Below, in pieces: positions 1 to 64,000 of a DNA stretch of 64,000 bases. The DNA is from Verrucomicrobiota bacterium (GTDB lineage Bacteria; Verrucomicrobiota; Verrucomicrobiia; Opitutales; UBA953): contig SUVQ01000008.1 of the NCBI GenBank assembly GCA_015061905.1, forward strand, positions 25,867 through 89,866, in the 5' to 3' direction. The first letter of the stretch is position 1; every line of letters starts with the position of its first letter. A program made the translations under genes and the position numbers. Below the pieces are notes generated by a model. That model made no database searches, was not told the origin of the DNA, and saw nothing but the letters and a program-made list of their open reading frames with translations.

Positions 1-2
1 CC

Positions 3-479
3 GTGCGGGAGCTTTACGCCTACGGTGAAGCGAACGCGTGGAAACCGGAGGTGATTTTTCATGCGTCGGGAACGGGTTCGACGCAGGCGGGAATTTTGGT
101 CGGCTTGGAAAAAGTCGGCTGGGGCGATGTCAAGGTCGTCGGCGTCTCCGTGGCACGCCAGCGTGAACGCGGTGCGCAGGTCGTTGCCGAATTTACGAAA
201 AAGCTCGCTGTTGCGCATGGAATTTCTCCGAAAATTTTTGACGATCGTATTCACTTTTGCGCGGATTTTCTCTGCGGCGGATACGAGAAATTTTCCGGGG
301 AGATGAAAACTTTTTTGGAGAAAACGATACGCGAAACGGGAATCGTTTTCGATACGACGTATTCCGGAAAAGCACTCTTCGGCATGAGCAAGATTCTCGA
401 AGGAAACACCCGCTACGGGAACGTGCTTTTCTGGCACACCGGCGGAATTATGAACTTTTTAGCGAGCGGGGAAAAATAA
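3..479 (+). CDS. PLP-dependent D-cysteine desulfhydrase/ACC deaminase family protein (5' partial)
   Basis: Family motifs ASGTGSTQAG, DTTYSGKA and LFWHTGG; ORF runs off the window start. Confidence 0.85.
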   Translation: MRELYAYGEANAWKPEVIFHASGTGSTQAGILVGLEKVGWGDVKVVGVSVARQRERGAQVVAEFTKKLAVAHGISPKIFDDRIHFCADFLCGGYEKFSGEMKTFLEKTIRETGIVFDTTYSGKALFGMSKILEGNTRYGNVLFWHTGGIMNFLASGEK

Positions 480-480
480 A

Positions 481-1503
481 ATGAACCTACTTTTTTCATG
501 TGCGGGAAGGCGCGCGTATTTATTGAAATATTTTAGAGATGCGCTTGACGAAGTCGGCGGCGGAAAAATTTTTGCGACGGATATGTCGCTTGCCGCACCC
601 GCGCTTGCGTTTGCGGATGTGCCGTTGCGCGTTCCCGCCGTTTATGCGGAAAATTATTTGGATGTGGTCGAAACGATTTGCCGTGAAAACAAAATTGATG
701 CGCTGATTTCTTTGAACGACTTGGAGTTGCCGATTTTGTCGGCGGCGCGGGAACGTTTTGAAAAAATCGGAACTCGGCTTATCGTGTCATCGCCGGAAGT
801 GATTGACGTTTGTTTCGATAAATTAAAAACGGCGCGTTTTGTTGAATCGCTCGGGTTGAATACTCCGAAAACTTTTGTGGTGTTGAGTGATGCGCTTTTA
901 GCACTTGAATGCGGAGAACTTGCGTTCCCGCTCATTTTGAAGCCGCGGTGGGGCTCCGGCTCCATTGGGATTGAGCTCGTGCGCGATAGGGAAGAACTTC
1001 TTGAAACTTATGAAATCGTCCGCCGAAAAGTGGCGCGCTCGATTTTGGCAAAGGCTTCGGCTCCGAAAGAAGAAATCTTGATTCAGGAGGCAATCACCGA
1101 TGCCGAATACGGTTTGGACGTGATGAACGATTTGGGCGGGAACACGATCGCCGTTTCCGTAAAACGAAAACTCGCCATGCGTGCGGGAGAAACGGACAAA
1201 GCGGTTACGGTCGATAAACCGGAAATTCGCGAAATCGGCTTCGCAATCGGACGCGCGTTGCGTCATGTTGCCAACTTGGATTGCGACGTGCTTGAGCGCG
1301 CTGGAAAATATTACGTTTTGGAGCTTAATCCGCGCTTCGGTGGCGGCTATCCGTTTTCGCAGGAAGCAGGTGTGAATCTTCCGTTGGCGATTTTGAAATG
1401 GCTACGCAACGAAAGCGTTCCCGCCGAGTTGCTTGTAGCCAAACCGAATGTCGCTTCGGCAAAATGTGATATTTTAGTTTCTACCCCCCCCCCCCGATCG
1501 TAG
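481..1503 (+). CDS. ATP-grasp protein (carbamoyl-phosphate synthase-like, polysaccharide locus type)
   Basis: N-terminal LFSCAGRR, CFDKLKT, LKPRWGSGS, ELNPRFGGGY. Confidence 0.85.
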   Translation: MNLLFSCAGRRAYLLKYFRDALDEVGGGKIFATDMSLAAPALAFADVPLRVPAVYAENYLDVVETICRENKIDALISLNDLELPILSAARERFEKIGTRLIVSSPEVIDVCFDKLKTARFVESLGLNTPKTFVVLSDALLALECGELAFPLILKPRWGSGSIGIELVRDREELLETYEIVRRKVARSILAKASAPKEEILIQEAITDAEYGLDVMNDLGGNTIAVSVKRKLAMRAGETDKAVTVDKPEIREIGFAIGRALRHVANLDCDVLERAGKYYVLELNPRFGGGYPFSQEAGVNLPLAILKWLRNESVPAELLVAKPNVASAKCDILVSTPPPRS

Positions 1504-1579
1504 GTTAGGGCGAAGCGTTGCGTTCCCGGCGGGTTTTTGTCGCGGGAAAGCGTATTTAAATTTCGGGATACAAAATTGC

Positions 1580-1849
1580 TCAGCGAAAAAGGTCGCTGTG
1601 CGTTCCCGTGCGGTAGAGAAGCAAGGTGCCAGCTTCCGCTTTGTAAATCAAAAGCCAGTCGGGGCGAATGTGGCATTCGCGAAATCCTCGCCAATTTCCG
1701 GCGAGTGCGTGGTCGTGAAATTTTTCGGGAAGCGGAACTTCCCGGGCAAGAAGCGCAATGGCTTCTTGAAGGAGCCCAATTTCAAGCCCTCGTTTTTGAA
1801 TGAGTTTGAAGTCGCGCTTAAAGCGAGTTGCGTATTCGAGAGACAACAT
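1580..1849 (-). CDS. yafQ: Type II toxin, YafQ family mRNA interferase
   Basis: 89 aa; FKRDFK, DHALAGNWRGFRECHIRPDWLLIY, RTGTHSDLF. Confidence 0.92.
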   Translation of the reverse strand: MLSLEYATRFKRDFKLIQKRGLEIGLLQEAIALLAREVPLPEKFHDHALAGNWRGFRECHIRPDWLLIYKAEAGTLLLYRTGTHSDLFR

Positions 1850-1852
1850 ATT

Positions 1853-2149
1853 TTAGGTTTCCAAATCTGCAAAAAGCTCTTCAACGGTGTTGAAGCGCGG
1901 GATGCGTTTTCCGGTTTTGATTTCTTCAAGGAGCCTGTCTCCTTCCGCCATTGCGGCGAGTGTTTCGTCGTTGGGGATTTCCGGGCGCCCGAGGTGCGGC
2001 CGAAAAGGAAGCGCGCGGTCGTTGACGCACTGATGCAGAAACAGGCTCATCGCTTCGGACATCGAGATGCCGAGATGCGCGAAAAGCTTTTCCGCCTGCG
2101 ATTTGATTTTGGGTTCAATGCGAATACTGAGGGTTGCGGTTTTTGCCAT
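1853..2149 (-). CDS. dinJ: Type II antitoxin, RelB/DinJ family
   Basis: LSIRIEPKIK...GISMSEAMSLFL...LPF, PNDETLAAM; 3 nt upstream of the toxin. Confidence 0.9.
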   Translation of the reverse strand: MAKTATLSIRIEPKIKSQAEKLFAHLGISMSEAMSLFLHQCVNDRALPFRPHLGRPEIPNDETLAAMAEGDRLLEEIKTGKRIPRFNTVEELFADLET

Positions 2150-2238
2150 GATAATGTTCTCCGATTTGATTTTTTCGAATTGTCATACAATAAAAAGGCA
2201 ATCGCAACACGTTTTTCATCCAAAGAAAGGCTTTCCGC

Positions 2239-3864
2239 ATGAGCACGAGAACGCGAAATAACATTCTGATTTCTTCGGCGGGAAAGCGCGTTTCGCTGGT
2301 GCGCGAATTTCGGTCCGAGCTCAAAAAAGTTTTTCCGGACGGGAACGTTTTTACCACGGAAATGAATCCGGCAATGTCGCCGGCGGCGCAGGTTTCCGAC
2401 GCTTGTTTTCGCGTGCCGCGCGTGACGGAGCCCGGATACATCGACGCGCTTTTTGAAATCTGCAAGGAAAACGGCGTTCGCATGGTTGTTCCGACGATTG
2501 ATACGGAACTGCTTGTGTTGGCGCGGGCGAAAAAACGCTTCTCCGATGCCGGGATTTTCCTGCTTGTTGCGGATGAAGATTTCATCGCAACGTGCCGTGA
2601 CAAGCGCAATACAGGTGCGTTTTTTGAATCGCGAGGGATTCGCGTTCCCGCGGCGATTGACAAATCTGATCCGACGTTTCCGCTTTTTGCGAAGCCTTAC
2701 GACGGCTCGTTGAGCAAGGATTTGTTTGTCGTGCGTTCCCGTGAAGAGCTGACGCCGGAAATTCTCAATCACCCGAAGCTTATGTTCATGGAATACATCG
2801 ATAAATGTATTTATAAAGAATATACGGTTGATATGTATTTCGGGCGAGACAACAGGATTAAAGCGGCTGTGCCTCGGGAACGCATTGAAATCCGCGCCGG
2901 AGAAATCAACAAAGGTCGCACACGGAAAAATGTAATTGAAAAAACATTACGTGAAAACTTTTCGGAAATTCCGGGTGTCGTCGGTTGTATTTGTGCGCAG
3001 TTTTTTCTGAATGAAAAAACGGGCGACCTTGTCGGGATCGAAATCAATCCGCGCTTCGGCGGCGGCTATCCGCTGAGCTACGGCGCGGGGGCAAACTTCC
3101 CGCAAAATATTGTCCGGGAATATTTGCTCGGCGAAACTGTCGATTTCTCGGACGCGTGGCGCGATAACACGCTGATGCTACGCTATGATGCGGAAATTAT
3201 CGTTCCCGAAAAGCGCCGCGTCGTCGTTTTTGATTTGGATGATACGCTTTGCAAGGAAACGGATTTTCTGAAATCGGCATTTCGCGAAATTGCGGAATCG
3301 TTGGCGGGAACGCGCGGGGACGTTGCCGCCGAAAACCTTTTCGCGGAAATGCTCGAAATGCGTTCCCGCGGAGAAAATGTTTTTGAAAATCTTTCGCAAA
3401 AATACGGTGTTTCCGTGGCAAATTTGCTCGCGCGCTATCGCTCGCATTTTCCGCTCGGAATGAAATTGCCGGCGAAAACGCGCGCGGTTTTGGAAACGCT
3501 GAAAAATTGCGGCGCGGTTCTCGGAATCATCACGGACGGACGCTCGCTGACGCAACGCAACAAGATACGCGCGCTCGGCTTGAGCGAATTTTTTGAAGAC
3601 GCAAACATCGTTGTTTCCGAGGAATTCGGCTCCGAAAAACCGTCGCCGGAAAATTACGAATTTTTTATGAAAAAATACCCGGATGCGGAATTTTGCTACG
3701 TTGGGGACAATCCGAAAAAAGACTTTATCGCGCCGAACGCGCTGGGCTGGGAAACCGTTTGCCTTCTCGACGACGGCGGGAACGTCCACCCGCAGGATTT
3801 TTCCGCCGTTCCCGCCGCCGCGCTCCCGCGCCGAAAAGTGAAAACTCTTTGTATGCTTATTTAA
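2239..3864 (+). CDS. ATP-grasp + HAD-family hydrolase fusion
   Basis: N-terminal ~320 aa ATP-grasp (ISSAGKR, AKPYDGSLS, EINPRFGGGY); C-terminal HAD motifs VFDLDDTL, ITDG, KP, YVGDN. Confidence 0.85.
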   Translation: MSTRTRNNILISSAGKRVSLVREFRSELKKVFPDGNVFTTEMNPAMSPAAQVSDACFRVPRVTEPGYIDALFEICKENGVRMVVPTIDTELLVLARAKKRFSDAGIFLLVADEDFIATCRDKRNTGAFFESRGIRVPAAIDKSDPTFPLFAKPYDGSLSKDLFVVRSREELTPEILNHPKLMFMEYIDKCIYKEYTVDMYFGRDNRIKAAVPRERIEIRAGEINKGRTRKNVIEKTLRENFSEIPGVVGCICAQFFLNEKTGDLVGIEINPRFGGGYPLSYGAGANFPQNIVREYLLGETVDFSDAWRDNTLMLRYDAEIIVPEKRRVVVFDLDDTLCKETDFLKSAFREIAESLAGTRGDVAAENLFAEMLEMRSRGENVFENLSQKYGVSVANLLARYRSHFPLGMKLPAKTRAVLETLKNCGAVLGIITDGRSLTQRNKIRALGLSEFFEDANIVVSEEFGSEKPSPENYEFFMKKYPDAEFCYVGDNPKKDFIAPNALGWETVCLLDDGGNVHPQDFSAVPAAALPRRKVKTLCMLI

Positions 3865-3865
3865 A

Positions 3866-4603
3866 ATGGATAACGATAATCGATATGGAATATTGCAGGC
3901 TCATAAAGAGCTACTGTCGATGATGAAAATTCTTCATGACTTTTTAGAGCGGGAGAAAATCACGTATTGTCTCGCATATGGTTCTCTGCTGGGGGCGGTT
4001 CGACACCAAGGTTTTATTCCTTGGGACGACGATATGGATATCATGGTTGATCGTGAAAATTATGAGAAAATATTAAAAAAGTATCAGTCGTGTCCTGATT
4101 TAAAATTCAGAAAAATCTTATGGACGCTTCGGGTAGAAAAGGCTGGAGATGAAAAATCCCCGATGATTGATATTTTCGTTTGGGACAGTGTTCCGAAGAG
4201 TTCTTTTGTCCGAAATTTTAAGTTGCTTTTGATTAAGATGTTACAAGGAATGCTAAAAGAGAGGCTTTCTTTATCCGGAAATTCTGCAATTTATAAGTTT
4301 TGCTCGGCAGGAACGTTTGTTTTCGGACGTATATTTTCAACGTCAATCAAACAGAAAATGTATGAGGCTGTATCAAGACTTGGTAAGAAAAGCGGGCTAA
4401 TCTGTTCTTATAACTCGGATTTTAGAGATATTCACACCGTGCTTCCGGAGAGCTTAATGAAAGATTTTGTTAAGAAAAAATTTGAAGATGCCGAGTTTTT
4501 TGTGCCACGGGATTATGATCGTTTTTTAACGGCATTCTACGGCGACTATATGGTTTTGCCTGAAGAAAGAAAAAGAGTCCCTGTGCACGGGAACGGCGAG
4601 TAG
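3866..4603 (+). CDS. LicD family phosphotransferase
   Basis: GSLLGAVRHQGFIPWDDDMD and YDRFLTAFYGDYM motifs. Confidence 0.9.
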   Translation: MDNDNRYGILQAHKELLSMMKILHDFLEREKITYCLAYGSLLGAVRHQGFIPWDDDMDIMVDRENYEKILKKYQSCPDLKFRKILWTLRVEKAGDEKSPMIDIFVWDSVPKSSFVRNFKLLLIKMLQGMLKERLSLSGNSAIYKFCSAGTFVFGRIFSTSIKQKMYEAVSRLGKKSGLICSYNSDFRDIHTVLPESLMKDFVKKKFEDAEFFVPRDYDRFLTAFYGDYMVLPEERKRVPVHGNGE

Positions 4604-4701
4604 CTTCTTTTTTACCGAAAATATTTATGCAGAGAGCTTATGCGTTTTGTTCCGTCTGAGAAATAGAAATTTTGAGTATTGAAACTAAAGGCTAAATTTT
4701 T

Positions 4702-5784
4702 ATGAGAAACTTTACAGTAGGTCCTGTGGCAATGAGCCAAGATATATTAAATATTGGTTCGGAGCAGATTCCGTATTTTCGAACGGCGGAATTTTCAAAA
4801 TTAATGCTTGAAAATGAAGCGATGATTTTGCGCGCGGCAAATGCTCCCGCAGGAAGTCGAGCCGTGTTTTTGACCGGCTCGGGGACGTCCGGAATGGAAG
4901 CGGCGGTTGTGAATTTGTTTGATGAGGACGACAAAGTTCTCGTTGTAAACGGCGGGAGCTTTGGGGCGCGTTTTGCAGAGATTTGCCGTGTTTATGGTAT
5001 TCCGCACGAAGAAGTGAAATTGTCTTTCGGAAAACAAATTACAGCGAATGATCTCGCTCCGTTTGAGAATCAGGGTTTTACGGGCTTGTTGGTGAATATT
5101 CACGAAACGTCGACCGGAGTTCTTTATGATGCCGAGTTATTGTCGGCGTTTTGTCGTCGGAATAATCTTAAATTTGTTGTCGATGCGATAAGCTCTTTTC
5201 TTGCGGATCCGTTTGATATGTCGAAGATAGGAGCGGATGCGGTAATTGTCGGTTCTCAGAAAGCGATTGCGCTTCCTCCGGGGATTTCCGCAGTGTTACT
5301 TTCTTCCCGTGCATGCGAAGTGATTTCTTTGCGGGAACGTATTCGGTGTTTCTATCTGAATTTAAAAGAGGCGTTGAAAAACGGAGAGCGTGGGCAAACA
5401 CCGTTCACTCCGGCTGTCGGAATCTTGCTTCAAATGCACAAACGACTCTCGGGAATTTTGACAAGAGGTGTTGCCGAGGAAATTCGAAAAGCAAAGCGAT
5501 TAGCACAATATTTTCGGGAACGTATCGCCAATTTCCCTTTTGTCGTCGCATCCGAATCTTGTTCGAACGCAGTAACGTCGTTGCGCGTTTTGCCGGAATG
5601 TAAAAGTACTGCGTTTGAAATTTTTGAAATCTTGAAAAACGAATACGGGATTTTTGTTTGTCCGAATGGCGGCGACTTGCGCGATAGCGTTTTTCGCGTG
5701 GGGCATATCGGAGAATTAACGGCAAATGATTACGAGGCATTGTTCTCCGCATTTGAGGATATGAAATCTTCCGGAAAAATTTAG
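4702..5784 (+). CDS. Class V PLP-dependent aminotransferase/decarboxylase
   Basis: FTVGP, TGSGTSGMEAA, HETSTG, VDAISS, GSQKAIALPPG, FRVGHIG. Confidence 0.88.
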   Translation: MRNFTVGPVAMSQDILNIGSEQIPYFRTAEFSKLMLENEAMILRAANAPAGSRAVFLTGSGTSGMEAAVVNLFDEDDKVLVVNGGSFGARFAEICRVYGIPHEEVKLSFGKQITANDLAPFENQGFTGLLVNIHETSTGVLYDAELLSAFCRRNNLKFVVDAISSFLADPFDMSKIGADAVIVGSQKAIALPPGISAVLLSSRACEVISLRERIRCFYLNLKEALKNGERGQTPFTPAVGILLQMHKRLSGILTRGVAEEIRKAKRLAQYFRERIANFPFVVASESCSNAVTSLRVLPECKSTAFEIFEILKNEYGIFVCPNGGDLRDSVFRVGHIGELTANDYEALFSAFEDMKSSGKI

Positions 5785-5798
5785 AGCGAGGGAAACAA

Positions 5799-6275
5799 AT
5801 GATTAACGGGAAAACAGTAGTTTATACGTCGGGGACGTTTGATATGTTACATATCAATCATTTGAAAATGATTGAGTACGCGCGTTCGCTTGGAGACATT
5901 TTAATCGTTGGAGTGAATACGGACGAATTGGTTGAAAGCTACAAATCACAGCCGATTATTCCGTTTGAAGAGAGAATCGGCTTGATGAAGGCAATCAAAG
6001 GTCCGGATATTGTGATTCCTCAGCGGAGCTTGGATCACACGGACAAGGTGAAGAAACTTCATTTTGATGTCTTTGTCGTGGGCGACGATTGGGTCGGGAA
6101 ATATGACTACTTAGAAAAACTTGGCGTTACTGTTATTTATTTTCCATATGGGGCGGGAATTAGTTCTTCGTCGCTGAAAAAACGCATTTACGAAAATTAT
6201 GAGAAGTTGAAGGCGAAGGCGGACGGGCATTTGCCGATGGACGCAGATACGGGCGCGGGAACGCAAGGTGCGTAA
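5799..6275 (+). CDS. Cytidylyltransferase (TagD/glycerol-3-phosphate CTase-like)
   Basis: YTSGTFDMLHINH (HxGH-like), VGVNTD, VVGDDW, ISSSSLK. Confidence 0.88.
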   Translation: MINGKTVVYTSGTFDMLHINHLKMIEYARSLGDILIVGVNTDELVESYKSQPIIPFEERIGLMKAIKGPDIVIPQRSLDHTDKVKKLHFDVFVVGDDWVGKYDYLEKLGVTVIYFPYGAGISSSSLKKRIYENYEKLKAKADGHLPMDADTGAGTQGA

Positions 6276-6900
6276 AATGGACGGGGAGCTTGAAATAAGA
6301 TTTTGCGACGAGGTTTTTCTGCGTGAGCACGCGAAAGAATTTGCGGTACTTTGTCGGGAGGCGTTTTGTTCTCTTTTGCGCGAGAATATACGAGTTGCTG
6401 ACGGTTTCATTACCACCGATGAAATGTGCGCTCGCGTGAGAGGAAAGGAGCTATTGGGTGCTTATCTTGGCACTAAGTTGTGCGGTTTTCTCATTTTCAC
6501 GGAACTTACGAAAGTAAAGATAAAGGGCGGGCATATTGATTTGGTTGCCGTTTCTCCGGCGTGTCAGGGGAGAGGGATTGGCAAGTCGTTGTTAGAGACA
6601 GCAGAAAATTATTTGCGGGAACGCGGAATAGGGAACGTTACGGTCTGCACACCGGAAGTTGCGGCGAAAAATGTCCGGTGGTATTGCCGCTTAGGTTATG
6701 AGCCGCTTTGGCTTGGTCGCGGTAGTGGTAATTATCGGAGTATAGGATTCTATAAGGCACTTTTTCCCGATTTGAAAATGCGAAAATGGAGAGTAAAGAA
6801 AAGTTTTTGGGTTTCATCTTTTGTTTGCCGGTTGAGACTTCGAAGAGACGGCTCGGAGCGCCTTCCGGGAAAAATACTTAAGATTTTGTTGAGGAAATAA
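6268..6900 (+). CDS. GNAT family N-acetyltransferase
   Basis: Motif A VAVSPACQGRGIGKSLL; WYCRLGY. Confidence 0.8.
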   Translation: MRKMDGELEIRFCDEVFLREHAKEFAVLCREAFCSLLRENIRVADGFITTDEMCARVRGKELLGAYLGTKLCGFLIFTELTKVKIKGGHIDLVAVSPACQGRGIGKSLLETAENYLRERGIGNVTVCTPEVAAKNVRWYCRLGYEPLWLGRGSGNYRSIGFYKALFPDLKMRKWRVKKSFWVSSFVCRLRLRRDGSERLPGKILKILLRK

Positions 6901-7040
6901 AGGCAATTTTAACTGTCGGAAAGGGTTTCGCAAATATCGCAGTAGGAAGAGGCGGAGACTCATCTTGTCGTTCTTGCAGATATTGCTCCGTTTGCGTGCA
7001 GGAAATTTTAGGCAAAATCCGGATTTTTGAAGGGGCGTAA

Positions 7041-7140
7041 TTTAGTAGGTTTTAGGAACTTTTAGGTGGTTTTAGTGGGTTTTAGGTGATTTTTGCTAAA
7101 ACCGCCTAAAACTTGCTAAAACTGTCTAAAACTTGTTAAA
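7041..7140. repeat. 10-bp-periodic inverted array (5x TTTAG units then 5x CTAAA-like units), copy 1
   Basis: tttagtaggt tttaggaact tttaggtggt tttagtgggt tttaggtgat / ttttgctaaa accgcctaaa acttgctaaa actgtctaaa acttgttaaa. Confidence 0.95.
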
Positions 7141-7170
7141 TCTCCTGCAGTAACCCTTATTTGTTTAACT

Positions 7171-8367
7171 ATGGATCCTGTACGCAATCCCTTTTCCCCG
7201 GGCGCGGGAACGCCTCCGCCGATGCTTGTCGGGCGGGAAGAAATCTTAATGCAGGGCGATATTTTATTTCGTCGTATTTTAGACGGGCGCTCGGAAAAAA
7301 GCATGATGCTAACGGGATTGAGAGGCGTAGGAAAAACGGTTTTGCTGGGTGTGCTTGAGCGGCAGGCGAAAGAGCTTGGGTTTATGACGATATTTCACGA
7401 GGCGGGTGAGGATAGCCGTGTGGGAGTATTTCTTGCTCAGGGGTTGAGAAAGATTCTTTTGACGTTGGATTCGGCGGCTTCGATGAAGAAACGCGCGAGG
7501 AAGGCGTTGCTTGCGCTTAGAAATTTTGTGGGAACGCTTCGCGTGAATGTCGGGGAGTTCGGGATAAGTGCAGAGCCGCTTTTGGGATATGCGGATAGCG
7601 GGAACTTAGAGGCGGATTTGACGGAACTTCTTGTTTTAGTCGGGGAAGCGGCACAAGAACAGCGAAAGGCTGTAGCAATCTTCATCGATGAAATTCAGTA
7701 TTTTGAGAAAGAGGAGTTCGGCGCACTAATTATGGCGTTTCATCGAATACAGCAACGGAATTTGCCGATGGTATTGGTCGGTGCCGGGCTTCCGATTCTT
7801 CCCGCTCTTGCGGGGGAACTGAAGTCTTATGCAGAGCGTCTTTTTGCGTTCCCGAATGTCGGAACGTTGACACGGGAGGATGCGGTAAAAGCACTTGTTG
7901 TTCCGATTCAAAAAGAATCGGCCGAAATTACGTTTGAGGCGGCAGAGGTTATTTATGAGAAAACGAGCGGGTATCCGTATTTTATTCAAGAATGGGGCTC
8001 TCGCGTTTGGATAATGACTCCGAATGGCGAAAAGATCTCTTCTGATATCGTTGAGCAGGCAACGGAAAGTGTAATTGTTCGGCTGGACGAAAGTTTTTTT
8101 CGAGTCCGTTACGATCGTTTGACGTCCGGCGAAAAGGTATTTTTGAGATATATGGCTGAAATATATCAAGGAGTTCCGATAAAAATGGAAGAGATGGTCA
8201 AAATTGCGGGGAAAAAGTCGGGAACCCTGTCGCAAGTAAAAAGATTGCTGGAAAAAAAAGGTGTAATTTATGCCCCGCGTTACGGCGTGTTTGATTTTAC
8301 TGTGCCGCTTTTTGATGCTTTCATGCGGAGAGTGGTGCCGAAGCTTCCCGAAAATAGGAAGTTTTAG
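7171..8367 (+). CDS. AAA+ ATPase (ATP-binding protein, probable C-terminal winged helix)
   Basis: NPFSPGAG...GRE N-terminus, Walker A GLRGVGKT, Walker B IFIDEIQ, GYPYFIQ, FTVPLF. Confidence 0.85.
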   Translation: MDPVRNPFSPGAGTPPPMLVGREEILMQGDILFRRILDGRSEKSMMLTGLRGVGKTVLLGVLERQAKELGFMTIFHEAGEDSRVGVFLAQGLRKILLTLDSAASMKKRARKALLALRNFVGTLRVNVGEFGISAEPLLGYADSGNLEADLTELLVLVGEAAQEQRKAVAIFIDEIQYFEKEEFGALIMAFHRIQQRNLPMVLVGAGLPILPALAGELKSYAERLFAFPNVGTLTREDAVKALVVPIQKESAEITFEAAEVIYEKTSGYPYFIQEWGSRVWIMTPNGEKISSDIVEQATESVIVRLDESFFRVRYDRLTSGEKVFLRYMAEIYQGVPIKMEEMVKIAGKKSGTLSQVKRLLEKKGVIYAPRYGVFDFTVPLFDAFMRRVVPKLPENRKF

Positions 8368-8441
8368 GGACTTTTAGGTGGTTTTAGTGGGTTTTAGGTG
8401 ATTTTTGCTAAAACCACCTAAAACTTGCTAAAACTGTCTAA
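8361..8441. repeat. 10-bp-periodic inverted array, copy 2 (direct repeat of 7049-7129)
   Basis: 81 bp with 2 mismatches to 7049-7129; contains the ATPase TAG stop (8365-8367). Confidence 0.95.
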
Positions 8442-8544
8442 GCCCTGATAAAAGCGGAAAGTATTTCTCGGTTTGTTCGAGGCGCGATTTTTTTTCGCCG
8501 AGTTTTTAGACAAAAGCGGCGGGGCGTTGCGCTTTCGGGGTGCT

Positions 8545-8727
8545 ATGAAATATCGGTGCAGTGTATGTAAATTTGTTTTTGATGAGGAAAAAGAGGGCGT
8601 GAAGTGGCACGAGCTTCGCGAGGAATGGTGTTGCCCGCGTTGCCGCGCCCGAAAGTGCTCGTGCGTTCCCGTGCGCGCGCCGGCTTCCGATGCGTCTCCT
8701 CCACCGAAATGTTCCGGCGGGAGGTAA
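8545..8727 (+). CDS. Rubredoxin-like protein
   Basis: MKYRCSVCKFVFDE...WCCPRC; two CxxC pairs with rubredoxin spacing; ATG at 8545. Confidence 0.8.
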   Translation: MKYRCSVCKFVFDEEKEGVKWHELREEWCCPRCRARKCSCVPVRAPASDASPPPKCSGGR

Positions 8728-8780
8728 CGCCGCTCCCGCAGGGATTTTAAAGCGGAATAGGGCGGCTCTCCTTTGAAAAC

Positions 8781-10013
8781 TCAAAGTTCTTTCATGATTT
8801 CGGCGGGAGCGCGTCCTTGGTCGAGAAGTGTTTTCATGCGACTCATTGTCGGACCGACGTGCGTGAAAAACTTTTTGTAGGCGGCGCAGAAATAGTTGAG
8901 TCCGGGTTCGCCTTCGGGAGAATACAAAAAGCGGTGTTTCGGGCATTCGCCGTGGCAGGCGAAACGCACGCCGCATTTCCGGCAGACGCGGGGAAGCGAG
9001 GAAGCTTTGAGCTCGCCGAATTTTTTTTGCTGCGGGAGAGAGGCGAGTTTGGCGAGGGAATCCGTTTGCACGTTTCCGAGTTTGTATTTCGGGTAAACAA
9101 AGTGGTCGCAGGAAAAAACGTCGCCGTTGTGTTCGAGCGCGAGCGCGCTTCCGCATTTTTCGCGAAAAACGCAGAGCGGCGCGGGAACGCCCGCCCAGGC
9201 GCAAAGCGCGACATCGAAGAGTTGCACAAAGGTTTGCCCGACATCGCGGCGCACCCACACATCGTAAATTTTACAGAGAAAATCGCCGTAATCGTTCGGT
9301 TTGACGGACCACGGCGTAACGAGCGGATCTCCGAGCGTTCCCGTTTCCAAATCCGGCGGTCCGGCAAAGCGCATCGGAGCGTCGGCGGCAGTCGCCGGGC
9401 GTTCTACCAGCGGGATGAATTGAATAAAACCGGAGCCGCTTTCGCGCAAAAATTCGTAGACTTCGAGCGCGTGGCGGACGTTGTGCTCGCCGACGACGGT
9501 GAGCGTGTTGAACTCGACGCCGAATCTTTTGAGTTGTTGCATACCTGCAAAAACAAGGTCGAAGCTCGGCGTTCCCGCCCGCGTAACGCGGCGTGCGTCG
9601 TGCAGTTCGCGCGGACCGTCGATACTGAGCCCGACGAGGAAGCGGTTGTCGGCAAGAAACGCGGCCCAGTCTTCGTTGATGAGCGTGCCGTTGGTCTGGA
9701 ATGCGTTTTCGATTTTTTTCCCGTCGGCGTATTTTTTTTCGAGTTCGAGGACTTTTTTGAAGAAATCTATTCCGAGTAGCGTGGGTTCGCCGCCTTGCCA
9801 AACGAATTGCACCTCGGGAACGTCTTGCGCTCCGATATAATCGCGGATGAAACGTTCGAGCACTTCGTCGCTCATGCGCGGCATTTTCGTTCCCGCGTAA
9901 AGCCCGTGTTTTTCAAGGTAGTAGCAGTAGGTGCAGTTGAGGTTGCACAGCGCGCCGATGGGCTTGGTCATTACGTTAAATGCGCGCGGAGCTTTTGTTT
10001 TTTCGGGCTTCAT
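8781..10013 (-). CDS. Anaerobic sulfatase maturase (radical SAM/SPASM, AslB/AtsB family)
   Basis: KPIGALCNLNCTYCYY, WQGGEPTL, CDHFVY, CHGECPKHR; start set to MKPEK at 10013. Confidence 0.92.
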   Translation of the reverse strand: MKPEKTKAPRAFNVMTKPIGALCNLNCTYCYYLEKHGLYAGTKMPRMSDEVLERFIRDYIGAQDVPEVQFVWQGGEPTLLGIDFFKKVLELEKKYADGKKIENAFQTNGTLINEDWAAFLADNRFLVGLSIDGPRELHDARRVTRAGTPSFDLVFAGMQQLKRFGVEFNTLTVVGEHNVRHALEVYEFLRESGSGFIQFIPLVERPATAADAPMRFAGPPDLETGTLGDPLVTPWSVKPNDYGDFLCKIYDVWVRRDVGQTFVQLFDVALCAWAGVPAPLCVFREKCGSALALEHNGDVFSCDHFVYPKYKLGNVQTDSLAKLASLPQQKKFGELKASSLPRVCRKCGVRFACHGECPKHRFLYSPEGEPGLNYFCAAYKKFFTHVGPTMSRMKTLLDQGRAPAEIMKEL

Positions 10014-10097
10014 GGTTGAAAAGGGAGCAGGAATTTCCGCATTAGTCTGAAATGCGGATTGCGTTCCCGCAAATTGAAATTTGTATTTTCGGGAGAC

Positions 10098-10134
10098 AAA
10101 AAACACGCGCCCCCTGCGGGAACGCGTGTTTTTG
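10098..10134 (-). terminator. Rho-independent terminator of the 10157-11047 gene
   Basis: aaaaaacacgcg...cgcgtgttttt hairpin containing one CGGGAACG. Confidence 0.65.
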
Positions 10135-10156
10135 TTCGCGATAAAAGCGAAGCGGA

Positions 10157-11047
10157 TTATTGTTTGGCTTCTTCGATAACGGCTTTCGCGTCGGCGGCGA
10201 GGGAAGCGTCTTCCGCGGCTTTTTCAGCTTTGAGGAATTCTTCTTCGTTGACCTGCGTGTAAAGCTTGGATTCTTCGACTTCCATAAGGTAGTCGCGAGC
10301 GAGGGAGAAGCCGTAGCGTTTCGTCATTTCTTCGTTGTTTTTGACGAGCACTTCTTCGGCTTTCTTCATATCTTCTTCGATTTTGGCTTTTTGTTCGCCG
10401 GAGGAAGCTTCAGCCGCCTGTTTCATTTGAACGAGCTGGTTGCGTTGCGCCTGAACGAGCTGGACGTTGCGGCGGAAATCGTTGTTCGCTTCAATCGTCG
10501 GGATGACGGCGATGAGGCGGAACTTGTCGTCGCCCTTAACGAGCAGATCTTCCGGCTTGGTTTCCGGATCGTCTTTCGCTTTTTTGTATTCTTCGTCCGT
10601 GAGTTTGATGAAGACGCGGGTTTTGACGATTGCGTGGATGTATTTGCGGTCGAGAGAGTAGCCGTAGCTCTTCGCCATCGTCGTATTGTTTTCACTCAGC
10701 TTCTTGGCGGCATTTTCGATTTCCTTGGCGAGAGCGTCCTGAGCTTCCTTGGTGGAAACGAGCTTGCGGGCTTCGTCGAGAATCGAGATTTGGCGGCGTT
10801 GCTGGTTCACGAGATTAACGTTCTGCATGAACTGGCGGTTGGCGTCGACCGTTCCGATGGTGGAAACGTGGATGAATTTCTGTCCGTTTTGTTCGATAAA
10901 ATCGAGCTTGGAAGTGGTGTTTGACATAGTGTTGTTATTATCGTTTTGGGAAATTTTTTCCGTTTCGGGAGCCGGTGCTTCGTCCGCGGCGAACGCGGAA
11001 ACGACGAAAGAAGCAACGGCGAGGAATGAAAGTAATTTTTTGCTCAT
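10157..11047 (-). CDS. Secreted hypothetical protein with an internal tandem domain duplication
   Basis: Signal peptide MSKKLLSFLAVASFVVSAFA; two similar ~110 aa units each ending YGY/FSLxRxY. Confidence 0.8.
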   Translation of the reverse strand: MSKKLLSFLAVASFVVSAFAADEAPAPETEKISQNDNNNTMSNTTSKLDFIEQNGQKFIHVSTIGTVDANRQFMQNVNLVNQQRRQISILDEARKLVSTKEAQDALAKEIENAAKKLSENNTTMAKSYGYSLDRKYIHAIVKTRVFIKLTDEEYKKAKDDPETKPEDLLVKGDDKFRLIAVIPTIEANNDFRRNVQLVQAQRNQLVQMKQAAEASSGEQKAKIEEDMKKAEEVLVKNNEEMTKRYGFSLARDYLMEVEESKLYTQVNEEEFLKAEKAAEDASLAADAKAVIEEAKQ

Positions 11048-11223
11048 AAAGGTTTCAGATGTTCGAAAGCAAAAATCATGCGTTCCCGAAGCTCAAAAGA
11101 CAAGAGAAATTAAAGCTTTTTGCCGCGCACCGTGCCGCCGAAAAGCGAGTTCTCCGCCGCCGACTCGATTTTTGAATCGCGAAGCGGGGCGGCGCGCTTC
11201 AAACTCTGCAAAACTTTTTTCCT

Positions 11224-12525
11224 ATGGACGTTTTAAGAATCAGAGGCGGGAACGCTTTGCACGGCGAAGTTACGGTCGGCGGGGCAAAAAATGCATGTTT
11301 GCCGCTTTTGGCGGCGACGCTTTTGACGGACAAACCCTGCGTGTTGCGCAACGTTCCCGATTTGAGCGACTCCCGCTTTATGATTGAGATTTTGCGCCAT
11401 CAGGGCGCAACCGTCGAGCCGCTCGGCGGGAACGCTTGGCGGATTACCGCGACGGAGGTTCAGCCGAAAACGCCTTATGAGCTGGTGCGGAAAATGCGCG
11501 CGTCCATTTGCGTCATGGGCGCGCTGGTCGGTCGGCTCAGCCACGCGGAAATTCCGCTCCCCGGCGGTTGCGTCATCGGGCAGCGTCCGATCGACTTGCA
11601 CATTAAGGGGCTGAAAAAACTCGGCTGTTCCATCGAAAACCACGCGGGCATGATGCGCATTGACGCATCGAAGTTGCGCGGTGCTTACGTTTTTCTCGGC
11701 GGTCGCTACGGAAGCACCGTCACGGGAACGGCGAACATTTTGATGGCGGCGGTGCGCGCTCCCGGAATTACGCATATTGACTGTGCCGCGTGCGAGCCGG
11801 AAGTGCAGGACCTTTGCCGAATGCTCGTTAAAATGGGCGCAAAAATTTCCGGAATCGGTTCTCCGATGCTCGAAATCGAAGGTGTGGAAAAACTTCACGG
11901 ATGCGAATATACCGTGATTCCGGACCGCATCGAAGCGGGAACGCATTTGCTTTGCGGCGCGATTACGCGCGGCGATGTTACCGTGCACGGAGCCGTCGCC
12001 GCGCACCTCGGCGCATTTTTGGACAAAATGGACGAAGCGGGAATCCCCTTCGAAACGCTTTCCCCGAGCGATATCCGCGTGCGCGGAGATATGATTAAAA
12101 CCCTTCGCCCGATTGACATTGTTACGCTCCCGCATCCGGGCTTCCCGACGGATTTGCAGGCGCAATTCTCCGCCGTGCTCGCGTTGACGCCGGGGCTCAG
12201 TATTATCACGGAGCGCATTTATCCGAACCGCTTCATGCACGTTCCCGAGCTTTTGCGCATGGGCGCGGATATCGCAATCGAAGGTCCGAGCGCAATCATC
12301 AAAGGCGTTCCCGCGCTGTCGGGTGCGCCGGTAATGGCTTCGGACTTGCGTGCTTCGGCGGCGCTCGTGCTCGCCGGGCTCGCCGCAGAGGGCGAAACGT
12401 GGGTGCAACGCATTTACCACCTCGATCGCGGCTACGAAAAATTCGAAGTGCAGCTCGCGCACTTGGGCGCAGACATCGTGCGACTCAAGCACACCGACAT
12501 GCCTTCGGAGTTTTTGGGCGAATAA
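11224..12525 (+). CDS. murA: UDP-N-acetylglucosamine 1-carboxyvinyltransferase
   Basis: [52 protein letters not shown]. Confidence 0.98.
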
Positions 12526-12564
12526 AATTTGCCGCACATCGTTCGAAGTGTTAGCGTTCCCGCC

Positions 12565-13233
12565 ATGGTTTTTTCAAAATTTTTCAAAAAACTTTTCGCG
12601 GGAACGCTGTTCGGATGCGTCGCTGTTTTAGCGGCTTGCCATTTCCTCGGAAGCACGAACGACGTTTCCGATGCAGAAAAAAATATTCGCAAAGAAAATC
12701 AACCAACAATGAACAAAAATATGACGGAAGTTGCAGTAATCAACACAACGGAAGGCGCGATGACGGTCGAATTTTGGCCGGATGTCGCCCCCAAAACGGT
12801 CGAAAACTTCAAAAAACTTGCCCAAAGCGGTTTTTATAACGGCACCTGCTTTCACCGCATTATCAGCGGCTTTATGATTCAGGGCGGCGACCCGAAAACC
12901 AAGGACAAGGCTCTCGAAGCCGAATGGGGAACGGGCGGTCCCGGCTATACGATTAAGGCGGAATTTAACAAAAAACAGCATGTGCGCGGCGTGCTCTCGA
13001 TGGCGCGCGCCATGCATCCGGACAGCGCGGGAAGCCAGTTCTTTATTTGCCACGGCGACGCACGCTTCCTCGACGGGCAATACACGGCGTTCGGAAAAGT
13101 AATCAAGGGCGACGATGTTTTGGAAAAAATCGCCACGACGCCTTGCGTTTCCTCCGGACGCGAAAAAAGCAAGCCGGTCAAACGCATCGAAGTTTTGAGC
13201 GTCGAAATCGTCCCCGCCGATTCCGCAAAATAA
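12565..13233 (+). CDS. Cyclophilin-type peptidyl-prolyl cis-trans isomerase, possibly exported
   Basis: APKTVENF, FHRIISGFMIQGGDP, SMARA, SAGSQFFI, LDGQYTAFG; start uncertain (12565 with lipoprotein-like LAAC, or a later ATG). Confidence 0.92.
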   Translation: MVFSKFFKKLFAGTLFGCVAVLAACHFLGSTNDVSDAEKNIRKENQPTMNKNMTEVAVINTTEGAMTVEFWPDVAPKTVENFKKLAQSGFYNGTCFHRIISGFMIQGGDPKTKDKALEAEWGTGGPGYTIKAEFNKKQHVRGVLSMARAMHPDSAGSQFFICHGDARFLDGQYTAFGKVIKGDDVLEKIATTPCVSSGREKSKPVKRIEVLSVEIVPADSAK

Positions 13234-13341
13234 TCACGCATCTTTCGGGGAAGCCCGCCGCGCTCGGCGTTGCGCCGTTGCTTCCCTTAAAAGTTCTCCG
13301 GTGCTCTTCTGTTCGGAAGAGCACTTTTTTTGCGGCAATCT

Positions 13342-13378
13342 AAAACCGGATTCCCGGCTTTCCGGGTTTTCCGGTTTT
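13342..13378. terminator. Bidirectional terminator-like hairpin between convergent PPIase and mnmA
   Basis: aaaaccgga-tt-cccgg-cttt-ccggg-tt-tccggtttt. Confidence 0.6.
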
Positions 13379-13379
13379 C

Positions 13380-14456
13380 TCACAAATATACGCCGCCGCC
13401 GAGAAGCACGTTCCCGTCGTAGAGCGCGAGAATTTGCCCCGAGGCGATTGCGCGTTGCGTGTGTTTGTAAGCAACATGCGCGCCGCCGTTCCCGTCGGGC
13501 GTGAAAACAATCGGCGTGGAGGCATCGCGGTAGCGCACGCGGGCGAGCAATTCGCATTTTTCCGTAACGGGCTTGTTTACCCACGAAAGATTGTTCACGA
13601 AAGATTCGTCCGTATAAAGCCCGGGAACGCCGGGGTGATCAAACGCGACGACGAGTTCGTTTTCCTCAAAACGTTTCGCAACAACGACGTAGTATTCATT
13701 GTCGGTGTTCGACGGAATGTTGATGCCGCGCCGTTGCCCGATCGTGTAGCGGTGCAAGCCTTTGTGCTCGCCGAGAATTTTTCCTGCGGTGTTGACGATT
13801 TTTCCCGGCTTTTCGGGAATGTATTGTTCGAGAAATTCGTTGATGCGGATTTTTCCGATAAAGCAAATCCCTTGGCTGTCTTTGCGCTTGGCGTTGGGAA
13901 GCCCGGCTTCTTCGGCGATTTTGCGCAATTCCGGTTTCAGCAGATGCCCGACGGGAAAAAGCGCGCGCCGGACTTGCTCCTGTTTGAGCAGGGCAAGAAA
14001 ATAGCTTTGGTCCTTGTTCGGGTCGTTCCCGCAAAGAATATCCGCCGAGCCGTCGGCGTTCCCGCGCCGTTGCGCGTAATGCCCGGTGGCGACAAATTCA
14101 AACCCGTCGGCAAAAGCTTTTCGCGCGAATACGCCGAATTTCATTTCGCGGTTGCAGAGCACGTCCGGATTCGGTGTTACGCCGTTTTTGTATCCGTCCA
14201 CAAGATACGAAACGATGTGTTCGCGGTAATCGTTGATTAAATCGACGACTTTGAACGGAATCTCCAGTTTTTCGGCAACGGCGCGCGCGTTAGCGACATC
14301 GTCTTCCCAGGGACATTCGCCGTAAAATTTTCCGCCTTCTTCGTTCATCCACGTGCGCATGTAGGCGGCGTGAACGTCGTGCCCTTCGCGCTTGAGAAGA
14401 AGTGCGGCGACGGCGCTGTCCACACCTCCGGAAAGAGCTACCAAAACTTTTGCCAT
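13380..14456 (-). CDS. mnmA: tRNA 2-thiouridylase MnmA
   Basis: [45 protein letters not shown]. Confidence 0.97.
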
Positions 14457-14463
14457 AGCGGGA

Positions 14464-14512
14464 AAGATTAAATGCGAACGGTTAAAGGTGAAAGATTAAA
14501 GAACGAAGAACG
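14464..14512. repeat. Degenerate 7-bp tandem repeat (GATTAAA-type)
   Basis: gattaaa...ggttaaa ggtgaaa gattaaa gaacgaa gaacg. Confidence 0.55.
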
Positions 14513-14534
14513 CCGGGCGTTTGTTTCGCTTTTT

Positions 14535-15878
14535 TTAGCCCAGGAAGATTTTCGGGCGCGGCAGAATCGCGTAGAGCGCGCGCACGGCAAGGTAGGCGGC
14601 GGCAAACGCGAACACGGCGGAAACGGGAATTTGCAACTCGAGCGGCACGCCGATTTTAACGGCAAGCACATAGCCCGGACCTACAAAAAAGTAGTGCGCG
14701 AGGTAAACGCCGAAGCCGAGTTTTCCGAGCGTAGCGAGAAAGCCGGAAAAACGCCCGGGCGTAATTTTGATTTTGGAAATCAGCAAAAACAGAGCCGCGC
14801 TCGAGAGCACGACATTAAGAGAGCAATACGTCCAGAAAAGTTCCACCATCGGTTCGGCTTGAAACATTTTGGCGGTGGCGGAAATTTGTTCCGGAGACGT
14901 TCCCGCGAGGGCACGCGCGGCATCGGCGAGAAGGGCGGCGAGGCTTCCGCCGTTTGCAAGCGCGTCAAAAACCGCCGGAGAATCGAGGCTTCCCATGAGG
15001 CGCACCCAGAAAAAGCCGAGATAAGTCAAAAGCGTTCCCGCGGCGAGTAGCGGAAGCCCGACGGCGAGCGCTTTTTTCAGGCTGATGGCGGGAGCCGCCT
15101 GCGCGAGAACGTGCCCGAGGAGCAGGTAGCCGTTAAATCCCGCAAAAGCGTAGAATGTGCCGAAGGCGTTCCACGAGCAGGTGCCGAAAAGGTAGCCGCT
15201 TCCGAAAGGCAGGTGCGGCGTGAGGAAAACATCCGCGTAAGGAATGAGTAGCGTTCCCGCCCAAATGCCGAGAAAAGCCCACTTGGTTTTCATTGAAACT
15301 TTTTCCACCCAAGCGGAGAAAATAGGCAGATAAAGATACAGCCCGATCAGCATGTAAACATACCACATGTGAACGGTAAAATAGTTGAACGAAAACGGCA
15401 CGGTCGCCAGCGTTTCAAGCGCGGCGGAAAGTGTGGTTTCCGGACCGTTCCCGCCGTTCATAAATCCCGCGTAGGGAAAAAACGTAAGGACGAGTTCCTT
15501 CGCCGCTTCGGGTGTTGACGAAATCAATCCCGCAAACCACGGGAACAGCGTATAAACAACGGACCAAATCAGAAACGGAAACAGCACGCGCGGAATGCGT
15601 TTTTTGTAAAAACCTCCGAGAGAAGTTTCGCGAATCGGCAACAAAAGCGCGCCCGTAATCATTACGAAAAGCGGAACGCTCGGACGTAGCATGGAGCCCC
15701 AAAACGCGCCCCAGCGCAGAAATTCCGGATTGCTCGTCGACTCCGGACTGCAGTTGAACGGATCGCAGGCGTGGCAGGCGATGACAAGAAACATCGCAAT
15801 CCAGCGGGCACAATCAATCCACGCCAAGCGGGAACGGCTTTCCGCGAGCGGAAAAAGTTTATCGGTTTCTGAAAGCAT
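14535..15878 (-). CDS. Acyltransferase family 3 membrane protein
   Basis: WIDCARWIAMFLVIACH, VPLFVMITG, HMWYVYMLIGLY, FGVYLAH; many TM segments. Confidence 0.88.
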   Translation of the reverse strand: MLSETDKLFPLAESRSRLAWIDCARWIAMFLVIACHACDPFNCSPESTSNPEFLRWGAFWGSMLRPSVPLFVMITGALLLPIRETSLGGFYKKRIPRVLFPFLIWSVVYTLFPWFAGLISSTPEAAKELVLTFFPYAGFMNGGNGPETTLSAALETLATVPFSFNYFTVHMWYVYMLIGLYLYLPIFSAWVEKVSMKTKWAFLGIWAGTLLIPYADVFLTPHLPFGSGYLFGTCSWNAFGTFYAFAGFNGYLLLGHVLAQAAPAISLKKALAVGLPLLAAGTLLTYLGFFWVRLMGSLDSPAVFDALANGGSLAALLADAARALAGTSPEQISATAKMFQAEPMVELFWTYCSLNVVLSSAALFLLISKIKITPGRFSGFLATLGKLGFGVYLAHYFFVGPGYVLAVKIGVPLELQIPVSAVFAFAAAYLAVRALYAILPRPKIFLG

Positions 15879-15881
15879 GTT

Positions 15882-16718
15882 TTAGTCCAGAGTTTCGGCT
15901 TGTTGCAAGGCTTCGGCGGACATTCCGAGGCGCGTGTAACAAAAGTTTCTCATGTCGTCGGGAAGAGGGGCGAAAAAAGTGCGTTGGAATTCCGGGCTTT
16001 TAAAAATGAGGCGCGCGGCATGCAAGGCTTGGCGCGGGAGCGCGAGTTCGGCATCGTGGCGCGCGGTCCAGCCTTTTTCGCAAAAATCCAGGTAAAGGCG
16101 TTCGTTGTGCCCGTAAAGTTTGTCTCCGACAACGCAGTGCCCGATGTGCTGCGCGTGGGCGCGGATTTGATGTTTTCTTCCCGTGTGAAGCTCTACGCGC
16201 GCGAGTGTGTATCCGTTTCCGCGATACAGCGGTTCGAAAAATGTAACGGCGGTTTGTGCGTCCGGACCTTCGCCCACGCATTGTTTGACGAGAACGGGGC
16301 TTGCGGTGTCCGGGCGCAGCGGCGCATCGACGAGTTGCGGCTCGCTCATTTCTCCTTCAAGAATGGCGAGATAGGTTTTGGAAACCCAGCGTCGTTCGAC
16401 GGCTTTTTGGCTTTTGCTTGCGGCTTCGCGGTTGAGCGCGATGAGAATGATTCCGCTGGTCTCGCGATCAAGGCGCGAAACAAGGTGCATGGTTTCTCCG
16501 CCGCGCCACTCGCGCACGGCTCCGACGAGGCTCGACCACGGTCCGTTTTTTGACGGATGGCAAACGACCCAGCCCGGTTTGTTAAACGCGAGGAAATCCG
16601 CGTCTTCCTCAATAATCCATGTCGGCAATTCTTCCGGCTTTATCAGCGGCGCGTTTTTTGCCTGCGCTCCCGGCGGCGGGAACGCGCAACAATCGGGATT
16701 GCGTTTCGGAGAAAACAT
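15882..16718 (-). CDS. RluA family RNA pseudouridine synthase
   Basis: NKPGW, VSRLDRETSG, TGRKHQIR, VGDKLYG, QALHA. Confidence 0.93.
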   Translation of the reverse strand: MFSPKRNPDCCAFPPPGAQAKNAPLIKPEELPTWIIEEDADFLAFNKPGWVVCHPSKNGPWSSLVGAVREWRGGETMHLVSRLDRETSGIILIALNREAASKSQKAVERRWVSKTYLAILEGEMSEPQLVDAPLRPDTASPVLVKQCVGEGPDAQTAVTFFEPLYRGNGYTLARVELHTGRKHQIRAHAQHIGHCVVGDKLYGHNERLYLDFCEKGWTARHDAELALPRQALHAARLIFKSPEFQRTFFAPLPDDMRNFCYTRLGMSAEALQQAETLD

Positions 16719-16804
16719 TTTGAGAAAAAGAAACCGGAAAAGATGAATCGGAAAACGGTGTTCCCGGGTTTCTTTTTTCCGGCTTTCGGCTTAACGCCGG
16801 CGGG

Positions 16805-17914
16805 TTAATTCACCTTGCGGCAAAGATAAATCGCGTAGGCGAACATGAGCAAATTCGGAGCCCAAGCGGCGACAACCGGCGGCAACCATTGGCTCGCTCC
16901 GAGCATGTTAAAAATATTGGTCAGCAAATAATACGCGGCAAAAAGTCCGATGGATTTGGAAACCCCGACCATCGGATTGACGCGCACTCCGGCGACGGCA
17001 AACGGGATCGCAATCCCGACGACGATAAGGCAACAAAACGGGCTCGCCAAAACCGAGTTGTAGTAAACTTCGTATTCGGAAATGCGCGGATTGCTTTGCG
17101 CGTCGGTTTCGTTGAGAATTTGGCGGATTTCGGGAAGCGAAAGGTCGCTCGTCTTGCGTCCGATGAGTGCCATGAGCGAAGGATTTTCCGAAAATTCGGA
17201 TTCTTTGCGCTCGGAAAACTTCGGTTGACGCAGGAGTTGCCCGTTTTCGTAAAAAAGTTCCTTGCCGTTTTTCAGCGTCCACGTGCGTGTGGCTTCGTCA
17301 AACGAGGCGGTTTCGGAAACGAGCGCGTGAGAGATGCGCCCGCGCTCGTCGTAAGTGTAAACATTCATCCCGTAGGCTTTGTGCGTGTAGGGATTGTAGT
17401 TGGCGATATACCAGTTGCGGCGCGCGGAAGCGTTGTTGAAAAAAAGCGTTTCCCCGCGAACGCTGGCGCGGTTGAAGTCGCCTTTGCTTTCGCGGTATTT
17501 GAGTTCGCCTTCGGAAAGAATCGTCGCGGCGCGTTCCGTGGCGTAGGGCACGAGAGAGGCGTTTAGCGCAAGCATCAGAAAGGAGAGCGCGGCACCGGCA
17601 ATCCAAAGGGCGCGCGTGATGCGGAAAATCCCGAGCCCGGCGGCGCGCATCGCCGTCAGTTCCTGGTTTTTGTGTAAATGCCCGAGGGCAAACAAAAGGG
17701 AAACGAGAAGCGAAACCGGAATGACGATCGGCAGGAAGCCCATCGCAATCATCGCGAAAAACTCGACGGATTCCGCCGTGGACACGCCCCAAGTCAACAA
17801 ATCCTCAAGGTTGTTGTAAATTGCGGAAATGAGCAACATGCCAATCATCGCAATGAGTGCCATTGCAAAAATTTTCAGCCACTCCCAAAGAATATGTCGG
17901 TCGATTAGAGGCAT
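16805..17914 (-). CDS. LptF/LptG family LPS export permease
   Basis: Three N-terminal TMs, ELTAMRAAGLG, periplasmic beta domain, C-terminal AAWAPN. Confidence 0.9.
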   Translation of the reverse strand: MPLIDRHILWEWLKIFAMALIAMIGMLLISAIYNNLEDLLTWGVSTAESVEFFAMIAMGFLPIVIPVSLLVSLLFALGHLHKNQELTAMRAAGLGIFRITRALWIAGAALSFLMLALNASLVPYATERAATILSEGELKYRESKGDFNRASVRGETLFFNNASARRNWYIANYNPYTHKAYGMNVYTYDERGRISHALVSETASFDEATRTWTLKNGKELFYENGQLLRQPKFSERKESEFSENPSLMALIGRKTSDLSLPEIRQILNETDAQSNPRISEYEVYYNSVLASPFCCLIVVGIAIPFAVAGVRVNPMVGVSKSIGLFAAYYLLTNIFNMLGASQWLPPVVAAWAPNLLMFAYAIYLCRKVN

Positions 17915-18083
17915 TCCGAAATGATGAATAACACCGGCATATTTAGAAAGATTTTTTTTGCGGAAAAATTCACGCGCGGCGCGAAAAGCATTAAAAAATG
18001 CGTTCCCGCCGGAAATTTTCCGCGTTCCCGAACGTCTGTGCCAAAACGGGCGAACGGCTCGAACTTTTTTGCTCGCGCCGCAA

Positions 18084-19433
18084 TCAGAACGGAAACTTGC
18101 CGCCCATGCCGGGAAGTTTGCCGCCGAGACCGCGCATGAGCGCCTTCATTTTGCCGCCTTTGAGCATTTTCATCATCTGGCGCATTTGTGAAAATTGCTT
18201 AAGAAGCGCGTTCACGTCCGAAACCTTCGTTCCCGAGCCTTTCGCGATGCGCGCGCGGCGGGAGCCGTTCAGGATTTCCGGACGGGCGCGTTCTTTTTTC
18301 GTCATGGACTGAATTATCGCTTCGGTGCGTTTCAGCTTCTTTTCTTCTTTTTCTCCGACTTGGAGCCCGCTCATGCCCGGCATCATTTTCATGATGCTGC
18401 CGAGCGGCCCCATTTTTTTCATTTGCTGAAGTTGGGCGAGAAAATCTTCGAGGTCGAAATCCGCCTTCTTCATTTTCTCGGCAAGGCGCTCGGCTTCTTT
18501 TTGGTCGATGGTTTCCTGGGCTTTTTCGACGAGTGAAACGACGTCGCCCATGCCGAGAATGCGTTGCGCCATGCGGTCCGGATGGAAAGGCGAAAAATCT
18601 TCGAGCTTTTCGCCCGTGCCCATGAACTTAATCGGCACGCCCGTAATCGTTTTCATCGAGAGCGCCGCGCCGCCGCGCGCGTCGCCGTCGAGCTTCGTGA
18701 GCACGATGCCGGTGAGGTTGACGGCTTCATGAAAATGCTTGGCGACATTCACGGCTTCTTGCCCGAGCGCAGAGTCGGCAACGAGCAAAACTTCGTCCGG
18801 CTGAATGCGTTCCCGCAGGCGTTTGATTTCCTCGATTAAATTTTCGTCGATTTGGAGCCGCCCGGCGGTATCGAAAATAATCAGGTCGGCGGAGTTGTTG
18901 ACGGCTTCGCGTAAAAATTTTTCGCCGATGGCGGGAACGTCTTTCGAATCGCGGTCGCAGTAAAACGGCGTTCCCGTGGCGGCGGCGAGCGTTTCAAGCT
19001 GGTCGATGGCGGCAGGGCGGTAAACGTCGCAGGCAACGAGCGCGGGGCGGTAGTTGCCGTGAGAGCGCAGGTAGCGCGCAAGCTTTCCGGCGGAAGTCGT
19101 TTTCCCGCTCCCGTGAAGCCCGACGAGCATGACTTTGAGCGGGCGAACCTGTGAAAACTGCGTGGAATTTTCGCCGAGAAGCTTGACCAATTCGTCGTGA
19201 ATGATTTTCACCGCCATTTGCCCCGGCGCGACTCCGGCGAGAACGTTTTGCCCGAGGCAGGTTTCTTTGACGCGGTCGCAAAATTCGCGCGCAACGCGGA
19301 AATGCACATCGGCGGAGAGAAGCGCGGTGCGCACGTCGGCGAGAGCATCGGCGATATTCGATTCGGAAATTTTGCCGAGTCCGCGCAGATTGCGCAGGGC
19401 GTTAGTCATGCGATCGGTCAGATTTTCAAACAT
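18084..19433 (-). CDS. ffh: Signal recognition particle protein Ffh
   Basis: MFENLTDRM start at 19433; [31 protein letters not shown]. Confidence 0.98.
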
Positions 19434-19594
19434 GAGCGCAAATAAAACAGATTTCCGCCTCTTCCCGCAACTCACTATTGGCGAGTATTTTTCGCGTCGC
19501 GTCTCCGCGTTCCCGCGAAACAAATCTCATCTGTGTCGCTCTCAAAAAAAATCGTGGCGTTTTGCGGAATTTTTTTTGTATCGTAGCGGCGTTT

Positions 19595-20467
19595 ATGAGG
19601 AAATTTCTGGTGCGACTGGTGGTTGTCGGCGGGTTCGCTGTGCTTTGCGCTCTCGCGCTTCTTGCATGGGCGCGTTTTGTCGAACCGGCGATGCTGACGG
19701 TTACGGAGATTGAGGTTCCCGTCAGGCAGTGGGCGGGAACGCAGATGAATATACGCGCCGTGGCACTTTCGGATTTGCATTTGGGGCGCGGAAAAGGAGA
19801 GGAAAAACGCCTTGCCCGCATTGTGAAAAAGGTGCTTTCGCTGAATCCGGACGTTGTCTTTTTGCTTGGAGATTACGTTAAGGGAACGAAAAAAGAGGAA
19901 ATGATGTCGCCGGAGGAAATCGCGCGCGGCTTGCGTCCGCTTTCCGCGTGCGTTCCCGTATTGGGCTGCTTGGGCAACCACGATGCGTTTGGCGGAAATC
20001 ATGCGTTAATGAAAGCTTTCAGGGCGCAGGATATTCACGTATTTCGAAAAAAAGTGATTTCTTTCGGAGCACCGCGCACGGGAGCGCAAATGCAGGTGGC
20101 GGTAACCTTGGATCCGGATTCTTTCGGTGCCGTTCCCGATATTTTCCCGGAGTTCGAAGCGCAGGAGAAAATGCCGACGGTCGTGCTTACGCATTCGCCG
20201 GATGTTTATCCCGTGCTCTCCGGGAAAAGTGCGGTGGATTTCACGCTGTGCGGGCATACGCACGGCGGGCAGATTTGCTTGCCGGGCGGGTTCGCTCTGG
20301 TCAGCTCCACGCGCCGCGTCGGAACGGATTTCGCCTACGGGCTCAAAGACGTTCCCGGGAGCGGGCGCATGTTTGTTTCCCGCGGCTTGGGAACGAGCAT
20401 TCTGCCGATGCGCCTGTTTTGTCCGCCGGAAATTCTCGTCGTAGACTTCGTCGCCTCGAAGCCGTGA
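19595..20467 (+). CDS. Membrane-anchored metallophosphoesterase (YkuE-like)
   Basis: SDLH, GDY, GNHD, HSP, GHTHGGQ, SRGLG. Confidence 0.9.
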   Translation: MRKFLVRLVVVGGFAVLCALALLAWARFVEPAMLTVTEIEVPVRQWAGTQMNIRAVALSDLHLGRGKGEEKRLARIVKKVLSLNPDVVFLLGDYVKGTKKEEMMSPEEIARGLRPLSACVPVLGCLGNHDAFGGNHALMKAFRAQDIHVFRKKVISFGAPRTGAQMQVAVTLDPDSFGAVPDIFPEFEAQEKMPTVVLTHSPDVYPVLSGKSAVDFTLCGHTHGGQICLPGGFALVSSTRRVGTDFAYGLKDVPGSGRMFVSRGLGTSILPMRLFCPPEILVVDFVASKP

Positions 20468-20540
20468 GACCAAATTTCAATTTGCGGGAACGCAAAGCGG
20501 ACTTTATCTTCTTCGAAATTTTTTATCGTATTTTTTATTC

Positions 20541-23045
20541 ATGAACGCCCGCTACGTTTCTTTCGCTTTTTTTTGCGCCGCCGCATGGCTGTCGGCAACG
20601 CCGGCTTTTGCCGTTACGGAAATTTCGATAAATAATCTCGGCGGGAACGGGCTTCGGGAAGTGAAGTCCGACGAGCGGCTTGTCGTCGACCAGCAAATAA
20701 ACGATACGTTTTCCGGAGATTTGACGGGCGGCGGCTCTCTTGTTAAAACCGGAAGTGCCGGGCTGACACTCGACGGCGGCATTGAGCTCTCCCGAATCGA
20801 GGTGCTCGACGGCACGCTTACGCTCGGAAGCAACATCACGTTTTCCGGAACCGCAAACCCGACGATTTCCAATAAAGCGACGGTCGCGCTCGGTTTTTCC
20901 TCTGCGGATTCGAACCTGACAATTGAGGACTCGGAGCGCGTCGGCACGGTCGTTTCGACGGGAACGCTGACGGCGACGCGGCTCGCCGGGAATCTCTTAA
21001 ACGTGAACGCGGGAACGCTGACCGTGGAGATGGACGCGGCATTTAAGCAAATAAACGTGCTTTCCGGCGCGGCTTTGCAAATCGGCACCGGCGAAACCGG
21101 CTCGCTTGCGACGCTTGCCGGGAACGTGAATCTCGAAGATTCCGCGAAATTGATTTTCAACAGAAAAGCAACTTCCGGCGCGGATAAAATTGATTATTCC
21201 GGAAAAATTTCCGGCAACGGAGAACTCGTTTTTAACGGCTCGGCAATCACGTATTTTAAAAAAGGTATAGACCAAACGTATACGGGAAAAACCACCGTCA
21301 ATGCGGGCGGAATGCTCTTTGTCCGCGATACGGTAACCGGTTCTGACGGGCGGGAATACTACAATCCCGAGGCAAAGGCCGCCGAGCTCGCCTCTCCGGA
21401 AATACAGGTTAATCCCGGCGCGCATTTCGGCGGGCACACCACTGTCGCCGGGAACGTGAACGTTGCCGGAACCGCGTTTTCTTCCGTGGCGGATTGGAAC
21501 GCAAAAGTCGGGCAAAATACTTTCGGCGCATGGCAACTCGGCGCGGGAACGCTTTACGCGACAAGCGGGGACACGCTCACCGTCAACGGAAATCTCAAAA
21601 TTGCGAAAACCGAATACGGCGTCTATTTCCCGACGGAAACAAGTTTTGATTACGCCGGTAATTCCGGCGGCGCGCTCCGCGTCGATGTCGATGTCGTTGC
21701 CGGAGCCGTGCGTGCGGGAAATGTCGTCGCCAACGGGAACGTTGAGCTGGGCGGAACGCTGATTCTCGCCGGCGGGCAAAATCTTCCCGCCGGGCATCGT
21801 TTCGTTATTTTTGAATCCGATCCGGAAAAGACGACGGGTGCTTTTGAGCAAGTCGCTTACTACTCGGATAACGTTACGCTGTTGTTGCCGGGCGTGGGCG
21901 GAATCGCCGAAGGGCAATACGGCGCGGCGACCGTCGAAAACCGGAATGTGCGCAAGCGCGCTTCGTTTGACGAACACGACGGAATTTCGAGTTTCGTCGA
22001 TTATCTCGTCGGGCAATCGAACGAAATGAACAAAATTGCGCAAGCCGTTGCGCTTTCCGATGCGGCTTCCGTGTCGGATACGGTAAATAATTTTTCCGCG
22101 CTCCCGTATTGTTCCCTCGCCGAAATGGCGATTCGGCAGTCCGGCGCGGAACTCGATATGGTTTTGCTCGAAATCTCCCGCGCGCGCCGAACGCCGCCTC
22201 CGTCCTCGGACGGCGTCCGCGTTCCCGCAAATTTCACGTTTTTTTCCGGGCTGATTACGGATTTTGTCGACCACGAAAAAAAGAACGACAATCCGGTTTA
22301 TGATTTTGATAATCTCGGTGCGTATTTGGGCGGGCACAGTTGGTTGGATGACGAGCGCATCGCGGGTTTTTCCGTCGGGCTTCATCACGGTTCCGCAAAT
22401 CCGCACGGGAACGGCGGCACGCTTGAAGATATTGCGGCTCGCGCCAAAATTTTTGCGGTGTTCACTCCGAAGTTTTCCAATTGGTTTTTGACGGTCGGCG
22501 CTTCCGTCGGCGTGCATCATTACGATATTAATCGAAAAACTGCGCTCGGAGAAAATTTCGGAAATACCGACGGCGTCGACGCCGGGCTTTTTGTCGCCTA
22601 CAACTATCGCGCGGAGATTGAAAAGGATTTGTATTTCACGCCGTATTTGCGTTTTGAATACAATTTTTCCTATGCCGGCGGATTGACGGAATCCGGCTCC
22701 GCGAGCCGCTTGGATTTGAGCCGTCTGATTTATAACAATTACCGCTTGCGTGTCGGTTCCGGTTTTGAATATTTCGCGGGCGAGGGAAAAGTTTTCGGAA
22801 TTGATTTCGGCTTTGTCGGCTCGTTCGGGGAACGCCCGGAAATTACTTCGGAATTTGTGGAATATCGGGGCTCCCGCAATAAAATCCGCGGAACGGTCGA
22901 TGAGCCGATGTCTTTTGAAATCGCTCCGCGCGTCGGTTTGATGCTCGGCGACGATTGGACGGCGGACGCCGTTTACCGCGTTCAGACTTCGTTTTCCGGA
23001 AGCCTCAGCCACATGTTCGGAATCGGCTTAAGTAAGGAATTTTAA
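20541..23045 (+). CDS. Autotransporter outer-membrane protein
   Basis: Signal peptide, autotransporter-associated beta-strand repeats (LVKTGSAGLTL; YTGKTTVNAG), C-terminal beta-barrel ending IGLSKEF. Confidence 0.88.
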   Translation: MNARYVSFAFFCAAAWLSATPAFAVTEISINNLGGNGLREVKSDERLVVDQQINDTFSGDLTGGGSLVKTGSAGLTLDGGIELSRIEVLDGTLTLGSNITFSGTANPTISNKATVALGFSSADSNLTIEDSERVGTVVSTGTLTATRLAGNLLNVNAGTLTVEMDAAFKQINVLSGAALQIGTGETGSLATLAGNVNLEDSAKLIFNRKATSGADKIDYSGKISGNGELVFNGSAITYFKKGIDQTYTGKTTVNAGGMLFVRDTVTGSDGREYYNPEAKAAELASPEIQVNPGAHFGGHTTVAGNVNVAGTAFSSVADWNAKVGQNTFGAWQLGAGTLYATSGDTLTVNGNLKIAKTEYGVYFPTETSFDYAGNSGGALRVDVDVVAGAVRAGNVVANGNVELGGTLILAGGQNLPAGHRFVIFESDPEKTTGAFEQVAYYSDNVTLLLPGVGGIAEGQYGAATVENRNVRKRASFDEHDGISSFVDYLVGQSNEMNKIAQAVALSDAASVSDTVNNFSALPYCSLAEMAIRQSGAELDMVLLEISRARRTPPPSSDGVRVPANFTFFSGLITDFVDHEKKNDNPVYDFDNLGAYLGGHSWLDDERIAGFSVGLHHGSANPHGNGGTLEDIAARAKIFAVFTPKFSNWFLTVGASVGVHHYDINRKTALGENFGNTDGVDAGLFVAYNYRAEIEKDLYFTPYLRFEYNFSYAGGLTESGSASRLDLSRLIYNNYRLRVGSGFEYFAGEGKVFGIDFGFVGSFGERPEITSEFVEYRGSRNKIRGTVDEPMSFEIAPRVGLMLGDDWTADAVYRVQTSFSGSLSHMFGIGLSKEF

Positions 23046-23047
23046 CG

Positions 23048-23266
23048 ATGGATTATTCGGAATCCACGCGGGAACGCTTGCGGGAGCTTGAAATTAAGCT
23101 GACGTATCTCGACGATTACGTTTCCAAGCAAAACCAAACACTGGTCGAGCTTTCGCGTGAAGTGGACAGGTTGCGCCGCGCGCTACGCTCCCTCGCGGAA
23201 AAAACGGAAACGCTCGGCGGCGACGGGAACGTCCCGCCCGCCAACGAGAAGCCGCCCCACTGGTAG
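23048..23266 (+). CDS. slyX: SlyX family protein
   Basis: RLRELEIKLTY...QNQTL...EKPPHW. Confidence 0.9.
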   Translation: MDYSESTRERLRELEIKLTYLDDYVSKQNQTLVELSREVDRLRRALRSLAEKTETLGGDGNVPPANEKPPHW

Positions 23267-23306
23267 GCTTCCCGTTTTGCGGAAAGAAAAGCGCTTTCGC
23301 AATCGC

Positions 23307-24815
23307 TTACGCGATGCGGTGCGTTTGCAGGGCGAGCAATTTTTGAACGACGGCTTTGTCGTCGAACGGGAGCGTAATGTCCGCAAATTCCTGATACGTT
23401 TCGTGTCCTTTTCCGGCGATGAGCACGCAGTCGCCTTCGCGTGCGGCGTCCAGCGCGAGCCCGATGGCGCGGCGGCGATCCGGCTCGAATGCGATTTTTT
23501 CGGGAAAAATAACGCCGCGCTTCATGTCGTCAAAAATTTGCTCGACGGGCTCTTTTCTGGGATTGTCGGAAGTTGCCCAAGCGAAATCCGCAAAATTTTG
23601 AACGGCGCGCACCATTTTCGGGCGTTTTTCGCGATCCCGGTTTCCGCCGCATCCGAAAACGGCGAGCACGCGTCCGCGCGTGATTTTTTTCAGCATGCCG
23701 AGCGCGTTTGAGAGCGCGTCGTCCGTGTGCGCATAATCTACAAAAACATCGAAGGGGAACGGGTTTTCGGGAACGCGTTCCATGCGCCCGGGAACGCCGG
23801 GAAATGCGGCAATGTTCGCCGCCGCCTGCCGCACGTCGCCGCCGACGGCGCCGACTAACGCGAGCGCGCACAGCACGTTGCTGACGTTGTAATCTCCGGG
23901 AAGTTGTGTTTTCACCGCGAGCTTTCCCGCCGGGCAATTCAGCGTAAACTCGCTTCCGTTAGAAGAGAGCGAAATTTTTTCCGCCCAAAAACCGTCGCCC
24001 GCTTCTGTGTTTTTTTCGTTTAAGCCGAACGGGAACGCGCGCGTTTGCGGAGGCAGTTTTTTCAAAAGTTCCCGCCCGCGGGCATCGTCGGCATTGATGA
24101 CGGCGGCGCGCGGGAACGCGCCTTGCGAGCCGTCGAAGAGGCGGCTTTTTACGGCGAAATAATTTTCCATGTCGCCGTGGTAATCGATGTGATCCTGAGT
24201 GAGATTCGTGAACGCGACGACGGAGAAGGGCAGGGCGAAAACGCGTTTTTGGTCAATCGCGTGGGAGCTGACTTCCATTGCCGCACCGGCGCAATTCGCG
24301 TCGCGCATTTCCGCAAAAAGAGCCATCAGATCGAGCGATTCCGGCGTGGTTTTGTAGGAAGGAATGCTTCGCCGCCCGAGTTCGTAGCGCACGGTGCCGA
24401 TGAGCCCCCACGGCGCGCGGGTTTGCTTTGCCATCAGAAAGCGCACAATCGAAGTAACGCTCGTTTTCCCGTTCGTGCCCGTTACGCCGATCAGCGGGAA
24501 CGCATTGACGGGATCATCGAAAAATTCCCTTGCGGCGACGGCGACGGCTTCGGCAACGCTCGGCACAATAATTTGCGCGACACTTTTCGGGAGCGGCAGG
24601 CGTTCCCTTGTCGCTACGGCGATTGCTCCGCGCCGGACGGCATCTTCCGCGAAGTCCCGCCCGTTTGTCCGCAAGCCGTCCATCGCAAAAAAAAGTGCTC
24701 CCGGAACAACGCGCCGCGAATCCGTAATCAGCGTTTCCGGGCGGCAGGTTTCCGGAGCCGTTCCCGCAAACTGCGCGTTCGGGATTTTTGCAAAAAGTTC
24801 TCTGAGCGTTTTCAT
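23307..24815 (-). CDS. murE: UDP-MurNAc-tripeptide synthetase MurE
   Basis: GVTGTNGKTS, MEVSSHA, FTNLTQDHIDYH, DYAHT, SDNPR, AGKGHE; start MKTLREL at 24815. Confidence 0.97.
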   Translation of the reverse strand: MKTLRELFAKIPNAQFAGTAPETCRPETLITDSRRVVPGALFFAMDGLRTNGRDFAEDAVRRGAIAVATRERLPLPKSVAQIIVPSVAEAVAVAAREFFDDPVNAFPLIGVTGTNGKTSVTSIVRFLMAKQTRAPWGLIGTVRYELGRRSIPSYKTTPESLDLMALFAEMRDANCAGAAMEVSSHAIDQKRVFALPFSVVAFTNLTQDHIDYHGDMENYFAVKSRLFDGSQGAFPRAAVINADDARGRELLKKLPPQTRAFPFGLNEKNTEAGDGFWAEKISLSSNGSEFTLNCPAGKLAVKTQLPGDYNVSNVLCALALVGAVGGDVRQAAANIAAFPGVPGRMERVPENPFPFDVFVDYAHTDDALSNALGMLKKITRGRVLAVFGCGGNRDREKRPKMVRAVQNFADFAWATSDNPRKEPVEQIFDDMKRGVIFPEKIAFEPDRRRAIGLALDAAREGDCVLIAGKGHETYQEFADITLPFDDKAVVQKLLALQTHRIA

Positions 24816-24897
24816 TTTTTTTTTGATGCGATTGCGAAAAAAGGAGACGACGCGTGCTTTGCGCGTTCTCCTTTTCTCGGCGGATATTGCGCTTCGG

Positions 24898-26463
24898 TTA
24901 TTTTTGCTCCGGCGCGAAAGCGGAATCCGCGTCGAACGCGATATCGGAAATCTCGGCGTCGACGGCGTAAGCGTTCCCGATGTCGCCGATGAGGAAACTG
25001 TTTTTATACGCATCGACAACGGCGGGATTCGTCGTTCCCGACAAAGCTTCTCCGACGAGCTGGTCTCCGAGCCAAACGTAAAATCCGCCGGCGGTTTCGC
25101 CTTTCGGTTTCCATACGATGCGGATTTCCGCCGGGTTTTTTACAAAAATTTTCTTTTCCCGCACACCCGGTTTTGAGCCGTAGAGAAGCGTGTTTGTATC
25201 GTTCCAGTAAATACCGCTTTCGCTGACGAAAAGTTGCCCGACTTCGTTCGCGCCGTTCCCGCAGAAAACGCCGAGCACGTTGTCCGGGCGACCGGTTTCC
25301 TTCATTTTAAATTTAAACGAGAACGTAAACGGATGCGCGTTCCCGTTTTTCGCGTCGGACCAAGTTTGGCGAAAATCGCTTCCGCCCGGAAGTTGCGTGG
25401 CAAGAACGAGGCGTTTCCGGTTGTCGAGCTTCCAGCCGGCGGGCTTTTTTACGGAAGCGAGATCCTGCTGCGTTTCAAGTTTTTCGGCGTCGAGCCGTTT
25501 TAATCCGGCGTTGCGTTGCCCGACGCCGAGCACGCGCGCGATATTGCCGCCGACGATGAGCTCTCCCTGCGCGTTCGGGTGCGCCCCGCGCGCGGTGTCG
25601 ACCATCGAGCCGTCTTCCGCGAAAAATCCCTGCGCAATATTGTCGCAGGAAACAACGGATTTACCTTTGCTCCATTGGGCGGCGACGCTTCGCAAATGCG
25701 CGTTGTAAGCATCGTAATTGTTTTTCCCGTGTGTTCCCGTGCCGTTGTGTCCCGCCGTCGGGAGAAGTTCAAAAACGTGAACGCGCACCGCCGGATTGTG
25801 CTTCTGGTAGGCGAGAACGATGTTTTTGACGTGTCCGGCGATTTTTTCGTCGGATTCCCACGCGTCGTAAAGGTCGTTGATACCGATGAGAATGCAGAGC
25901 GTGTCGACTTTCTTGTTGCCGTAGAGCGATTTGTAGGTATCGCCGGTGTATTTTTTTAATTTCGTGCCGTCAAAAAAAGAATCGCGGGCGGCTTTTTTAT
26001 CTTTGATAAACGGGTTCGGTTGACCGAGTTTGAGCGTGACGGGACCGCGGTTTCGGGGCGGGTGCGCGGTGCCGGGATCAGCTTTGTAATCGCGTCCGCT
26101 TTCCGTTTTTTCGTTGCCGTGTCCGGCATATTGATAGGCGCGCCCGCTGGCGGCGGCTTCCGAAACGTTTTCGAATTTTTTTCCGCGATAATCCGGCGTG
26201 AGCGCGGAAACGTCGGTTTTCCACGCCGCGCCGCGTGTCATTCCCATGGGGGAAAATTTGACGTCGTTGTCGACAAAGGCTTTGAAAAGCTGATAGCGGT
26301 AGCTCGGCACGGGTCCGGCGAGATATTTTCCGCCGTTGGTGATGGAATCTCCGATGAAAACGATGTTCCCGGGATCGGATTTTTCGGGAGCGGCAAAAAT
26401 CGGCGCGGCACACGCACAAAGGGAACCGAGAAGAAGGGGGATTTTTTTCTGCAGGAGTTTCAT
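24898..26463 (-). CDS. Secreted SGNH/GDSL hydrolase with C-terminal beta-rich domain
   Basis: Signal peptide; VFIGDSIT, LIGINDL, GAHPNAQG; start MKLLQKK at 26463. Confidence 0.75.
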   Translation of the reverse strand: MKLLQKKIPLLLGSLCACAAPIFAAPEKSDPGNIVFIGDSITNGGKYLAGPVPSYRYQLFKAFVDNDVKFSPMGMTRGAAWKTDVSALTPDYRGKKFENVSEAAASGRAYQYAGHGNEKTESGRDYKADPGTAHPPRNRGPVTLKLGQPNPFIKDKKAARDSFFDGTKLKKYTGDTYKSLYGNKKVDTLCILIGINDLYDAWESDEKIAGHVKNIVLAYQKHNPAVRVHVFELLPTAGHNGTGTHGKNNYDAYNAHLRSVAAQWSKGKSVVSCDNIAQGFFAEDGSMVDTARGAHPNAQGELIVGGNIARVLGVGQRNAGLKRLDAEKLETQQDLASVKKPAGWKLDNRKRLVLATQLPGGSDFRQTWSDAKNGNAHPFTFSFKFKMKETGRPDNVLGVFCGNGANEVGQLFVSESGIYWNDTNTLLYGSKPGVREKKIFVKNPAEIRIVWKPKGETAGGFYVWLGDQLVGEALSGTTNPAVVDAYKNSFLIGDIGNAYAVDAEISDIAFDADSAFAPEQK

Positions 26464-26513
26464 GAGCGCAGATTTTTTTATAAAAATACGAAGAACGCAA
26501 CGCGGGAAAAATA

Positions 26514-26762
26514 AAGAACCACGGAAGAACGCGGATTTTTTACAGCAAAGAATTTCGCGCCAAGCCGCCAAGCCGCGAAATTAAAAAAAAGAAACCACGA
26601 ATAACCACGAATTTTCACGAATGATTTTAACGCAAAGAAGAAATCAGGGCATCTGCGGAAATCTATTTTATCCGTGGGAAAAATAAACCGCAAAAAACTT
26701 TTGCGTCTTCGCGTCTTTGCGTTTTCGCGCGAGAGCCTTTTGTGTAATTGGTGAAATTTGCG
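26514..26762. repeat. Mosaic of 8/9-bp periodic repeat elements upstream of PEP-CTERM gene
   Basis: ccacggaagaacgcgga; cgccaagccgccaagccgcgaa; ccacgaataaccacgaattttcacgaa; gcgtcttcgcgtctttgcg. Confidence 0.75.
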
Positions 26763-26787
26763 GTTTTTTTTTTCAAAAAAAAAATGC

Positions 26788-26818
26788 TTGACGGAGACGT
26801 TTTTTTTTTTGCGACAAT
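26788..26818 (+). promoter_or_regulatory. Putative sigma70 promoter with T11 tract in the spacer
   Basis: TTGACG (26788) - gagacg T11 gc - GACAAT (26813); same layout as 32641-32668. Confidence 0.45.
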
Positions 26819-26918
26819 CCGCAACAAGAATTGGGACAAATCGGCGGGAACGCCGCATGTGTCTCGGTTTTTACCCGCAAAATACTTTTTAACACTCACA
26901 ATTAAACTTAATCATTAT

Positions 26919-27557
26919 ATGAAAAAATATATAACACTCGCGGCTCTCCTCGCCGCCGGAACCGCCTGCGCTAACGCGGCAAAAGAAGAACTCACGCTGA
27001 CCTCGCCGACAGACGGCTCGCTCACGAGCAGCAATGCCGCTATTGCATGGGAAGACGCAGAAGTCACAGGAGCCCTTCAAAGCTGGGAAGTTACGTTTAC
27101 TGTGGCTTCGCAACGGTCGACACTTGCCGATACAGATCTTGTTTCAATCTGCGGCAAGTGGAAATTTGCTTTCAATGCTGATGGTTCTATTGAATTTTAT
27201 TCTGGTGTCGGTCAAAGCAACTATAGCGACGCCGGGTGGGTTTCTGTAGAGCCTGTTACCATTACCGTTTCGTTTGTCGGCGACTATGATATGAATGGAG
27301 TTTTCCAAGACAAAGGGGAGCTTTCCGCAACAATCGGTGAAAATACATATGCTTTGAAGGTAACTGACAATCTTGCAATTACTAGCGGTAACGTCGATAC
27401 CGGATTTCGTCTTTGGACTAATAATAAAAACGAACATTACTCGGGCATTTCGGTCGCGAAGTTAGACAACCATATCGTTCCCGAGCCGTCGGCGTTCGGA
27501 ATGCTTGCGGGACTTGGTGCGCTTGCGCTCGTGGCATCGCGTCGCCGCCGCAAATAA
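26919..27557 (+). CDS. PEP-CTERM sorting domain protein (212 aa)
   Basis: Signal peptide MKKYITLAALLAAGTACANA; C-terminal IVPEPSAFGMLAGLGALALVASRRRRK. Confidence 0.93.
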   Translation: MKKYITLAALLAAGTACANAAKEELTLTSPTDGSLTSSNAAIAWEDAEVTGALQSWEVTFTVASQRSTLADTDLVSICGKWKFAFNADGSIEFYSGVGQSNYSDAGWVSVEPVTITVSFVGDYDMNGVFQDKGELSATIGENTYALKVTDNLAITSGNVDTGFRLWTNNKNEHYSGISVAKLDNHIVPEPSAFGMLAGLGALALVASRRRRK

Positions 27558-27594
27558 TTTTTTGATGTATTAATTCATACGTTATTAAGTGTGG

Positions 27595-27630
27595 CGTTCC
27601 CGCGGCTTCGGTCGCGGGAACGTTTTTTTT
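27595..27630 (+). terminator. Rho-independent terminator whose stem is an inverted CGTTCCCG/CGGGAACG pair
   Basis: cgttcccgcg-gc-ttcg-gt-cgcgggaacg followed by a T-run. Confidence 0.85.
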
Positions 27631-27732
27631 TCGCGCAAAGCCGCAAAGTCTTTTAAGAAGTTCTCACGGATTCGCAGAGACACAGAGCTTTTTTTGAGTG
27701 CTTAGCGTCTTCGCGTCTTTGCGCGAGAATCT

Positions 27733-28953
27733 TTACTCTGCCAGCGAAAGAAGATTTTGCTTCGCGCGCAAAACGTTTTGCGGCAAGAGTTTTCCGTCGA
27801 GGCGGAAATGCCCGGCGTTCCCGAGCGGCGAGAGCGTTCCCGCGAGTGCGGCGAGGTCTCCGCGCTCCCATTCTGCGGCGATTTTTTTGACTTCGCTTTT
27901 GGAAAGCCCGCGTGTCGGGATTTCGACGGATTTTTTTTCTCCGGCGGGATTTATTCCGGTAAAGCGCAGGCAGGTTTTAGTTGCTTCCAAAGGCGAGACC
28001 AAGCGCAAAAGCTCTGTGGCTCCGGCGGGAATGTCGAAACGTTTTCCCGGTTTTTTCCCGAATGCGCTCCATGCAAATTTCAGGCAGGAAATATCGCGGA
28101 AAAGCGTGCGGTTGAGAAATTCCAGCGTTTCCGGCGGAGACCATTTGCGCACTTCGTGTTCCCAAAAAATGCCTTCGCGAAGGAGCGGGCAGGCGTGGTT
28201 TCCGAGTTCCGGCGCAAGGCGGAAAAACGGGGTTCCGGGGTTTTGTGCGACAGTGTCGCTTGCCCGGCGCAGGCGTTCTGCCGTGAGCTTCAGCGCGGGC
28301 TCGAGAACGACAATCGCACCGTTTTTCGAGAGGAGCGGCGCGAGGTTTTTTAAAAACGGGAACGCGTCTTCGCTTGCGGGAACGGCTTCGTTCAAGCTCC
28401 AGCCGAGCAGAATTAGATCCTGGGGCGGAAGCCCGAGCTTTGCGGGAACGAGTTTTTTCAAATCGCCGACAAGCGTTTCGACGGAAACTTGCGGGCTCTT
28501 CCCGCTTCCGGCGTTCTGCGCGATTTCTCGGGCTGCTTGGACGGCGGCGCGGGAACGGTCAAAAGCGGTAATGACGATTTTTCTTTCGGGGAATTTTTCC
28601 CGGAAAATTTCGGCGGCGGCAAAACCGCAGGGCGAGGCTCCGCTTCCGAGGTCGAGAATGCGAAGCGGCTCCGCGTCGCTTCCGAGCGGATTCCACGCGT
28701 AAATGTCAAGAAGCCGGCGAACGGCGAAACTTGCGCGCGCGAAACTTTGCGGAAAAAAGAAAAGCCCGTAGGCGGCAAGCAGTTTCGGGGCGCTCATATA
28801 ATCGCGGAATTTTCCGTTGACCGGGCGCTCTGTGGTAAAAAGGTCGCTCAAAGCTTCGACGGCGGGTCGCACTTTTTCGAGCAAAGTTCTGTCCGGAGTT
28901 TCGGCGGGAACGCTCCATGCTTCGCGTGCTTTTTTCAGCCAAAATTTTTCCAT
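27733..28953 (-). CDS. Class I SAM methyltransferase, Rsm22-like
   Basis: YGLFFFPQS, ILDLGSGASP, VVLEPAL. Confidence 0.65.
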   Translation of the reverse strand: MEKFWLKKAREAWSVPAETPDRTLLEKVRPAVEALSDLFTTERPVNGKFRDYMSAPKLLAAYGLFFFPQSFARASFAVRRLLDIYAWNPLGSDAEPLRILDLGSGASPCGFAAAEIFREKFPERKIVITAFDRSRAAVQAAREIAQNAGSGKSPQVSVETLVGDLKKLVPAKLGLPPQDLILLGWSLNEAVPASEDAFPFLKNLAPLLSKNGAIVVLEPALKLTAERLRRASDTVAQNPGTPFFRLAPELGNHACPLLREGIFWEHEVRKWSPPETLEFLNRTLFRDISCLKFAWSAFGKKPGKRFDIPAGATELLRLVSPLEATKTCLRFTGINPAGEKKSVEIPTRGLSKSEVKKIAAEWERGDLAALAGTLSPLGNAGHFRLDGKLLPQNVLRAKQNLLSLAE

Positions 28954-28973
28954 GATTCGGGGGTTTTGCCGGG

Positions 28974-29645
28974 TTATGCGTAGACGGTCGGGTCGGGAAG
29001 CCCGGCTTCGCGAAATGCGGCGGCGCGCTCAATGCAGGTTGCGCATTTTCCGCAATGCGCGTTCCCGCCGTTGTAGCAGGACCAAGTGAGATGAAGCGGC
29101 GCGCCGAGCTTTGCACCGAGAGCTACGATTTCGCCTTTGTTCATACCGACAAACGGGCGTTCAAGGCACACGGGATGCCAATCCGAAATGCGGACGACGG
29201 CATCGAGTTTTTCCGCAAATTCCTCGCGGCAATCCGGATAAATCGCGTGATCTCCGCCGTGCGCGGCGTAGGCGATCGTGTCGCATTTTTCGGAAATCGC
29301 CCAAGCCGTGGCGAGCGAGATGAGTAAAAGATTGCGGGCGGGAACGACGGTGTTTTTCATGCCGTCTTCGTTGTAGGCGCCTTCGTAAACGGGAACGTCG
29401 CCGTCGGTGAGGCTGTTTTTTCCGAAAAAAGCGGAAACGGCGCGTAAATCGGCGAGGCGGTATTCTACGCCGTAGTGAGCGCAAACGGCGCGCGCCGCGT
29501 CAATTTCCCGGGCGTGTCGCTGTCCGTAGTGGATGCCCAAGGCGAGCACGCGGCGCTTTTCTGCAACGAGTTTTGCCAAAAGCACCGTCGAGTCCAAACC
29601 TCCGGACAAAAGAACGATGCTGCTTTGCGGATTTTCCAAACTCAT
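28974..29645 (-). CDS. queC: 7-cyano-7-deazaguanine synthase
   Basis: SGGLDST, YGQRH, VPARN, YPDCR, TWSCY, CGKCATC. Confidence 0.97.
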   Translation of the reverse strand: MSLENPQSSIVLLSGGLDSTVLLAKLVAEKRRVLALGIHYGQRHAREIDAARAVCAHYGVEYRLADLRAVSAFFGKNSLTDGDVPVYEGAYNEDGMKNTVVPARNLLLISLATAWAISEKCDTIAYAAHGGDHAIYPDCREEFAEKLDAVVRISDWHPVCLERPFVGMNKGEIVALGAKLGAPLHLTWSCYNGGNAHCGKCATCIERAAAFREAGLPDPTVYA

Positions 29646-29683
29646 AATTGTATCAATTTATTTTTTACACGCCGTTTCGGCAA

Positions 29684-29819
29684 GAGTGGAGGTGTGGAAA
29701 AGTGGAAGAGTGGAAGAGTGGAGGAGTGGAAGAGTGGAGGAGTGGAAGAGTGGAGGAGTGGAAGAGTGGAAGAGTGGAAGAGTGGAGGTGTGGAAAAGCT
29801 TAAGAGCTTAAAAGTTTAG
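29684..29819. repeat. 8-bp tandem repeat (GAGTGGAR x14) followed by 3 AAGCTTAA-like units
   Basis: 14 in-phase units 29684-29795 in the divergent queC/plsY spacer. Confidence 0.97.
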
Positions 29820-29993
29820 TTGTTTCGCAAAGGAAACAAGGAAAAGAATCCTTTTTTTTATTTTATAAAAGTAAAACCCTCGGCTCCGTCGATTAAACAT
29901 TTCAGCTTCTCAGCTCTTAAACATTTGCCGAAGCGTGCTTCGGCAAATTTCAATTTGCGGAAACGCGGGCGGCTCGCGTAGAATTTGCCCGTT

Positions 29994-30656
29994 ATGACAG
30001 AAGTTTTCTTTTCGGCGGCAGCTCTGATTATCGGATATTTTCTCGGCGCGATCCCGTTTGCGGTCATCGTCGCAAAACGCTACGGCGTAAATATTTTGAC
30101 GGCGGGAAGCGGTAATCCCGGCGCGACCAACGTGAAGCGCACTTGCGGGAAATTTGCCGGCAATCTCGTTTTCATTCTCGATATGCTCAAAGGCTTTGTC
30201 GCGGCGTTTTGGCCGTGGTTGCTGATGGGCGCGCTGGAGCCGACCGATCCCGCCGCCGCGCAAAACTGGCCGCACGCGATCGCCGTCGCGCAGCTCTGCG
30301 GCTTTGCGGGAGCGCTTCTCGGGCATTGCTTCTCGATTTTCCTGAAATTTAAAGGCGGGAAGGGCGTTTCGACGACTATCGGCGGGCTTCTCGGCGCGAT
30401 GCCGATTGCCGTGCTCGTCGGCATTGTCGTTTGGCTTGCGGTTTATTTCCCGACGCGCATCGTCGCTGTCGCTTCAATGGTTTTCGGGCTTTCTCTGCCA
30501 CTGACATCGATGATTTTGGCGAAATTTTTCCCGTCGCTCGGCTATACGACGATTCATGTCGGCTTCTGCCTCGTGATTGCGGTTTTCATCATCATCATGC
30601 ATCGTTCGAACATTGTTCGTTTGATGCGCGGCGAAGAAAATTCGTTTAAGAAATAG
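29994..30656 (+). CDS. plsY: Glycerol-3-phosphate acyltransferase PlsY
   Basis: GYFLGAIP, GSGNPGATN, DMLKG, GHCFS, FKGGKGVST, HRSNIVRL. Confidence 0.96.
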   Translation: MTEVFFSAAALIIGYFLGAIPFAVIVAKRYGVNILTAGSGNPGATNVKRTCGKFAGNLVFILDMLKGFVAAFWPWLLMGALEPTDPAAAQNWPHAIAVAQLCGFAGALLGHCFSIFLKFKGGKGVSTTIGGLLGAMPIAVLVGIVVWLAVYFPTRIVAVASMVFGLSLPLTSMILAKFFPSLGYTTIHVGFCLVIAVFIIIMHRSNIVRLMRGEENSFKK

Positions 30657-30691
30657 GATTAAAGTTTAAAGATTAAAGCTTAAAGATTAAA
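30657..30691. repeat. 7-bp tandem repeat (GATTAAA-type x5)
   Basis: gattaaa gtttaaa gattaaa gcttaaa gattaaa directly after the plsY stop. Confidence 0.85.
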
Positions 30692-30797
30692 GAATAGGCG
30701 AAAGATAAGAGCTTAGGAGTGATAGGAATTTGCTGATTTATTTCCCGAAAATACCTGTAAGCACTCATCTATCCTCCATTACCTAAAATAATTAGCT

Positions 30798-32129
30798 ATG
30801 AATAAAACAAAAATCGGTATCGGATTTATCGGCTTCGGCACGGTCGGGCAGGGCGTTTGGAAGCACCTGCAATCACAACGCGAAGAACTCGAAGAACGCC
30901 TTGGCGTTTCGATCGCGTTCCCGAAAATCGCCGTGCGCGATCTCAAGCGCGAACGCGGCGTGAGCGTTCCCGCGGAAGTTTTGACGCTTGACCCGACGGA
31001 AGTCGTCAACCACCCGGATGTGAACATCGTTTGCGAACTCATGGGCGGCACGACGAAGGCGAAAGATTACACGCTCGCCGCACTCAAGCTCGGCAAAGTC
31101 GTCGTTTCCGCGAACAAAGCGCTTATTTACGAATTCGGGCGCGAAGTTTTCGACGCAGTCAAGGCGCACGGCGGGCATTACTACTTTGAAGCATCCGTTG
31201 CCGGCGGGATCCCGATTATCAAAACCCTGCGCGAAGGCTTAGTCGCCAACCGCTTTGAATCCATCGCGGGTATCATCAACGGCACCTGCAATTACATTCT
31301 TTCCCGCATGGAAGCGGAGGGAAAATCCTACGAGGAAATTTTGCAGGACGCGAAAAAACTCGGCTACGTCGAAGCGGACGACCGCCTTGACCTCGACGGC
31401 TGGGACGCGTTTCACAAAGCCGTCATTCTCGCGTTCCTCGCTCACGGGAAATGGGTTTCCGAGCGCGACGCACTCGTCGAAGGCATTCGCAACGTTACGC
31501 TCGAAGACATGCACCGCGCGCGCGACTTCGGCTATCGCATCAAGCTGCTCGGCATGATTCGCCGCAATTTCAAAACCGGCGCGCTCTCGCTCGGCGTTTA
31601 TCCCGCGCTCATTCCGCTCGACAAGACACTCGCACGCGTCGACGGCGTTTACAACGCGATTAAACTTTCCGGCGACGTCGCGGGAACGACAATTCTCATC
31701 GGGCGCGGCGCCGGGCAGGACGCCACTTCCTCCGCCGTCATCAGCGACATCGTCGACGCGATGATCGGCATTCGCGACGACGCGCACAAATTCCTCACAC
31801 CCAGCGACATCGACGCCTGCTACCGCCTCGGCGAAAGCGCGCGCATGGCAACGATGGACGAAATCCGCTCGAAGTTTTACCTGCGCATTTCGATTTTGGA
31901 CGAGCCGGGAACGCTCGTCGGATTCTATTCCGTGCTCGCCAAACACGGCGTTTCCGTCGCCCGCGTCGTTACTTACGAACATCCGGGCGAACGCCGCGGC
32001 ACGATTACGCTCGCGACGTATCCGACCTCGGAAGCCGTCATGGAACGCGTTGTCGACGAGCTTAAAACGCTCCCGCAAATTCTCACCGCGCCGCTTCTGC
32101 TCCGCATCTACGAGCCGACCCGCGAGTAA
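30798..32129 (+). CDS. hom: Homoserine dehydrogenase with ACT domain
   Basis: GFGTVGQG, VVSANK, FEASVAGGIPII, GIINGTCNYIL, GRGAG; C-terminal ACT. Confidence 0.96.
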   Translation: MNKTKIGIGFIGFGTVGQGVWKHLQSQREELEERLGVSIAFPKIAVRDLKRERGVSVPAEVLTLDPTEVVNHPDVNIVCELMGGTTKAKDYTLAALKLGKVVVSANKALIYEFGREVFDAVKAHGGHYYFEASVAGGIPIIKTLREGLVANRFESIAGIINGTCNYILSRMEAEGKSYEEILQDAKKLGYVEADDRLDLDGWDAFHKAVILAFLAHGKWVSERDALVEGIRNVTLEDMHRARDFGYRIKLLGMIRRNFKTGALSLGVYPALIPLDKTLARVDGVYNAIKLSGDVAGTTILIGRGAGQDATSSAVISDIVDAMIGIRDDAHKFLTPSDIDACYRLGESARMATMDEIRSKFYLRISILDEPGTLVGFYSVLAKHGVSVARVVTYEHPGERRGTITLATYPTSEAVMERVVDELKTLPQILTAPLLLRIYEPTRE

Positions 32130-32180
32130 GACACTTTTTTACGGAAGCGACACAGAAACAGGAAGCCGCTTTTTCATAGG

Positions 32181-32212
32181 AGAACAGCCGTCCCCGGCTG
32201 TTCTTTTTTTTT
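32181..32212 (+). terminator. Rho-independent terminator after hom
   Basis: agaacagccg-tccc-cggctgttct + T-run. Confidence 0.85.
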
Positions 32213-32235
32213 GTCTAAAATACCTGCGGAGTCAT

Positions 32236-32389
32236 CGTTCCATTGCGCCGCGGGAACCTCGGGGCGCGAATGCGTTCCCGTCGCGGCGCGCTTCTATATT
32301 CCTTTTACCCGGGGCGGCGACTCGCTTCGCTCGCCTGCCCCGGGTTGATTTCTTACGCCCCGTTGGGGCTTGTTTTTACCTTAAAAAAA
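32236..32389. repeat. ~154-bp REP-like multi-hairpin element, copy 1
   Basis: Direct repeat of 35764-35917; hairpins gcgccgcgggaac..gttcccgtcgcggcgc and cccggggc..gccccggg. Confidence 0.9.
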
Positions 32390-32395
32390 TAAAAA

Positions 32396-32448
32396 AGCTC
32401 CTCCCCTTGATAAGGGGAGGGGGCGCCGCAGGCGTGGCGGAGGAGTCA
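32396..32448. repeat. CTCCCCTT..AAGGGGAG hairpin repeat element
   Basis: Near-identical to 35542-35598. Confidence 0.85.
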
Positions 32449-32640
32449 AAAATTAACTTCGCGACCTTGCGTGAAATGTTTTTTTGAAATCTCGCGCCAA
32501 GCCGCCAAGCGTTTGGAAGATTTTTAATAAAAACTCTGTGGCTCTGTGTCTCCGTGAGAACTTCTTAAAAAAACTTCGCGACCTTGCGTCTTTGCGCGAA
32601 CTTCTCCTCAAAAAAAACACGTTCCCGCCGCAAATTTCCC

Positions 32641-32668
32641 TTGCGTCCGTTTTTTTTTTTCATAAAAT
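32641..32668 (+). promoter_or_regulatory. Putative sigma70 promoter with T11 tract in the spacer
   Basis: TTGCGT (32641) - ccg T11 ca - TAAAAT (32663). Confidence 0.55.
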
Positions 32669-32748
32669 CCAAAAAATAAAAGGGACAAATATGCCATGTC
32701 CCTTTTCCCAATTTAACAATACTACACACCACTTAATCATTACAAGCT

Positions 32749-35394
32749 ATGAAGACCTCAAAATTCTTCTTTTCTACCCTCATTGCAGCCTCCGCAATGA
32801 CCGCCACCGCGTATGCGGGATATGTATGGAATGGAGGCGAAACAATCACGCAGGATCTCTGGCAAGCTCAAGATAGTTGGTCTTTGACTGATAGCTCTAC
32901 TTGGACCGGTTCAGGGACCGGTCCGGGAACACCAGACTCTAACATGTGGGAACTGATTAGCATTTCTAACTCCAAGGGTGAAATTAGCGTGTTGGAGGGC
33001 TGGAATCTTCGACTTTCTCTTGTCGGGAGTGAGCTTACGGTTGATTCGTTGAAAAAATTCCAAGGCGGCTCCTGTTCCGTTAGTTTGGATGCGGACTCCG
33101 TCCTTACAATCAGCAATTTTAATGGAGGAAATGACGGCGGTTCAATTACCTTAGATAACGAAGGCATTTTTAATCTTGCTTACGGCAAAAGCCAAGGGGG
33201 AGAAGGATTTGTTGCAGATCTTGGAGAGACGGGGATTATGAAACTCACGTCTGTGAGTGGTTCGTACACGGCGAAGATTAAGAGCCTTTCTGCGGTGTTG
33301 GGGACAACAGAAGAAACTGAAACTAAAGGGGGAGTTGTTCTTTCGAATTATCGTAATTTGATTACGCTTGGCTCAGGAATGTCGTTTGATAACACCGTAA
33401 CAACATTTTCTTTCACAAATGCCGATGGCGCAGATATTACGGTGAGGGATTTATCGGAGATTTTTGAAGCCGGAATTTCTAAAAACGACGACGGAACCTA
33501 CGGAATGAAGGTCGAAGAAGGATGGTTTCTACTAAAAGACACCTCTGGCTATTCCGTGGGGTATACAGCAGGCGATTCGGTACTCGCTTTGATTTGGAAC
33601 GGTGTAGATGGATCTACATGGAATACGACGGATGCTAATTGGACAGAATCCGAAGGAGGGGAATCTAAGGTTTTTGCTAATGGCGGGAACGTTGTCTTTG
33701 ATAAAGATGCAAATGTTGTGGTAGATTCCGCAGGTGTATCTACTACTTGTGTCGGCGTGTTTGGCGGTACGGTAACGTTGTCTGGCGGTAAAGTAACGAC
33801 TCAATATATTTCTATCGAAGAAGGTGCTACATTAAAACTTGGTGGTGAAGAAGTCGTTTCCGGAACGATTGTTGTGAAAACCGGAGGAACGTTTGACTTG
33901 AATGGTTCCTCTAACGGATTTTCGTATGCAGGAGGATCTGTTGTTCTTGACGGAGGATTTTTGACAAATACGGGAGACTCTGTTGGAATCGGGGACAGGC
34001 AATTGTATACGCTTGTTTTGACGGCTGATTCGACGATTGGCGGTGGAAACGAGTTTGGTATTGTCGGGAGTGGTCATGGGGTAACGACTGCAAGCCTCGG
34101 AGGTTTCACACTGACAAAAGTCGGTTCAGGAACGGTATTATTTGCGAACAATACACTTTCAAACGGCGTTTTGGATGTCGCAGAAGGTGTCATCTCCGAT
34201 GGAGGAAAAGGGCTGACGATTGCGAACGATGCGACGTTGAAAGTGTCTGGTGGCTCCCTGAATATTACCGGTGGTTTCACGAATAACGGAACGTTGGAGT
34301 TTGCTGCGGATTATACCTATTCAGGATCAACACTTTCCGGTGGAACCCTTAAGGTTACTGGTGGAACGGCAGAGATTGCCGGAACAGCAAGTGTCAAAGT
34401 TGTGAATATCTCCGGCGGAACATTGAATGTCGGAGACGGTGGTATTCTAACGGTTAATGATAACACTAGCCTGTCCGGTGGGGATGCCGTAATCGGAACG
34501 ATTAATGTTCTGGCAGGCGGTACTGCCAAATTTTCTGGGCACGACCTCATGGGTTGGAGCCGACGAGACAATGTGATTGCTAGCTTGACTGGTTCTGAAG
34601 CGAAGACAGCGACGCTCATGCTCAACGATACGGGAAATCTTACGTTCACTTCTGATATTGAGCTGAACGGGAATGCGCGCGTTACGACAGATCGAGCCGA
34701 AGGTTCGATGTTGAATACCTTGGGCGGTCGGTTTATTGCAACCGGAACAAACAATGAAATTTCATCTATTGAGATTCAATTAAGAAATGCAGACCTCGAA
34801 GTGAAGGTTACTGACCGAGGTGATGAATTGAAAATCTCCAGCGCGATTGTAAATCACGCCGAAGGTTCTTCCGGCTTGAAAAAGACTGGCAGCGGGACAT
34901 TGGTTTTGTCCGGAGAAAATACATATACGCGTGCAACGGTCGTTGAAGCGGGAACGTTGGTTGCGGCAAGCACAAGTGCGCTTGGTAGCGGAACCGTTTC
35001 TGTGGCGAATGGTGCTAAGTTGCAGATTTCGGTTGAAAACGTTGATGCGGGAACAATCAATTTGGCTTCCGGCGCAACGCTTGTTGTCGACTTGGCTGAT
35101 TTTGCGGATGTGCTTGATGCAGACAATGAAATGCTGACGATTCTGACGGGAACGACTTTGTCCTTTGGAGATGTCGCTGCGGCATCGGACACGCTGACGA
35201 CGGAGCAATTGGGTTATTTGTCGGTTACGGACAGCTCCGGGGCATTTTCCAAATATGTAAATAAGGAATGGTCGTATGCCGGAAATACGCTTTCGCTCAC
35301 ACTTACGATTCCCGAGCCGTCGGCGTTCGGATTGTTGGCGGGCGTGGGCGCGTTGGCGTTGGTGGCGTCGCGTCGTCGGCGTTCCCGTCGCTAA
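32749..35394 (+). CDS. Large PEP-CTERM protein with autotransporter-associated beta-strand repeats
   Basis: Signal peptide; LTKVGSGT and LKKTGSGTLVLSGENTYTRATVVEAGTL; C-terminal IPEPSAFGLLAGVGALALVASRRRRSRR. Confidence 0.93.
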   Translation: MKTSKFFFSTLIAASAMTATAYAGYVWNGGETITQDLWQAQDSWSLTDSSTWTGSGTGPGTPDSNMWELISISNSKGEISVLEGWNLRLSLVGSELTVDSLKKFQGGSCSVSLDADSVLTISNFNGGNDGGSITLDNEGIFNLAYGKSQGGEGFVADLGETGIMKLTSVSGSYTAKIKSLSAVLGTTEETETKGGVVLSNYRNLITLGSGMSFDNTVTTFSFTNADGADITVRDLSEIFEAGISKNDDGTYGMKVEEGWFLLKDTSGYSVGYTAGDSVLALIWNGVDGSTWNTTDANWTESEGGESKVFANGGNVVFDKDANVVVDSAGVSTTCVGVFGGTVTLSGGKVTTQYISIEEGATLKLGGEEVVSGTIVVKTGGTFDLNGSSNGFSYAGGSVVLDGGFLTNTGDSVGIGDRQLYTLVLTADSTIGGGNEFGIVGSGHGVTTASLGGFTLTKVGSGTVLFANNTLSNGVLDVAEGVISDGGKGLTIANDATLKVSGGSLNITGGFTNNGTLEFAADYTYSGSTLSGGTLKVTGGTAEIAGTASVKVVNISGGTLNVGDGGILTVNDNTSLSGGDAVIGTINVLAGGTAKFSGHDLMGWSRRDNVIASLTGSEAKTATLMLNDTGNLTFTSDIELNGNARVTTDRAEGSMLNTLGGRFIATGTNNEISSIEIQLRNADLEVKVTDRGDELKISSAIVNHAEGSSGLKKTGSGTLVLSGENTYTRATVVEAGTLVAASTSALGSGTVSVANGAKLQISVENVDAGTINLASGATLVVDLADFADVLDADNEMLTILTGTTLSFGDVAAASDTLTTEQLGYLSVTDSSGAFSKYVNKEWSYAGNTLSLTLTIPEPSAFGLLAGVGALALVASRRRRSRR

Positions 35395-35395
35395 A

Positions 35396-35598
35396 GAACG
35401 CCCTCACCATGCTTCGCATGGACCCCTCCCTCTTAGCAAAAGGGAGAGCTTCTGATAATCCTTAAAAATAAAACAAAAAACTAAAGCTTCTCCCTTGGTA
35501 AGAGGGAGTGCTTTTTAAAAAATCTAAAAAAGGAAATCAGAAGCTCCTCCCCTTGGTAAGGGGAGGGGGACCGCGCCGAAGGCGTGGTGGAGGAGTCA
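35396..35598. repeat. Cluster of CCCTCACC..CCCTC..GAGGGAG hairpin repeats (3 copies, mixed orientation)
   Basis: 35396-35451, ~35484-35512 and 35542-35598; related copies at 36078-36138 and 32396-32448. Confidence 0.8.
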
Positions 35599-35763
35599 GA
35601 AAGACTTTTCGGAGCGGGGCTTAGCCTTGCTTCGGATACATAGATTAATGAAGTTAGTTGTGGCGTTCCCGTCTGTTTGGCGGGAGCGCTTTTTTTTTTA
35701 TCCACAAATTTTCACAAAGTTCACGAATTTTTTTTTGTGGTTTTATCGGGAGAAAAAACTCGC

Positions 35764-35917
35764 CGTTCTATTGCGCCGCGGGAGCGTCGGGGAGCGAATG
35801 CGTTCCCGTCGCGGCGCGGTTTTTTTTATTCTGTTACCCGGGGCGGCGACTCGCTACGCTCGCTTGCCCCGGGCTATTTTCTTTCGCCCCGTTTCGGCTT
35901 GTTTTTACCTTAAAAAA
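35764..35917. repeat. ~154-bp REP-like multi-hairpin element, copy 2
   Basis: Aligns end to end with 32236-32389, both ending cttgtttttaccttaaaaaaa. Confidence 0.9.
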
Positions 35918-36329
35918 ACAGGCGGGACGCCTGTTCTCCTTTAAATAGCGGGTTGCTCCTCCGGTGAAAAAATCAAAAGAAAAACAAATTTCCGTGCGGG
36001 TCCGTGTTTTCCGTGGTTCATAAAAAAAACTCTGCGTTTCTCTACGTGTTCTGCGAGAGATTTTTTGTTTTTCTTCCGAACGCCCTCACCGCTGCGCTAC
36101 GCTTGCGGTCCCCTCCCTCTTACTAAGAGGGAGAGCTTTTTTTTTTGTCCGAAATGTAATTTATTTTTATATACACATTTCCGCGGCTGATTTTTTTTTC
36201 AAAAAAATACGTTCCGGCATAAAGTCTCTTGCGTTCTCTTCGTTTTACGTTTTAATCAATGCGGTAGCCCGAGGATGCGCATTGCTCCGACGGTGAAAAT
36301 TTTCTATTTCAATCGATTTACCAAAATAT

Positions 36330-39300
36330 ATGGCAAAAAAAGCTCCGGCCGAAAAAAGCACGAAATTCGTTTACGAATTCGGCAAAAAGACTGACGGGAA
36401 CGCGCAAATGCGCAATTTACTTGGCGGGAAAGGCGCCAACCTCGCTGAAATGGCGCGCATCGGCTTGCCGGTGCCTCCGGGTTTCACAATCAGCACGGAA
36501 GTCTGCACGTATTATTACGAAAACAAAAAGACTTATCCGAAAACGCTCATGGCGGACGTGCGCGATGCCGTTGCCAACATTGAAAAGCAGCTCGGCAAAA
36601 AATTCGGCGATGCTACCGGGTTCCCGCTGCTTGTTGCCGTGCGTTCCGGTGCCCGCGAGTCGATGCCGGGCATGATGGACACGATTTTGAACCTCGGTTT
36701 GAACGACGAAACCGTTGAGGCTCTTGCCCGCGTTACGAACAACGAGCGTTTTGCTTGGGACTGCTACCGTCGCTTCGTCCAGATGTATGGCGACGTCGTT
36801 CTCGGTGTGCAAAAACTTCCGAACGAAGATCACGAACCGTTTGAAAGCGTTATCGAAGCCGTTAAAACGGAAATGCTCGAAAACCCGAACGCGAGCGATA
36901 CGGAACTCGGCGTTGTCGAACTCCGCGAACTCGTTTTCCGCTTCAAAAAATTAATCAAAGACCGCACGGGAAGTGATTTCCCGACGGATCCGTGGAAGCA
37001 ACTTGAAGGCGCAATCGGTGCGGTTTTCGGCTCGTGGATGAATGAGCGTGCGATTATTTACCGCCAGAAATATCACATTCCGTCCAGCTGGGGCACGGCG
37101 GTCAATGTTCAGTCCATGGTTTTTGGGAACACGGGCGACAAGTCCGGCTCCGGCGTGGCGTTCACGCGCGACCCGGCGAGCGGAGAAAAAGTTTTCTACG
37201 GAGAATTTTTGATGAATGCGCAGGGCGAAGACGTGGTTGCCGGCGTGCGCACGCCCGATCCCGTCGCGCATCTTGCGAGTGTAATGCCTTCCGCGCACAA
37301 GCAGTTGCTCGGCATTTGCAAAACGCTGGAAAATCACTTCCGCGACATGCAGGACTTTGAATTTACGATTGAAGATTCCAAGGTTTTCATGCTTCAAACC
37401 CGCAACGGCAAGCGCACGGGCGTGGCAGCGATTCGTATTGCCTGCGAAATGGTTCGCGAAAAGCTTATTGACTGGAAAACGGCAGTGCGCCGCGTTCCCG
37501 CCGATCAGCTCGACCAGGTTTTGGCTCCCGTGTTTGACCGCAAGGCACTCAAGGGCGCAACGTCTATCGCGCACGGGCTTCCCGCCGGACCGGGTGCTGC
37601 CTCCGGAAAAGTTTATTTCAATGCGGAGCGCGCGGAAGCGGCTGCCGCCAACGGCGAAAAAGTTTTGCTCGTTCGCCTCGAAACCTCGCCGGAAGATTTG
37701 CGCGGCATGATCGCGGCGGAAGGGATTTTGACGGCGCGCGGAGGCGTTTCCTCGCACGCGGCACTTGTTGCCCGCCAAATGGGTAAGGTTTGCGTCAGCG
37801 GCGCGTCTGCAATCGATATCGACTACGCGAACCGCGCGCTTTCCGTCGGCGACGTTTCCGTCAAGGAAGGCGAATGGATGAGTATCGACGGCACGACCGG
37901 AGATGTTTATCTCGGGCAAATCGCCACGGCTCCGAGCGACGTTATTCTCGGTGTCGTTCGCGGGAACGAAGAGGCGAAAAAATCCGCCACTTACAAAAAT
38001 TTCGCTCAGTTGATGGCGTGGTGTAAAAAGGTAACGCGCCTCGGTGTCCGCACGAACGCGGACGCACCGTCGCAAACGGCTGTCGCGGTTGCTTTCGGCG
38101 CGCAGGGGATCGGTCTTACCCGCACGGAACACATGTTCTTCGAGGGCGATCGTATCGACTCCGTGCGCGAGATGATTCTCGCGACGGATTTGGAAGGGCG
38201 TCGCACCGCCGTCAACAAGTTGCTTCCGTATCAGCGCGGCGACTTTGAAGGCATTTTCCGTGAACTGAAAGGCTTGCCGGCAACGATTCGCCTGCTCGAC
38301 CCGCCGTTGCACGAATTCCTTCCGCAAACGAAAGAGCAGCAGCTTGACCTTGCGAAAAAGCTCGGCGTTCCCGTCGAACACATTCAGCGTCGCGTAGCCG
38401 AGCTTCATGAATTCAATCCGATGCTCGGGCATCGCGGTTGCCGCCTCGGAATTTCCTATCCGGAAATTACGGAAATGCAGGCGCGCGCGATTTTTGAAGC
38501 GGCGGCAAATTGCATTAAGGAAAAAATTCGCGTTGCTCCGGAAGTGATGATCCCGCTCGTCGGTTTTGCGGCGGAATTTAAAAATCAGGCGGCAGTCGTT
38601 CGCCGCGTCGCCGCCGAAGTCATGGCGGAAAAGAAGGTGAAAATTTCTTACAAGGTCGGCACGATGATTGAAATTCCGCGCGCTTGCGCGACGGCGGACA
38701 AGATTGCCGAAGATGCGGAATTTTTCTCCTTCGGAACGAACGACCTGACGCAAACCTCGCTCGGTATGAGCCGCGACGACTCCGGCTCGTTCCTCGGTGA
38801 TTACACGCGCTTGGAAATCGTGAAGCGCAATCCGTTTGCGTCTATCGACCAGGAAGGCGTCGGCGCGATGATGAAGCTCGGCGTTTCGCTCGGGCGCCAA
38901 TCGCGTCCGGACATCAAGCTTGGTATTTGCGGCGAACACGGCGGCGATCCCGAATCCGTGAAATTCTGCCATCGCATCGGTTTAACCTATGTCAGTTGCT
39001 CTCCTTACCGTGTGCCGACGGCTCGCCTCGCGGCGGCTCAGGCGGCGATTGAGGAGGAAATTTCGTTAACCCAACCCCAAACTAATACTATGGCTACAGC
39101 AAAAACCACGAAGAAACCGGCTGCCAAAGCGGCTCCGGCGAAAAAAGCTCCGGCTAAGAAGGCGGCTCCCGCCAAGAAACCGGCAGCGAAGAAGGCGGCT
39201 CCGGCGAAGAAACCGGCTCCTGCCAAAAAACCGGTTGCCAAAAAGGCTCCTGCCAAAGCGGCTCCGGCGAAGAAAGCTCCGGCTAAGAAAGCGGCTCCCG

Positions 39301-39440
39301 CCAAGAAGCCGGTAGCGAAGAAAGCGGCGCCTGCGAAAAAAGCTCCGGCTAAAAAAGCAGTGGCTGTAAAGAAAGCTCCCGCTAAGGCGGCTCCGGCGAA
39401 AAAGGCTTGCTGCAAAAAATCCTGCGCAAAGAAAAAATAA
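36330..39440 (+). CDS. ppdK: Pyruvate phosphate dikinase with in-frame C-terminal Lys/Ala/Pro-rich histone H1-like extension
   Basis: [53 protein letters not shown]; then ~116 aa of PAKKA repeats from an in-frame ATG at 39090. Confidence 0.93.
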
Positions 39441-39455
39441 CTCTTCGCGCTGAAT

Positions 39456-39493
39456 AAAAAACGGCTTCGGGAACGTTCCCGGAGCCGTTTTTT
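39456..39493. terminator. Bidirectional terminator centred on the palindrome CGGGAACGTTCCCG
   Basis: aaaaaacggcttcgggaac|gttcccggagccgtttttt. Confidence 0.85.
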
Positions 39494-39525
39494 ATTTGAG
39501 AGATAAGAGGCGTTCCCGACCACCG

Positions 39526-39581
39526 GCTCCCAGCTCCCAGCTCCCAGTTACCAGTTCCCAGTTCCCAGTTCCCAGTTCCCG
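39526..39581. repeat. 7-bp tandem repeat (GYTCCCA x8)
   Basis: gctccca x3, gttacca, gttccca x3, gttcccg. Confidence 0.95.
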
Positions 39582-39604
39582 GAACCTCTATTGCAGGGCT
39601 TGCT

Positions 39605-41041
39605 TCAGGCTTTTTTCTTATCCCAAGGAAGTTTTACGTTTACGGGAACGCAATCCCAAACATTGAAGGGGAAAAACATTTTTCCGCGACCGAGAATATT
39701 GTTCGGGTCGAGGGCTTTTTTTACGGCAAGCATCGCGGAAATCTCGCCGGGAGAATGCTGGATTTCGAGAAACGGAGATTTTGCCAAGCCGATTCCGTGT
39801 TCGCCCGTGATGACGCCGTCGAGTGAGACGACGGTTTCCATCACGCGCCTTATTGCCGTTTGCGCGGCTTCGCGTTCCCGTGTCTCGTTGCGGTTAAACA
39901 TCACGTGAACATGCAAATTTCCGTCGGCGGCGTGACCGAAAACCGGAGTCGCCAAGCCGGTTTCTTCGGTGATTCTTCGCAATGTTTTCAAAAGCGGCAC
40001 AAAATTTTTGGCGGGAACGGCGATGTCTTCGTTTAATTTTGAATCCGCAATCAGGAACATGGATTGTGAGCAAATGCGCCGCACTTCCCACAGCGATTCC
40101 GCTTCTTCCGCCTCAGCCGTTTCCCGGAAATCCGTTGCGCGGGAACGCGCCCAGTTGCGCACGCGCTCCGCCTGCGCGGGAACGCTGAGGGCGTCGCCGT
40201 CGACTTCGACCAGCAAGACCGCCGATTTTTTTTCGAAAAAACATTTTCCGCTGTAGCGTTGTGCGCACGAAACGGAAAGTGTATCCAAAAATTCACATAC
40301 AGAGGGAACGATGCGAGCCTTTATCAGCTCCTGCGCCGCGAGCAGGGCCGCTTCGTCGTCGGAAAACGCACACAAAAACGTGTGTTTCGCTTCGGGCTTC
40401 GGAACGAGGCGGAGCGTCGCTTGAGTGATCACGCCGAGCATACCTTCCGAGCCGACCCACAAATCGCGCAGGTTGTAACCGCTCACATACTTTTTTACGG
40501 GAGCTCCCCAGCGCACTTTTTCCCCGGTCGGCAAAAATCCTTCGAGTGCGAGCACATAATCGCGCGTAACGCCGTATTTTGCCGCGTGCAAGCCTCCTGC
40601 GTTCGTCGCGATATTGCCTCCGATTGTGCAGTGTTTCACGCTCGCGGGATCCGGCGGATAAAAAAGCCCGCATTTAGCCGCTTCGTCGTTAATTTTTTGA
40701 GTAATCACGCCCGGCTGGGCGATGGCGATTCCGGCATCGGCGTCGATTTTAAGCTCCGTCCAATGAGCGAGTGAAATCACCCAGCCGCCGCAAACGGGCG
40801 CCGCCGCCCCGGTCGTTCCCGTTCCCGCGCCGCGCACCGTCACGGGAACGTCGTTTTTGTTGGCGAGGCGAAGGGCGGATGCGAGGTCCGATTCATCTTT
40901 CGGGAAAATCACGGCTTCCGGCAAAAAGGAAAGCTTCGTGTTGTCGAACGAGGCGGCGAAGCAGGCTTCGGTGTCCGTGCGCACTGCGTTGTCTCCAAGT
41001 TCTTTTTTTAATATAGCCGTTGCCTCCGTGAATTTCCGCAT
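39605..41041 (-). CDS. FAD-linked oxidase (GlcD/D-lactate dehydrogenase family)
   Basis: RGAGTGTTG, YPPDPAS, GGNIATNAGG, GSEGMLG, GHAADGNLH, TGEHGIG; start MRKF at 41041. Confidence 0.93.
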   Translation of the reverse strand: MRKFTEATAILKKELGDNAVRTDTEACFAASFDNTKLSFLPEAVIFPKDESDLASALRLANKNDVPVTVRGAGTGTTGAAAPVCGGWVISLAHWTELKIDADAGIAIAQPGVITQKINDEAAKCGLFYPPDPASVKHCTIGGNIATNAGGLHAAKYGVTRDYVLALEGFLPTGEKVRWGAPVKKYVSGYNLRDLWVGSEGMLGVITQATLRLVPKPEAKHTFLCAFSDDEAALLAAQELIKARIVPSVCEFLDTLSVSCAQRYSGKCFFEKKSAVLLVEVDGDALSVPAQAERVRNWARSRATDFRETAEAEEAESLWEVRRICSQSMFLIADSKLNEDIAVPAKNFVPLLKTLRRITEETGLATPVFGHAADGNLHVHVMFNRNETREREAAQTAIRRVMETVVSLDGVITGEHGIGLAKSPFLEIQHSPGEISAMLAVKKALDPNNILGRGKMFFPFNVWDCVPVNVKLPWDKKKA

Positions 41042-41151
41042 AGCCGAAAAAATGCGATTCGTTGCGGAAAACGTCAATCGTATGTTGCGGCAGATTCCCG
41101 GGTTTTTCTCATTGCGGGATGATGCGGGAACGCTCATCTTGTGCGTCGCGT

Positions 41152-42057
41152 ATGGAATCCGAAAAAATCAGTGCCCGGCAAGCCGATATGCGTTTGGCGA
41201 AGAGCGAGGGGCACGTTGCCATTTGGGGCAACGTTGTTCTTGCCGCGTTCAAGTTTGCCGTCGGTTTTTTCACGGGATCGCTCGCCGTGATTGCCGACGC
41301 TTGGCACACGCTTTCCGACAGCCTTTCGTCCGTCATTATGATTATCGGGTTGAAGATTTCGGAGAAACCGGCGGATGCGGAACATCCGTTCGGCCACGGC
41401 AGGGCGGAGCTCATTACTTCCGTTGTCATCGGGATGATGCTCGCCGGGGTCGGCGTTGAGTTTACACGTAGCGGAATCGAAAAAATCATCGATCACAAAA
41501 CCGCCGCGTTCGGTTGGCTCGGCTACTCGGCAATGATACTAACCATCGTCGTCAAGGAAGCCATGGCGCAATACGCGTTTTATACGTCAAGAAAAACCGG
41601 AATGATTTCCCTGCGGGCGGACGGCTATCATCACCGAAGCGACGCGCTCAGCTCCGTCGTTATTCTCGCCGGAATGATTTTGACGGACGTTTTCGGGGCG
41701 GACGCTTTTTGGTGGATGGACGGCGCGCTCGGTGCTCTCGTCGGGCTTATGCTACTACACATTGCATGGACCGTGCTTCGCGATGCGGGAAACAAGTTGC
41801 TCGGCGAAGCCGCTCCTGCGGAAATGAAAGCGCAAATTCGCGAAATCGCCCGCCGGGTTAGCGGGAACGATGATTTGCGCCTGCACCACATTCACCTGCA
41901 CGCCTACGGTGCGCACAGGGAAGTTACATTTCACATTCGCCTTGCGCCGGAAACCACTTTGCTTGAGGCGCATCGCTGCGGCACGCGCATTGAAAAAGCC
42001 ATTCTCGAAGAACTCGGCATCGATGCGACAATTCACATTGAGCCGAAAAAGGCTTGA
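41152..42057 (+). CDS. Cation diffusion facilitator family transporter
   Basis: ADAWHTLSD, HPFGHGRAE, ADGYHHRSD; C-terminal IHIEP. Confidence 0.93.
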   Translation: MESEKISARQADMRLAKSEGHVAIWGNVVLAAFKFAVGFFTGSLAVIADAWHTLSDSLSSVIMIIGLKISEKPADAEHPFGHGRAELITSVVIGMMLAGVGVEFTRSGIEKIIDHKTAAFGWLGYSAMILTIVVKEAMAQYAFYTSRKTGMISLRADGYHHRSDALSSVVILAGMILTDVFGADAFWWMDGALGALVGLMLLHIAWTVLRDAGNKLLGEAAPAEMKAQIREIARRVSGNDDLRLHHIHLHAYGAHREVTFHIRLAPETTLLEAHRCGTRIEKAILEELGIDATIHIEPKKA

Positions 42058-42112
42058 AAACTTCCTTGCGCGCGTAGCTTTTCCCGAAAAGCGGGGCGCG
42101 TTCGCGAAAGCA

Positions 42113-42883
42113 CTATTTAACGCAGGAAAATCCGGCGGCGGAAAAAATCGCCTTTGCGTGAGCAACCGCTTCGGATGTCGGCTCCGGCGTTCCCGCCAAA
42201 GGATCTTTTAAGCCGAGTTCCTTCCACTTGTAGGCACCGATTTTATGGAACGGCAGAACATCCACACGCTCGATATTTCCGAGCGCGGACGCAAATTCGG
42301 CAACGCGCTTCACGTTTTCCTCGCTGTCTGTCAGCGCGGGAACGAGCACATAGCGCAACCAAACTTTTTTGTTTAGTTTTGCGAGCCGCTGCGAAAATTC
42401 CAAGGTCGGATCAAGGTCTCCGCCCGTCGTTGCGCGATATGTCGCGGGAACGCCGGCTTTAATGTCGAGCAAAACCAAATCAACGAGAGACAAATACGCA
42501 TCGTCCGCGTCCGCGCCCAGCGCGCCGGACGTATCGAGTGCCGTGTGTAAGCCGAGTTTTTTGCAACCGTCCAAAATCGCCCTTGAAAATTCGATTTGAA
42601 AAAGCGGATCTCCGCCCGAAAGGGTTACGCCGCCGCCGCTTCCTTTTAAAAATCCGGCGTAGCGCTCAATGTCGGCAAGCACTTCCTCCGCCGTCATCTC
42701 CTTGCCGCGCCGCACAAACGACGTGTCCGGATTATGACAATATTTGCATCGCAAACTGCACCCGGAGAGAAAAACGATGTAGCGGATTCCGGGTCCGTCC
42801 ACCGTTCCGCAGGTTTCCACGGAATGAACGAGCCCCTTGGCGGGAACGCCGATTTCAAGCGAATTTAACGACATAAAATCCAT
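42113..42883 (-). CDS. pflA: Pyruvate formate-lyase activating enzyme
   Basis: CGTVDGPGIR, GCSLRCKYCHNPDT, SGGDPL, LPFHKIG. Confidence 0.93.
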   Translation of the reverse strand: MDFMSLNSLEIGVPAKGLVHSVETCGTVDGPGIRYIVFLSGCSLRCKYCHNPDTSFVRRGKEMTAEEVLADIERYAGFLKGSGGGVTLSGGDPLFQIEFSRAILDGCKKLGLHTALDTSGALGADADDAYLSLVDLVLLDIKAGVPATYRATTGGDLDPTLEFSQRLAKLNKKVWLRYVLVPALTDSEENVKRVAEFASALGNIERVDVLPFHKIGAYKWKELGLKDPLAGTPEPTSEAVAHAKAIFSAAGFSCVK

Positions 42884-42984
42884 TACACGCAGAAAAAAAA
42901 ATATTGCGAATAAAAAAAAAAAAAAAACGCTTGCGCTCGACGCAATAAAAATTTTTATTGGACTCTCTTTAAATTAATTCGGAA

Positions 42985-43416
42985 ATGAAAACAACTTTAG
43001 CGAAGACATCCAACGCCGCCGATAAGACTTGGTTCGTAGTGGACGCAACCGACCAGCCGGTCGGTCGCCTTGCCGTCAAAATCGCAACGATCCTGCGCGG
43101 ACGTCATAAGCCGACTTACACGCCCCACGTTGACACGGGCGATTTCGTCGTCGTCATCAACGCCGACAAAGCGAAATTCACGGGCAACAAAGAAACCGAC
43201 AAGACCTATATGTTCTACACGGGCTGGGTCGGAACCGCTTATCGCCGCACGGCTGAATTTATGCGCGGACACAAACCGGCGTTCATTATTGAACACGCGG
43301 TAAAAGGTATGCTCCCGAAAAACCGCCTCGCTAATGCGATGATGAAGAAACTCAAAGTTTATGCCGGAGCCGAGCACCCGCACGCCGCGCAAAATCCGGT
43401 TGAGTATAAAATCTAA
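42985..43416 (+). CDS. rplM: 50S ribosomal protein L13
   Basis: WFVVDA, GRLA, HKPTYTPHVDTGD, KGMLPKN. Confidence 0.99.
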   Translation: MKTTLAKTSNAADKTWFVVDATDQPVGRLAVKIATILRGRHKPTYTPHVDTGDFVVVINADKAKFTGNKETDKTYMFYTGWVGTAYRRTAEFMRGHKPAFIIEHAVKGMLPKNRLANAMMKKLKVYAGAEHPHAAQNPVEYKI

Positions 43417-43434
43417 TCTCAGTTTTTTCAGAAT

Positions 43435-43833
43435 ATGAATAAAGACGTTCCTGTTTTTGTCGCCGTCGGGCGCCGTAAAACTTCCACCGCACGCGTTCGC
43501 GTTGCCAGCGGCTCCGGCAAGATTCTGGTTAACGACAAGCCGGTTGAAGAATACTGCTTCACGGAAGCACTCGCCAAAACGGCGACGCTTCCGGTTTCGG
43601 TTGCCGGGCTCGAAGGCTCTCTCGATATTGAAGTTCGCGTGAACGGCGGCGGTTGCAACAGCCAAGCGGGTGCTATCTCCCACGGCGTTGCTCGCGCGAT
43701 TGAAAAATACAATCCGGAGCTTCGCACGGTTTTGAAAAAAGCCGGGTTGCTCACACGCGACGGTCGTTCCAAAGAACGTAAGAAAAGCGGTCAGCCGGGC
43801 GCGCGCAAGCGCTTCCAGTTCTCGAAACGTTAA
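43435..43833 (+). CDS. rpsI: 30S ribosomal protein S9
   Basis: GRRKTS, GGGxxxQAGAI, ERKKSGQPGARKRFQFSKR. Confidence 0.99.
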   Translation: MNKDVPVFVAVGRRKTSTARVRVASGSGKILVNDKPVEEYCFTEALAKTATLPVSVAGLEGSLDIEVRVNGGGCNSQAGAISHGVARAIEKYNPELRTVLKKAGLLTRDGRSKERKKSGQPGARKRFQFSKR

Positions 43834-43853
43834 TCGCGTTTCGCGCTTTTATC

Positions 43854-43892
43854 AAAAAAACCGCGTTCCCGCACGGAGCGCGGTTTTTTTTT
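43854..43892 (+). terminator. Terminator after rpsI containing one CGTTCCCG
   Basis: aaaaaaaccgcgttcc-cgcac-ggagcgcggttttttt. Confidence 0.8.
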
Positions 43893-43943
43893 GTGTATTA
43901 ATTTTGTTTCGCCGGGTTCCGTTTCTCTTTAGTCTCTTTATTT

Positions 43944-44729
43944 ATGTTTTCCGAGGATTTTTGTTCCCGCTTTGCCGGCGTTGCCCGGCTTTACGGAGAG
44001 GAAGCTTTTGAAAAAATTGTGCGTTCCCGCGTGTGTCTTGTCGGGCTCGGCGGAGTGGGTTCGTGGACTTGTGAAGCACTCGCCCGTAGCGGTGTTTGTG
44101 ATTTGACGCTTGTCGATATGGACGATGTTTGTGCGACAAATACCAATCGTCAACTTCATGCGCTAAGCGGAAATTACGGGCGCTCCAAGGCAAAAGTTCT
44201 TTCCGAGCGCGTGCGCGCCATCAATCCGGAGTGCGGCGTTTCCGTTCATCAAATATTTGTTACCCGGGAAAGCGCGGCATTATTTTTTGAAGAAAATAAA
44301 GGGCGTTTTGATTTTGTTGTCGACGCAATCGACGGCGCGATGAACAAGGCGGCTCTTATTGCCGCTTGCGTTGCGGCGGGACTTCCGATTATTTCCTCCG
44401 GCGGTTGTGCGGGCAAGCGCGACGGCACGCGCGTCGAATACGGAGATCTTTCGAATGTTGAAGGCGATTCGCTCTTGAAGTTTGTCCGCAAAGAATTGCG
44501 TTCCCGATACGGATTTCCTAAAGGAAATTCCGGAAAAGAAATGGGCGTTCCCGTTGTTTTTTCACGGGAAATTTCGAGCCCGCCGGAAGCACTCGGCGAT
44601 GCGTTCCCGCAAATGATTTCACCCGCAGGCGGAAAGCCTCGTCCGGGAACGGTCGCGTTTACGACGGGCGCATTCGGGCTCGCTCTTGCGCAACTTGCGA
44701 TCGAGCAGATAATCCGGAGTCGAAGTTGA
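43944..44729 (+). CDS. tcdA: tRNA threonylcarbamoyladenosine dehydratase (ThiF family)
   Basis: GLGGVGSW, EALARSG, TNTNRQ, VVDAID, VVFSRE. Confidence 0.88.
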   Translation: MFSEDFCSRFAGVARLYGEEAFEKIVRSRVCLVGLGGVGSWTCEALARSGVCDLTLVDMDDVCATNTNRQLHALSGNYGRSKAKVLSERVRAINPECGVSVHQIFVTRESAALFFEENKGRFDFVVDAIDGAMNKAALIAACVAAGLPIISSGGCAGKRDGTRVEYGDLSNVEGDSLLKFVRKELRSRYGFPKGNSGKEMGVPVVFSREISSPPEALGDAFPQMISPAGGKPRPGTVAFTTGAFGLALAQLAIEQIIRSRS

Positions 44730-44792
44730 AAAAACAAAGCGGGCGACTCCGTAAAACACGAAATCGCCCGATATTGAAAAAAGAATCTTTTT

Positions 44793-45695
44793 CTACGCGT
44801 TTTTCAAATACGCGTCCATTGCCGCGCCGAGAATTTCTCCGTTTGTCGCAGAAATTTCAACGAGTGGCAACCGCACTTCGGGCGACTCGATGATGCCGGC
44901 ACGCGCAAGAGCGAATTTTGCGGGAACGGGATTCGGCTCAATAAAGAATTTTTTGAATAAATCCGCCATCGCGTTGTGAAGTTTTTGCGCTCCCGCTAAA
45001 TCTCCGCTCCGCATTTTCGCAACCATTTCCGTTACTTGCGCCGGAAGCCAGTTTGATGCGACGGAAATCACGCCTTTCGCGCCAAGCGCGATAAACGGAA
45101 GTGTCAGTGAATCATCTCCGCTCGTTACGATAAATTCCGGATCGAGCGCACGGACGAGCTTTGAAACCTTATCGCAGGAGCCGCCCGCTTCCTTAATCCC
45201 GACAATATTCGGGAACGCGTTTCGGAGCCGCACCACGGTTTCGACGGCAATTTCAATGCCGCAACGTCCGGGAATAGAGTAGAGCATAATCGGTTTATCC
45301 GTCGCGGATGCGATTTCGGCGTAGTGGCGATAAACGCCTTCCTGATTCGGCTTGTTGTAATACGGAGCGACGTGCAGAAACGCCTGTGCGCCGAGCTTTT
45401 CGGCCTCTTTGGTGAGCGAAACCGCTTCATGCGTAGAATTTGCACCCGTTCCCGCGATGACGGGAACGCGCCCGGCAGAAAATTCGATTGTTTTCGCAAT
45501 CACTTCGAGGTGCTCGCTATGCGTCAGCGTCGGCGATTCTCCGGAGGTGCCGACGGAAAGGATTCCGTCAATTCCGCCTGCAACTTGGTATTCCACCAGT
45601 TTTTTTAAATCGGAATAATTGACTTCGCCGTTTTTCATCGGCGTAACCAGTGCCGTCCACGCACCCGCATAAATGGAAGAGTCTGCAATGCTCAT
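44793..45695 (-). CDS. dapA: 4-hydroxy-tetrahydrodipicolinate synthase
   Basis: GTSGES, PYYNKP, LYSIPGR, GIKEA, SGDD, PNPVPAK. Confidence 0.97.
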   Translation of the reverse strand: MSIADSSIYAGAWTALVTPMKNGEVNYSDLKKLVEYQVAGGIDGILSVGTSGESPTLTHSEHLEVIAKTIEFSAGRVPVIAGTGANSTHEAVSLTKEAEKLGAQAFLHVAPYYNKPNQEGVYRHYAEIASATDKPIMLYSIPGRCGIEIAVETVVRLRNAFPNIVGIKEAGGSCDKVSKLVRALDPEFIVTSGDDSLTLPFIALGAKGVISVASNWLPAQVTEMVAKMRSGDLAGAQKLHNAMADLFKKFFIEPNPVPAKFALARAGIIESPEVRLPLVEISATNGEILGAAMDAYLKNA

Positions 45696-45814
45696 AATCA
45701 GCTTCCAATCAAACGCTTTTTTGCTCCGAAACGCAAAATAGAAATTCAGGAAATGTTTTTTTTGAAAGCTCCTTGAACAAAAAAACAGGGCATCAGTCGT
45801 TGGCTTCGGCGGCG

Positions 45815-45857
45815 AAAAAAAAACGTTCCCGCGACTCTCGCCACGGGAACGCTTTTG
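45815..45857 (-). terminator. Terminator after gap built from an inverted motif pair
   Basis: A-run-cgttcccg (45824)...cgggaacg (45844). Confidence 0.75.
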
Positions 45858-45876
45858 TATAACGATTAATTACCGC

Positions 45877-47082
<1,206 letters not shown>

Positions 47083-47113
47083 TTATCGCCGATAAATTAA
47101 TCCTACGAAAACG

Positions 47114-48010
47114 ATGAAAAATAAAAATACACTCCTGAGCAGTCTCTTCGCCGCATTCGTTCTCGCGGCAACGCCCGCTTGTGCGGCGACGGAAATTCCG
47201 GTTAACGGACATCCGGAAAGCGTAGCGGAAGACGATGATATCTTCTACATCACCTGTATCGGACAGGAAATGAAGCCGACGGAAAAAGACGGGGACGGTT
47301 TTATCGTTTCTGTCAGCCCGCGCGGGCGTATTATTTCCGCCAACGCGTTCCCGGGCGTCAAGCTTGATGCGCCGAAAGGTATTCTTGTCGAGGACGACAC
47401 GCTTTACGTAGCCGACGTGGATCGCATTGTCGGAATTAATCCCCAAGCCGGCATCGTAACCCAAATTTTTGATCTTTCGAAAGAGGGCACGAAATATCTC
47501 AACGACATCGTTGAAAGCAACGGATTTCTTTATGTTTCCGCCACGGATATTAACAAGATTTTCCGCATCAATTTGCGAAACGGCACCTACGAAGAAATTC
47601 TGACTGCCGAACCGTTGAATGCTCCCAACGGGCTTGATATCGAGGACGGCATTCTCTATGTCGCCGAATATGCAACGGATGCGCAGGGCAATCCTTCGGG
47701 AAAAATAAAAGCAATTCCGGTCAACGGCACCAGCCCGCGCCCGGTTTCCGTTATTTACAACGTTCCCGGGCTTTATGACGGGATTTTGGTCAAAGAAGAA
47801 GAGGATCTTTTCGATAACGAAACCACCTATTTGTATTTCTCTGATTGGGCGGCAAACGGAAAACCGGGTGTCATTAAAAAATTAAACCTGCGCACCCGGG
47901 AAGTGGAAAATGCTACGCGCGTTCCCGCCAACGGACCTGCGGATTTTTTCATCGAAGACGGTGATATTTGGATTCCCGCGATGATTGACCGAAAAGTTTA
48001 CATCGATTAA
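47114..48010 (+). CDS. Secreted beta-propeller protein (SMP-30/gluconolactonase-like)
   Basis: Signal peptide; HPESV, APKGI..LYVAD, LNDI, APNGL, GPADF blade repeats. Confidence 0.7.
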   Translation: MKNKNTLLSSLFAAFVLAATPACAATEIPVNGHPESVAEDDDIFYITCIGQEMKPTEKDGDGFIVSVSPRGRIISANAFPGVKLDAPKGILVEDDTLYVADVDRIVGINPQAGIVTQIFDLSKEGTKYLNDIVESNGFLYVSATDINKIFRINLRNGTYEEILTAEPLNAPNGLDIEDGILYVAEYATDAQGNPSGKIKAIPVNGTSPRPVSVIYNVPGLYDGILVKEEEDLFDNETTYLYFSDWAANGKPGVIKKLNLRTREVENATRVPANGPADFFIEDGDIWIPAMIDRKVYID

Positions 48011-48030
48011 AACGCGTTTTTAGAAAAACA

Positions 48031-48066
48031 AAAAAGCGTTCCGGGATTTCGGAACGCTTTTTTTTT
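48031..48066. terminator. Bidirectional terminator with degenerate motif arms
   Basis: aaaaagcgttccg-ggattt-cggaacgctttttt. Confidence 0.8.
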
Positions 48067-48084
48067 GCTTTGGGTGAAACTCAA

Positions 48085-48336
48085 TTATGCTTCAACCGGA
48101 GCAATCGAGACTTTGCGATGTGCTTTGTCCCAGACAACCGTGCCGTCCTTGAGTGCGAACAGCGTGTAGTCGCGACCCATTCCGACGTTTTGACCCGGAT
48201 GCATTTTTGTGCCGCATTGACGGATCAGGATGCTACCGGCGCGAGCAAACTGCCCGCCGTAAAGTTTAACACCGCGGCGCTGTGCATTCGAGTCGCGCCC
48301 GTTGGAAGAAGTTCCTCCGCCCTTATGATGTGCCAT
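48085..48336 (-). CDS. rpmA: 50S ribosomal protein L27
   Basis: [24 protein letters not shown]. Confidence 0.99.
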
Positions 48337-48366
48337 TTTTTATCCTTCTGTTAAATTTTAAATCGC

Positions 48367-48681
48367 TTACGCGTTGATGGATTCGATCTTGATAACCGAG
48401 AGTTCCTGGCGATGACCGCGCGTGCGGCGATAGCCTTTGCGGCGCTTCATTTTGAAGATGATAATCTTGTTCCCGCGCTTGTTTTCAAGAATTTTAGCCG
48501 TAACGCTTGCGCCCGGAATCGTCGGCGTGCCGACCTTGGCGTTTTCGCCTTCGCCTGCGAAGATGACCTGATCAATCGTGACGGTGTCTCCCGCTTGTGT
48601 TTCGGGATAGCGGTTGACGGAAAGAATATCGCCTTCCTTAACGGTGAATTGGCGTCCTTGCGTGATGATTGTCGCTTTCAT
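48367..48681 (-). CDS. rplU: 50S ribosomal protein L21
   Basis: [24 protein letters not shown]. Confidence 0.98.
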
Positions 48682-48808
48682 TGTTGCTGAAAAATGTGAA
48701 TAGCAAAAAAACAGTTTTCGTTGCCGCTTGGCAAGCGTTTTTTTGAAAAATGAGAAAAACGCTTTGATTTATCGGCAGAGGTGATCGGGCGATTCCCGGA
48801 AACTCTGT

Positions 48809-49648
48809 TTACGGAGATTCCTTCAATTCGTAGACGACGGGAACGACGAAGGCGGCGGGAAGCGCGGAGCGCAGCTCGGCGGGAACGCAAAAATCGGCGG
48901 CGACGCGACGAAGCGTTTCCTCCGCTCCGGAAACAAGCGATCGGTGCGCTCCGGATTTTTCAGTCTCGATACTTTTGATTTTCCCGCAAATACCGATTGA
49001 AACGCGAAGAAAAACCGTTCCCGAGCGTCCGTTGCGTCGTGCCGCCTTCGGATAGAATTTTTTGCGGGAGACGGCTTCGGCAAGTGCGCCGTAAATGGTT
49101 TGCTCGGCGGCGGCACGTGCGGCTTCGTCAACTGCGGGAACGCTTTCGGGCGGCGGCTGACAAGCCTGCTTTGTTTGCGGTTGCGGCGCCGGCGGCGGGA
49201 TTTTTTCCTCCGGGCTTTCCGTCTCTTCCGGCATTTCTTCTGCCGTTTTTTCCTGTTGGATTTCCGCTTTCGGCACTTCTTCCGCAACAGTTTCGCGCAA
49301 GGCGGATTCGTCAATTTTTTCAAATCCAGCTTCCGGCGGCTCCGGTTTTTGCGAAACTTCCGGTTCGGGCTTCGCAGGTGAAGATTCCGCTTCGACGGGA
49401 GGCTCTTCCGGCGCGGTTTCGATTTCTTCGGCAACAGGCGTGGGAACGTAATTTTGAAAACGCACGGCGATGCGCGCGGGAACGTATTGCGCCGTTTCTG
49501 CGGCTTCATTTTCCGCTTCCGCGCTTTTTTCGGCAACCAAAGCGAGCGTTCCCGCAAACAAAAGCGTGCAGACGGCAACGGAGCCCAGAGAACTCAGGCG
49601 CTCCGCGTCTTCAGTCGTTTTTTTCAACCATGAAAAGCAGATTTTCAT
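48809..49648 (-). CDS. tonB: TonB family energy transducer
   Basis: N-terminal TM, Pro/Glu-rich linker, C-terminal YPKAARRNGRSGTVFL. Confidence 0.85.
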   Translation of the reverse strand: MKICFSWLKKTTEDAERLSSLGSVAVCTLLFAGTLALVAEKSAEAENEAAETAQYVPARIAVRFQNYVPTPVAEEIETAPEEPPVEAESSPAKPEPEVSQKPEPPEAGFEKIDESALRETVAEEVPKAEIQQEKTAEEMPEETESPEEKIPPPAPQPQTKQACQPPPESVPAVDEAARAAAEQTIYGALAEAVSRKKFYPKAARRNGRSGTVFLRVSIGICGKIKSIETEKSGAHRSLVSGAEETLRRVAADFCVPAELRSALPAAFVVPVVYELKESP

Positions 49649-50021
49649 TTCCCTGTTTTTTAGCTTCGTCCATCAGGTTCATCACGGAGCCGAACGGCGC
49701 GGTTTTATCGGAAAAAACTTCAAAAATTTTTCCGGCGTTTTCCCGAAGGGCAGTTTCCAAGTCGACGGGCGGCGTTTCGACTCCGTCGAAAAAAATCGTT
49801 CCCGCGGCATCAATCGTAATCGTGCAAACGGGTGTTTTTTCTTTTTCGTCAACGTGCTTGGCACTTTCGGCGTCGGGCAAAAGCACGTCAAATGCGGGCT
49901 TGGCGAAAGTCGTTGCGACGATGAAAAAAATTAAAAGCATGAAAATGACGTCGATGAGCGGCGTCAGCTCGATGCTGATTTCGTCGTCGATTTCAAAATC
50001 GTTTATTTCGTGGCAATGCAT
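49611..50021 (-). CDS. exbD: Biopolymer transport protein ExbD
   Basis: LTPLIDVIFMLLIFFIV; start MHCHE at 50021. Confidence 0.92.
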   Translation of the reverse strand: MHCHEINDFEIDDEISIELTPLIDVIFMLLIFFIVATTFAKPAFDVLLPDAESAKHVDEKEKTPVCTITIDAAGTIFFDGVETPPVDLETALRENAGKIFEVFSDKTAPFGSVMNLMDEAKKQGNENLLFMVEKND

Positions 50022-50031
50022 CTTTTTATAA

Positions 50032-50179
50032 GTGATAGGGGATGGTTGATAACGGATAGGTAAAAACTGATAACTGATAGCTGATAAGTAATACCGAAAG
50101 CTCATCAAAATGATTACGACTTTTCACCTGCCGGTTATCAGCTTTCCCCTATCCGTTATCAGTTTTTACTTATCAGTTG
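50032..50179. repeat. 7-bp-periodic inverted element (TGATAAC-type) at exbB/exbD junction
   Basis: tgataacggatagg (50047) pairs with cctatccgttatca (50148); supplies the exbB stop. Confidence 0.85.
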
Positions 50180-50803
50180 TTCCTTATCATTTTTCTTATT
50201 TTTCGCGATGGCGGCGGCGCGGTAAGAAAATTCGACGGCGACAATCATGTAGCCGAACAATTTGTTGCGCAGGTAAAACAAAACGGCGAGCGTGGGCACG
50301 GCGATAACGATGCCGAGCACGGTCGTCCAAAGTGCTTGCCCGATACCGAGCGCGAGGCGCGCGCTGTCCGTAGCGGCGTTCCCGCCGGAGCCGAGCACTT
50401 CGAAAACTTGGATAATTCCGAGCACCGTTCCCAGCAAGCCGAGCAGCGGAGCCGTTGCCGTAATCAGGCGCAAGGTTGTGAAGCTCCGTTTGGTTTTGTA
50501 AAAGTATCGATGAAAAAGATACGCGGATTCGGCGCGCAAATCGTCGGAATGGTGACGGTGTTTCGTTGCAATGTCTCGCACAACGCACACGAGCGGATTG
50601 TTCGGCAAAACGGACTCGTCAAAAAGCAAATCGGCGTTCCCGTCTTCGACGTTTTTGAAAAATCGGCGAAACTGAAAATCGACGAGGCAAAGTTGCAGAT
50701 AAATTTTTACCGAAAGAAAAACGGCAAGCAAAAGCGCAGCGGCAAGCGGGATTCCCACAGGACCGAGCTTTTCGTAATATTCGGCGCAGTAGTGTTGTAT
50801 CAT
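50159..50803 (-). CDS. exbB: MotA/TolQ/ExbB proton channel protein
   Basis: APLLGLLGTVLGII..F, GIGQALWTTVLGIVIAVP. Confidence 0.92.
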   Translation of the reverse strand: MIQHYCAEYYEKLGPVGIPLAAALLLAVFLSVKIYLQLCLVDFQFRRFFKNVEDGNADLLFDESVLPNNPLVCVVRDIATKHRHHSDDLRAESAYLFHRYFYKTKRSFTTLRLITATAPLLGLLGTVLGIIQVFEVLGSGGNAATDSARLALGIGQALWTTVLGIVIAVPTLAVLFYLRNKLFGYMIVAVEFSYRAAAIAKNKKNDKEQLISKN

Positions 50804-50833
50804 TGGGTTTTGTAAGTTGAAGATCGGTTTATG

Positions 50834-50911
50834 GAACCACGGAATACACGGAATTCACGGAAAGATTTTTTTTGTTCGGAGTTTCCGTGTTTTCCGTGCA
50901 TTCCGTGGTTC
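50834..50911. repeat. 9-bp-periodic inverted element (CACGGAA-type)
   Basis: gaaccacggaatacacggaattcacggaaa ... tttccgtgttttccgtgcattccgtggttc. Confidence 0.9.
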
Positions 50912-50920
50912 TTTTTTTCA

Positions 50921-52330
50921 TTAAATTTCAATTTTGTAGGTGGCAAGTAACGACAAAAATTCGAGGTCGTGCGTGATGAGTAGCACTGTGTTCCCGCGTT
51001 CGGCGTAGGTGTGAAGCATGCGCGCGATGATGCGCATATTGCGCCCGTCGAGCCCGCTGGTCGGTTCGTCGAGCACGAGCAGCGACGGTTTTTTCATCAA
51101 AACAGAGGCGATGACGAGGCGTTGTTTTTCGCCGCCGGAAAGCGATTGCGGGTGGCGTTCCCGTTTGTCGTCGAGCCCGATTTCGCGGAGCAAATCAAGA
51201 GCCTCGCGCTCGGCTTCCTTTTCCGGAAGCGGCGAAGCGGAAACGAGCTCCTCAAGCACGTTGCGCATGTAAAGCTGAATGTCGGTGTTTTGCATAACGA
51301 AGCCGCCGTCGTCGAGCAGGCTCGCGGCTTTCGCGGGAACGCCGTTTCGGAGAATCGTGCCGCCGTTTTTGCGCGGAAGCTTCAGAAGCCCCGTAATGAT
51401 TTTTGCAAAAGTCGTTTTCCCTGCACCGTTTTTTCCGACAACGGCGGTAATCGCGCCGTGCGGAATCCGAAAATCCCGCGTGCCGTCAAAAATCGCTTTT
51501 TCCGTGTTCGGGTATTTGAAAAAAAGATTTTTGCAAACCAACGCGGCGGGAACGCTTTCCGGAATTTCTTTGAGCGGCGGATTGGCGGAAACGCGCACGT
51601 CGCGCAAACCCAAGGACGCATCGCCGTTGTTTTCAAGCTCGTCGAGTGCGTTCCCGCCGGGTGCTTCGAGGCGGCGCACGATTTTCCCTTCGTTCAAAAT
51701 CAGAATTTTGTCCGGCACGCCGCGAAGCCAGTAAATGCGGTGATCGACAACGACGATGGTGAATCCTTCGCGCTTAAGTTCGCGGCAGAGCGCGGCGAGC
51801 TCTTCCGTCGCTTCGGGCGAAAGATTCGCCGTCGGCTCATCAAAAACAAGCACGCACGGGCGCATCGCGATAGCCGTAGCGATGACGGTTTTTTGCTTTT
51901 CGCCGGACGAAAGCCCGAAAAGGCTGCGGGAACGCAAATGCTTGAGCCCGAGGCGCTCAATCGCTGCGTCCGTGCGGCGCAAAATTTCTTCGCGGGAAGC
52001 AAGCCGCCATTCGAGGCTTCCGGCAACTTCGCTTTCGACGGTCATCGACAGAAACTGGCTATCCGGATTTTGAAAAACGGAACCGACGATGCCGGAAACT
52101 TCTTCGAGCGAAGCGGGCGCGTTCCCGCCGATTTTGACGGTCCCGCGGAGCTCGCCGCGAAAATGAAACGGAATCAGCCCGTTGAGCACGCGCAACAGCG
52201 TGGATTTTCCGCAACCGGACGGACCGGAAATCAGCAACACTTCGCCCGCGCCGAGCGAAAAGGAAATGTCCGTCAGCGCGTCTTTTTTCGCGAACGGATA
52301 ACGGTAAGAAAGGTTTTCAATCAAAAGCAT
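50921..52330 (-). CDS. ECF-type transporter ATPase with two ABC domains (A-A' fusion)
   Basis: GPSGCGKST / LSSGEKQK / DEPT and GKNGAGKT / LSGGEKQR / LDEPTSGLD; start MLLIE at 52330. Confidence 0.92.
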   Translation of the reverse strand: MLLIENLSYRYPFAKKDALTDISFSLGAGEVLLISGPSGCGKSTLLRVLNGLIPFHFRGELRGTVKIGGNAPASLEEVSGIVGSVFQNPDSQFLSMTVESEVAGSLEWRLASREEILRRTDAAIERLGLKHLRSRSLFGLSSGEKQKTVIATAIAMRPCVLVFDEPTANLSPEATEELAALCRELKREGFTIVVVDHRIYWLRGVPDKILILNEGKIVRRLEAPGGNALDELENNGDASLGLRDVRVSANPPLKEIPESVPAALVCKNLFFKYPNTEKAIFDGTRDFRIPHGAITAVVGKNGAGKTTFAKIITGLLKLPRKNGGTILRNGVPAKAASLLDDGGFVMQNTDIQLYMRNVLEELVSASPLPEKEAEREALDLLREIGLDDKRERHPQSLSGGEKQRLVIASVLMKKPSLLVLDEPTSGLDGRNMRIIARMLHTYAERGNTVLLITHDLEFLSLLATYKIEI

Positions 52331-52344
52331 GGGAAAAAAGTCGG

Positions 52345-52436
52345 AACCGCGAATGAACACGAATTTTCACAAATTGTTTTTGAAGTATGTATTTTCAAAG
52401 ATGTTTCATTTAAAAACTTCGCGTTCATTCGCGGTT
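52345..52436. repeat. 9-bp-periodic inverted element (CGCGAATGAA-type)
   Basis: aaccgcgaatgaacacgaa ... ttcgcgttcattcgcggtt. Confidence 0.85.
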
Positions 52437-52441
52437 TCTTT

Positions 52442-53281
52442 TTAGTGAAGAAAAGTCGTTGCGGGAACGGGCAGCATGAATTTTAAGGTTAAAACGGCTA
52501 CAGCGGCGGAAGTCGCGAACGCGAGCACGCACCAATCGCGGGAACGCATCCGGTGCTCTGCCGCACAAATACAACGCTCGCTGCAACCGACGCGCCGCAC
52601 TTCGCACATCAGCACAAGATTGTCCGCGATGCGCAAAGTGCGCACGCATACGGGAACGACAACATAACGCAAAAAGCTCAGCGGCGACGCGACGAGCGAG
52701 AAGAAATTCATCTTCCGCCGCCGCACGCGCAGGCTTTCGTAAAGTTGGCGAATGTCGTCGACAAAGCTCGGCACAAAACGGCAACACACCGTCAGCGGAA
52801 TAAAAATGATGCGCGGCAGGCGCATTTTCCGCATTACGGAAATAAATTCCTGATTGTCAAACGTCAACCCGAGCGCGAGAAAAACATTCATGCTTACCGA
52901 AATCCGCAGAAACGGAAGAAGCACGGTCGCGAAACCTTGGTCGCCGAGCACAGAAGCTAAGCGCAGAAAGCTTTCCCGCGTGCTTTCCTCCGGCAAAAGC
53001 GGCGCGCATTCCCGCAAAATCCAAACAAAAGCGGGAATGAAACAATACGCCATTCCGAGCATGAGAAACGTTGCCGCATACATCGCGAAAACGGGCTTGA
53101 AGCGACGCAAATTCAGCACGTAAACAAAGGTCAGAAAATTGACGGCAACAAGCAGACGCCAATCATTCAGCGCGACCGAGCAACACGACGCAAGCAGGGA
53201 AACGACAAGCTTAGTGCGCATGTCGAGCGTCGCGACAAAAGGCTTTTTTGTATTTTCGGAATCAATACGTTTGGGCTTCAT
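52442..53281 (-). CDS. ECF transporter transmembrane component T
   Basis: LDMRTKL, hydrophobic segments, RFVP..DDIRQLYESLRVR; start MKPKR at 53281. Confidence 0.82.
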   Translation of the reverse strand: MKPKRIDSENTKKPFVATLDMRTKLVVSLLASCCSVALNDWRLLVAVNFLTFVYVLNLRRFKPVFAMYAATFLMLGMAYCFIPAFVWILRECAPLLPEESTRESFLRLASVLGDQGFATVLLPFLRISVSMNVFLALGLTFDNQEFISVMRKMRLPRIIFIPLTVCCRFVPSFVDDIRQLYESLRVRRRKMNFFSLVASPLSFLRYVVVPVCVRTLRIADNLVLMCEVRRVGCSERCICAAEHRMRSRDWCVLAFATSAAVAVLTLKFMLPVPATTFLH

Positions 53282-53334
53282 CTGATTTTTTGAAAGAAAA
53301 ATTAACGAACAGTGAATAACGCATTCTTCAAAAT

Positions 53335-53913
53335 TCATCGTTCCCGGATGAGCCCGGCATGACGAAGTTCCTTCACGAATTTGTAGCCGGCGGGAAGCCC
53401 GACGAGCACGCTCCCGCAATAGCCGAGCGCAATCATGAACGCTCCCGCCGCAAAAAGTTGCGCATTTTCCCGCAGGAAAACAAAGCTCATGCCGAGCGCG
53501 ATCCCGCGGGAAAACAAATCATACATCGCCACGCCGACCAAGACACTCAAGGTGTTTTTGTAGCCGCCCGTCGCCGCAATGATCCAATCACTTAAAATCG
53601 CCGCGAGCAAATTCGCGGGAGCGAGAACAATCATCAGCGAACCCGACATAAAAAACGAAATCACGACGTTGATCAGGCAATACAGGCAAAGCACGCCGAA
53701 TTTGCGCACGCGGCAAACCAGCACGACGAGTAGCGCCGTCGTCAACCCGTTGCGGATAAAAAGCGCAATCGGATTCGGACCGCCGCCGACGAGGCTGACG
53801 GCAAGCCCGGAAATGCGAATGAGCGCGGAAAAAATCCCGACGAGCACGAGATGCTCCGTCGTCCAATAAAATTTTTTCAACGCGGGAACCGTTTTGGCGG
53901 GAACGTCGCTCAT
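53335..53913 (-). CDS. MptD-family putative ECF S component
   Basis: WTTEHLVLVGIFSA, RVRKFG, FVKELRHAG; ~6 TMs. Confidence 0.78.
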   Translation of the reverse strand: MSDVPAKTVPALKKFYWTTEHLVLVGIFSALIRISGLAVSLVGGGPNPIALFIRNGLTTALLVVLVCRVRKFGVLCLYCLINVVISFFMSGSLMIVLAPANLLAAILSDWIIAATGGYKNTLSVLVGVAMYDLFSRGIALGMSFVFLRENAQLFAAGAFMIALGYCGSVLVGLPAGYKFVKELRHAGLIRER

Positions 53914-55349
53914 GCGTTTGCCGCCTCCGCCGGAAGCATTCGCGGGCGATTATGCCCGCCGTGCGAGCCGCGCCCGAGCGGATTTGCGTTCCCGTGCGGC
54001 GGCGTTGCGCTTCCGGTCGCGTTCCCGCATTTTCCGAAAAGGATTTTTGCGATCATTCCCATGACGAGCGAAATCAGCGTCACGTGCCAGTATTCGCCGA
54101 GCGGAGAAAGCTTGTAGCGGTTTTCTCCGTCGGGAACGAGAATACCGGCGCGTATCCAGTTTTTCCATACAGCTTGCGCTTCTCCGGAAAGCAGTTCCGC
54201 CGAAATTTTCCCGGGCTCGAGAAATCCGAGTTCGAGCTGATGCGTAACAACGTTTTTGAAACGGATTCCCGGATTGTCGGGAACGGCGACCATCAGACCT
54301 TTTTTCCCTGCGGCGACGGTTTCCGTATATTTTTTCAAATCCGGAATCTGCATAAAACTGTAGCCGCCGAGGAAGCCGCCCGCGCGCGAGCCGAACGGCA
54401 CGAGCTCCATGCCGGTTTTCGTCCCGTGGTTATACCAATTGCGTTCGAGCGGCGTGCGTCCCCAGTGCGTCATCGAAAGGCGCTTCCAACCGAGGCGCGT
54501 CAGGCGTTCCCGCGCCGTCATAAAAAGCGCGTAGCGTTCGTCATAGCTCAAATCTTTTCCCGCGCGCGCAAGGCTCGTTCCCGGGAGCAGTTTTAGCTGG
54601 TAAAGGTCTGCGCCGTCCACGGGAACGACTTCCGTAATCATGCGCAAATCCTCGTCCCAAAGTGCCGGCGTTTGTCCGGGAAGCCCGTAAATAAAATCGA
54701 GCATGAGCGCAATTTTTTCTCCGCCGATTTTTTTGACGAGCGAAAGGCGATCGACGAGTTCTTCCTTCGACATGATTCTGCCGAGCTTGCGGCGCAGCTC
54801 CGTGTCGAAAGTTTGCACGCCGAAGGAAAAGCGGTTCACGCCGTTGTCGACGCAGGCGCGGATTTTTTCTTCGCCGAAATCGCTCGTGCGCCCTTCGACG
54901 GTAAACTCGTAATCCGGCGCGATGCGGAAATTTTTATGAATAAACGAAACGAGCGCGGCGAGGTTTTTGGCGGAAAGATCGGTCGGCGTTCCTCCGCCGA
55001 AATAAACGACGTCGATCGTTTCTTCGGCAAGCTGCGGCGTTCCCGCGAGCGCGTTTTTCATTTCCGCAAGCACGCTTGTCGTGTAGCCGTCGAGATCGGA
55101 AGTGCGCGTTGCGTTGGAATAAAAACTGCAAAACGAGCAGCGATGCAGGCAAAACGGCACGTGCAGATAAATCGCGCGGCGTACGGTGCGTTTGGGTGAC
55201 GCGGCGGCTTGCGCCCACGCTTCCTGCGGGTCCGGCGGCGGCGCGTTCCCGTGGCGGCGGAAATTCTCCGTGTGATTGAAATGCTTTTTTTCTTCAAGCC
55301 GCGCAATCACGTCTGCCGGAGCTTCGGGAAAAAGAAAATCTTCAAACAT
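53910..55349 (-). CDS. HemN-like radical SAM protein, HutW/ChuW-like (heme processing)
   Basis: YLHVPFCLHRCSFC, YFGGGTPT, GVNRFSFGVQTF, YGLPGQT; operon context with TonB receptor and flavodoxin. Confidence 0.8.
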   Translation of the reverse strand: MFEDFLFPEAPADVIARLEEKKHFNHTENFRRHGNAPPPDPQEAWAQAAASPKRTVRRAIYLHVPFCLHRCSFCSFYSNATRTSDLDGYTTSVLAEMKNALAGTPQLAEETIDVVYFGGGTPTDLSAKNLAALVSFIHKNFRIAPDYEFTVEGRTSDFGEEKIRACVDNGVNRFSFGVQTFDTELRRKLGRIMSKEELVDRLSLVKKIGGEKIALMLDFIYGLPGQTPALWDEDLRMITEVVPVDGADLYQLKLLPGTSLARAGKDLSYDERYALFMTARERLTRLGWKRLSMTHWGRTPLERNWYNHGTKTGMELVPFGSRAGGFLGGYSFMQIPDLKKYTETVAAGKKGLMVAVPDNPGIRFKNVVTHQLELGFLEPGKISAELLSGEAQAVWKNWIRAGILVPDGENRYKLSPLGEYWHVTLISLVMGMIAKILFGKCGNATGSATPPHGNANPLGRGSHGGHNRPRMLPAEAANA

Positions 55350-55370
55350 AAGAAGCTTGGTCGAGGGATG

Positions 55371-55477
55371 GTGAATAATGAATAACGAATTGAATTCGGC
55401 TTCCGCCGAAAAAAGTTCTAAAAGTTTTCGCGAAGCGAACGCACTGCGTTATTCGTTATTCACTATTCATTATTCAC
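55371..55477. repeat. 7-bp-periodic inverted element (TGAATAA-type)
   Basis: gtgaataatgaataacgaa ... ttattcgttattcactattcattattcac. Confidence 0.9.
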
Positions 55478-55974
55478 TAAAAAAGATTTCTGAAAGCGGA
55501 CTGAGCGGCTTCAAGATCGGCGGCATCGGGATGCTTCGCGGCTTCTTCCCAGCGGCGTAAGCGTTCCGGGTTCGGCGAATGCGGATGCTCGGCGGGAAGT
55601 TTCGACATCCACGAAGTCAGCTTCGGATCAATCGCGCCCTGACACCAGAATTTGGCGACGACTTCGCAGCCTTCGCCGAGCAATTTCGTTCCCGCCTCGA
55701 ACGAATCCGTCGCATGTTGCGAATGCGGATACGCTCCGAGCGTGAAGAAAATGCCGACTTTTTTTCCTCGAATTTTCGGCATGTAAGCCGCCATTTCCGT
55801 GTTCGCCGTGCCGCGATCCACCCAGTAGCCGACGACGACGAAATCGTAGGCGTCGGGCTCCGGTGCTTCGCTCACGGGAAAAATGTCCGTTCCCGCGGGA
55901 AGGACGGCGTGAATGGCTTCCGCGATTTTGCGCGTGTTGCCCGTTTTTGAAGAATAAACGATGAGGGTTTTCAT
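55477..55974 (-). CDS. Flavodoxin family protein
   Basis: IVYSSKTGNTRKIAEAI, GYWVDRG, FFTLGA. Confidence 0.9.
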   Translation of the reverse strand: MKTLIVYSSKTGNTRKIAEAIHAVLPAGTDIFPVSEAPEPDAYDFVVVGYWVDRGTANTEMAAYMPKIRGKKVGIFFTLGAYPHSQHATDSFEAGTKLLGEGCEVVAKFWCQGAIDPKLTSWMSKLPAEHPHSPNPERLRRWEEAAKHPDAADLEAAQSAFRNLF

Positions 55975-55980
55975 GTTTTT

Positions 55981-56020
55981 TGGGTAACTGGGAACTGGTA
56001 ATTAGTGGTTGGGAATTGGG
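55981..56020. repeat. 7-bp repeat (reverse complement of GTTCCCA/GTTACCA family)
   Basis: tgggtaactgggaactggtaattagtggttgggaattggg. Confidence 0.7.
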
Positions 56021-58231
56021 TTAAAATTCATATTTGAGCGACGCCCAAAAGCTGCGCCCGGGCTGAAGGTAATCGAGGTGCGGGAGCTCGTAGCGTTTGT
56101 CCAAAATATTGTCGATGCCGACTGCGAGCGTAAGCTTTTCAAAAAATGCGCTGTCGCTTTTGTCAAAAACATCGAGCCCGATTGCAAAATTAAGCGTTGC
56201 CCAGCCGGGCTTGCGCTGAGTTTTTGAGCCGCCGGGCGCACTGACATCGGAGATTTTCTCTTCGGCGGCGGCGTTCCCGCGCAGATTAAAATCCGCCCAC
56301 CAGTTGCGATTGCTTTCGGTGTAAGTCGCAAGCACGCCGGCTTTTCCGAAAATTTCCGGCTGCCCGGTGTCGTAAGTCGAGCCGGAAGCGTTGTCGAAGC
56401 GGCGGCGCAAAAACGTGGCAACGGCGTAGGGTTTTATCGCGGCATCTTTCCCGAGTTCGAAAAGATAAGCCGTCGAAAGTTCCGCACCGAAGCTTTTTGC
56501 GGAATCGTAATTGACGAACCAAACGGACGTTGCGCCCGTTCCCGCGACGGCTCTGGTTTCCGTGCCGATGTAATCGTCGGAATCCGTGTAAAAAACGGTC
56601 GCGTCGAGGCTGAAGTTTCCGTTGTCGTAGCGTGTTCCGAGTTCGTAGCTGATGCTTTTTTCCGGCTCGAGATTCGGGTTCGCGTGTGTTTCCGTGCTTG
56701 CCATCGCGGAGCCGATATAAAGCTCATTAATCGAAGCGTAGCGATAGCCTTGCGAGACGGTTCCGCGAAACGTCCAATTCTCGATTTGCGAGTTTACGAG
56801 CGAGAGCGAAAATGTCGCGTCCGCGTCTTCCTTGCTTTGTTGCGGGAGCGTTTCAACGGTCGTTCCCGCGTTTGTTCCCGCGCGGCGGACGACGTGCGAC
56901 GTGCCTTCGTCGAACTCGTTTTTGACGTAAGTGCCGCGCGCACCGAGAACAAGATTCCAGCCTTCGGCAAAATTCCATTCGTCCTGCGCAAAAAGCGCGG
57001 CGGTCAAAATGTCCGCGTCGTAATCATTCGTGCGCGTCATATCGACGACGTAACGCGTTCCCATCGGGAGCGTCATCCAATTTTGGGTGGTCGTTTCTTC
57101 GTGCGAATCTAATTTTACGTAATCAATTTGCGCGCCGACGATGAGATAGTGCGTGTCCGCAATCGAAAAATCCGCCTGTATTTCCGCTCCGTAGGCGTCG
57201 TGGAGGTTGCGGCGATCTGCGTTCACGTTAATCGTCATCGGCGCGACCGTCTGCGTAATGTCTTGGACAAAATGTTTGTCCGTTTTTTGAAAATAAGCGT
57301 CTGCGCGGAATTTCACGAAAGTTTCGGAAATATCTTTTACTTCAAGAAAAAGTCCGATTTTTTCGCGGTCCCAGCGCGGGAGCTCCATGAATAGTAAGTC
57401 GTCGCCGGAAGCGACTTCCGAGCGACCGGCGAAAGATTCGATTTTTAATCCGAAGCTCGCATTTTCCGAAATGTCGTAGGCGAGATAAGCACTTGTGTTT
57501 TGAAAACGATAGGACGTGCGGTCCACGCGCCCGTCGGGCGATTCGATGTCGCCGTGGTCTTCGTCGGAAAACGAAACGCGCGCGGAGAAATCGCCGTAGC
57601 GCGCATTCAAATCGTAGTATTGATCAAGCCCGCGCGTTCCCGTGTCGCCGCGCACGCTCGCGCTCCCGTGAACGCCTTCTTTCCCGGATTTCTTCGTGAT
57701 AATATTAACAACGCCGCCGATCGCCTCCGAGCCGTAAAGCACCGATGCCGGACCTTTGATGACTTCGACGCGCTCAACGTCCTGAACCGACATTAAAAGC
57801 GGCGCGCCGTTCATGCCTTTGGTTTCCGAAATTCTTTGCCCGTCGACAAGAATCAGCACGCGCTGATTGCTTTCGCCGCGAATATTCACCTGCTTAAAAC
57901 CGGGCGTTCCATTGGCTTCGACCTGCACGCCGGGGACGTCGTCGAGCAAATCTGCGACCGTCGCGGCGGAACTTTTCGTGATTTCATCTCCGCTGACAAC
58001 GGCAACGCTCATTGGCACGTCCGCCATTTCCATTTCGTGCTTGGCGGCAGTAACGCGCACCGCTTTTCCGGTGATTGCTTTTTGCGCGGGAACGTTTTCC
58101 GCCTCCGCTGCTTCGACGCTTTCATTCGCCGAATTTTCCGGCGGCGTTCCTGCCGATTCCTGCGCCCAAAGCGCAACGCAGGGTAGCCACGCTACGCCCG
58201 CGAAGATTAAAAAAGAAGGGTTGATTTTCAT
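56021..58231 (-). CDS. TonB-dependent receptor, probably heme
   Basis: Signal peptide, plug LILVDG..VERVEVIKGPASVLYGSEAIGGVVNIIT, HANPNLEPEKS, C-terminal PGRSFWASLKYEF. Confidence 0.92.
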   Translation of the reverse strand: MKINPSFLIFAGVAWLPCVALWAQESAGTPPENSANESVEAAEAENVPAQKAITGKAVRVTAAKHEMEMADVPMSVAVVSGDEITKSSAATVADLLDDVPGVQVEANGTPGFKQVNIRGESNQRVLILVDGQRISETKGMNGAPLLMSVQDVERVEVIKGPASVLYGSEAIGGVVNIITKKSGKEGVHGSASVRGDTGTRGLDQYYDLNARYGDFSARVSFSDEDHGDIESPDGRVDRTSYRFQNTSAYLAYDISENASFGLKIESFAGRSEVASGDDLLFMELPRWDREKIGLFLEVKDISETFVKFRADAYFQKTDKHFVQDITQTVAPMTINVNADRRNLHDAYGAEIQADFSIADTHYLIVGAQIDYVKLDSHEETTTQNWMTLPMGTRYVVDMTRTNDYDADILTAALFAQDEWNFAEGWNLVLGARGTYVKNEFDEGTSHVVRRAGTNAGTTVETLPQQSKEDADATFSLSLVNSQIENWTFRGTVSQGYRYASINELYIGSAMASTETHANPNLEPEKSISYELGTRYDNGNFSLDATVFYTDSDDYIGTETRAVAGTGATSVWFVNYDSAKSFGAELSTAYLFELGKDAAIKPYAVATFLRRRFDNASGSTYDTGQPEIFGKAGVLATYTESNRNWWADFNLRGNAAAEEKISDVSAPGGSKTQRKPGWATLNFAIGLDVFDKSDSAFFEKLTLAVGIDNILDKRYELPHLDYLQPGRSFWASLKYEF

Positions 58232-58315
58232 GTTTTTCTCGTCGTGTCGCGCACTCCGGTCTGTCCGGTCGCGGGCGAGAAAGTTGTTTTTGAGTCGCTC
58301 CGTGTTTCGGTCGCG

Positions 58316-58456
58316 TTATTGAGTGAGTCGGATTTTTTCCTTCACTTCGATTTGAACGACCTTCCCGTCGTGAACCACCACGGTCAGTTCGCCGAACTTC
58401 AGCGAAGCGAGCTGATCCGCAATTTTTTTCATAACTTCCTGCGAAAGCGTTTTCAT
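58316..58456 (-). CDS. YezD/DUF2292 family small protein (46 aa, absent from ORF track)
   Basis: Hand translation MKTLSQEVMKKIADQLASLKFGELTVVVHDGKVVQIEVKEKIRLTQ. Confidence 0.85.
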   Translation of the reverse strand: MKTLSQEVMKKIADQLASLKFGELTVVVHDGKVVQIEVKEKIRLTQ

Positions 58457-58479
58457 CGTAAAGAGCTTTCTATTAATAA

Positions 58480-58494
58480 TGAGACTAAGTCTCA
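58480..58494. promoter_or_regulatory. Putative Fur-like 7-1-7 operator upstream of heme operon
   Basis: Perfect inverted repeat TGAGACT-A-AGTCTCA abutting a minus-strand TTGACG (58500-58495). Confidence 0.6.
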
Positions 58495-58702
58495 CGTCAA
58501 GATGTAAATCGCAACCGTTTTGGTTTGTTTTTTTGTCGCTCTACGGTTCTCGCGGGAAAAATTTTCATTTTTTCTTTCGGAAATCTCTATCCCTCCTCAA
58601 TTTTTACGCTAAAAAAAACGCGCTCCGCTACAAAGACGCGAAGCGGAAAAACTTAGCGAATTTGCGGCGGGAGCGCGCCGGGGAAAAGGAATGATTTCCC
58701 GT

Positions 58703-60376
58703 TTATTGCTCCAGAATTTCGAGGATTTGCGGGAGCGATTTTTTGCCGAAGGCGATAATTTTGCCGTTTACGGCGATCGCGGGAACGCTCATGACGTTGT
58801 AGCGTTCGCGGATTGCGGGGAAATGCGCGATGTCGAGAACATCGGTCGAAATTTCCGGATTTTCCAGCGCGATGCGTTGCGTCGCGACGACGACTTCCGG
58901 GCATTGCGTGCAGGAAAGCGAAACGAGCACTTCGATTTTGCGCGGCGCGAGCGCGCGGATGCGTTCCCGCGTGGCGTCGTCGAGTGCTTGCCCCGGTCCG
59001 GCGGCGTTATAAAGAGCGATGATGAAGGAGTTGATTTCGTGTCCGCCGGGAACGCCGTGGAAACTTGCTCCGAGCGATTTTCCGTCGGCATCGCAAATCG
59101 TGACGCAAGGGCGAAGCGCAGTCGCGTCCGTTCCCGCGGGAGTGCCGAAGCGTAATTCGATTTTGTCGGAAAGTTCGGTGATTTCTTCGAGGAAATTTTT
59201 CAGCTCGTCGGAAACGGCGTTGTTGTCGTCGAGTTCCGCCGCGAGGACGATTTTATTTTCGAAGCGGGCGAAAACACCTTGAAGTTGGGCGCGTGCGGCT
59301 TCGTCGAAGAATTTTCCGTCGCTGTCGGCGTTTTCGGAATCTTTTGCGGGAACATTTTCCGTTACAGTCTGCTTTTCGTCGGCGGCGGGCTTGCGGATTT
59401 CGCGGGAAGCGCGAGTCGTAATGCCGGCAAGTTTGCGTGCGTCGGACAAATATTTTTCGAGCGCGGTGGCGGAAGTCGCACCGTCGGCAACGGCGGTAAC
59501 GACTTGGCGCAAGCGTTTGCGGCGCAAATCGCCTGCGACGTAAACGCCGTCGATTCCGGTTTTTCCTTCTTCGTCGCAAATCGCGAATCCGTCCTTGTCG
59601 ATTCCGATTTTATCTTTGATTAAGTCGCTCGCGGGAGCGTAGCCGACGAAGACGAAAACGCCGAAAGAGTCGCCGTTTTCCGCGCGGTATTCCTCCGTTT
59701 GCCCGGTTTTGTTATTTTTCAAAATCGCGCTTTCGGGAGCGGCGTTCCCGCGAATTTCCAAGAGTTCCGTGTTGAAGCGCACCGAAATTTTCGGATTTGC
59801 CAAAACTTCCTCCGCGACGCTTTGCGCGCAGGAAAATTCGTCGCGACGCACGAGCATCGTAATTTTTTTCGCGTAGCGCGTGAGGAATATTGCTTCTTCG
59901 CACGCGGAAAATCCGCCGCCGATGACGAAGAGCTCTTTTCCCGCGAAAAATTCTCCGTCGCAGGTCGCGCAGTAGGCGACACCGCGCCCGCGAAATTCAG
60001 CTTCCCCTTTGAAACCGACCGCGCGCGGACGCGCTCCCGCCGCGATTACAACGCCGAGCGCGCGAATGTCTCCGCGCGTCGTTTTGACGGTTTTGACCGT
60101 TCCCGTGAAATCGAGTTCCCGCGCTTCGGCGGCGAGAAATTCCGCGCCGAAATTTTCCGCCTGCTGCCGCATCGTTTCCGTGAGCGCCTTGCCGGAAGTG
60201 CGCAAAACGCCGGGATAATTGACGACCTCGTCGGTGATGGTGATTTGCCCGCCGATGTTTTCGCGCTCGAGCACGAGCACGCTAAAACGCGCGCGGGAAA
60301 GGTAAATTGCGGCGGAGAGCCCGGCGGGACCGGCGCCGATAATGACGGCATCGTAGATGGAATCGGAAAAATTCAT
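58703..60376 (-). CDS. Thioredoxin reductase fused to C-terminal thioredoxin-like domains (AhpF homolog, TIGR03143-type architecture)
   Basis: GAGPAGLSA, YCATCDG, GVYVAGD; C-terminal SCTQCP; downstream of ahpC. Confidence 0.88.
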   Translation of the reverse strand: MNFSDSIYDAVIIGAGPAGLSAAIYLSRARFSVLVLERENIGGQITITDEVVNYPGVLRTSGKALTETMRQQAENFGAEFLAAEARELDFTGTVKTVKTTRGDIRALGVVIAAGARPRAVGFKGEAEFRGRGVAYCATCDGEFFAGKELFVIGGGFSACEEAIFLTRYAKKITMLVRRDEFSCAQSVAEEVLANPKISVRFNTELLEIRGNAAPESAILKNNKTGQTEEYRAENGDSFGVFVFVGYAPASDLIKDKIGIDKDGFAICDEEGKTGIDGVYVAGDLRRKRLRQVVTAVADGATSATALEKYLSDARKLAGITTRASREIRKPAADEKQTVTENVPAKDSENADSDGKFFDEAARAQLQGVFARFENKIVLAAELDDNNAVSDELKNFLEEITELSDKIELRFGTPAGTDATALRPCVTICDADGKSLGASFHGVPGGHEINSFIIALYNAAGPGQALDDATRERIRALAPRKIEVLVSLSCTQCPEVVVATQRIALENPEISTDVLDIAHFPAIRERYNVMSVPAIAVNGKIIAFGKKSLPQILEILEQ

Positions 60377-60407
60377 CACGTTTTTCGGAGAGAAAATTGA
60401 GAGAGGT

Positions 60408-60526
60408 ATAACGAACAGTGAATAATGAATAGTGAATAATGAACAACGCGGTGCTTAAAATTTTTGCCCTCGAAAGGGCAAAAATCTTCGCAATAAACTA
60501 TTCGTTATTCATTACTCACTATTCGT
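60408..60526. repeat. 7-bp-periodic inverted element (TGAATAA-type) at ahpC/ahpF-like junction
   Basis: gtgaataatgaatagtgaataatgaa ... ttcgttattcattactcactattcg; central hairpin tttttgccc-tcgaaa-gggcaaaaa. Confidence 0.88.
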
Positions 60527-60531
60527 TGATT

Positions 60532-61095
60532 TTACAAAGCACCGACGAGGTCGAGGCTCGGCTTCAGCGTTTTGGCGCCGGGTTGCCATTTCGCCGGGCA
60601 AACTTCATCGCCGTGTTCGGCAACGAATTGCAAGGCCTGCACGCGGCGGAAAAGTTCGTCCGCATTGCGCCCGATATTGCCGGCAACGACTTCGTAGGAA
60701 ACGATTTTGCCTTCCGGATTGACGATGAAGGTTCCGCGTTCGGCGAGCCCGACGCTTTCAATCATCACGTCGAAATCGCGGGCGAGCGCGGCGGTCGGAT
60801 CCGCGAGCATCGGATACTGGATTTTTTTGATGATTTTGGAAGCATCGTGCCACGCTTTGTGAACGAAGTGCGTGTCGCAGGAAACGGAGTAAATTTCGCA
60901 ACCGATTTTCTTAAATTCTTCGTATTTGTTTGCGAGGTCTTCGAGCTCGGTCGGGCAGACGAAAGTGAAGTCCGCCGGATAGAAGAAAAACACGCTCCAT
61001 TTGCCGAGAACGTCTTTCTTGGAGACGGGAACGAACTTGTTGTTCTGGTAGGATTGGACGGTGAAGTCCGCGATTTCTTTATTAATCAATGACAT
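60532..61095 (-). CDS. ahpC: Alkyl hydroperoxide reductase C (peroxiredoxin)
   Basis: FYPADFTFVCPTE, HKAWH, GEVCPAKW. Confidence 0.98.
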   Translation of the reverse strand: MSLINKEIADFTVQSYQNNKFVPVSKKDVLGKWSVFFFYPADFTFVCPTELEDLANKYEEFKKIGCEIYSVSCDTHFVHKAWHDASKIIKKIQYPMLADPTAALARDFDVMIESVGLAERGTFIVNPEGKIVSYEVVAGNIGRNADELFRRVQALQFVAEHGDEVCPAKWQPGAKTLKPSLDLVGAL

Positions 61096-61155
61096 GATTT
61101 TATGACTTTCTATTTATTTTTTGCTGGTTGTAATGAAATTTAAGATGTTTGAAAT

Positions 61156-61170
61156 TTGTAATAACTACAA
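61156..61170. promoter_or_regulatory. Putative PerR-like box 1
   Basis: TTGTAAT-A-ACTACAA, next to a minus-strand TTGACA (61181-61176). Confidence 0.55.
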
Positions 61171-61189
61171 AATAATGTCAACGAGAAAT

Positions 61190-61204
61190 TTGTAATTATT
61201 ACAA
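61190..61204. promoter_or_regulatory. Putative PerR-like box 2
   Basis: Perfect 7-1-7 palindrome TTGTAAT-T-ATTACAA. Confidence 0.6.
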
Positions 61205-61333
61205 TTTTTCTTGCAAAGTCTTAAATTTTGTCAAAAATAAAGCGGCATCGGCGGGAACGCTTTTACGTTCCCGTGCATTTTTAAACAAAAAACGATTACG
61301 AAACGCTTAAACTAAACAGAAAGAAATAAAGTT

Positions 61334-62038
61334 ATGAAAAAATACGAACAAAAACCCCTGAACTACGCCTTGGACGCGCTCGAGCCGAACATGCAGAAGT
61401 GCACGCTCGAATTTCACTACGGAAAGCACCACGCGGCGTATGTTGCGAACCTGAATGCCGCGCTGGAAAAAGCACCGGAGTTTGAAGCACCGGAGTGTCC
61501 GGCACGCTTGATTCACCACTTGCACCACGTTCCCGAAGCGATTCGCACGGCGGTGCGCAACAACGGCGGTGGGCACGTCAACCACGCGTTTTTCTGGAAA
61601 AGCCTTACGCCGAACGGGCAGGGCGCGCCGGTCGGCGAACTCGCAAAGGCGATAGAAAAAGATTTCGGCTCGTTCGATGCTTTCCGCGAACAGTTTGAAG
61701 CGAAAGCGATGTCGCATTTCGGCGCGGGCTGGGCGTGGCTCATTCTGAAAAAAGACGGTTCGCTCGCCGTTTGTTCGACGCCGAATCAGGATAATCCGCT
61801 CATGCCGGAAAGCGTCGTTCCCGGAATTGAGCGCGGACGCCCGATTCTCGCGCTCGACCTTTGGGAGCATTCCTACTATCTGCAGTATCAGAACCGCAAG
61901 GCGGAATACGTTAAATCGTATTGGAATATTGTGGATTGGGAACAAGCGGAAAAGGTTTATCAAAAGGCACTTGAGCACCGCCGCGCGAAGGCGGAGGGCG
62001 GCTCCTGCGGATGCTCCGGAAAAAGCTGCATGATTTAA
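61334..62038 (+). CDS. sodA: Superoxide dismutase, Mn-type signature
   Basis: HYGKHHAAY, NNGGGHVNH, TPNQDNP, DLWEHSYY; Cys-rich tail. Confidence 0.93.
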   Translation: MKKYEQKPLNYALDALEPNMQKCTLEFHYGKHHAAYVANLNAALEKAPEFEAPECPARLIHHLHHVPEAIRTAVRNNGGGHVNHAFFWKSLTPNGQGAPVGELAKAIEKDFGSFDAFREQFEAKAMSHFGAGWAWLILKKDGSLAVCSTPNQDNPLMPESVVPGIERGRPILALDLWEHSYYLQYQNRKAEYVKSYWNIVDWEQAEKVYQKALEHRRAKAEGGSCGCSGKSCMI

Positions 62039-62068
62039 ACCCGAAATTTCTTAAAAATAAACGCATGG

Positions 62069-62108
62069 CGTTCCCGCGGGGAGATTCCTCGCGGGAACGT
62101 TTTTTTTT
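62069..62108 (+). terminator. Terminator after sodA built from an inverted motif pair
   Basis: cgttcccgcg-gggagattcct-cgcgggaacg + T-run. Confidence 0.85.
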
Positions 62109-62120
62109 ATGTGAATTTCG

Positions 62121-62291
62121 CGCGAGAAAATAAAAACTTTCCTCCTCGCGCAAAGACGCAAAACTGCAAAGCCCTTTGTTTTAACCAAAACAAACCAACC
62201 TAATCTTAAAAAATCTTCGCGCCTTCGCGTCTTCGCGGCTTCGCGCGAAAACAAAAACTTCTCCTCGCGCAAAGACGCAAAAATCGCAAAG
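62121..62291. repeat. Left tandem repeat flank of GxxExxY gene
   Basis: 62142-62221 nearly identical to 62864-62942; 62243-62282 matches 62846-62885. Confidence 0.92.
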
Positions 62292-62292
62292 T

Positions 62293-62682
62293 TCATTCCT
62301 CCAATTCGTTCACAAGGCGAGAAACCGCCTCTTTAAAATACCCTTCACCGAAATTGATTAGAAAACCAAGCTTTAAGCCTGTTAGTTTCAAATAAGTTTG
62401 AAGCTGTTTTTTGTGAGAACGATTTATTTTTTCCACCGATTTAAGTTCGACGATTACACGATTCTCAACAATCAAATCCGCGCGAAACGCATTTTCAAAG
62501 CGCAATTCTTCAAATTCAATTGCAACAGGAACTTGCCGCTCCACCTGAAGCCCTTGTGCTTTAAGGCGTTCATACAAAACCGCTTCATAAACGTTTTCCA
62601 AAAGCCCGACTCCCAATCCCCGGTGGATATCAAATGCCGTATTTACGATTATTTTTCCGATTTCGTTTTCTGTTTTATTCAT
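62293..62682 (-). CDS. GxxExxY family protein (PD-(D/E)XK-like fold)
   Basis: GLLENVY motif, RADLIVE..ELKSVE, QLQTYLK, GFLINFG. Confidence 0.93.
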   Translation of the reverse strand: MNKTENEIGKIIVNTAFDIHRGLGVGLLENVYEAVLYERLKAQGLQVERQVPVAIEFEELRFENAFRADLIVENRVIVELKSVEKINRSHKKQLQTYLKLTGLKLGFLINFGEGYFKEAVSRLVNELEE

Positions 62683-62754
62683 AGCGTAAAGATGAGACGA
62701 AAAGGAGTAGACACGTTCCCGTATCCTTTCGCGAGTCCTTTTTTAAGTTTTCAC

Positions 62755-62955
62755 ATCGCGCAAAGACGCTAAAACGCAAAGCATTTTATTTTAACCAAAA
62801 CAAACTAACCCAACCTCAAAAAAAACTTCGCGACTTCGCGGCTTAGCGCGAAAACAAAAACTTCTCCTCGCGCAAAGACGCAAAACTGCAAAGCCCTTTG
62901 TTTTAACCAAAACAAACCAACCAATCTCAAAAAATCTTCGCGGCTTTGCGCGAGA
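62755..62955. repeat. Right tandem repeat flank of GxxExxY gene (~2 units of ~110 bp)
   Basis: Each unit: tcgcgcaaagacgc...ttaaccaaaacaaac...aaaaaa(t/c)cttcgcg. Confidence 0.92.
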
Positions 62956-63074
62956 TTTTTCGGAACGTTCTCCCTTCGCGCGCAAGAGGGTGCACCTTTA
63001 AGAATCCGTGTTTATCCGTGAAAATCCGTGGTTTTTGTTGCGGATAAATTTCCGCAGAAGTAAAATGTTTCGCG

Positions 63075-64000
63075 ATGGAAGAAATTCTCGTTATTAAACC
63101 CTCTTCACTCGGCGATATTATCCACGCGCTTGTCGTGGTGGAAACTCTGCGTCGCCGGCGCGGGAACGCAGTGCGTGTAACCTGGCTTGTCCGTGATATT
63201 TTTGCGCAGGTTTTGGAAGTTTGTCCGACGGTGGACCGCGTTATTACTTACAATCGAGGCGGAGGCGTGAAGGAGATTTTTCGCGTGGGAAAACAGCTCC
63301 GGCGGGAACGCTTTGATTTGGTGTTGGACTTGCAGGGACTGGCGCGCTCGGCGTTTTGGTCACTTTGCGCTCGCGCGCCCCGGAAAATCGGGCGCGGCGA
63401 CGGACGGGAATTTTCCCGATTCGCATTCCGGGAACTTGCGCCCGCTCCGGCTAAAGGTTTTAAAAAGGCGCACGCCATCGACATTCTTTTGCAGTTCTTA
63501 AAACCGCTCGGGCTTGAGCCGGAAGTTTGCGGGAACGTGGAATTTTCACGTGCGCAGCTTTCGCCGAAAATTCGTGAAATCCTCGCCCCGGACGGCGGGG
63601 AATTTGCGGCTCCGATTTTGCTTTTCCCGGATTCCCGCCGCGCGGAAAAGGAGTGGAAGGGTTTTAAGGCGTTGACGGCGTTGCTGTTGGCAAAATCTCA
63701 GGGCACGCCGATTGTTTGGGTCGGCGGCGGGGATCTCGCTCCCGACGCTTCTTGGGACGCCGTTTACACGGATTTTTATTCGCTGATGGGAAAAACTTCC
63801 CTCATTGACGTGCTGGCATTGATTTCGCGCGCAAAATTTTGCGTAACGAACGACAGCGGACCGATGCACATTGCGGCGGCGATGGGCGTTCCCGTGCTCG
63901 GCGTGTTTGGTCCGACTTCGCCGGAACTCTACGGACCGTTCCCGCCGTCTTCCCCGAAAAACCAAGTGATTTGCGCTCCCGGCGGCGATCTTTCCAAGTT
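63075..64000 (+). CDS. Glycosyltransferase family 9 (heptosyltransferase-like), 3' partial
   Basis: Hand translation MEEILVIKPSSLGDIIH, FDLVLDLQGLARSA, TNDSGPMHIAAAMG..FGPT; no stop before the window end. Confidence 0.92.
   Translation, partial: MEEILVIKPSSLGDIIHALVVVETLRRRRGNAVRVTWLVRDIFAQVLEVCPTVDRVITYNRGGGVKEIFRVGKQLRRERFDLVLDLQGLARSAFWSLCARAPRKIGRGDGREFSRFAFRELAPAPAKGFKKAHAIDILLQFLKPLGLEPEVCGNVEFSRAQLSPKIREILAPDGGEFAAPILLFPDSRRAEKEWKGFKALTALLLAKSQGTPIVWVGGGDLAPDASWDAVYTDFYSLMGKTSLIDVLALISRAKFCVTNDSGPMHIAAAMGVPVLGVFGPTSPELYGPFPPSSPKNQVICAPGGDLSK

Follow-up and report, generated by a model that had tools for sequence, protein, structure and literature searches.

Homing endonuclease genes are either free-standing or borne by introns and inteins, and those of the PD-(D/E)XK type include I-Ssp6803I. 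The intervening sequences (IVS) of 23S rRNA can bear open reading frames of their own, namely four-helix-bundle (S23p) genes. In REP/RAYT systems a single-copy gene for an HUH Y1 transposase (PF01797) is found among palindromic repeats cognate to it, copies of these repeats without the gene are dispersed through the genome, and their abundance tracks the gene. Ssn is a GIY-YIG nuclease for which the cutting of ssDNA has been demonstrated and which works with NTS/SRM repeats (Chenal et al. 2025, PMC11893778); in the parts of that account drawn on here, a short structured repeat, present in tens to hundreds of copies genome-wide, flanks the gene of this small stand-alone nuclease, and different homologues pair with different repeat sequences. 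The locus described below, which carries a gene of the GxxExxY family (PF13366), resembles Ssn in both of these respects. PF13366/GxxExxY is a very large protein family whose function was listed as unknown in the 2012 survey of PD-(D/E)XK nucleases (PMC3424549). Our literature search returned no paper describing a GxxExxY-repeat pattern, and in the papers searched the family name itself is seldom mentioned.

The window, by which we mean the whole stretch of 64,000 nucleotides that was analysed, comes from a gut Opitutales bacterium (G000), and the closest genome compared with it was that of an Opitutales MAG (G016). A sequence-only reading of the window had placed a GxxExxY gene inside a tandem array of units of about 110 bp that the gene interrupts. 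Profile matches and repeat structure bore this out, since the gene is surrounded by 3.5 tandem units of this length (Table 1). Both flanks end as that reading had quoted them: the left one with ...tcgcgcaaagacgcaaaaatcgcaaag (62265-62291), one base short of the stop codon of the gene, and the right one restarting with tcgcgcaaagacgctaaaacgcaaag at 62756-62781. As had been stated, 1 substitution and 1 indel are the only differences between the stretches 62142-62221 and 62864-62942. Each unit is a hairpin with arms built of tandem CGCNAAG octamers, three or four per arm, and the gene has a direct copy of the 3' arm, 26-27 nt long, on either side. The order along the window is U1, a spacer with a 3'-arm remnant (62248-62291), the gene with its 5' leader, U3, a second spacer and U4. 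Alignment of one flank with the other gave a score of 184, against a maximum of 23 after shuffling, and the repeat structure around the gene is far beyond chance. U3 is a copy that has diverged to about 78-83% identity with U1, and U4 shows 92.6% identity to U1 over 108 aligned bases. A CRISPR array was rejected, as the repetition (78-93% identity) extends over the whole unit of about 110 bp, its loop included, and unique spacers are absent. The terminator of sodA, which is conserved in G016, is external to the array and forms the left boundary of the intergenic region.

Table 1. Features of the intergenic region that holds the GxxExxY gene (positions in the window)
Feature	Position	Strand	Description
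Intrinsic terminator of sodA	62067..62108	+	GGGAACG-type stem followed by a T-run; 16 pairs + T9 in the terminator scan
Repeat unit U1	62120..62247	-	Leader-spacer 62120-62146; arm (CGCAAAGN)x3 62147-62172; 43-nt loop; arm (CTTCGCGN)x4 62215-62247
Inter-unit spacer, 17 nt	62248..62264	-	aaaacaaaaacttctcc; part of a block 97% identical to the G016 cassette copy
A3down, 27-nt copy of the 3' arm	62265..62291	-	Directly after the stop codon; read on the gene strand as CTTTGCGATTTTTGCGTCTTTGCGCGA
GxxExxY / PDDEXK_3 gene, 129 aa	62293..62682	-	Catalytic set E29, D69, E79, K81 intact
Cassette 5' leader, 73 nt	62683..62755	-	One base different from the G016 copy, A3up junction excepted
A3up, 26-nt copy of the 3' arm	62756..62781	-	Upstream of the gene; read on the gene strand as CTTTGCGTTTTAGCGTCTTTGCGCGA; doubles as the 3' arm of U3
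Relocated block, 551 bp	62231..62781	-	Part of a 5' arm, spacer, A3down, gene, leader and A3up; from BLAST and alignment
Repeat unit U3	62756..62850	-	Arm; 44-nt loop; arm (CTTCGCGN)x3 at 62826-62850
Spacer and repeat unit U4	62851..62954	-	U4 62868-62954: arm 62868-62893; loop; arm 62936-62954

The units are strongly asymmetric between strands. RNAfold gave -41.5 kcal/mol for U1 on the - strand vs -25.5 on the + strand, a difference that is due to G.U pairs, and the corresponding values were -29.7 vs -20.2 for U3 and -35.9 vs -26.6 for U4. The hairpins might accordingly act in RNA, as in 23S rRNA intervening sequences, forming terminators or RNase III structures by which the transcript of the small gene would be insulated or cut out from its neighbours, and being selected for RNA structure. 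Folding energies that are 9-33 kcal/mol better on the - (gene) strand through G.U pairs would fit such a role, as would the 13 sense-strand wobble pairs vs 1 counted at the window locus and the IVS-family four-helix-bundle genes that lie, in G000, between inverted arms of 7-nt periodicity inside the ATP synthase operon. The GxxExxY locus shares with the intervening sequences a small gene within periodic hairpin arms, inserted between or within essential genes; it differs in protein family, in period (8-10 nt here) and in having no rRNA context. The arms at the window locus are moreover direct rather than inverted, so that no stem encloses the gene, and across 17 loci the wobble pairs showed no sense-strand bias (49 vs 34). 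No Rfam family reached significance, and selection at the RNA level leaves both the relocation of the gene and the link between arm type and protein, described below, without explanation. We therefore regard this as a very improbable account of the locus.

The 129-aa protein matched the TIGR04256 GxxExxY profile with 132 bits (cut-off 35) and the PF13366 PDDEXK_3 profile with 134.5 bits (cut-off 22), and residues G26, E29, Y32, D69, E79 and K81 were invariant in 44 GxxExxY sequences. A sequence search of the PDB with the protein gave no match, and structural neighbours came from fold search only. The AlphaFold2 model (pLDDT 95.4) had Cas4 SSO0001 as its top PDB match (4ic1, E = 8e-4, TM-score 0.56-0.58), with ACE1, lambda exonuclease and MGME1 among the further matches. 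On this modelling the protein is predicted to have a PD-(D/E)XK, restriction-endonuclease-like (Cas4/RecB) fold. It is the product of the only open reading frame of the cassette, which encodes no DDE, HUH or serine/tyrosine transposase. The REP/RAYT-like partnership proposed from the window alone, in which the protein would cut or spread the repeats, stands in part. Other GxxExxY loci do have repeat flanks and repeat abundance does follow the gene, as detailed below, but the protein is not a RAYT, being PD-(D/E)XK rather than HUH Y1. The GxxExxY repeats differ from REP sequences also in being periodic and in having a unit sequence that changes from cassette to cassette. G000 has matches to Y1_Tnp elsewhere (C5:41864 and C5:81300), and the only one above the family cut-off lies beside ordinary, non-periodic REP-like hairpins. 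A consensus scan of the cassette leader found no sigma-70-like promoter. The cassette is, like those of integrons, a promoter-poor single gene bounded by imperfect, sequence-variable hairpin sites (attC in integrons). An attI site with an array of cassettes is lacking, though, and the GxxExxY hairpins are periodic and their junctions show homology tracts. The integron model was rejected, since G000 has no IntI and its best TIGR02249 match, at 78.7 bits (cut-off 265), is Xer-like.

The sequence-only reading had also suggested a repeat-mediated mobile gene cassette, and this suggestion is well supported by reciprocal filled and empty sites, by arm repeats at its bounds and by copies that are far less diverged than the surrounding host DNA. 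Empty alleles, which the sequence-only reading had advised seeking, were found at two sites. At site 1, between sodA and hepT, G016 has a single uninterrupted unit and no gene. G016 aligns there to 61301-62237 (94.6%) and 62846-64000 (90.5%) of the window, and a single 117-bp unit is common to both alignments. U1 is orthologous to this unit, and U4 to its right part. The cassette of G016 is a 97-99% identical copy; the block (G016:C9:104508-105057, 551 bp, 97.3% identical to 62231-62781 of the window) lies about 9 kb from its sodA-hepT site in another CGCNAAG hairpin, site 2, with a tRNA on one side and a PEP-CTERM/PATR gene on the other. Alignment revealed no counterpart of U3 at this site. 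The ortholog of site 2 in G000 (C2:2287-2813) consists of one uninterrupted arm and has no gene. The cassette copies of the two genomes occupy different CGCNAAG hairpins, each site being uninterrupted in the other genome. The G016 copy of the gene carries 5 substitutions in 390 nt and a 1-nt deletion, is frameshifted and is therefore a pseudogene. Both states recur in independent assemblies, and an assembly artefact was rejected for this reason: the exact G000 protein was found in 41 collection blocks, every one between sodA and hepT, and the frameshifted G016 allele in 28 blocks from independent assemblies, every one at site 2.

The junctions indicate what had moved. A3down is nearly identical to the arm that follows the G016 copy at its different locus (CTTTGCGATTTTCGCGTCTTTGCGCGA), and A3up is closer to the arm upstream of that copy (CTTTGCGTTTTAGCCTCTTTGCGCGA) than to A3down or to either empty-site arm. 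When the two occupied sites were aligned, A3up paired with A3up and A3down with A3down. The spacer reads g-tttttgtttt in both the G000 cassette and G016 site 2, and gttttttatttt at the empty site 2 of G000. It differs from the empty site and matches the G016 copy, and is therefore a marker that was co-transferred with the cassette. Spacer and arm markers follow the cassette in what amounts to one event with short tracts. Since the gene took along its two arm copies and the spacer next to them, there was no target-site duplication. An insertion sequence or MITE was rejected on the grounds that the flanking arms differ from each other while each is conserved between the sites, and that there is no transposase. 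Comparison of the two genomes shows that the cassette moves as a discrete unit. What is new is the reciprocity of the filled and empty sites, and for the repeat framing of GxxExxY genes we found no precedent in the literature. The Ssn account, in the parts drawn on here, contains no such relocation of the gene between repeat copies, and Ssn repeats have one motif, whereas each arm at the window locus is built from three or four 8-nt units.

The cassette copies differ at none of 52 fourfold-degenerate sites, compared with 49 of 278 in the flanking sodA and hepT genes (Fisher p = 1.8e-4), and are therefore younger than the split of the hosts. The identity of all 52 sites also led us to reject two ancient copies with reciprocal loss. 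The non-coding parts of the cassette are 92-96% identical vs 84-87% in three of the four orthologous non-coding flanks that were measured, the fourth, a flank of site 2, being 95.4% identical. Across 500-bp samples the identity of G000 to G016 ranges from 85% to 98%, so that a locally young region is not unheard of. Among the relatives, synteny around sodA and hepT was found in G016 only, and the tRNA site holds an island in one genome (G010) and other genes in another (G011). As no outgroup has synteny at either site, the order of gain and loss is inferred from copy age only. Within each species the cassette occupies one fixed site, so its movement must be rare. The resemblance to homing endonuclease genes lies in a gene inside its putative target, and an intact empty allele, and may include co-conversion of flanking markers, seen here in one event with short tracts; gain followed by pseudogene decay, and a filled/empty pattern discordant between relatives, extend it. 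The GxxExxY cassette differs in that its target is a multi-copy structured repeat rather than a unique conserved gene, and in that no intron or intein is involved.

The framing of a GxxExxY gene by periodic repeats was not restricted to the window. Such flanks, whose presence at other loci the sequence-only reading had proposed checking, were found at most of 34 GxxExxY loci in relatives and, across phyla, at 48 of 68 loci (71%), vs 3 of 247 control positions (1.2%). The sequence of the repeat unit varies from cassette to cassette, with a period of 8-10 nt. The arms are direct at the window locus and inverted at three of the five other GxxExxY loci in G000. The nearest relatives of the protein (55-65% identity; Binatia, Victivallales and other Verrucomicrobia) have CTCGCG-CARAG period-8 arms in common, and arm type and protein subfamily are inherited together across phyla. 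Presence and absence vary among congeners at gx_C15, gx_C3, gx_C6b, hb_C15 and the dinD locus, and G016 has a gx_C3-type gene at a different locus with the same end motif. Besides the G016 frameshift, decay among congeners is evident at gx_C6b, where there is another pseudogene, in G011, which has a truncated copy, and in G017, which has a scar.

The arms at the window locus are not the gene's own array, as had been supposed, but belong to a family dispersed over about 77 loci in G000. A k-mer-seeded census of inverted repeats (125 hits, 13 periodic) proved too strict for imperfect periodic arms, and the TRF-based pairing census that replaced it returned 90 periodic hairpins. The pattern CGCNAAGNCGCNAAG occurred 188 times in G000 and its reversed control 4 times. 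Among the 31 genomes counted, CGCNAAG arrays numbered 188 in G000, 75 in G016, 67 in G018, 36 in G019, 18 in G023 and 16 in G029, and at most 12, about the control level, in each of the other 25. A CGCNAAG-armed GxxExxY gene was confirmed in all six enriched genomes. The arrays thus track the gene, a relation that had been put forward as a check, but since 45 of the 77 loci (58%) lie within 500 bp of PEP-CTERM ORF ends, where 5% would be expected, their numbers may owe as much to the PEP-CTERM family as to the nuclease. This association suggests that the CGCNAAG repeats have a host role, or that they spread with those genes.

Repeats that track a nuclease gene would also be expected of a pair like Ssn and NTS, in which a site-specific single-strand DNase acts on genome-wide cognate repeats for the cell (for example in transformation, recombination or self-marking) and has no mobility of its own. 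The description of Ssn (PMC11893778, in the parts drawn on here), in which a small nuclease gene has on its flanks repeats that its product cuts and that number hundreds of copies, the fold that GxxExxY shares with the ssDNA-processing nucleases Cas4 and RecB and the strand asymmetry of the hairpins are all consistent with this. The frequent decay of the gene among congeners and the turnover of its sites are more in keeping with a selfish element than with a function maintained for the host, and the fold is PD-(D/E)XK, not GIY-YIG. We consider a resident pair of this kind quite unlikely.

The PEP-CTERM association bears more directly on the possibility that the gene is passive cargo, the CGCNAAG hairpins being host elements (terminators or PEP-CTERM regulatory modules) between which host recombination copies or deletes it, with a nuclease function unrelated to the repeats. 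The units are terminator-like on the - strand, homology alone suffices for the junctions, and other genes, namely an ATPase at 7171-8367 and a DinD-like gene, are framed likewise. G016, moreover, has a broken cognate gene yet keeps its 75 arrays, so arrays persist where the partner gene is no longer intact. Passive carriage accords poorly with the pairing of one arm type and one protein subfamily in unrelated phyla where these PEP-CTERM genes are absent, and with the excess of repeat-framed GxxExxY genes over control positions. The arrays were also at background in 12 of 18 other genomes of the genus, so they are no general host device of the genus. On balance this explanation seems rather unlikely to us.

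The reading that we prefer, with a probability of roughly 60%, is a homology-guided mobile cassette for which the cognate hairpin family provides landing sites and whose own nuclease probably drives it in a homing-like manner. The cassette, of about 550 bp, comprises a 3'-arm copy, the 73-nt leader, the gene for the 129-aa nuclease, a second 3'-arm copy, the spacer and part of a 5' arm. It is lodged in one member of a dispersed hairpin family, and the apparent 110-bp array is 3.5 tandem hairpin units. The cassette would move by being copied, in dependence on homology, into a cognate hairpin once DNA has been exchanged between related strains or between paralogous hairpins. Most likely the copying would start with the Cas4/RecB-like nuclease cutting an uninterrupted cognate hairpin, either single-stranded or extruded, and repair would then copy the cassette-bearing version, as in homing. 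Hairpins without a gene would serve as landing sites, some of them may be derived from the element, and loss could occur by recombination between the flanking direct repeats, leaving one unit. Plain RecA-mediated ectopic conversion between dispersed repeats would leave the same footprints, with no need for nuclease action.

The same scheme might extend to GxxExxY genes with periodic hairpin arms throughout prokaryotes. They could be homing-type selfish elements in which a minimal Cas4/RecB-like nuclease recognises arrays of its own 8-10-nt unit, as hairpin or single-stranded DNA, and cuts the uninterrupted ones, and repair copies the cassette in, gene-less periodic hairpins being landing sites and relics. 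Going by the sequences compared, we put this forward tentatively, as a possible but doubtful generalization. If the homing-class reading is true, such a move would have left its first trace in the reciprocal filled and empty sites with their young copies. The hypothesis can be tested directly, since the sister genomes offer a concrete filled/empty pair with defined junctions. Should GxxExxY genes prove to be the active partner of periodic hairpin repeats, a type of intergenic repeat that is common in many phyla would find its explanation, a second nuclease fold would stand beside the recently described repeat/nuclease pairs of the Ssn type, and small nucleases that each recognise a different short repeated unit would be potential tools.

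Between sodA and the heptosyltransferase gene hepT, in about 1 kb of non-coding DNA, lies a single reverse-strand ORF, a GxxExxY/PDDEXK_3 gene (TIGR04256, 132 bits; PF13366, 134.5 bits), referred to below as the focal gene. An alignment of 44 homologues showed residues G26, E29, Y32, D69, E79 and K81 to be invariant, and the catalytic site is intact. The nearest fold neighbour of the AlphaFold2 model (pLDDT 95.4) was Cas4 SSO0001, and next came ACE1, lambda exonuclease and MGME1; the protein is accordingly a minimal Cas4/RecB-like nuclease core without an Fe-S module. The locus is a tandem array of 3.5 units, each about 110 bp long: the hairpin unit U1, a spacer with an arm remnant, and the hairpin units U3 and U4. 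On the gene strand a unit comprises three or four CGCGAAGN octamers as its 5' arm, a 43-44-nt loop, three CTTTGCGN octamers as its 3' arm and a T-rich spacer of 17 nt. The sequence-only reading had counted one substitution and one indel between the units on either side of the gene, and this is exactly what we found. The two arms differ systematically by one base per octamer, which results in G.U pairing on the gene strand and A.C mismatches on the other; the folding energies of three units were -41.5, -29.7 and -35.9 kcal/mol on the gene strand and -25.5, -20.2 and -26.6 kcal/mol on the other. No Rfam family matched at the focal locus, and we consider a role at the RNA level very improbable. 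The focal gene and its 73-nt leader are bordered by direct copies of the 3' arm (26-27 nt), and together with these copies, the spacer and part of a 5' arm they form what we call the cassette. Just upstream of the hepT start is a small periodic element, three copies of AATCCGTGNN followed by the palindrome ttgcggataaatttccgcag, which is also kept in G016, the closest relative of the genome under study (G000).

Positions of the features discussed, in window coordinates unless a contig is named (the window is C14:25867-89866 of G000, a genome of 2.08 Mb in 17 contigs)
Feature	Position	Strand	Remarks
AAA-ATPase-like ORF	7171-8367		398 aa; framed within 7048-8441
CGCNAAG hairpins (examples)	26703-26729, 27701-27723, 32495-32556
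sodA	61334-62038		own terminator 62067-62108
Repeat units compared	62142-62221, 62864-62942
Direct 3'-arm copies	62265-62291, 62756-62781
Focal GxxExxY gene	62293-62682	-
Small periodic element	63003-63060
hepT	from 63075
Foreign DNA after tRNA gene	G000 C14:97851		outside window
Empty site 2	G000 C2:2287-2813		duplicated tRNA 3' end at 2287
Filled site 2	G016 C9:104508-105057
RAYT-like transposase gene	G000 C5:41864-42211		outside window
gx_C6b	G000 C6:156500-156960 (the fabZ|fabI spacer)
ATP synthase operon	G000 C10:334649-342700		outside window

Arm repeats delimit the cassette, which is a discrete unit able to relocate. G016 (MAG 'Opitutales bacterium RGIG6493', sheep rectum) was the genome nearest to G000 in the collection, and its SodA protein is 100% identical. 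At the sodA|hepT spacer (site 1) the G016 alignment follows the window up to 62237 and resumes from 62846, with an overlap of one 117-bp unit; the site thus holds a lone uninterrupted hairpin unit and no gene. About 9 kb away, in the tRNA|PEP-CTERM/PATR spacer (site 2), G016 carries the cassette, 97.3% identical to window 62231-62781 over 551 bp, with a gene that has five substitutions and a frame-breaking 1-nt deletion. The G000 counterpart of site 2 lies on another contig, after an island gained at the tRNA, and is empty, with one 3' arm, spacer and 5' arm but no gene. These reciprocal filled and empty sites are landing-site evidence, for one event. An assembly artefact is ruled out for either state by recurrence, as the public collection has 41 blocks with the intact focal protein, each time at sodA|hepT, and 28 blocks, drawn from independent assemblies, with the frameshifted 69-aa product, without exception at site 2. 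The foreign DNA after the tRNA gene and the duplicated tRNA 3' end indicate an integrated island that is missing in G016; another comparison genome, G010, has a different insert at this tRNA.

The order of elements was the same at both filled sites: upstream 3' arm, leader, gene, downstream 3' arm, spacer and 5' arm. At both, the upstream arm reads ...GCGTTTTAGCS... and the downstream arm ...GCGATTTTYGCG...; the arms of the empty sites are GCGGTTTTTGCG (G016, site 1) and GCGTTTTTGCG (G000, site 2). Since the arm sequences match between the filled sites, both arm copies were part of the transferred block, and target duplication is ruled out as their origin. The post-gene spacer at G016 site 2 (gtttttgtttt) agrees with the window, unlike the orthologous empty site (gttttttatttt), and is probably a co-transferred marker. 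Sequence similarity extends from within the 5' arm to the outer edge of the upstream arm. The junctions are homology tracts and the copies are recent; the footprint points to copying, guided by homology, into a related repeat rather than to cut-and-paste transposition. That the cassette is passive cargo, moved by host recombination, is a rival reading that we judge unlikely. None of 52 fourfold-degenerate sites in the cassette gene differed between G000 and G016, compared with 49 of 278 in sodA and hepT (Fisher p = 1.8e-4). Differences at third codon positions numbered 3/129 in the cassette gene, 24/234 in sodA and 65/308 in hepT, and identity was 92-96% in the non-coding parts of the cassette and 84-87% in three of four orthologous non-coding flanks. 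These figures, to be read with caution as to age because G000-G016 identity spans 85% to 98% in 500-bp samples, make two ancient paralogues with reciprocal loss unlikely, the cassette copies having diverged less than the flanking genes. At least one copy arrived at its present site after the two hosts diverged, which also implies DNA exchange between their lineages. No outgroup retaining site 1 or site 2 was found among the relatives compared.

Framing by repeats was not restricted to the focal gene. All six GxxExxY genes of G000 are framed, three between inverted arms with three own-type units per arm (CGCAGAT, CACGAAT and CACAAAT) and three, the focal one included, between direct copies of a hairpin-containing unit. 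The sequence-only reading hung on such flanks recurring at other GxxExxY loci, and they did: inverted or direct repeats framed 48 of 68 testable loci from many phyla and 3 of 247 controls from the same loci. Flank scores were 36-238 for most of 34 loci in G000 and 30 relatives, with shuffle maxima of 20-29. The closest protein relatives of the focal gene (55-65% identity; Binatia, Victivallales, other Verrucomicrobia and deltaproteobacterial MAGs) have arms of (T)CTCGCG-CARAG units with period 8, the same kind as the focal arms, and more distant relatives have AACC-CACRGAG units with period 9-10; gene subfamily and arm type are thus inherited jointly. A link between GxxExxY and repeats was not found in the published mentions of GxxExxY examined. 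Three of the four four-helix-bundle genes (TIGR02436) of G000 are framed likewise, with arm period 7-8, and two of these are housed in the ATP synthase operon, where three cassettes are inserted in periodic hairpins; the four-helix-bundle genes there occupy atpA|atpG (AGCTTAA arms) and atpD|atpC (CTGATAA arms). Within the window, the AAA-ATPase-like ORF has on each side a hairpin of about 95 bp (four GGTTTTAGGN then four CTAAAACNN), the two being direct copies, and the second copy supplies its stop codon. In G016 and G010 the right flank alone of this locus was found (91% and 98% identical, respectively); neither genome yielded the GNAT-like ORF that makes up the left flank.

Turnover was also observed at other loci of the genus. 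The GxxExxY locus gx_C15 is unit-gene-unit in G000 and a single unit in G016, and in G017 a scar retains the gene's first ~25 nt; recombination between flanking units thus does cause loss. A second locus, gx_C3, is missing from its G016 site, arms included, and another G016 locus bears a gx_C3-like gene with 75% identity and the same end motif. A third, gx_C6b, is a CACAAAT-armed gene in the fabZ|fabI spacer and a pseudogene in G016; the contents of this spacer differ among congeners (loci L076-L079), with a degenerate arm-like remnant in G010, a CACGGAC solo hairpin in G011 and a GCAAAT-type hairpin in G017. One four-helix-bundle cassette is missing from G010 and G017, arms included. The third cassette of the ATP synthase operon, a DinD-like gene in atpF|atpH, lies between direct copies of the 3' arm of a CACGAAT hairpin, an arrangement identical to that of the focal locus; at that spacer G017 has a solo hairpin only, and G016 and G011 a zinc-ribbon ORF.

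In logic the cassette is nearest to REP/RAYT systems and to homing endonuclease genes. The HUH transposase that defines RAYT is absent at the focal locus. The cassette differs from IS and MITE elements in having neither transposase nor target-site duplication, from integron cassettes in that G000 has no IntI integrase, and from CRISPR in that the array lacks unique spacers. Of published systems, Ssn with its NTS repeats (PMC11893778) comes nearest; an Ssn-like host function is, in our estimate, quite improbable. Elsewhere in G000 a RAYT-like Y1 transposase gene (PF01797, 77.6 bits) has REP-like hairpins of the ordinary, non-periodic kind (ccgcaggtaa...ttacctgcgg) on its flanks, and therefore a classical REP/RAYT pair coexists with the periodic-hairpin cassettes. 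We put the probability that the focal cassette is a relocatable cassette of its cognate repeat family, driven by its own nuclease, at 0.6. Taken separately, the tie of a relocatable cassette to its cognate family is highly probable, and the proposal that its own nuclease drives the movement is tentative. The nuclease would recognise the phased units of a cognate hairpin that no gene interrupts, probably in single-stranded or extruded form, a target suggested by the Cas4-like fold and the strand asymmetry at the focal locus. It would then cut this hairpin, and the cassette would be installed by repair from a copy that carries it, as in homing; unequal recombination could create and collapse tandem units.

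The pattern CGCNAAGNCGCNAAG occurs 188 times in G000, at about 77 loci, with 4 occurrences of the reversed control. The array that the sequence-only reading assigned to the gene as its own is present, but it is not private to the gene, the arms being dispersed over these loci. Forty-five of the 77 CGCNAAG loci lie within 500 bp of the end of a PEP-CTERM ORF (expected 5%, with 54 such ORFs). A CGCNAAG octamer hairpin stands at an end of 31 of the 54 PEP-CTERM genes, and direct repeats of 60-210 bp with such hairpins inside them bracket many of the PEP-CTERM paralogues, which are about 1 kb long. Short-period tandem clusters number 564 in this genome and periodic hairpins about 90; their unit families are of period 7 (TGAATAA, AGCTTAA, CTGATAA), period 8 (CGCNAAG, CACAGAG, AGTGGAGA) and period 9-10 (CACGGAT, CACGAAT, CACAAAT). 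CGCNAAG counts were 188 in G000, 75 in G016, 67 in G018, 36 in G019, 18 in G023 and 16 in G029, and at most 12, near the control level, in the remaining 25 genomes, which include twelve of the same genus whose GxxExxY genes bear other arm types. A CGCNAAG-armed GxxExxY gene was confirmed in all six enriched genomes; across the 31 genomes, repeat abundance was not independent of the gene, enrichment being seen only with the CGCNAAG-armed form. The co-location with PEP-CTERM genes supports a host-side contribution to repeat abundance. The nuclease may spread the CGCNAAG repeats; conversely, plentiful landing sites may be a precondition for cassettes to persist.
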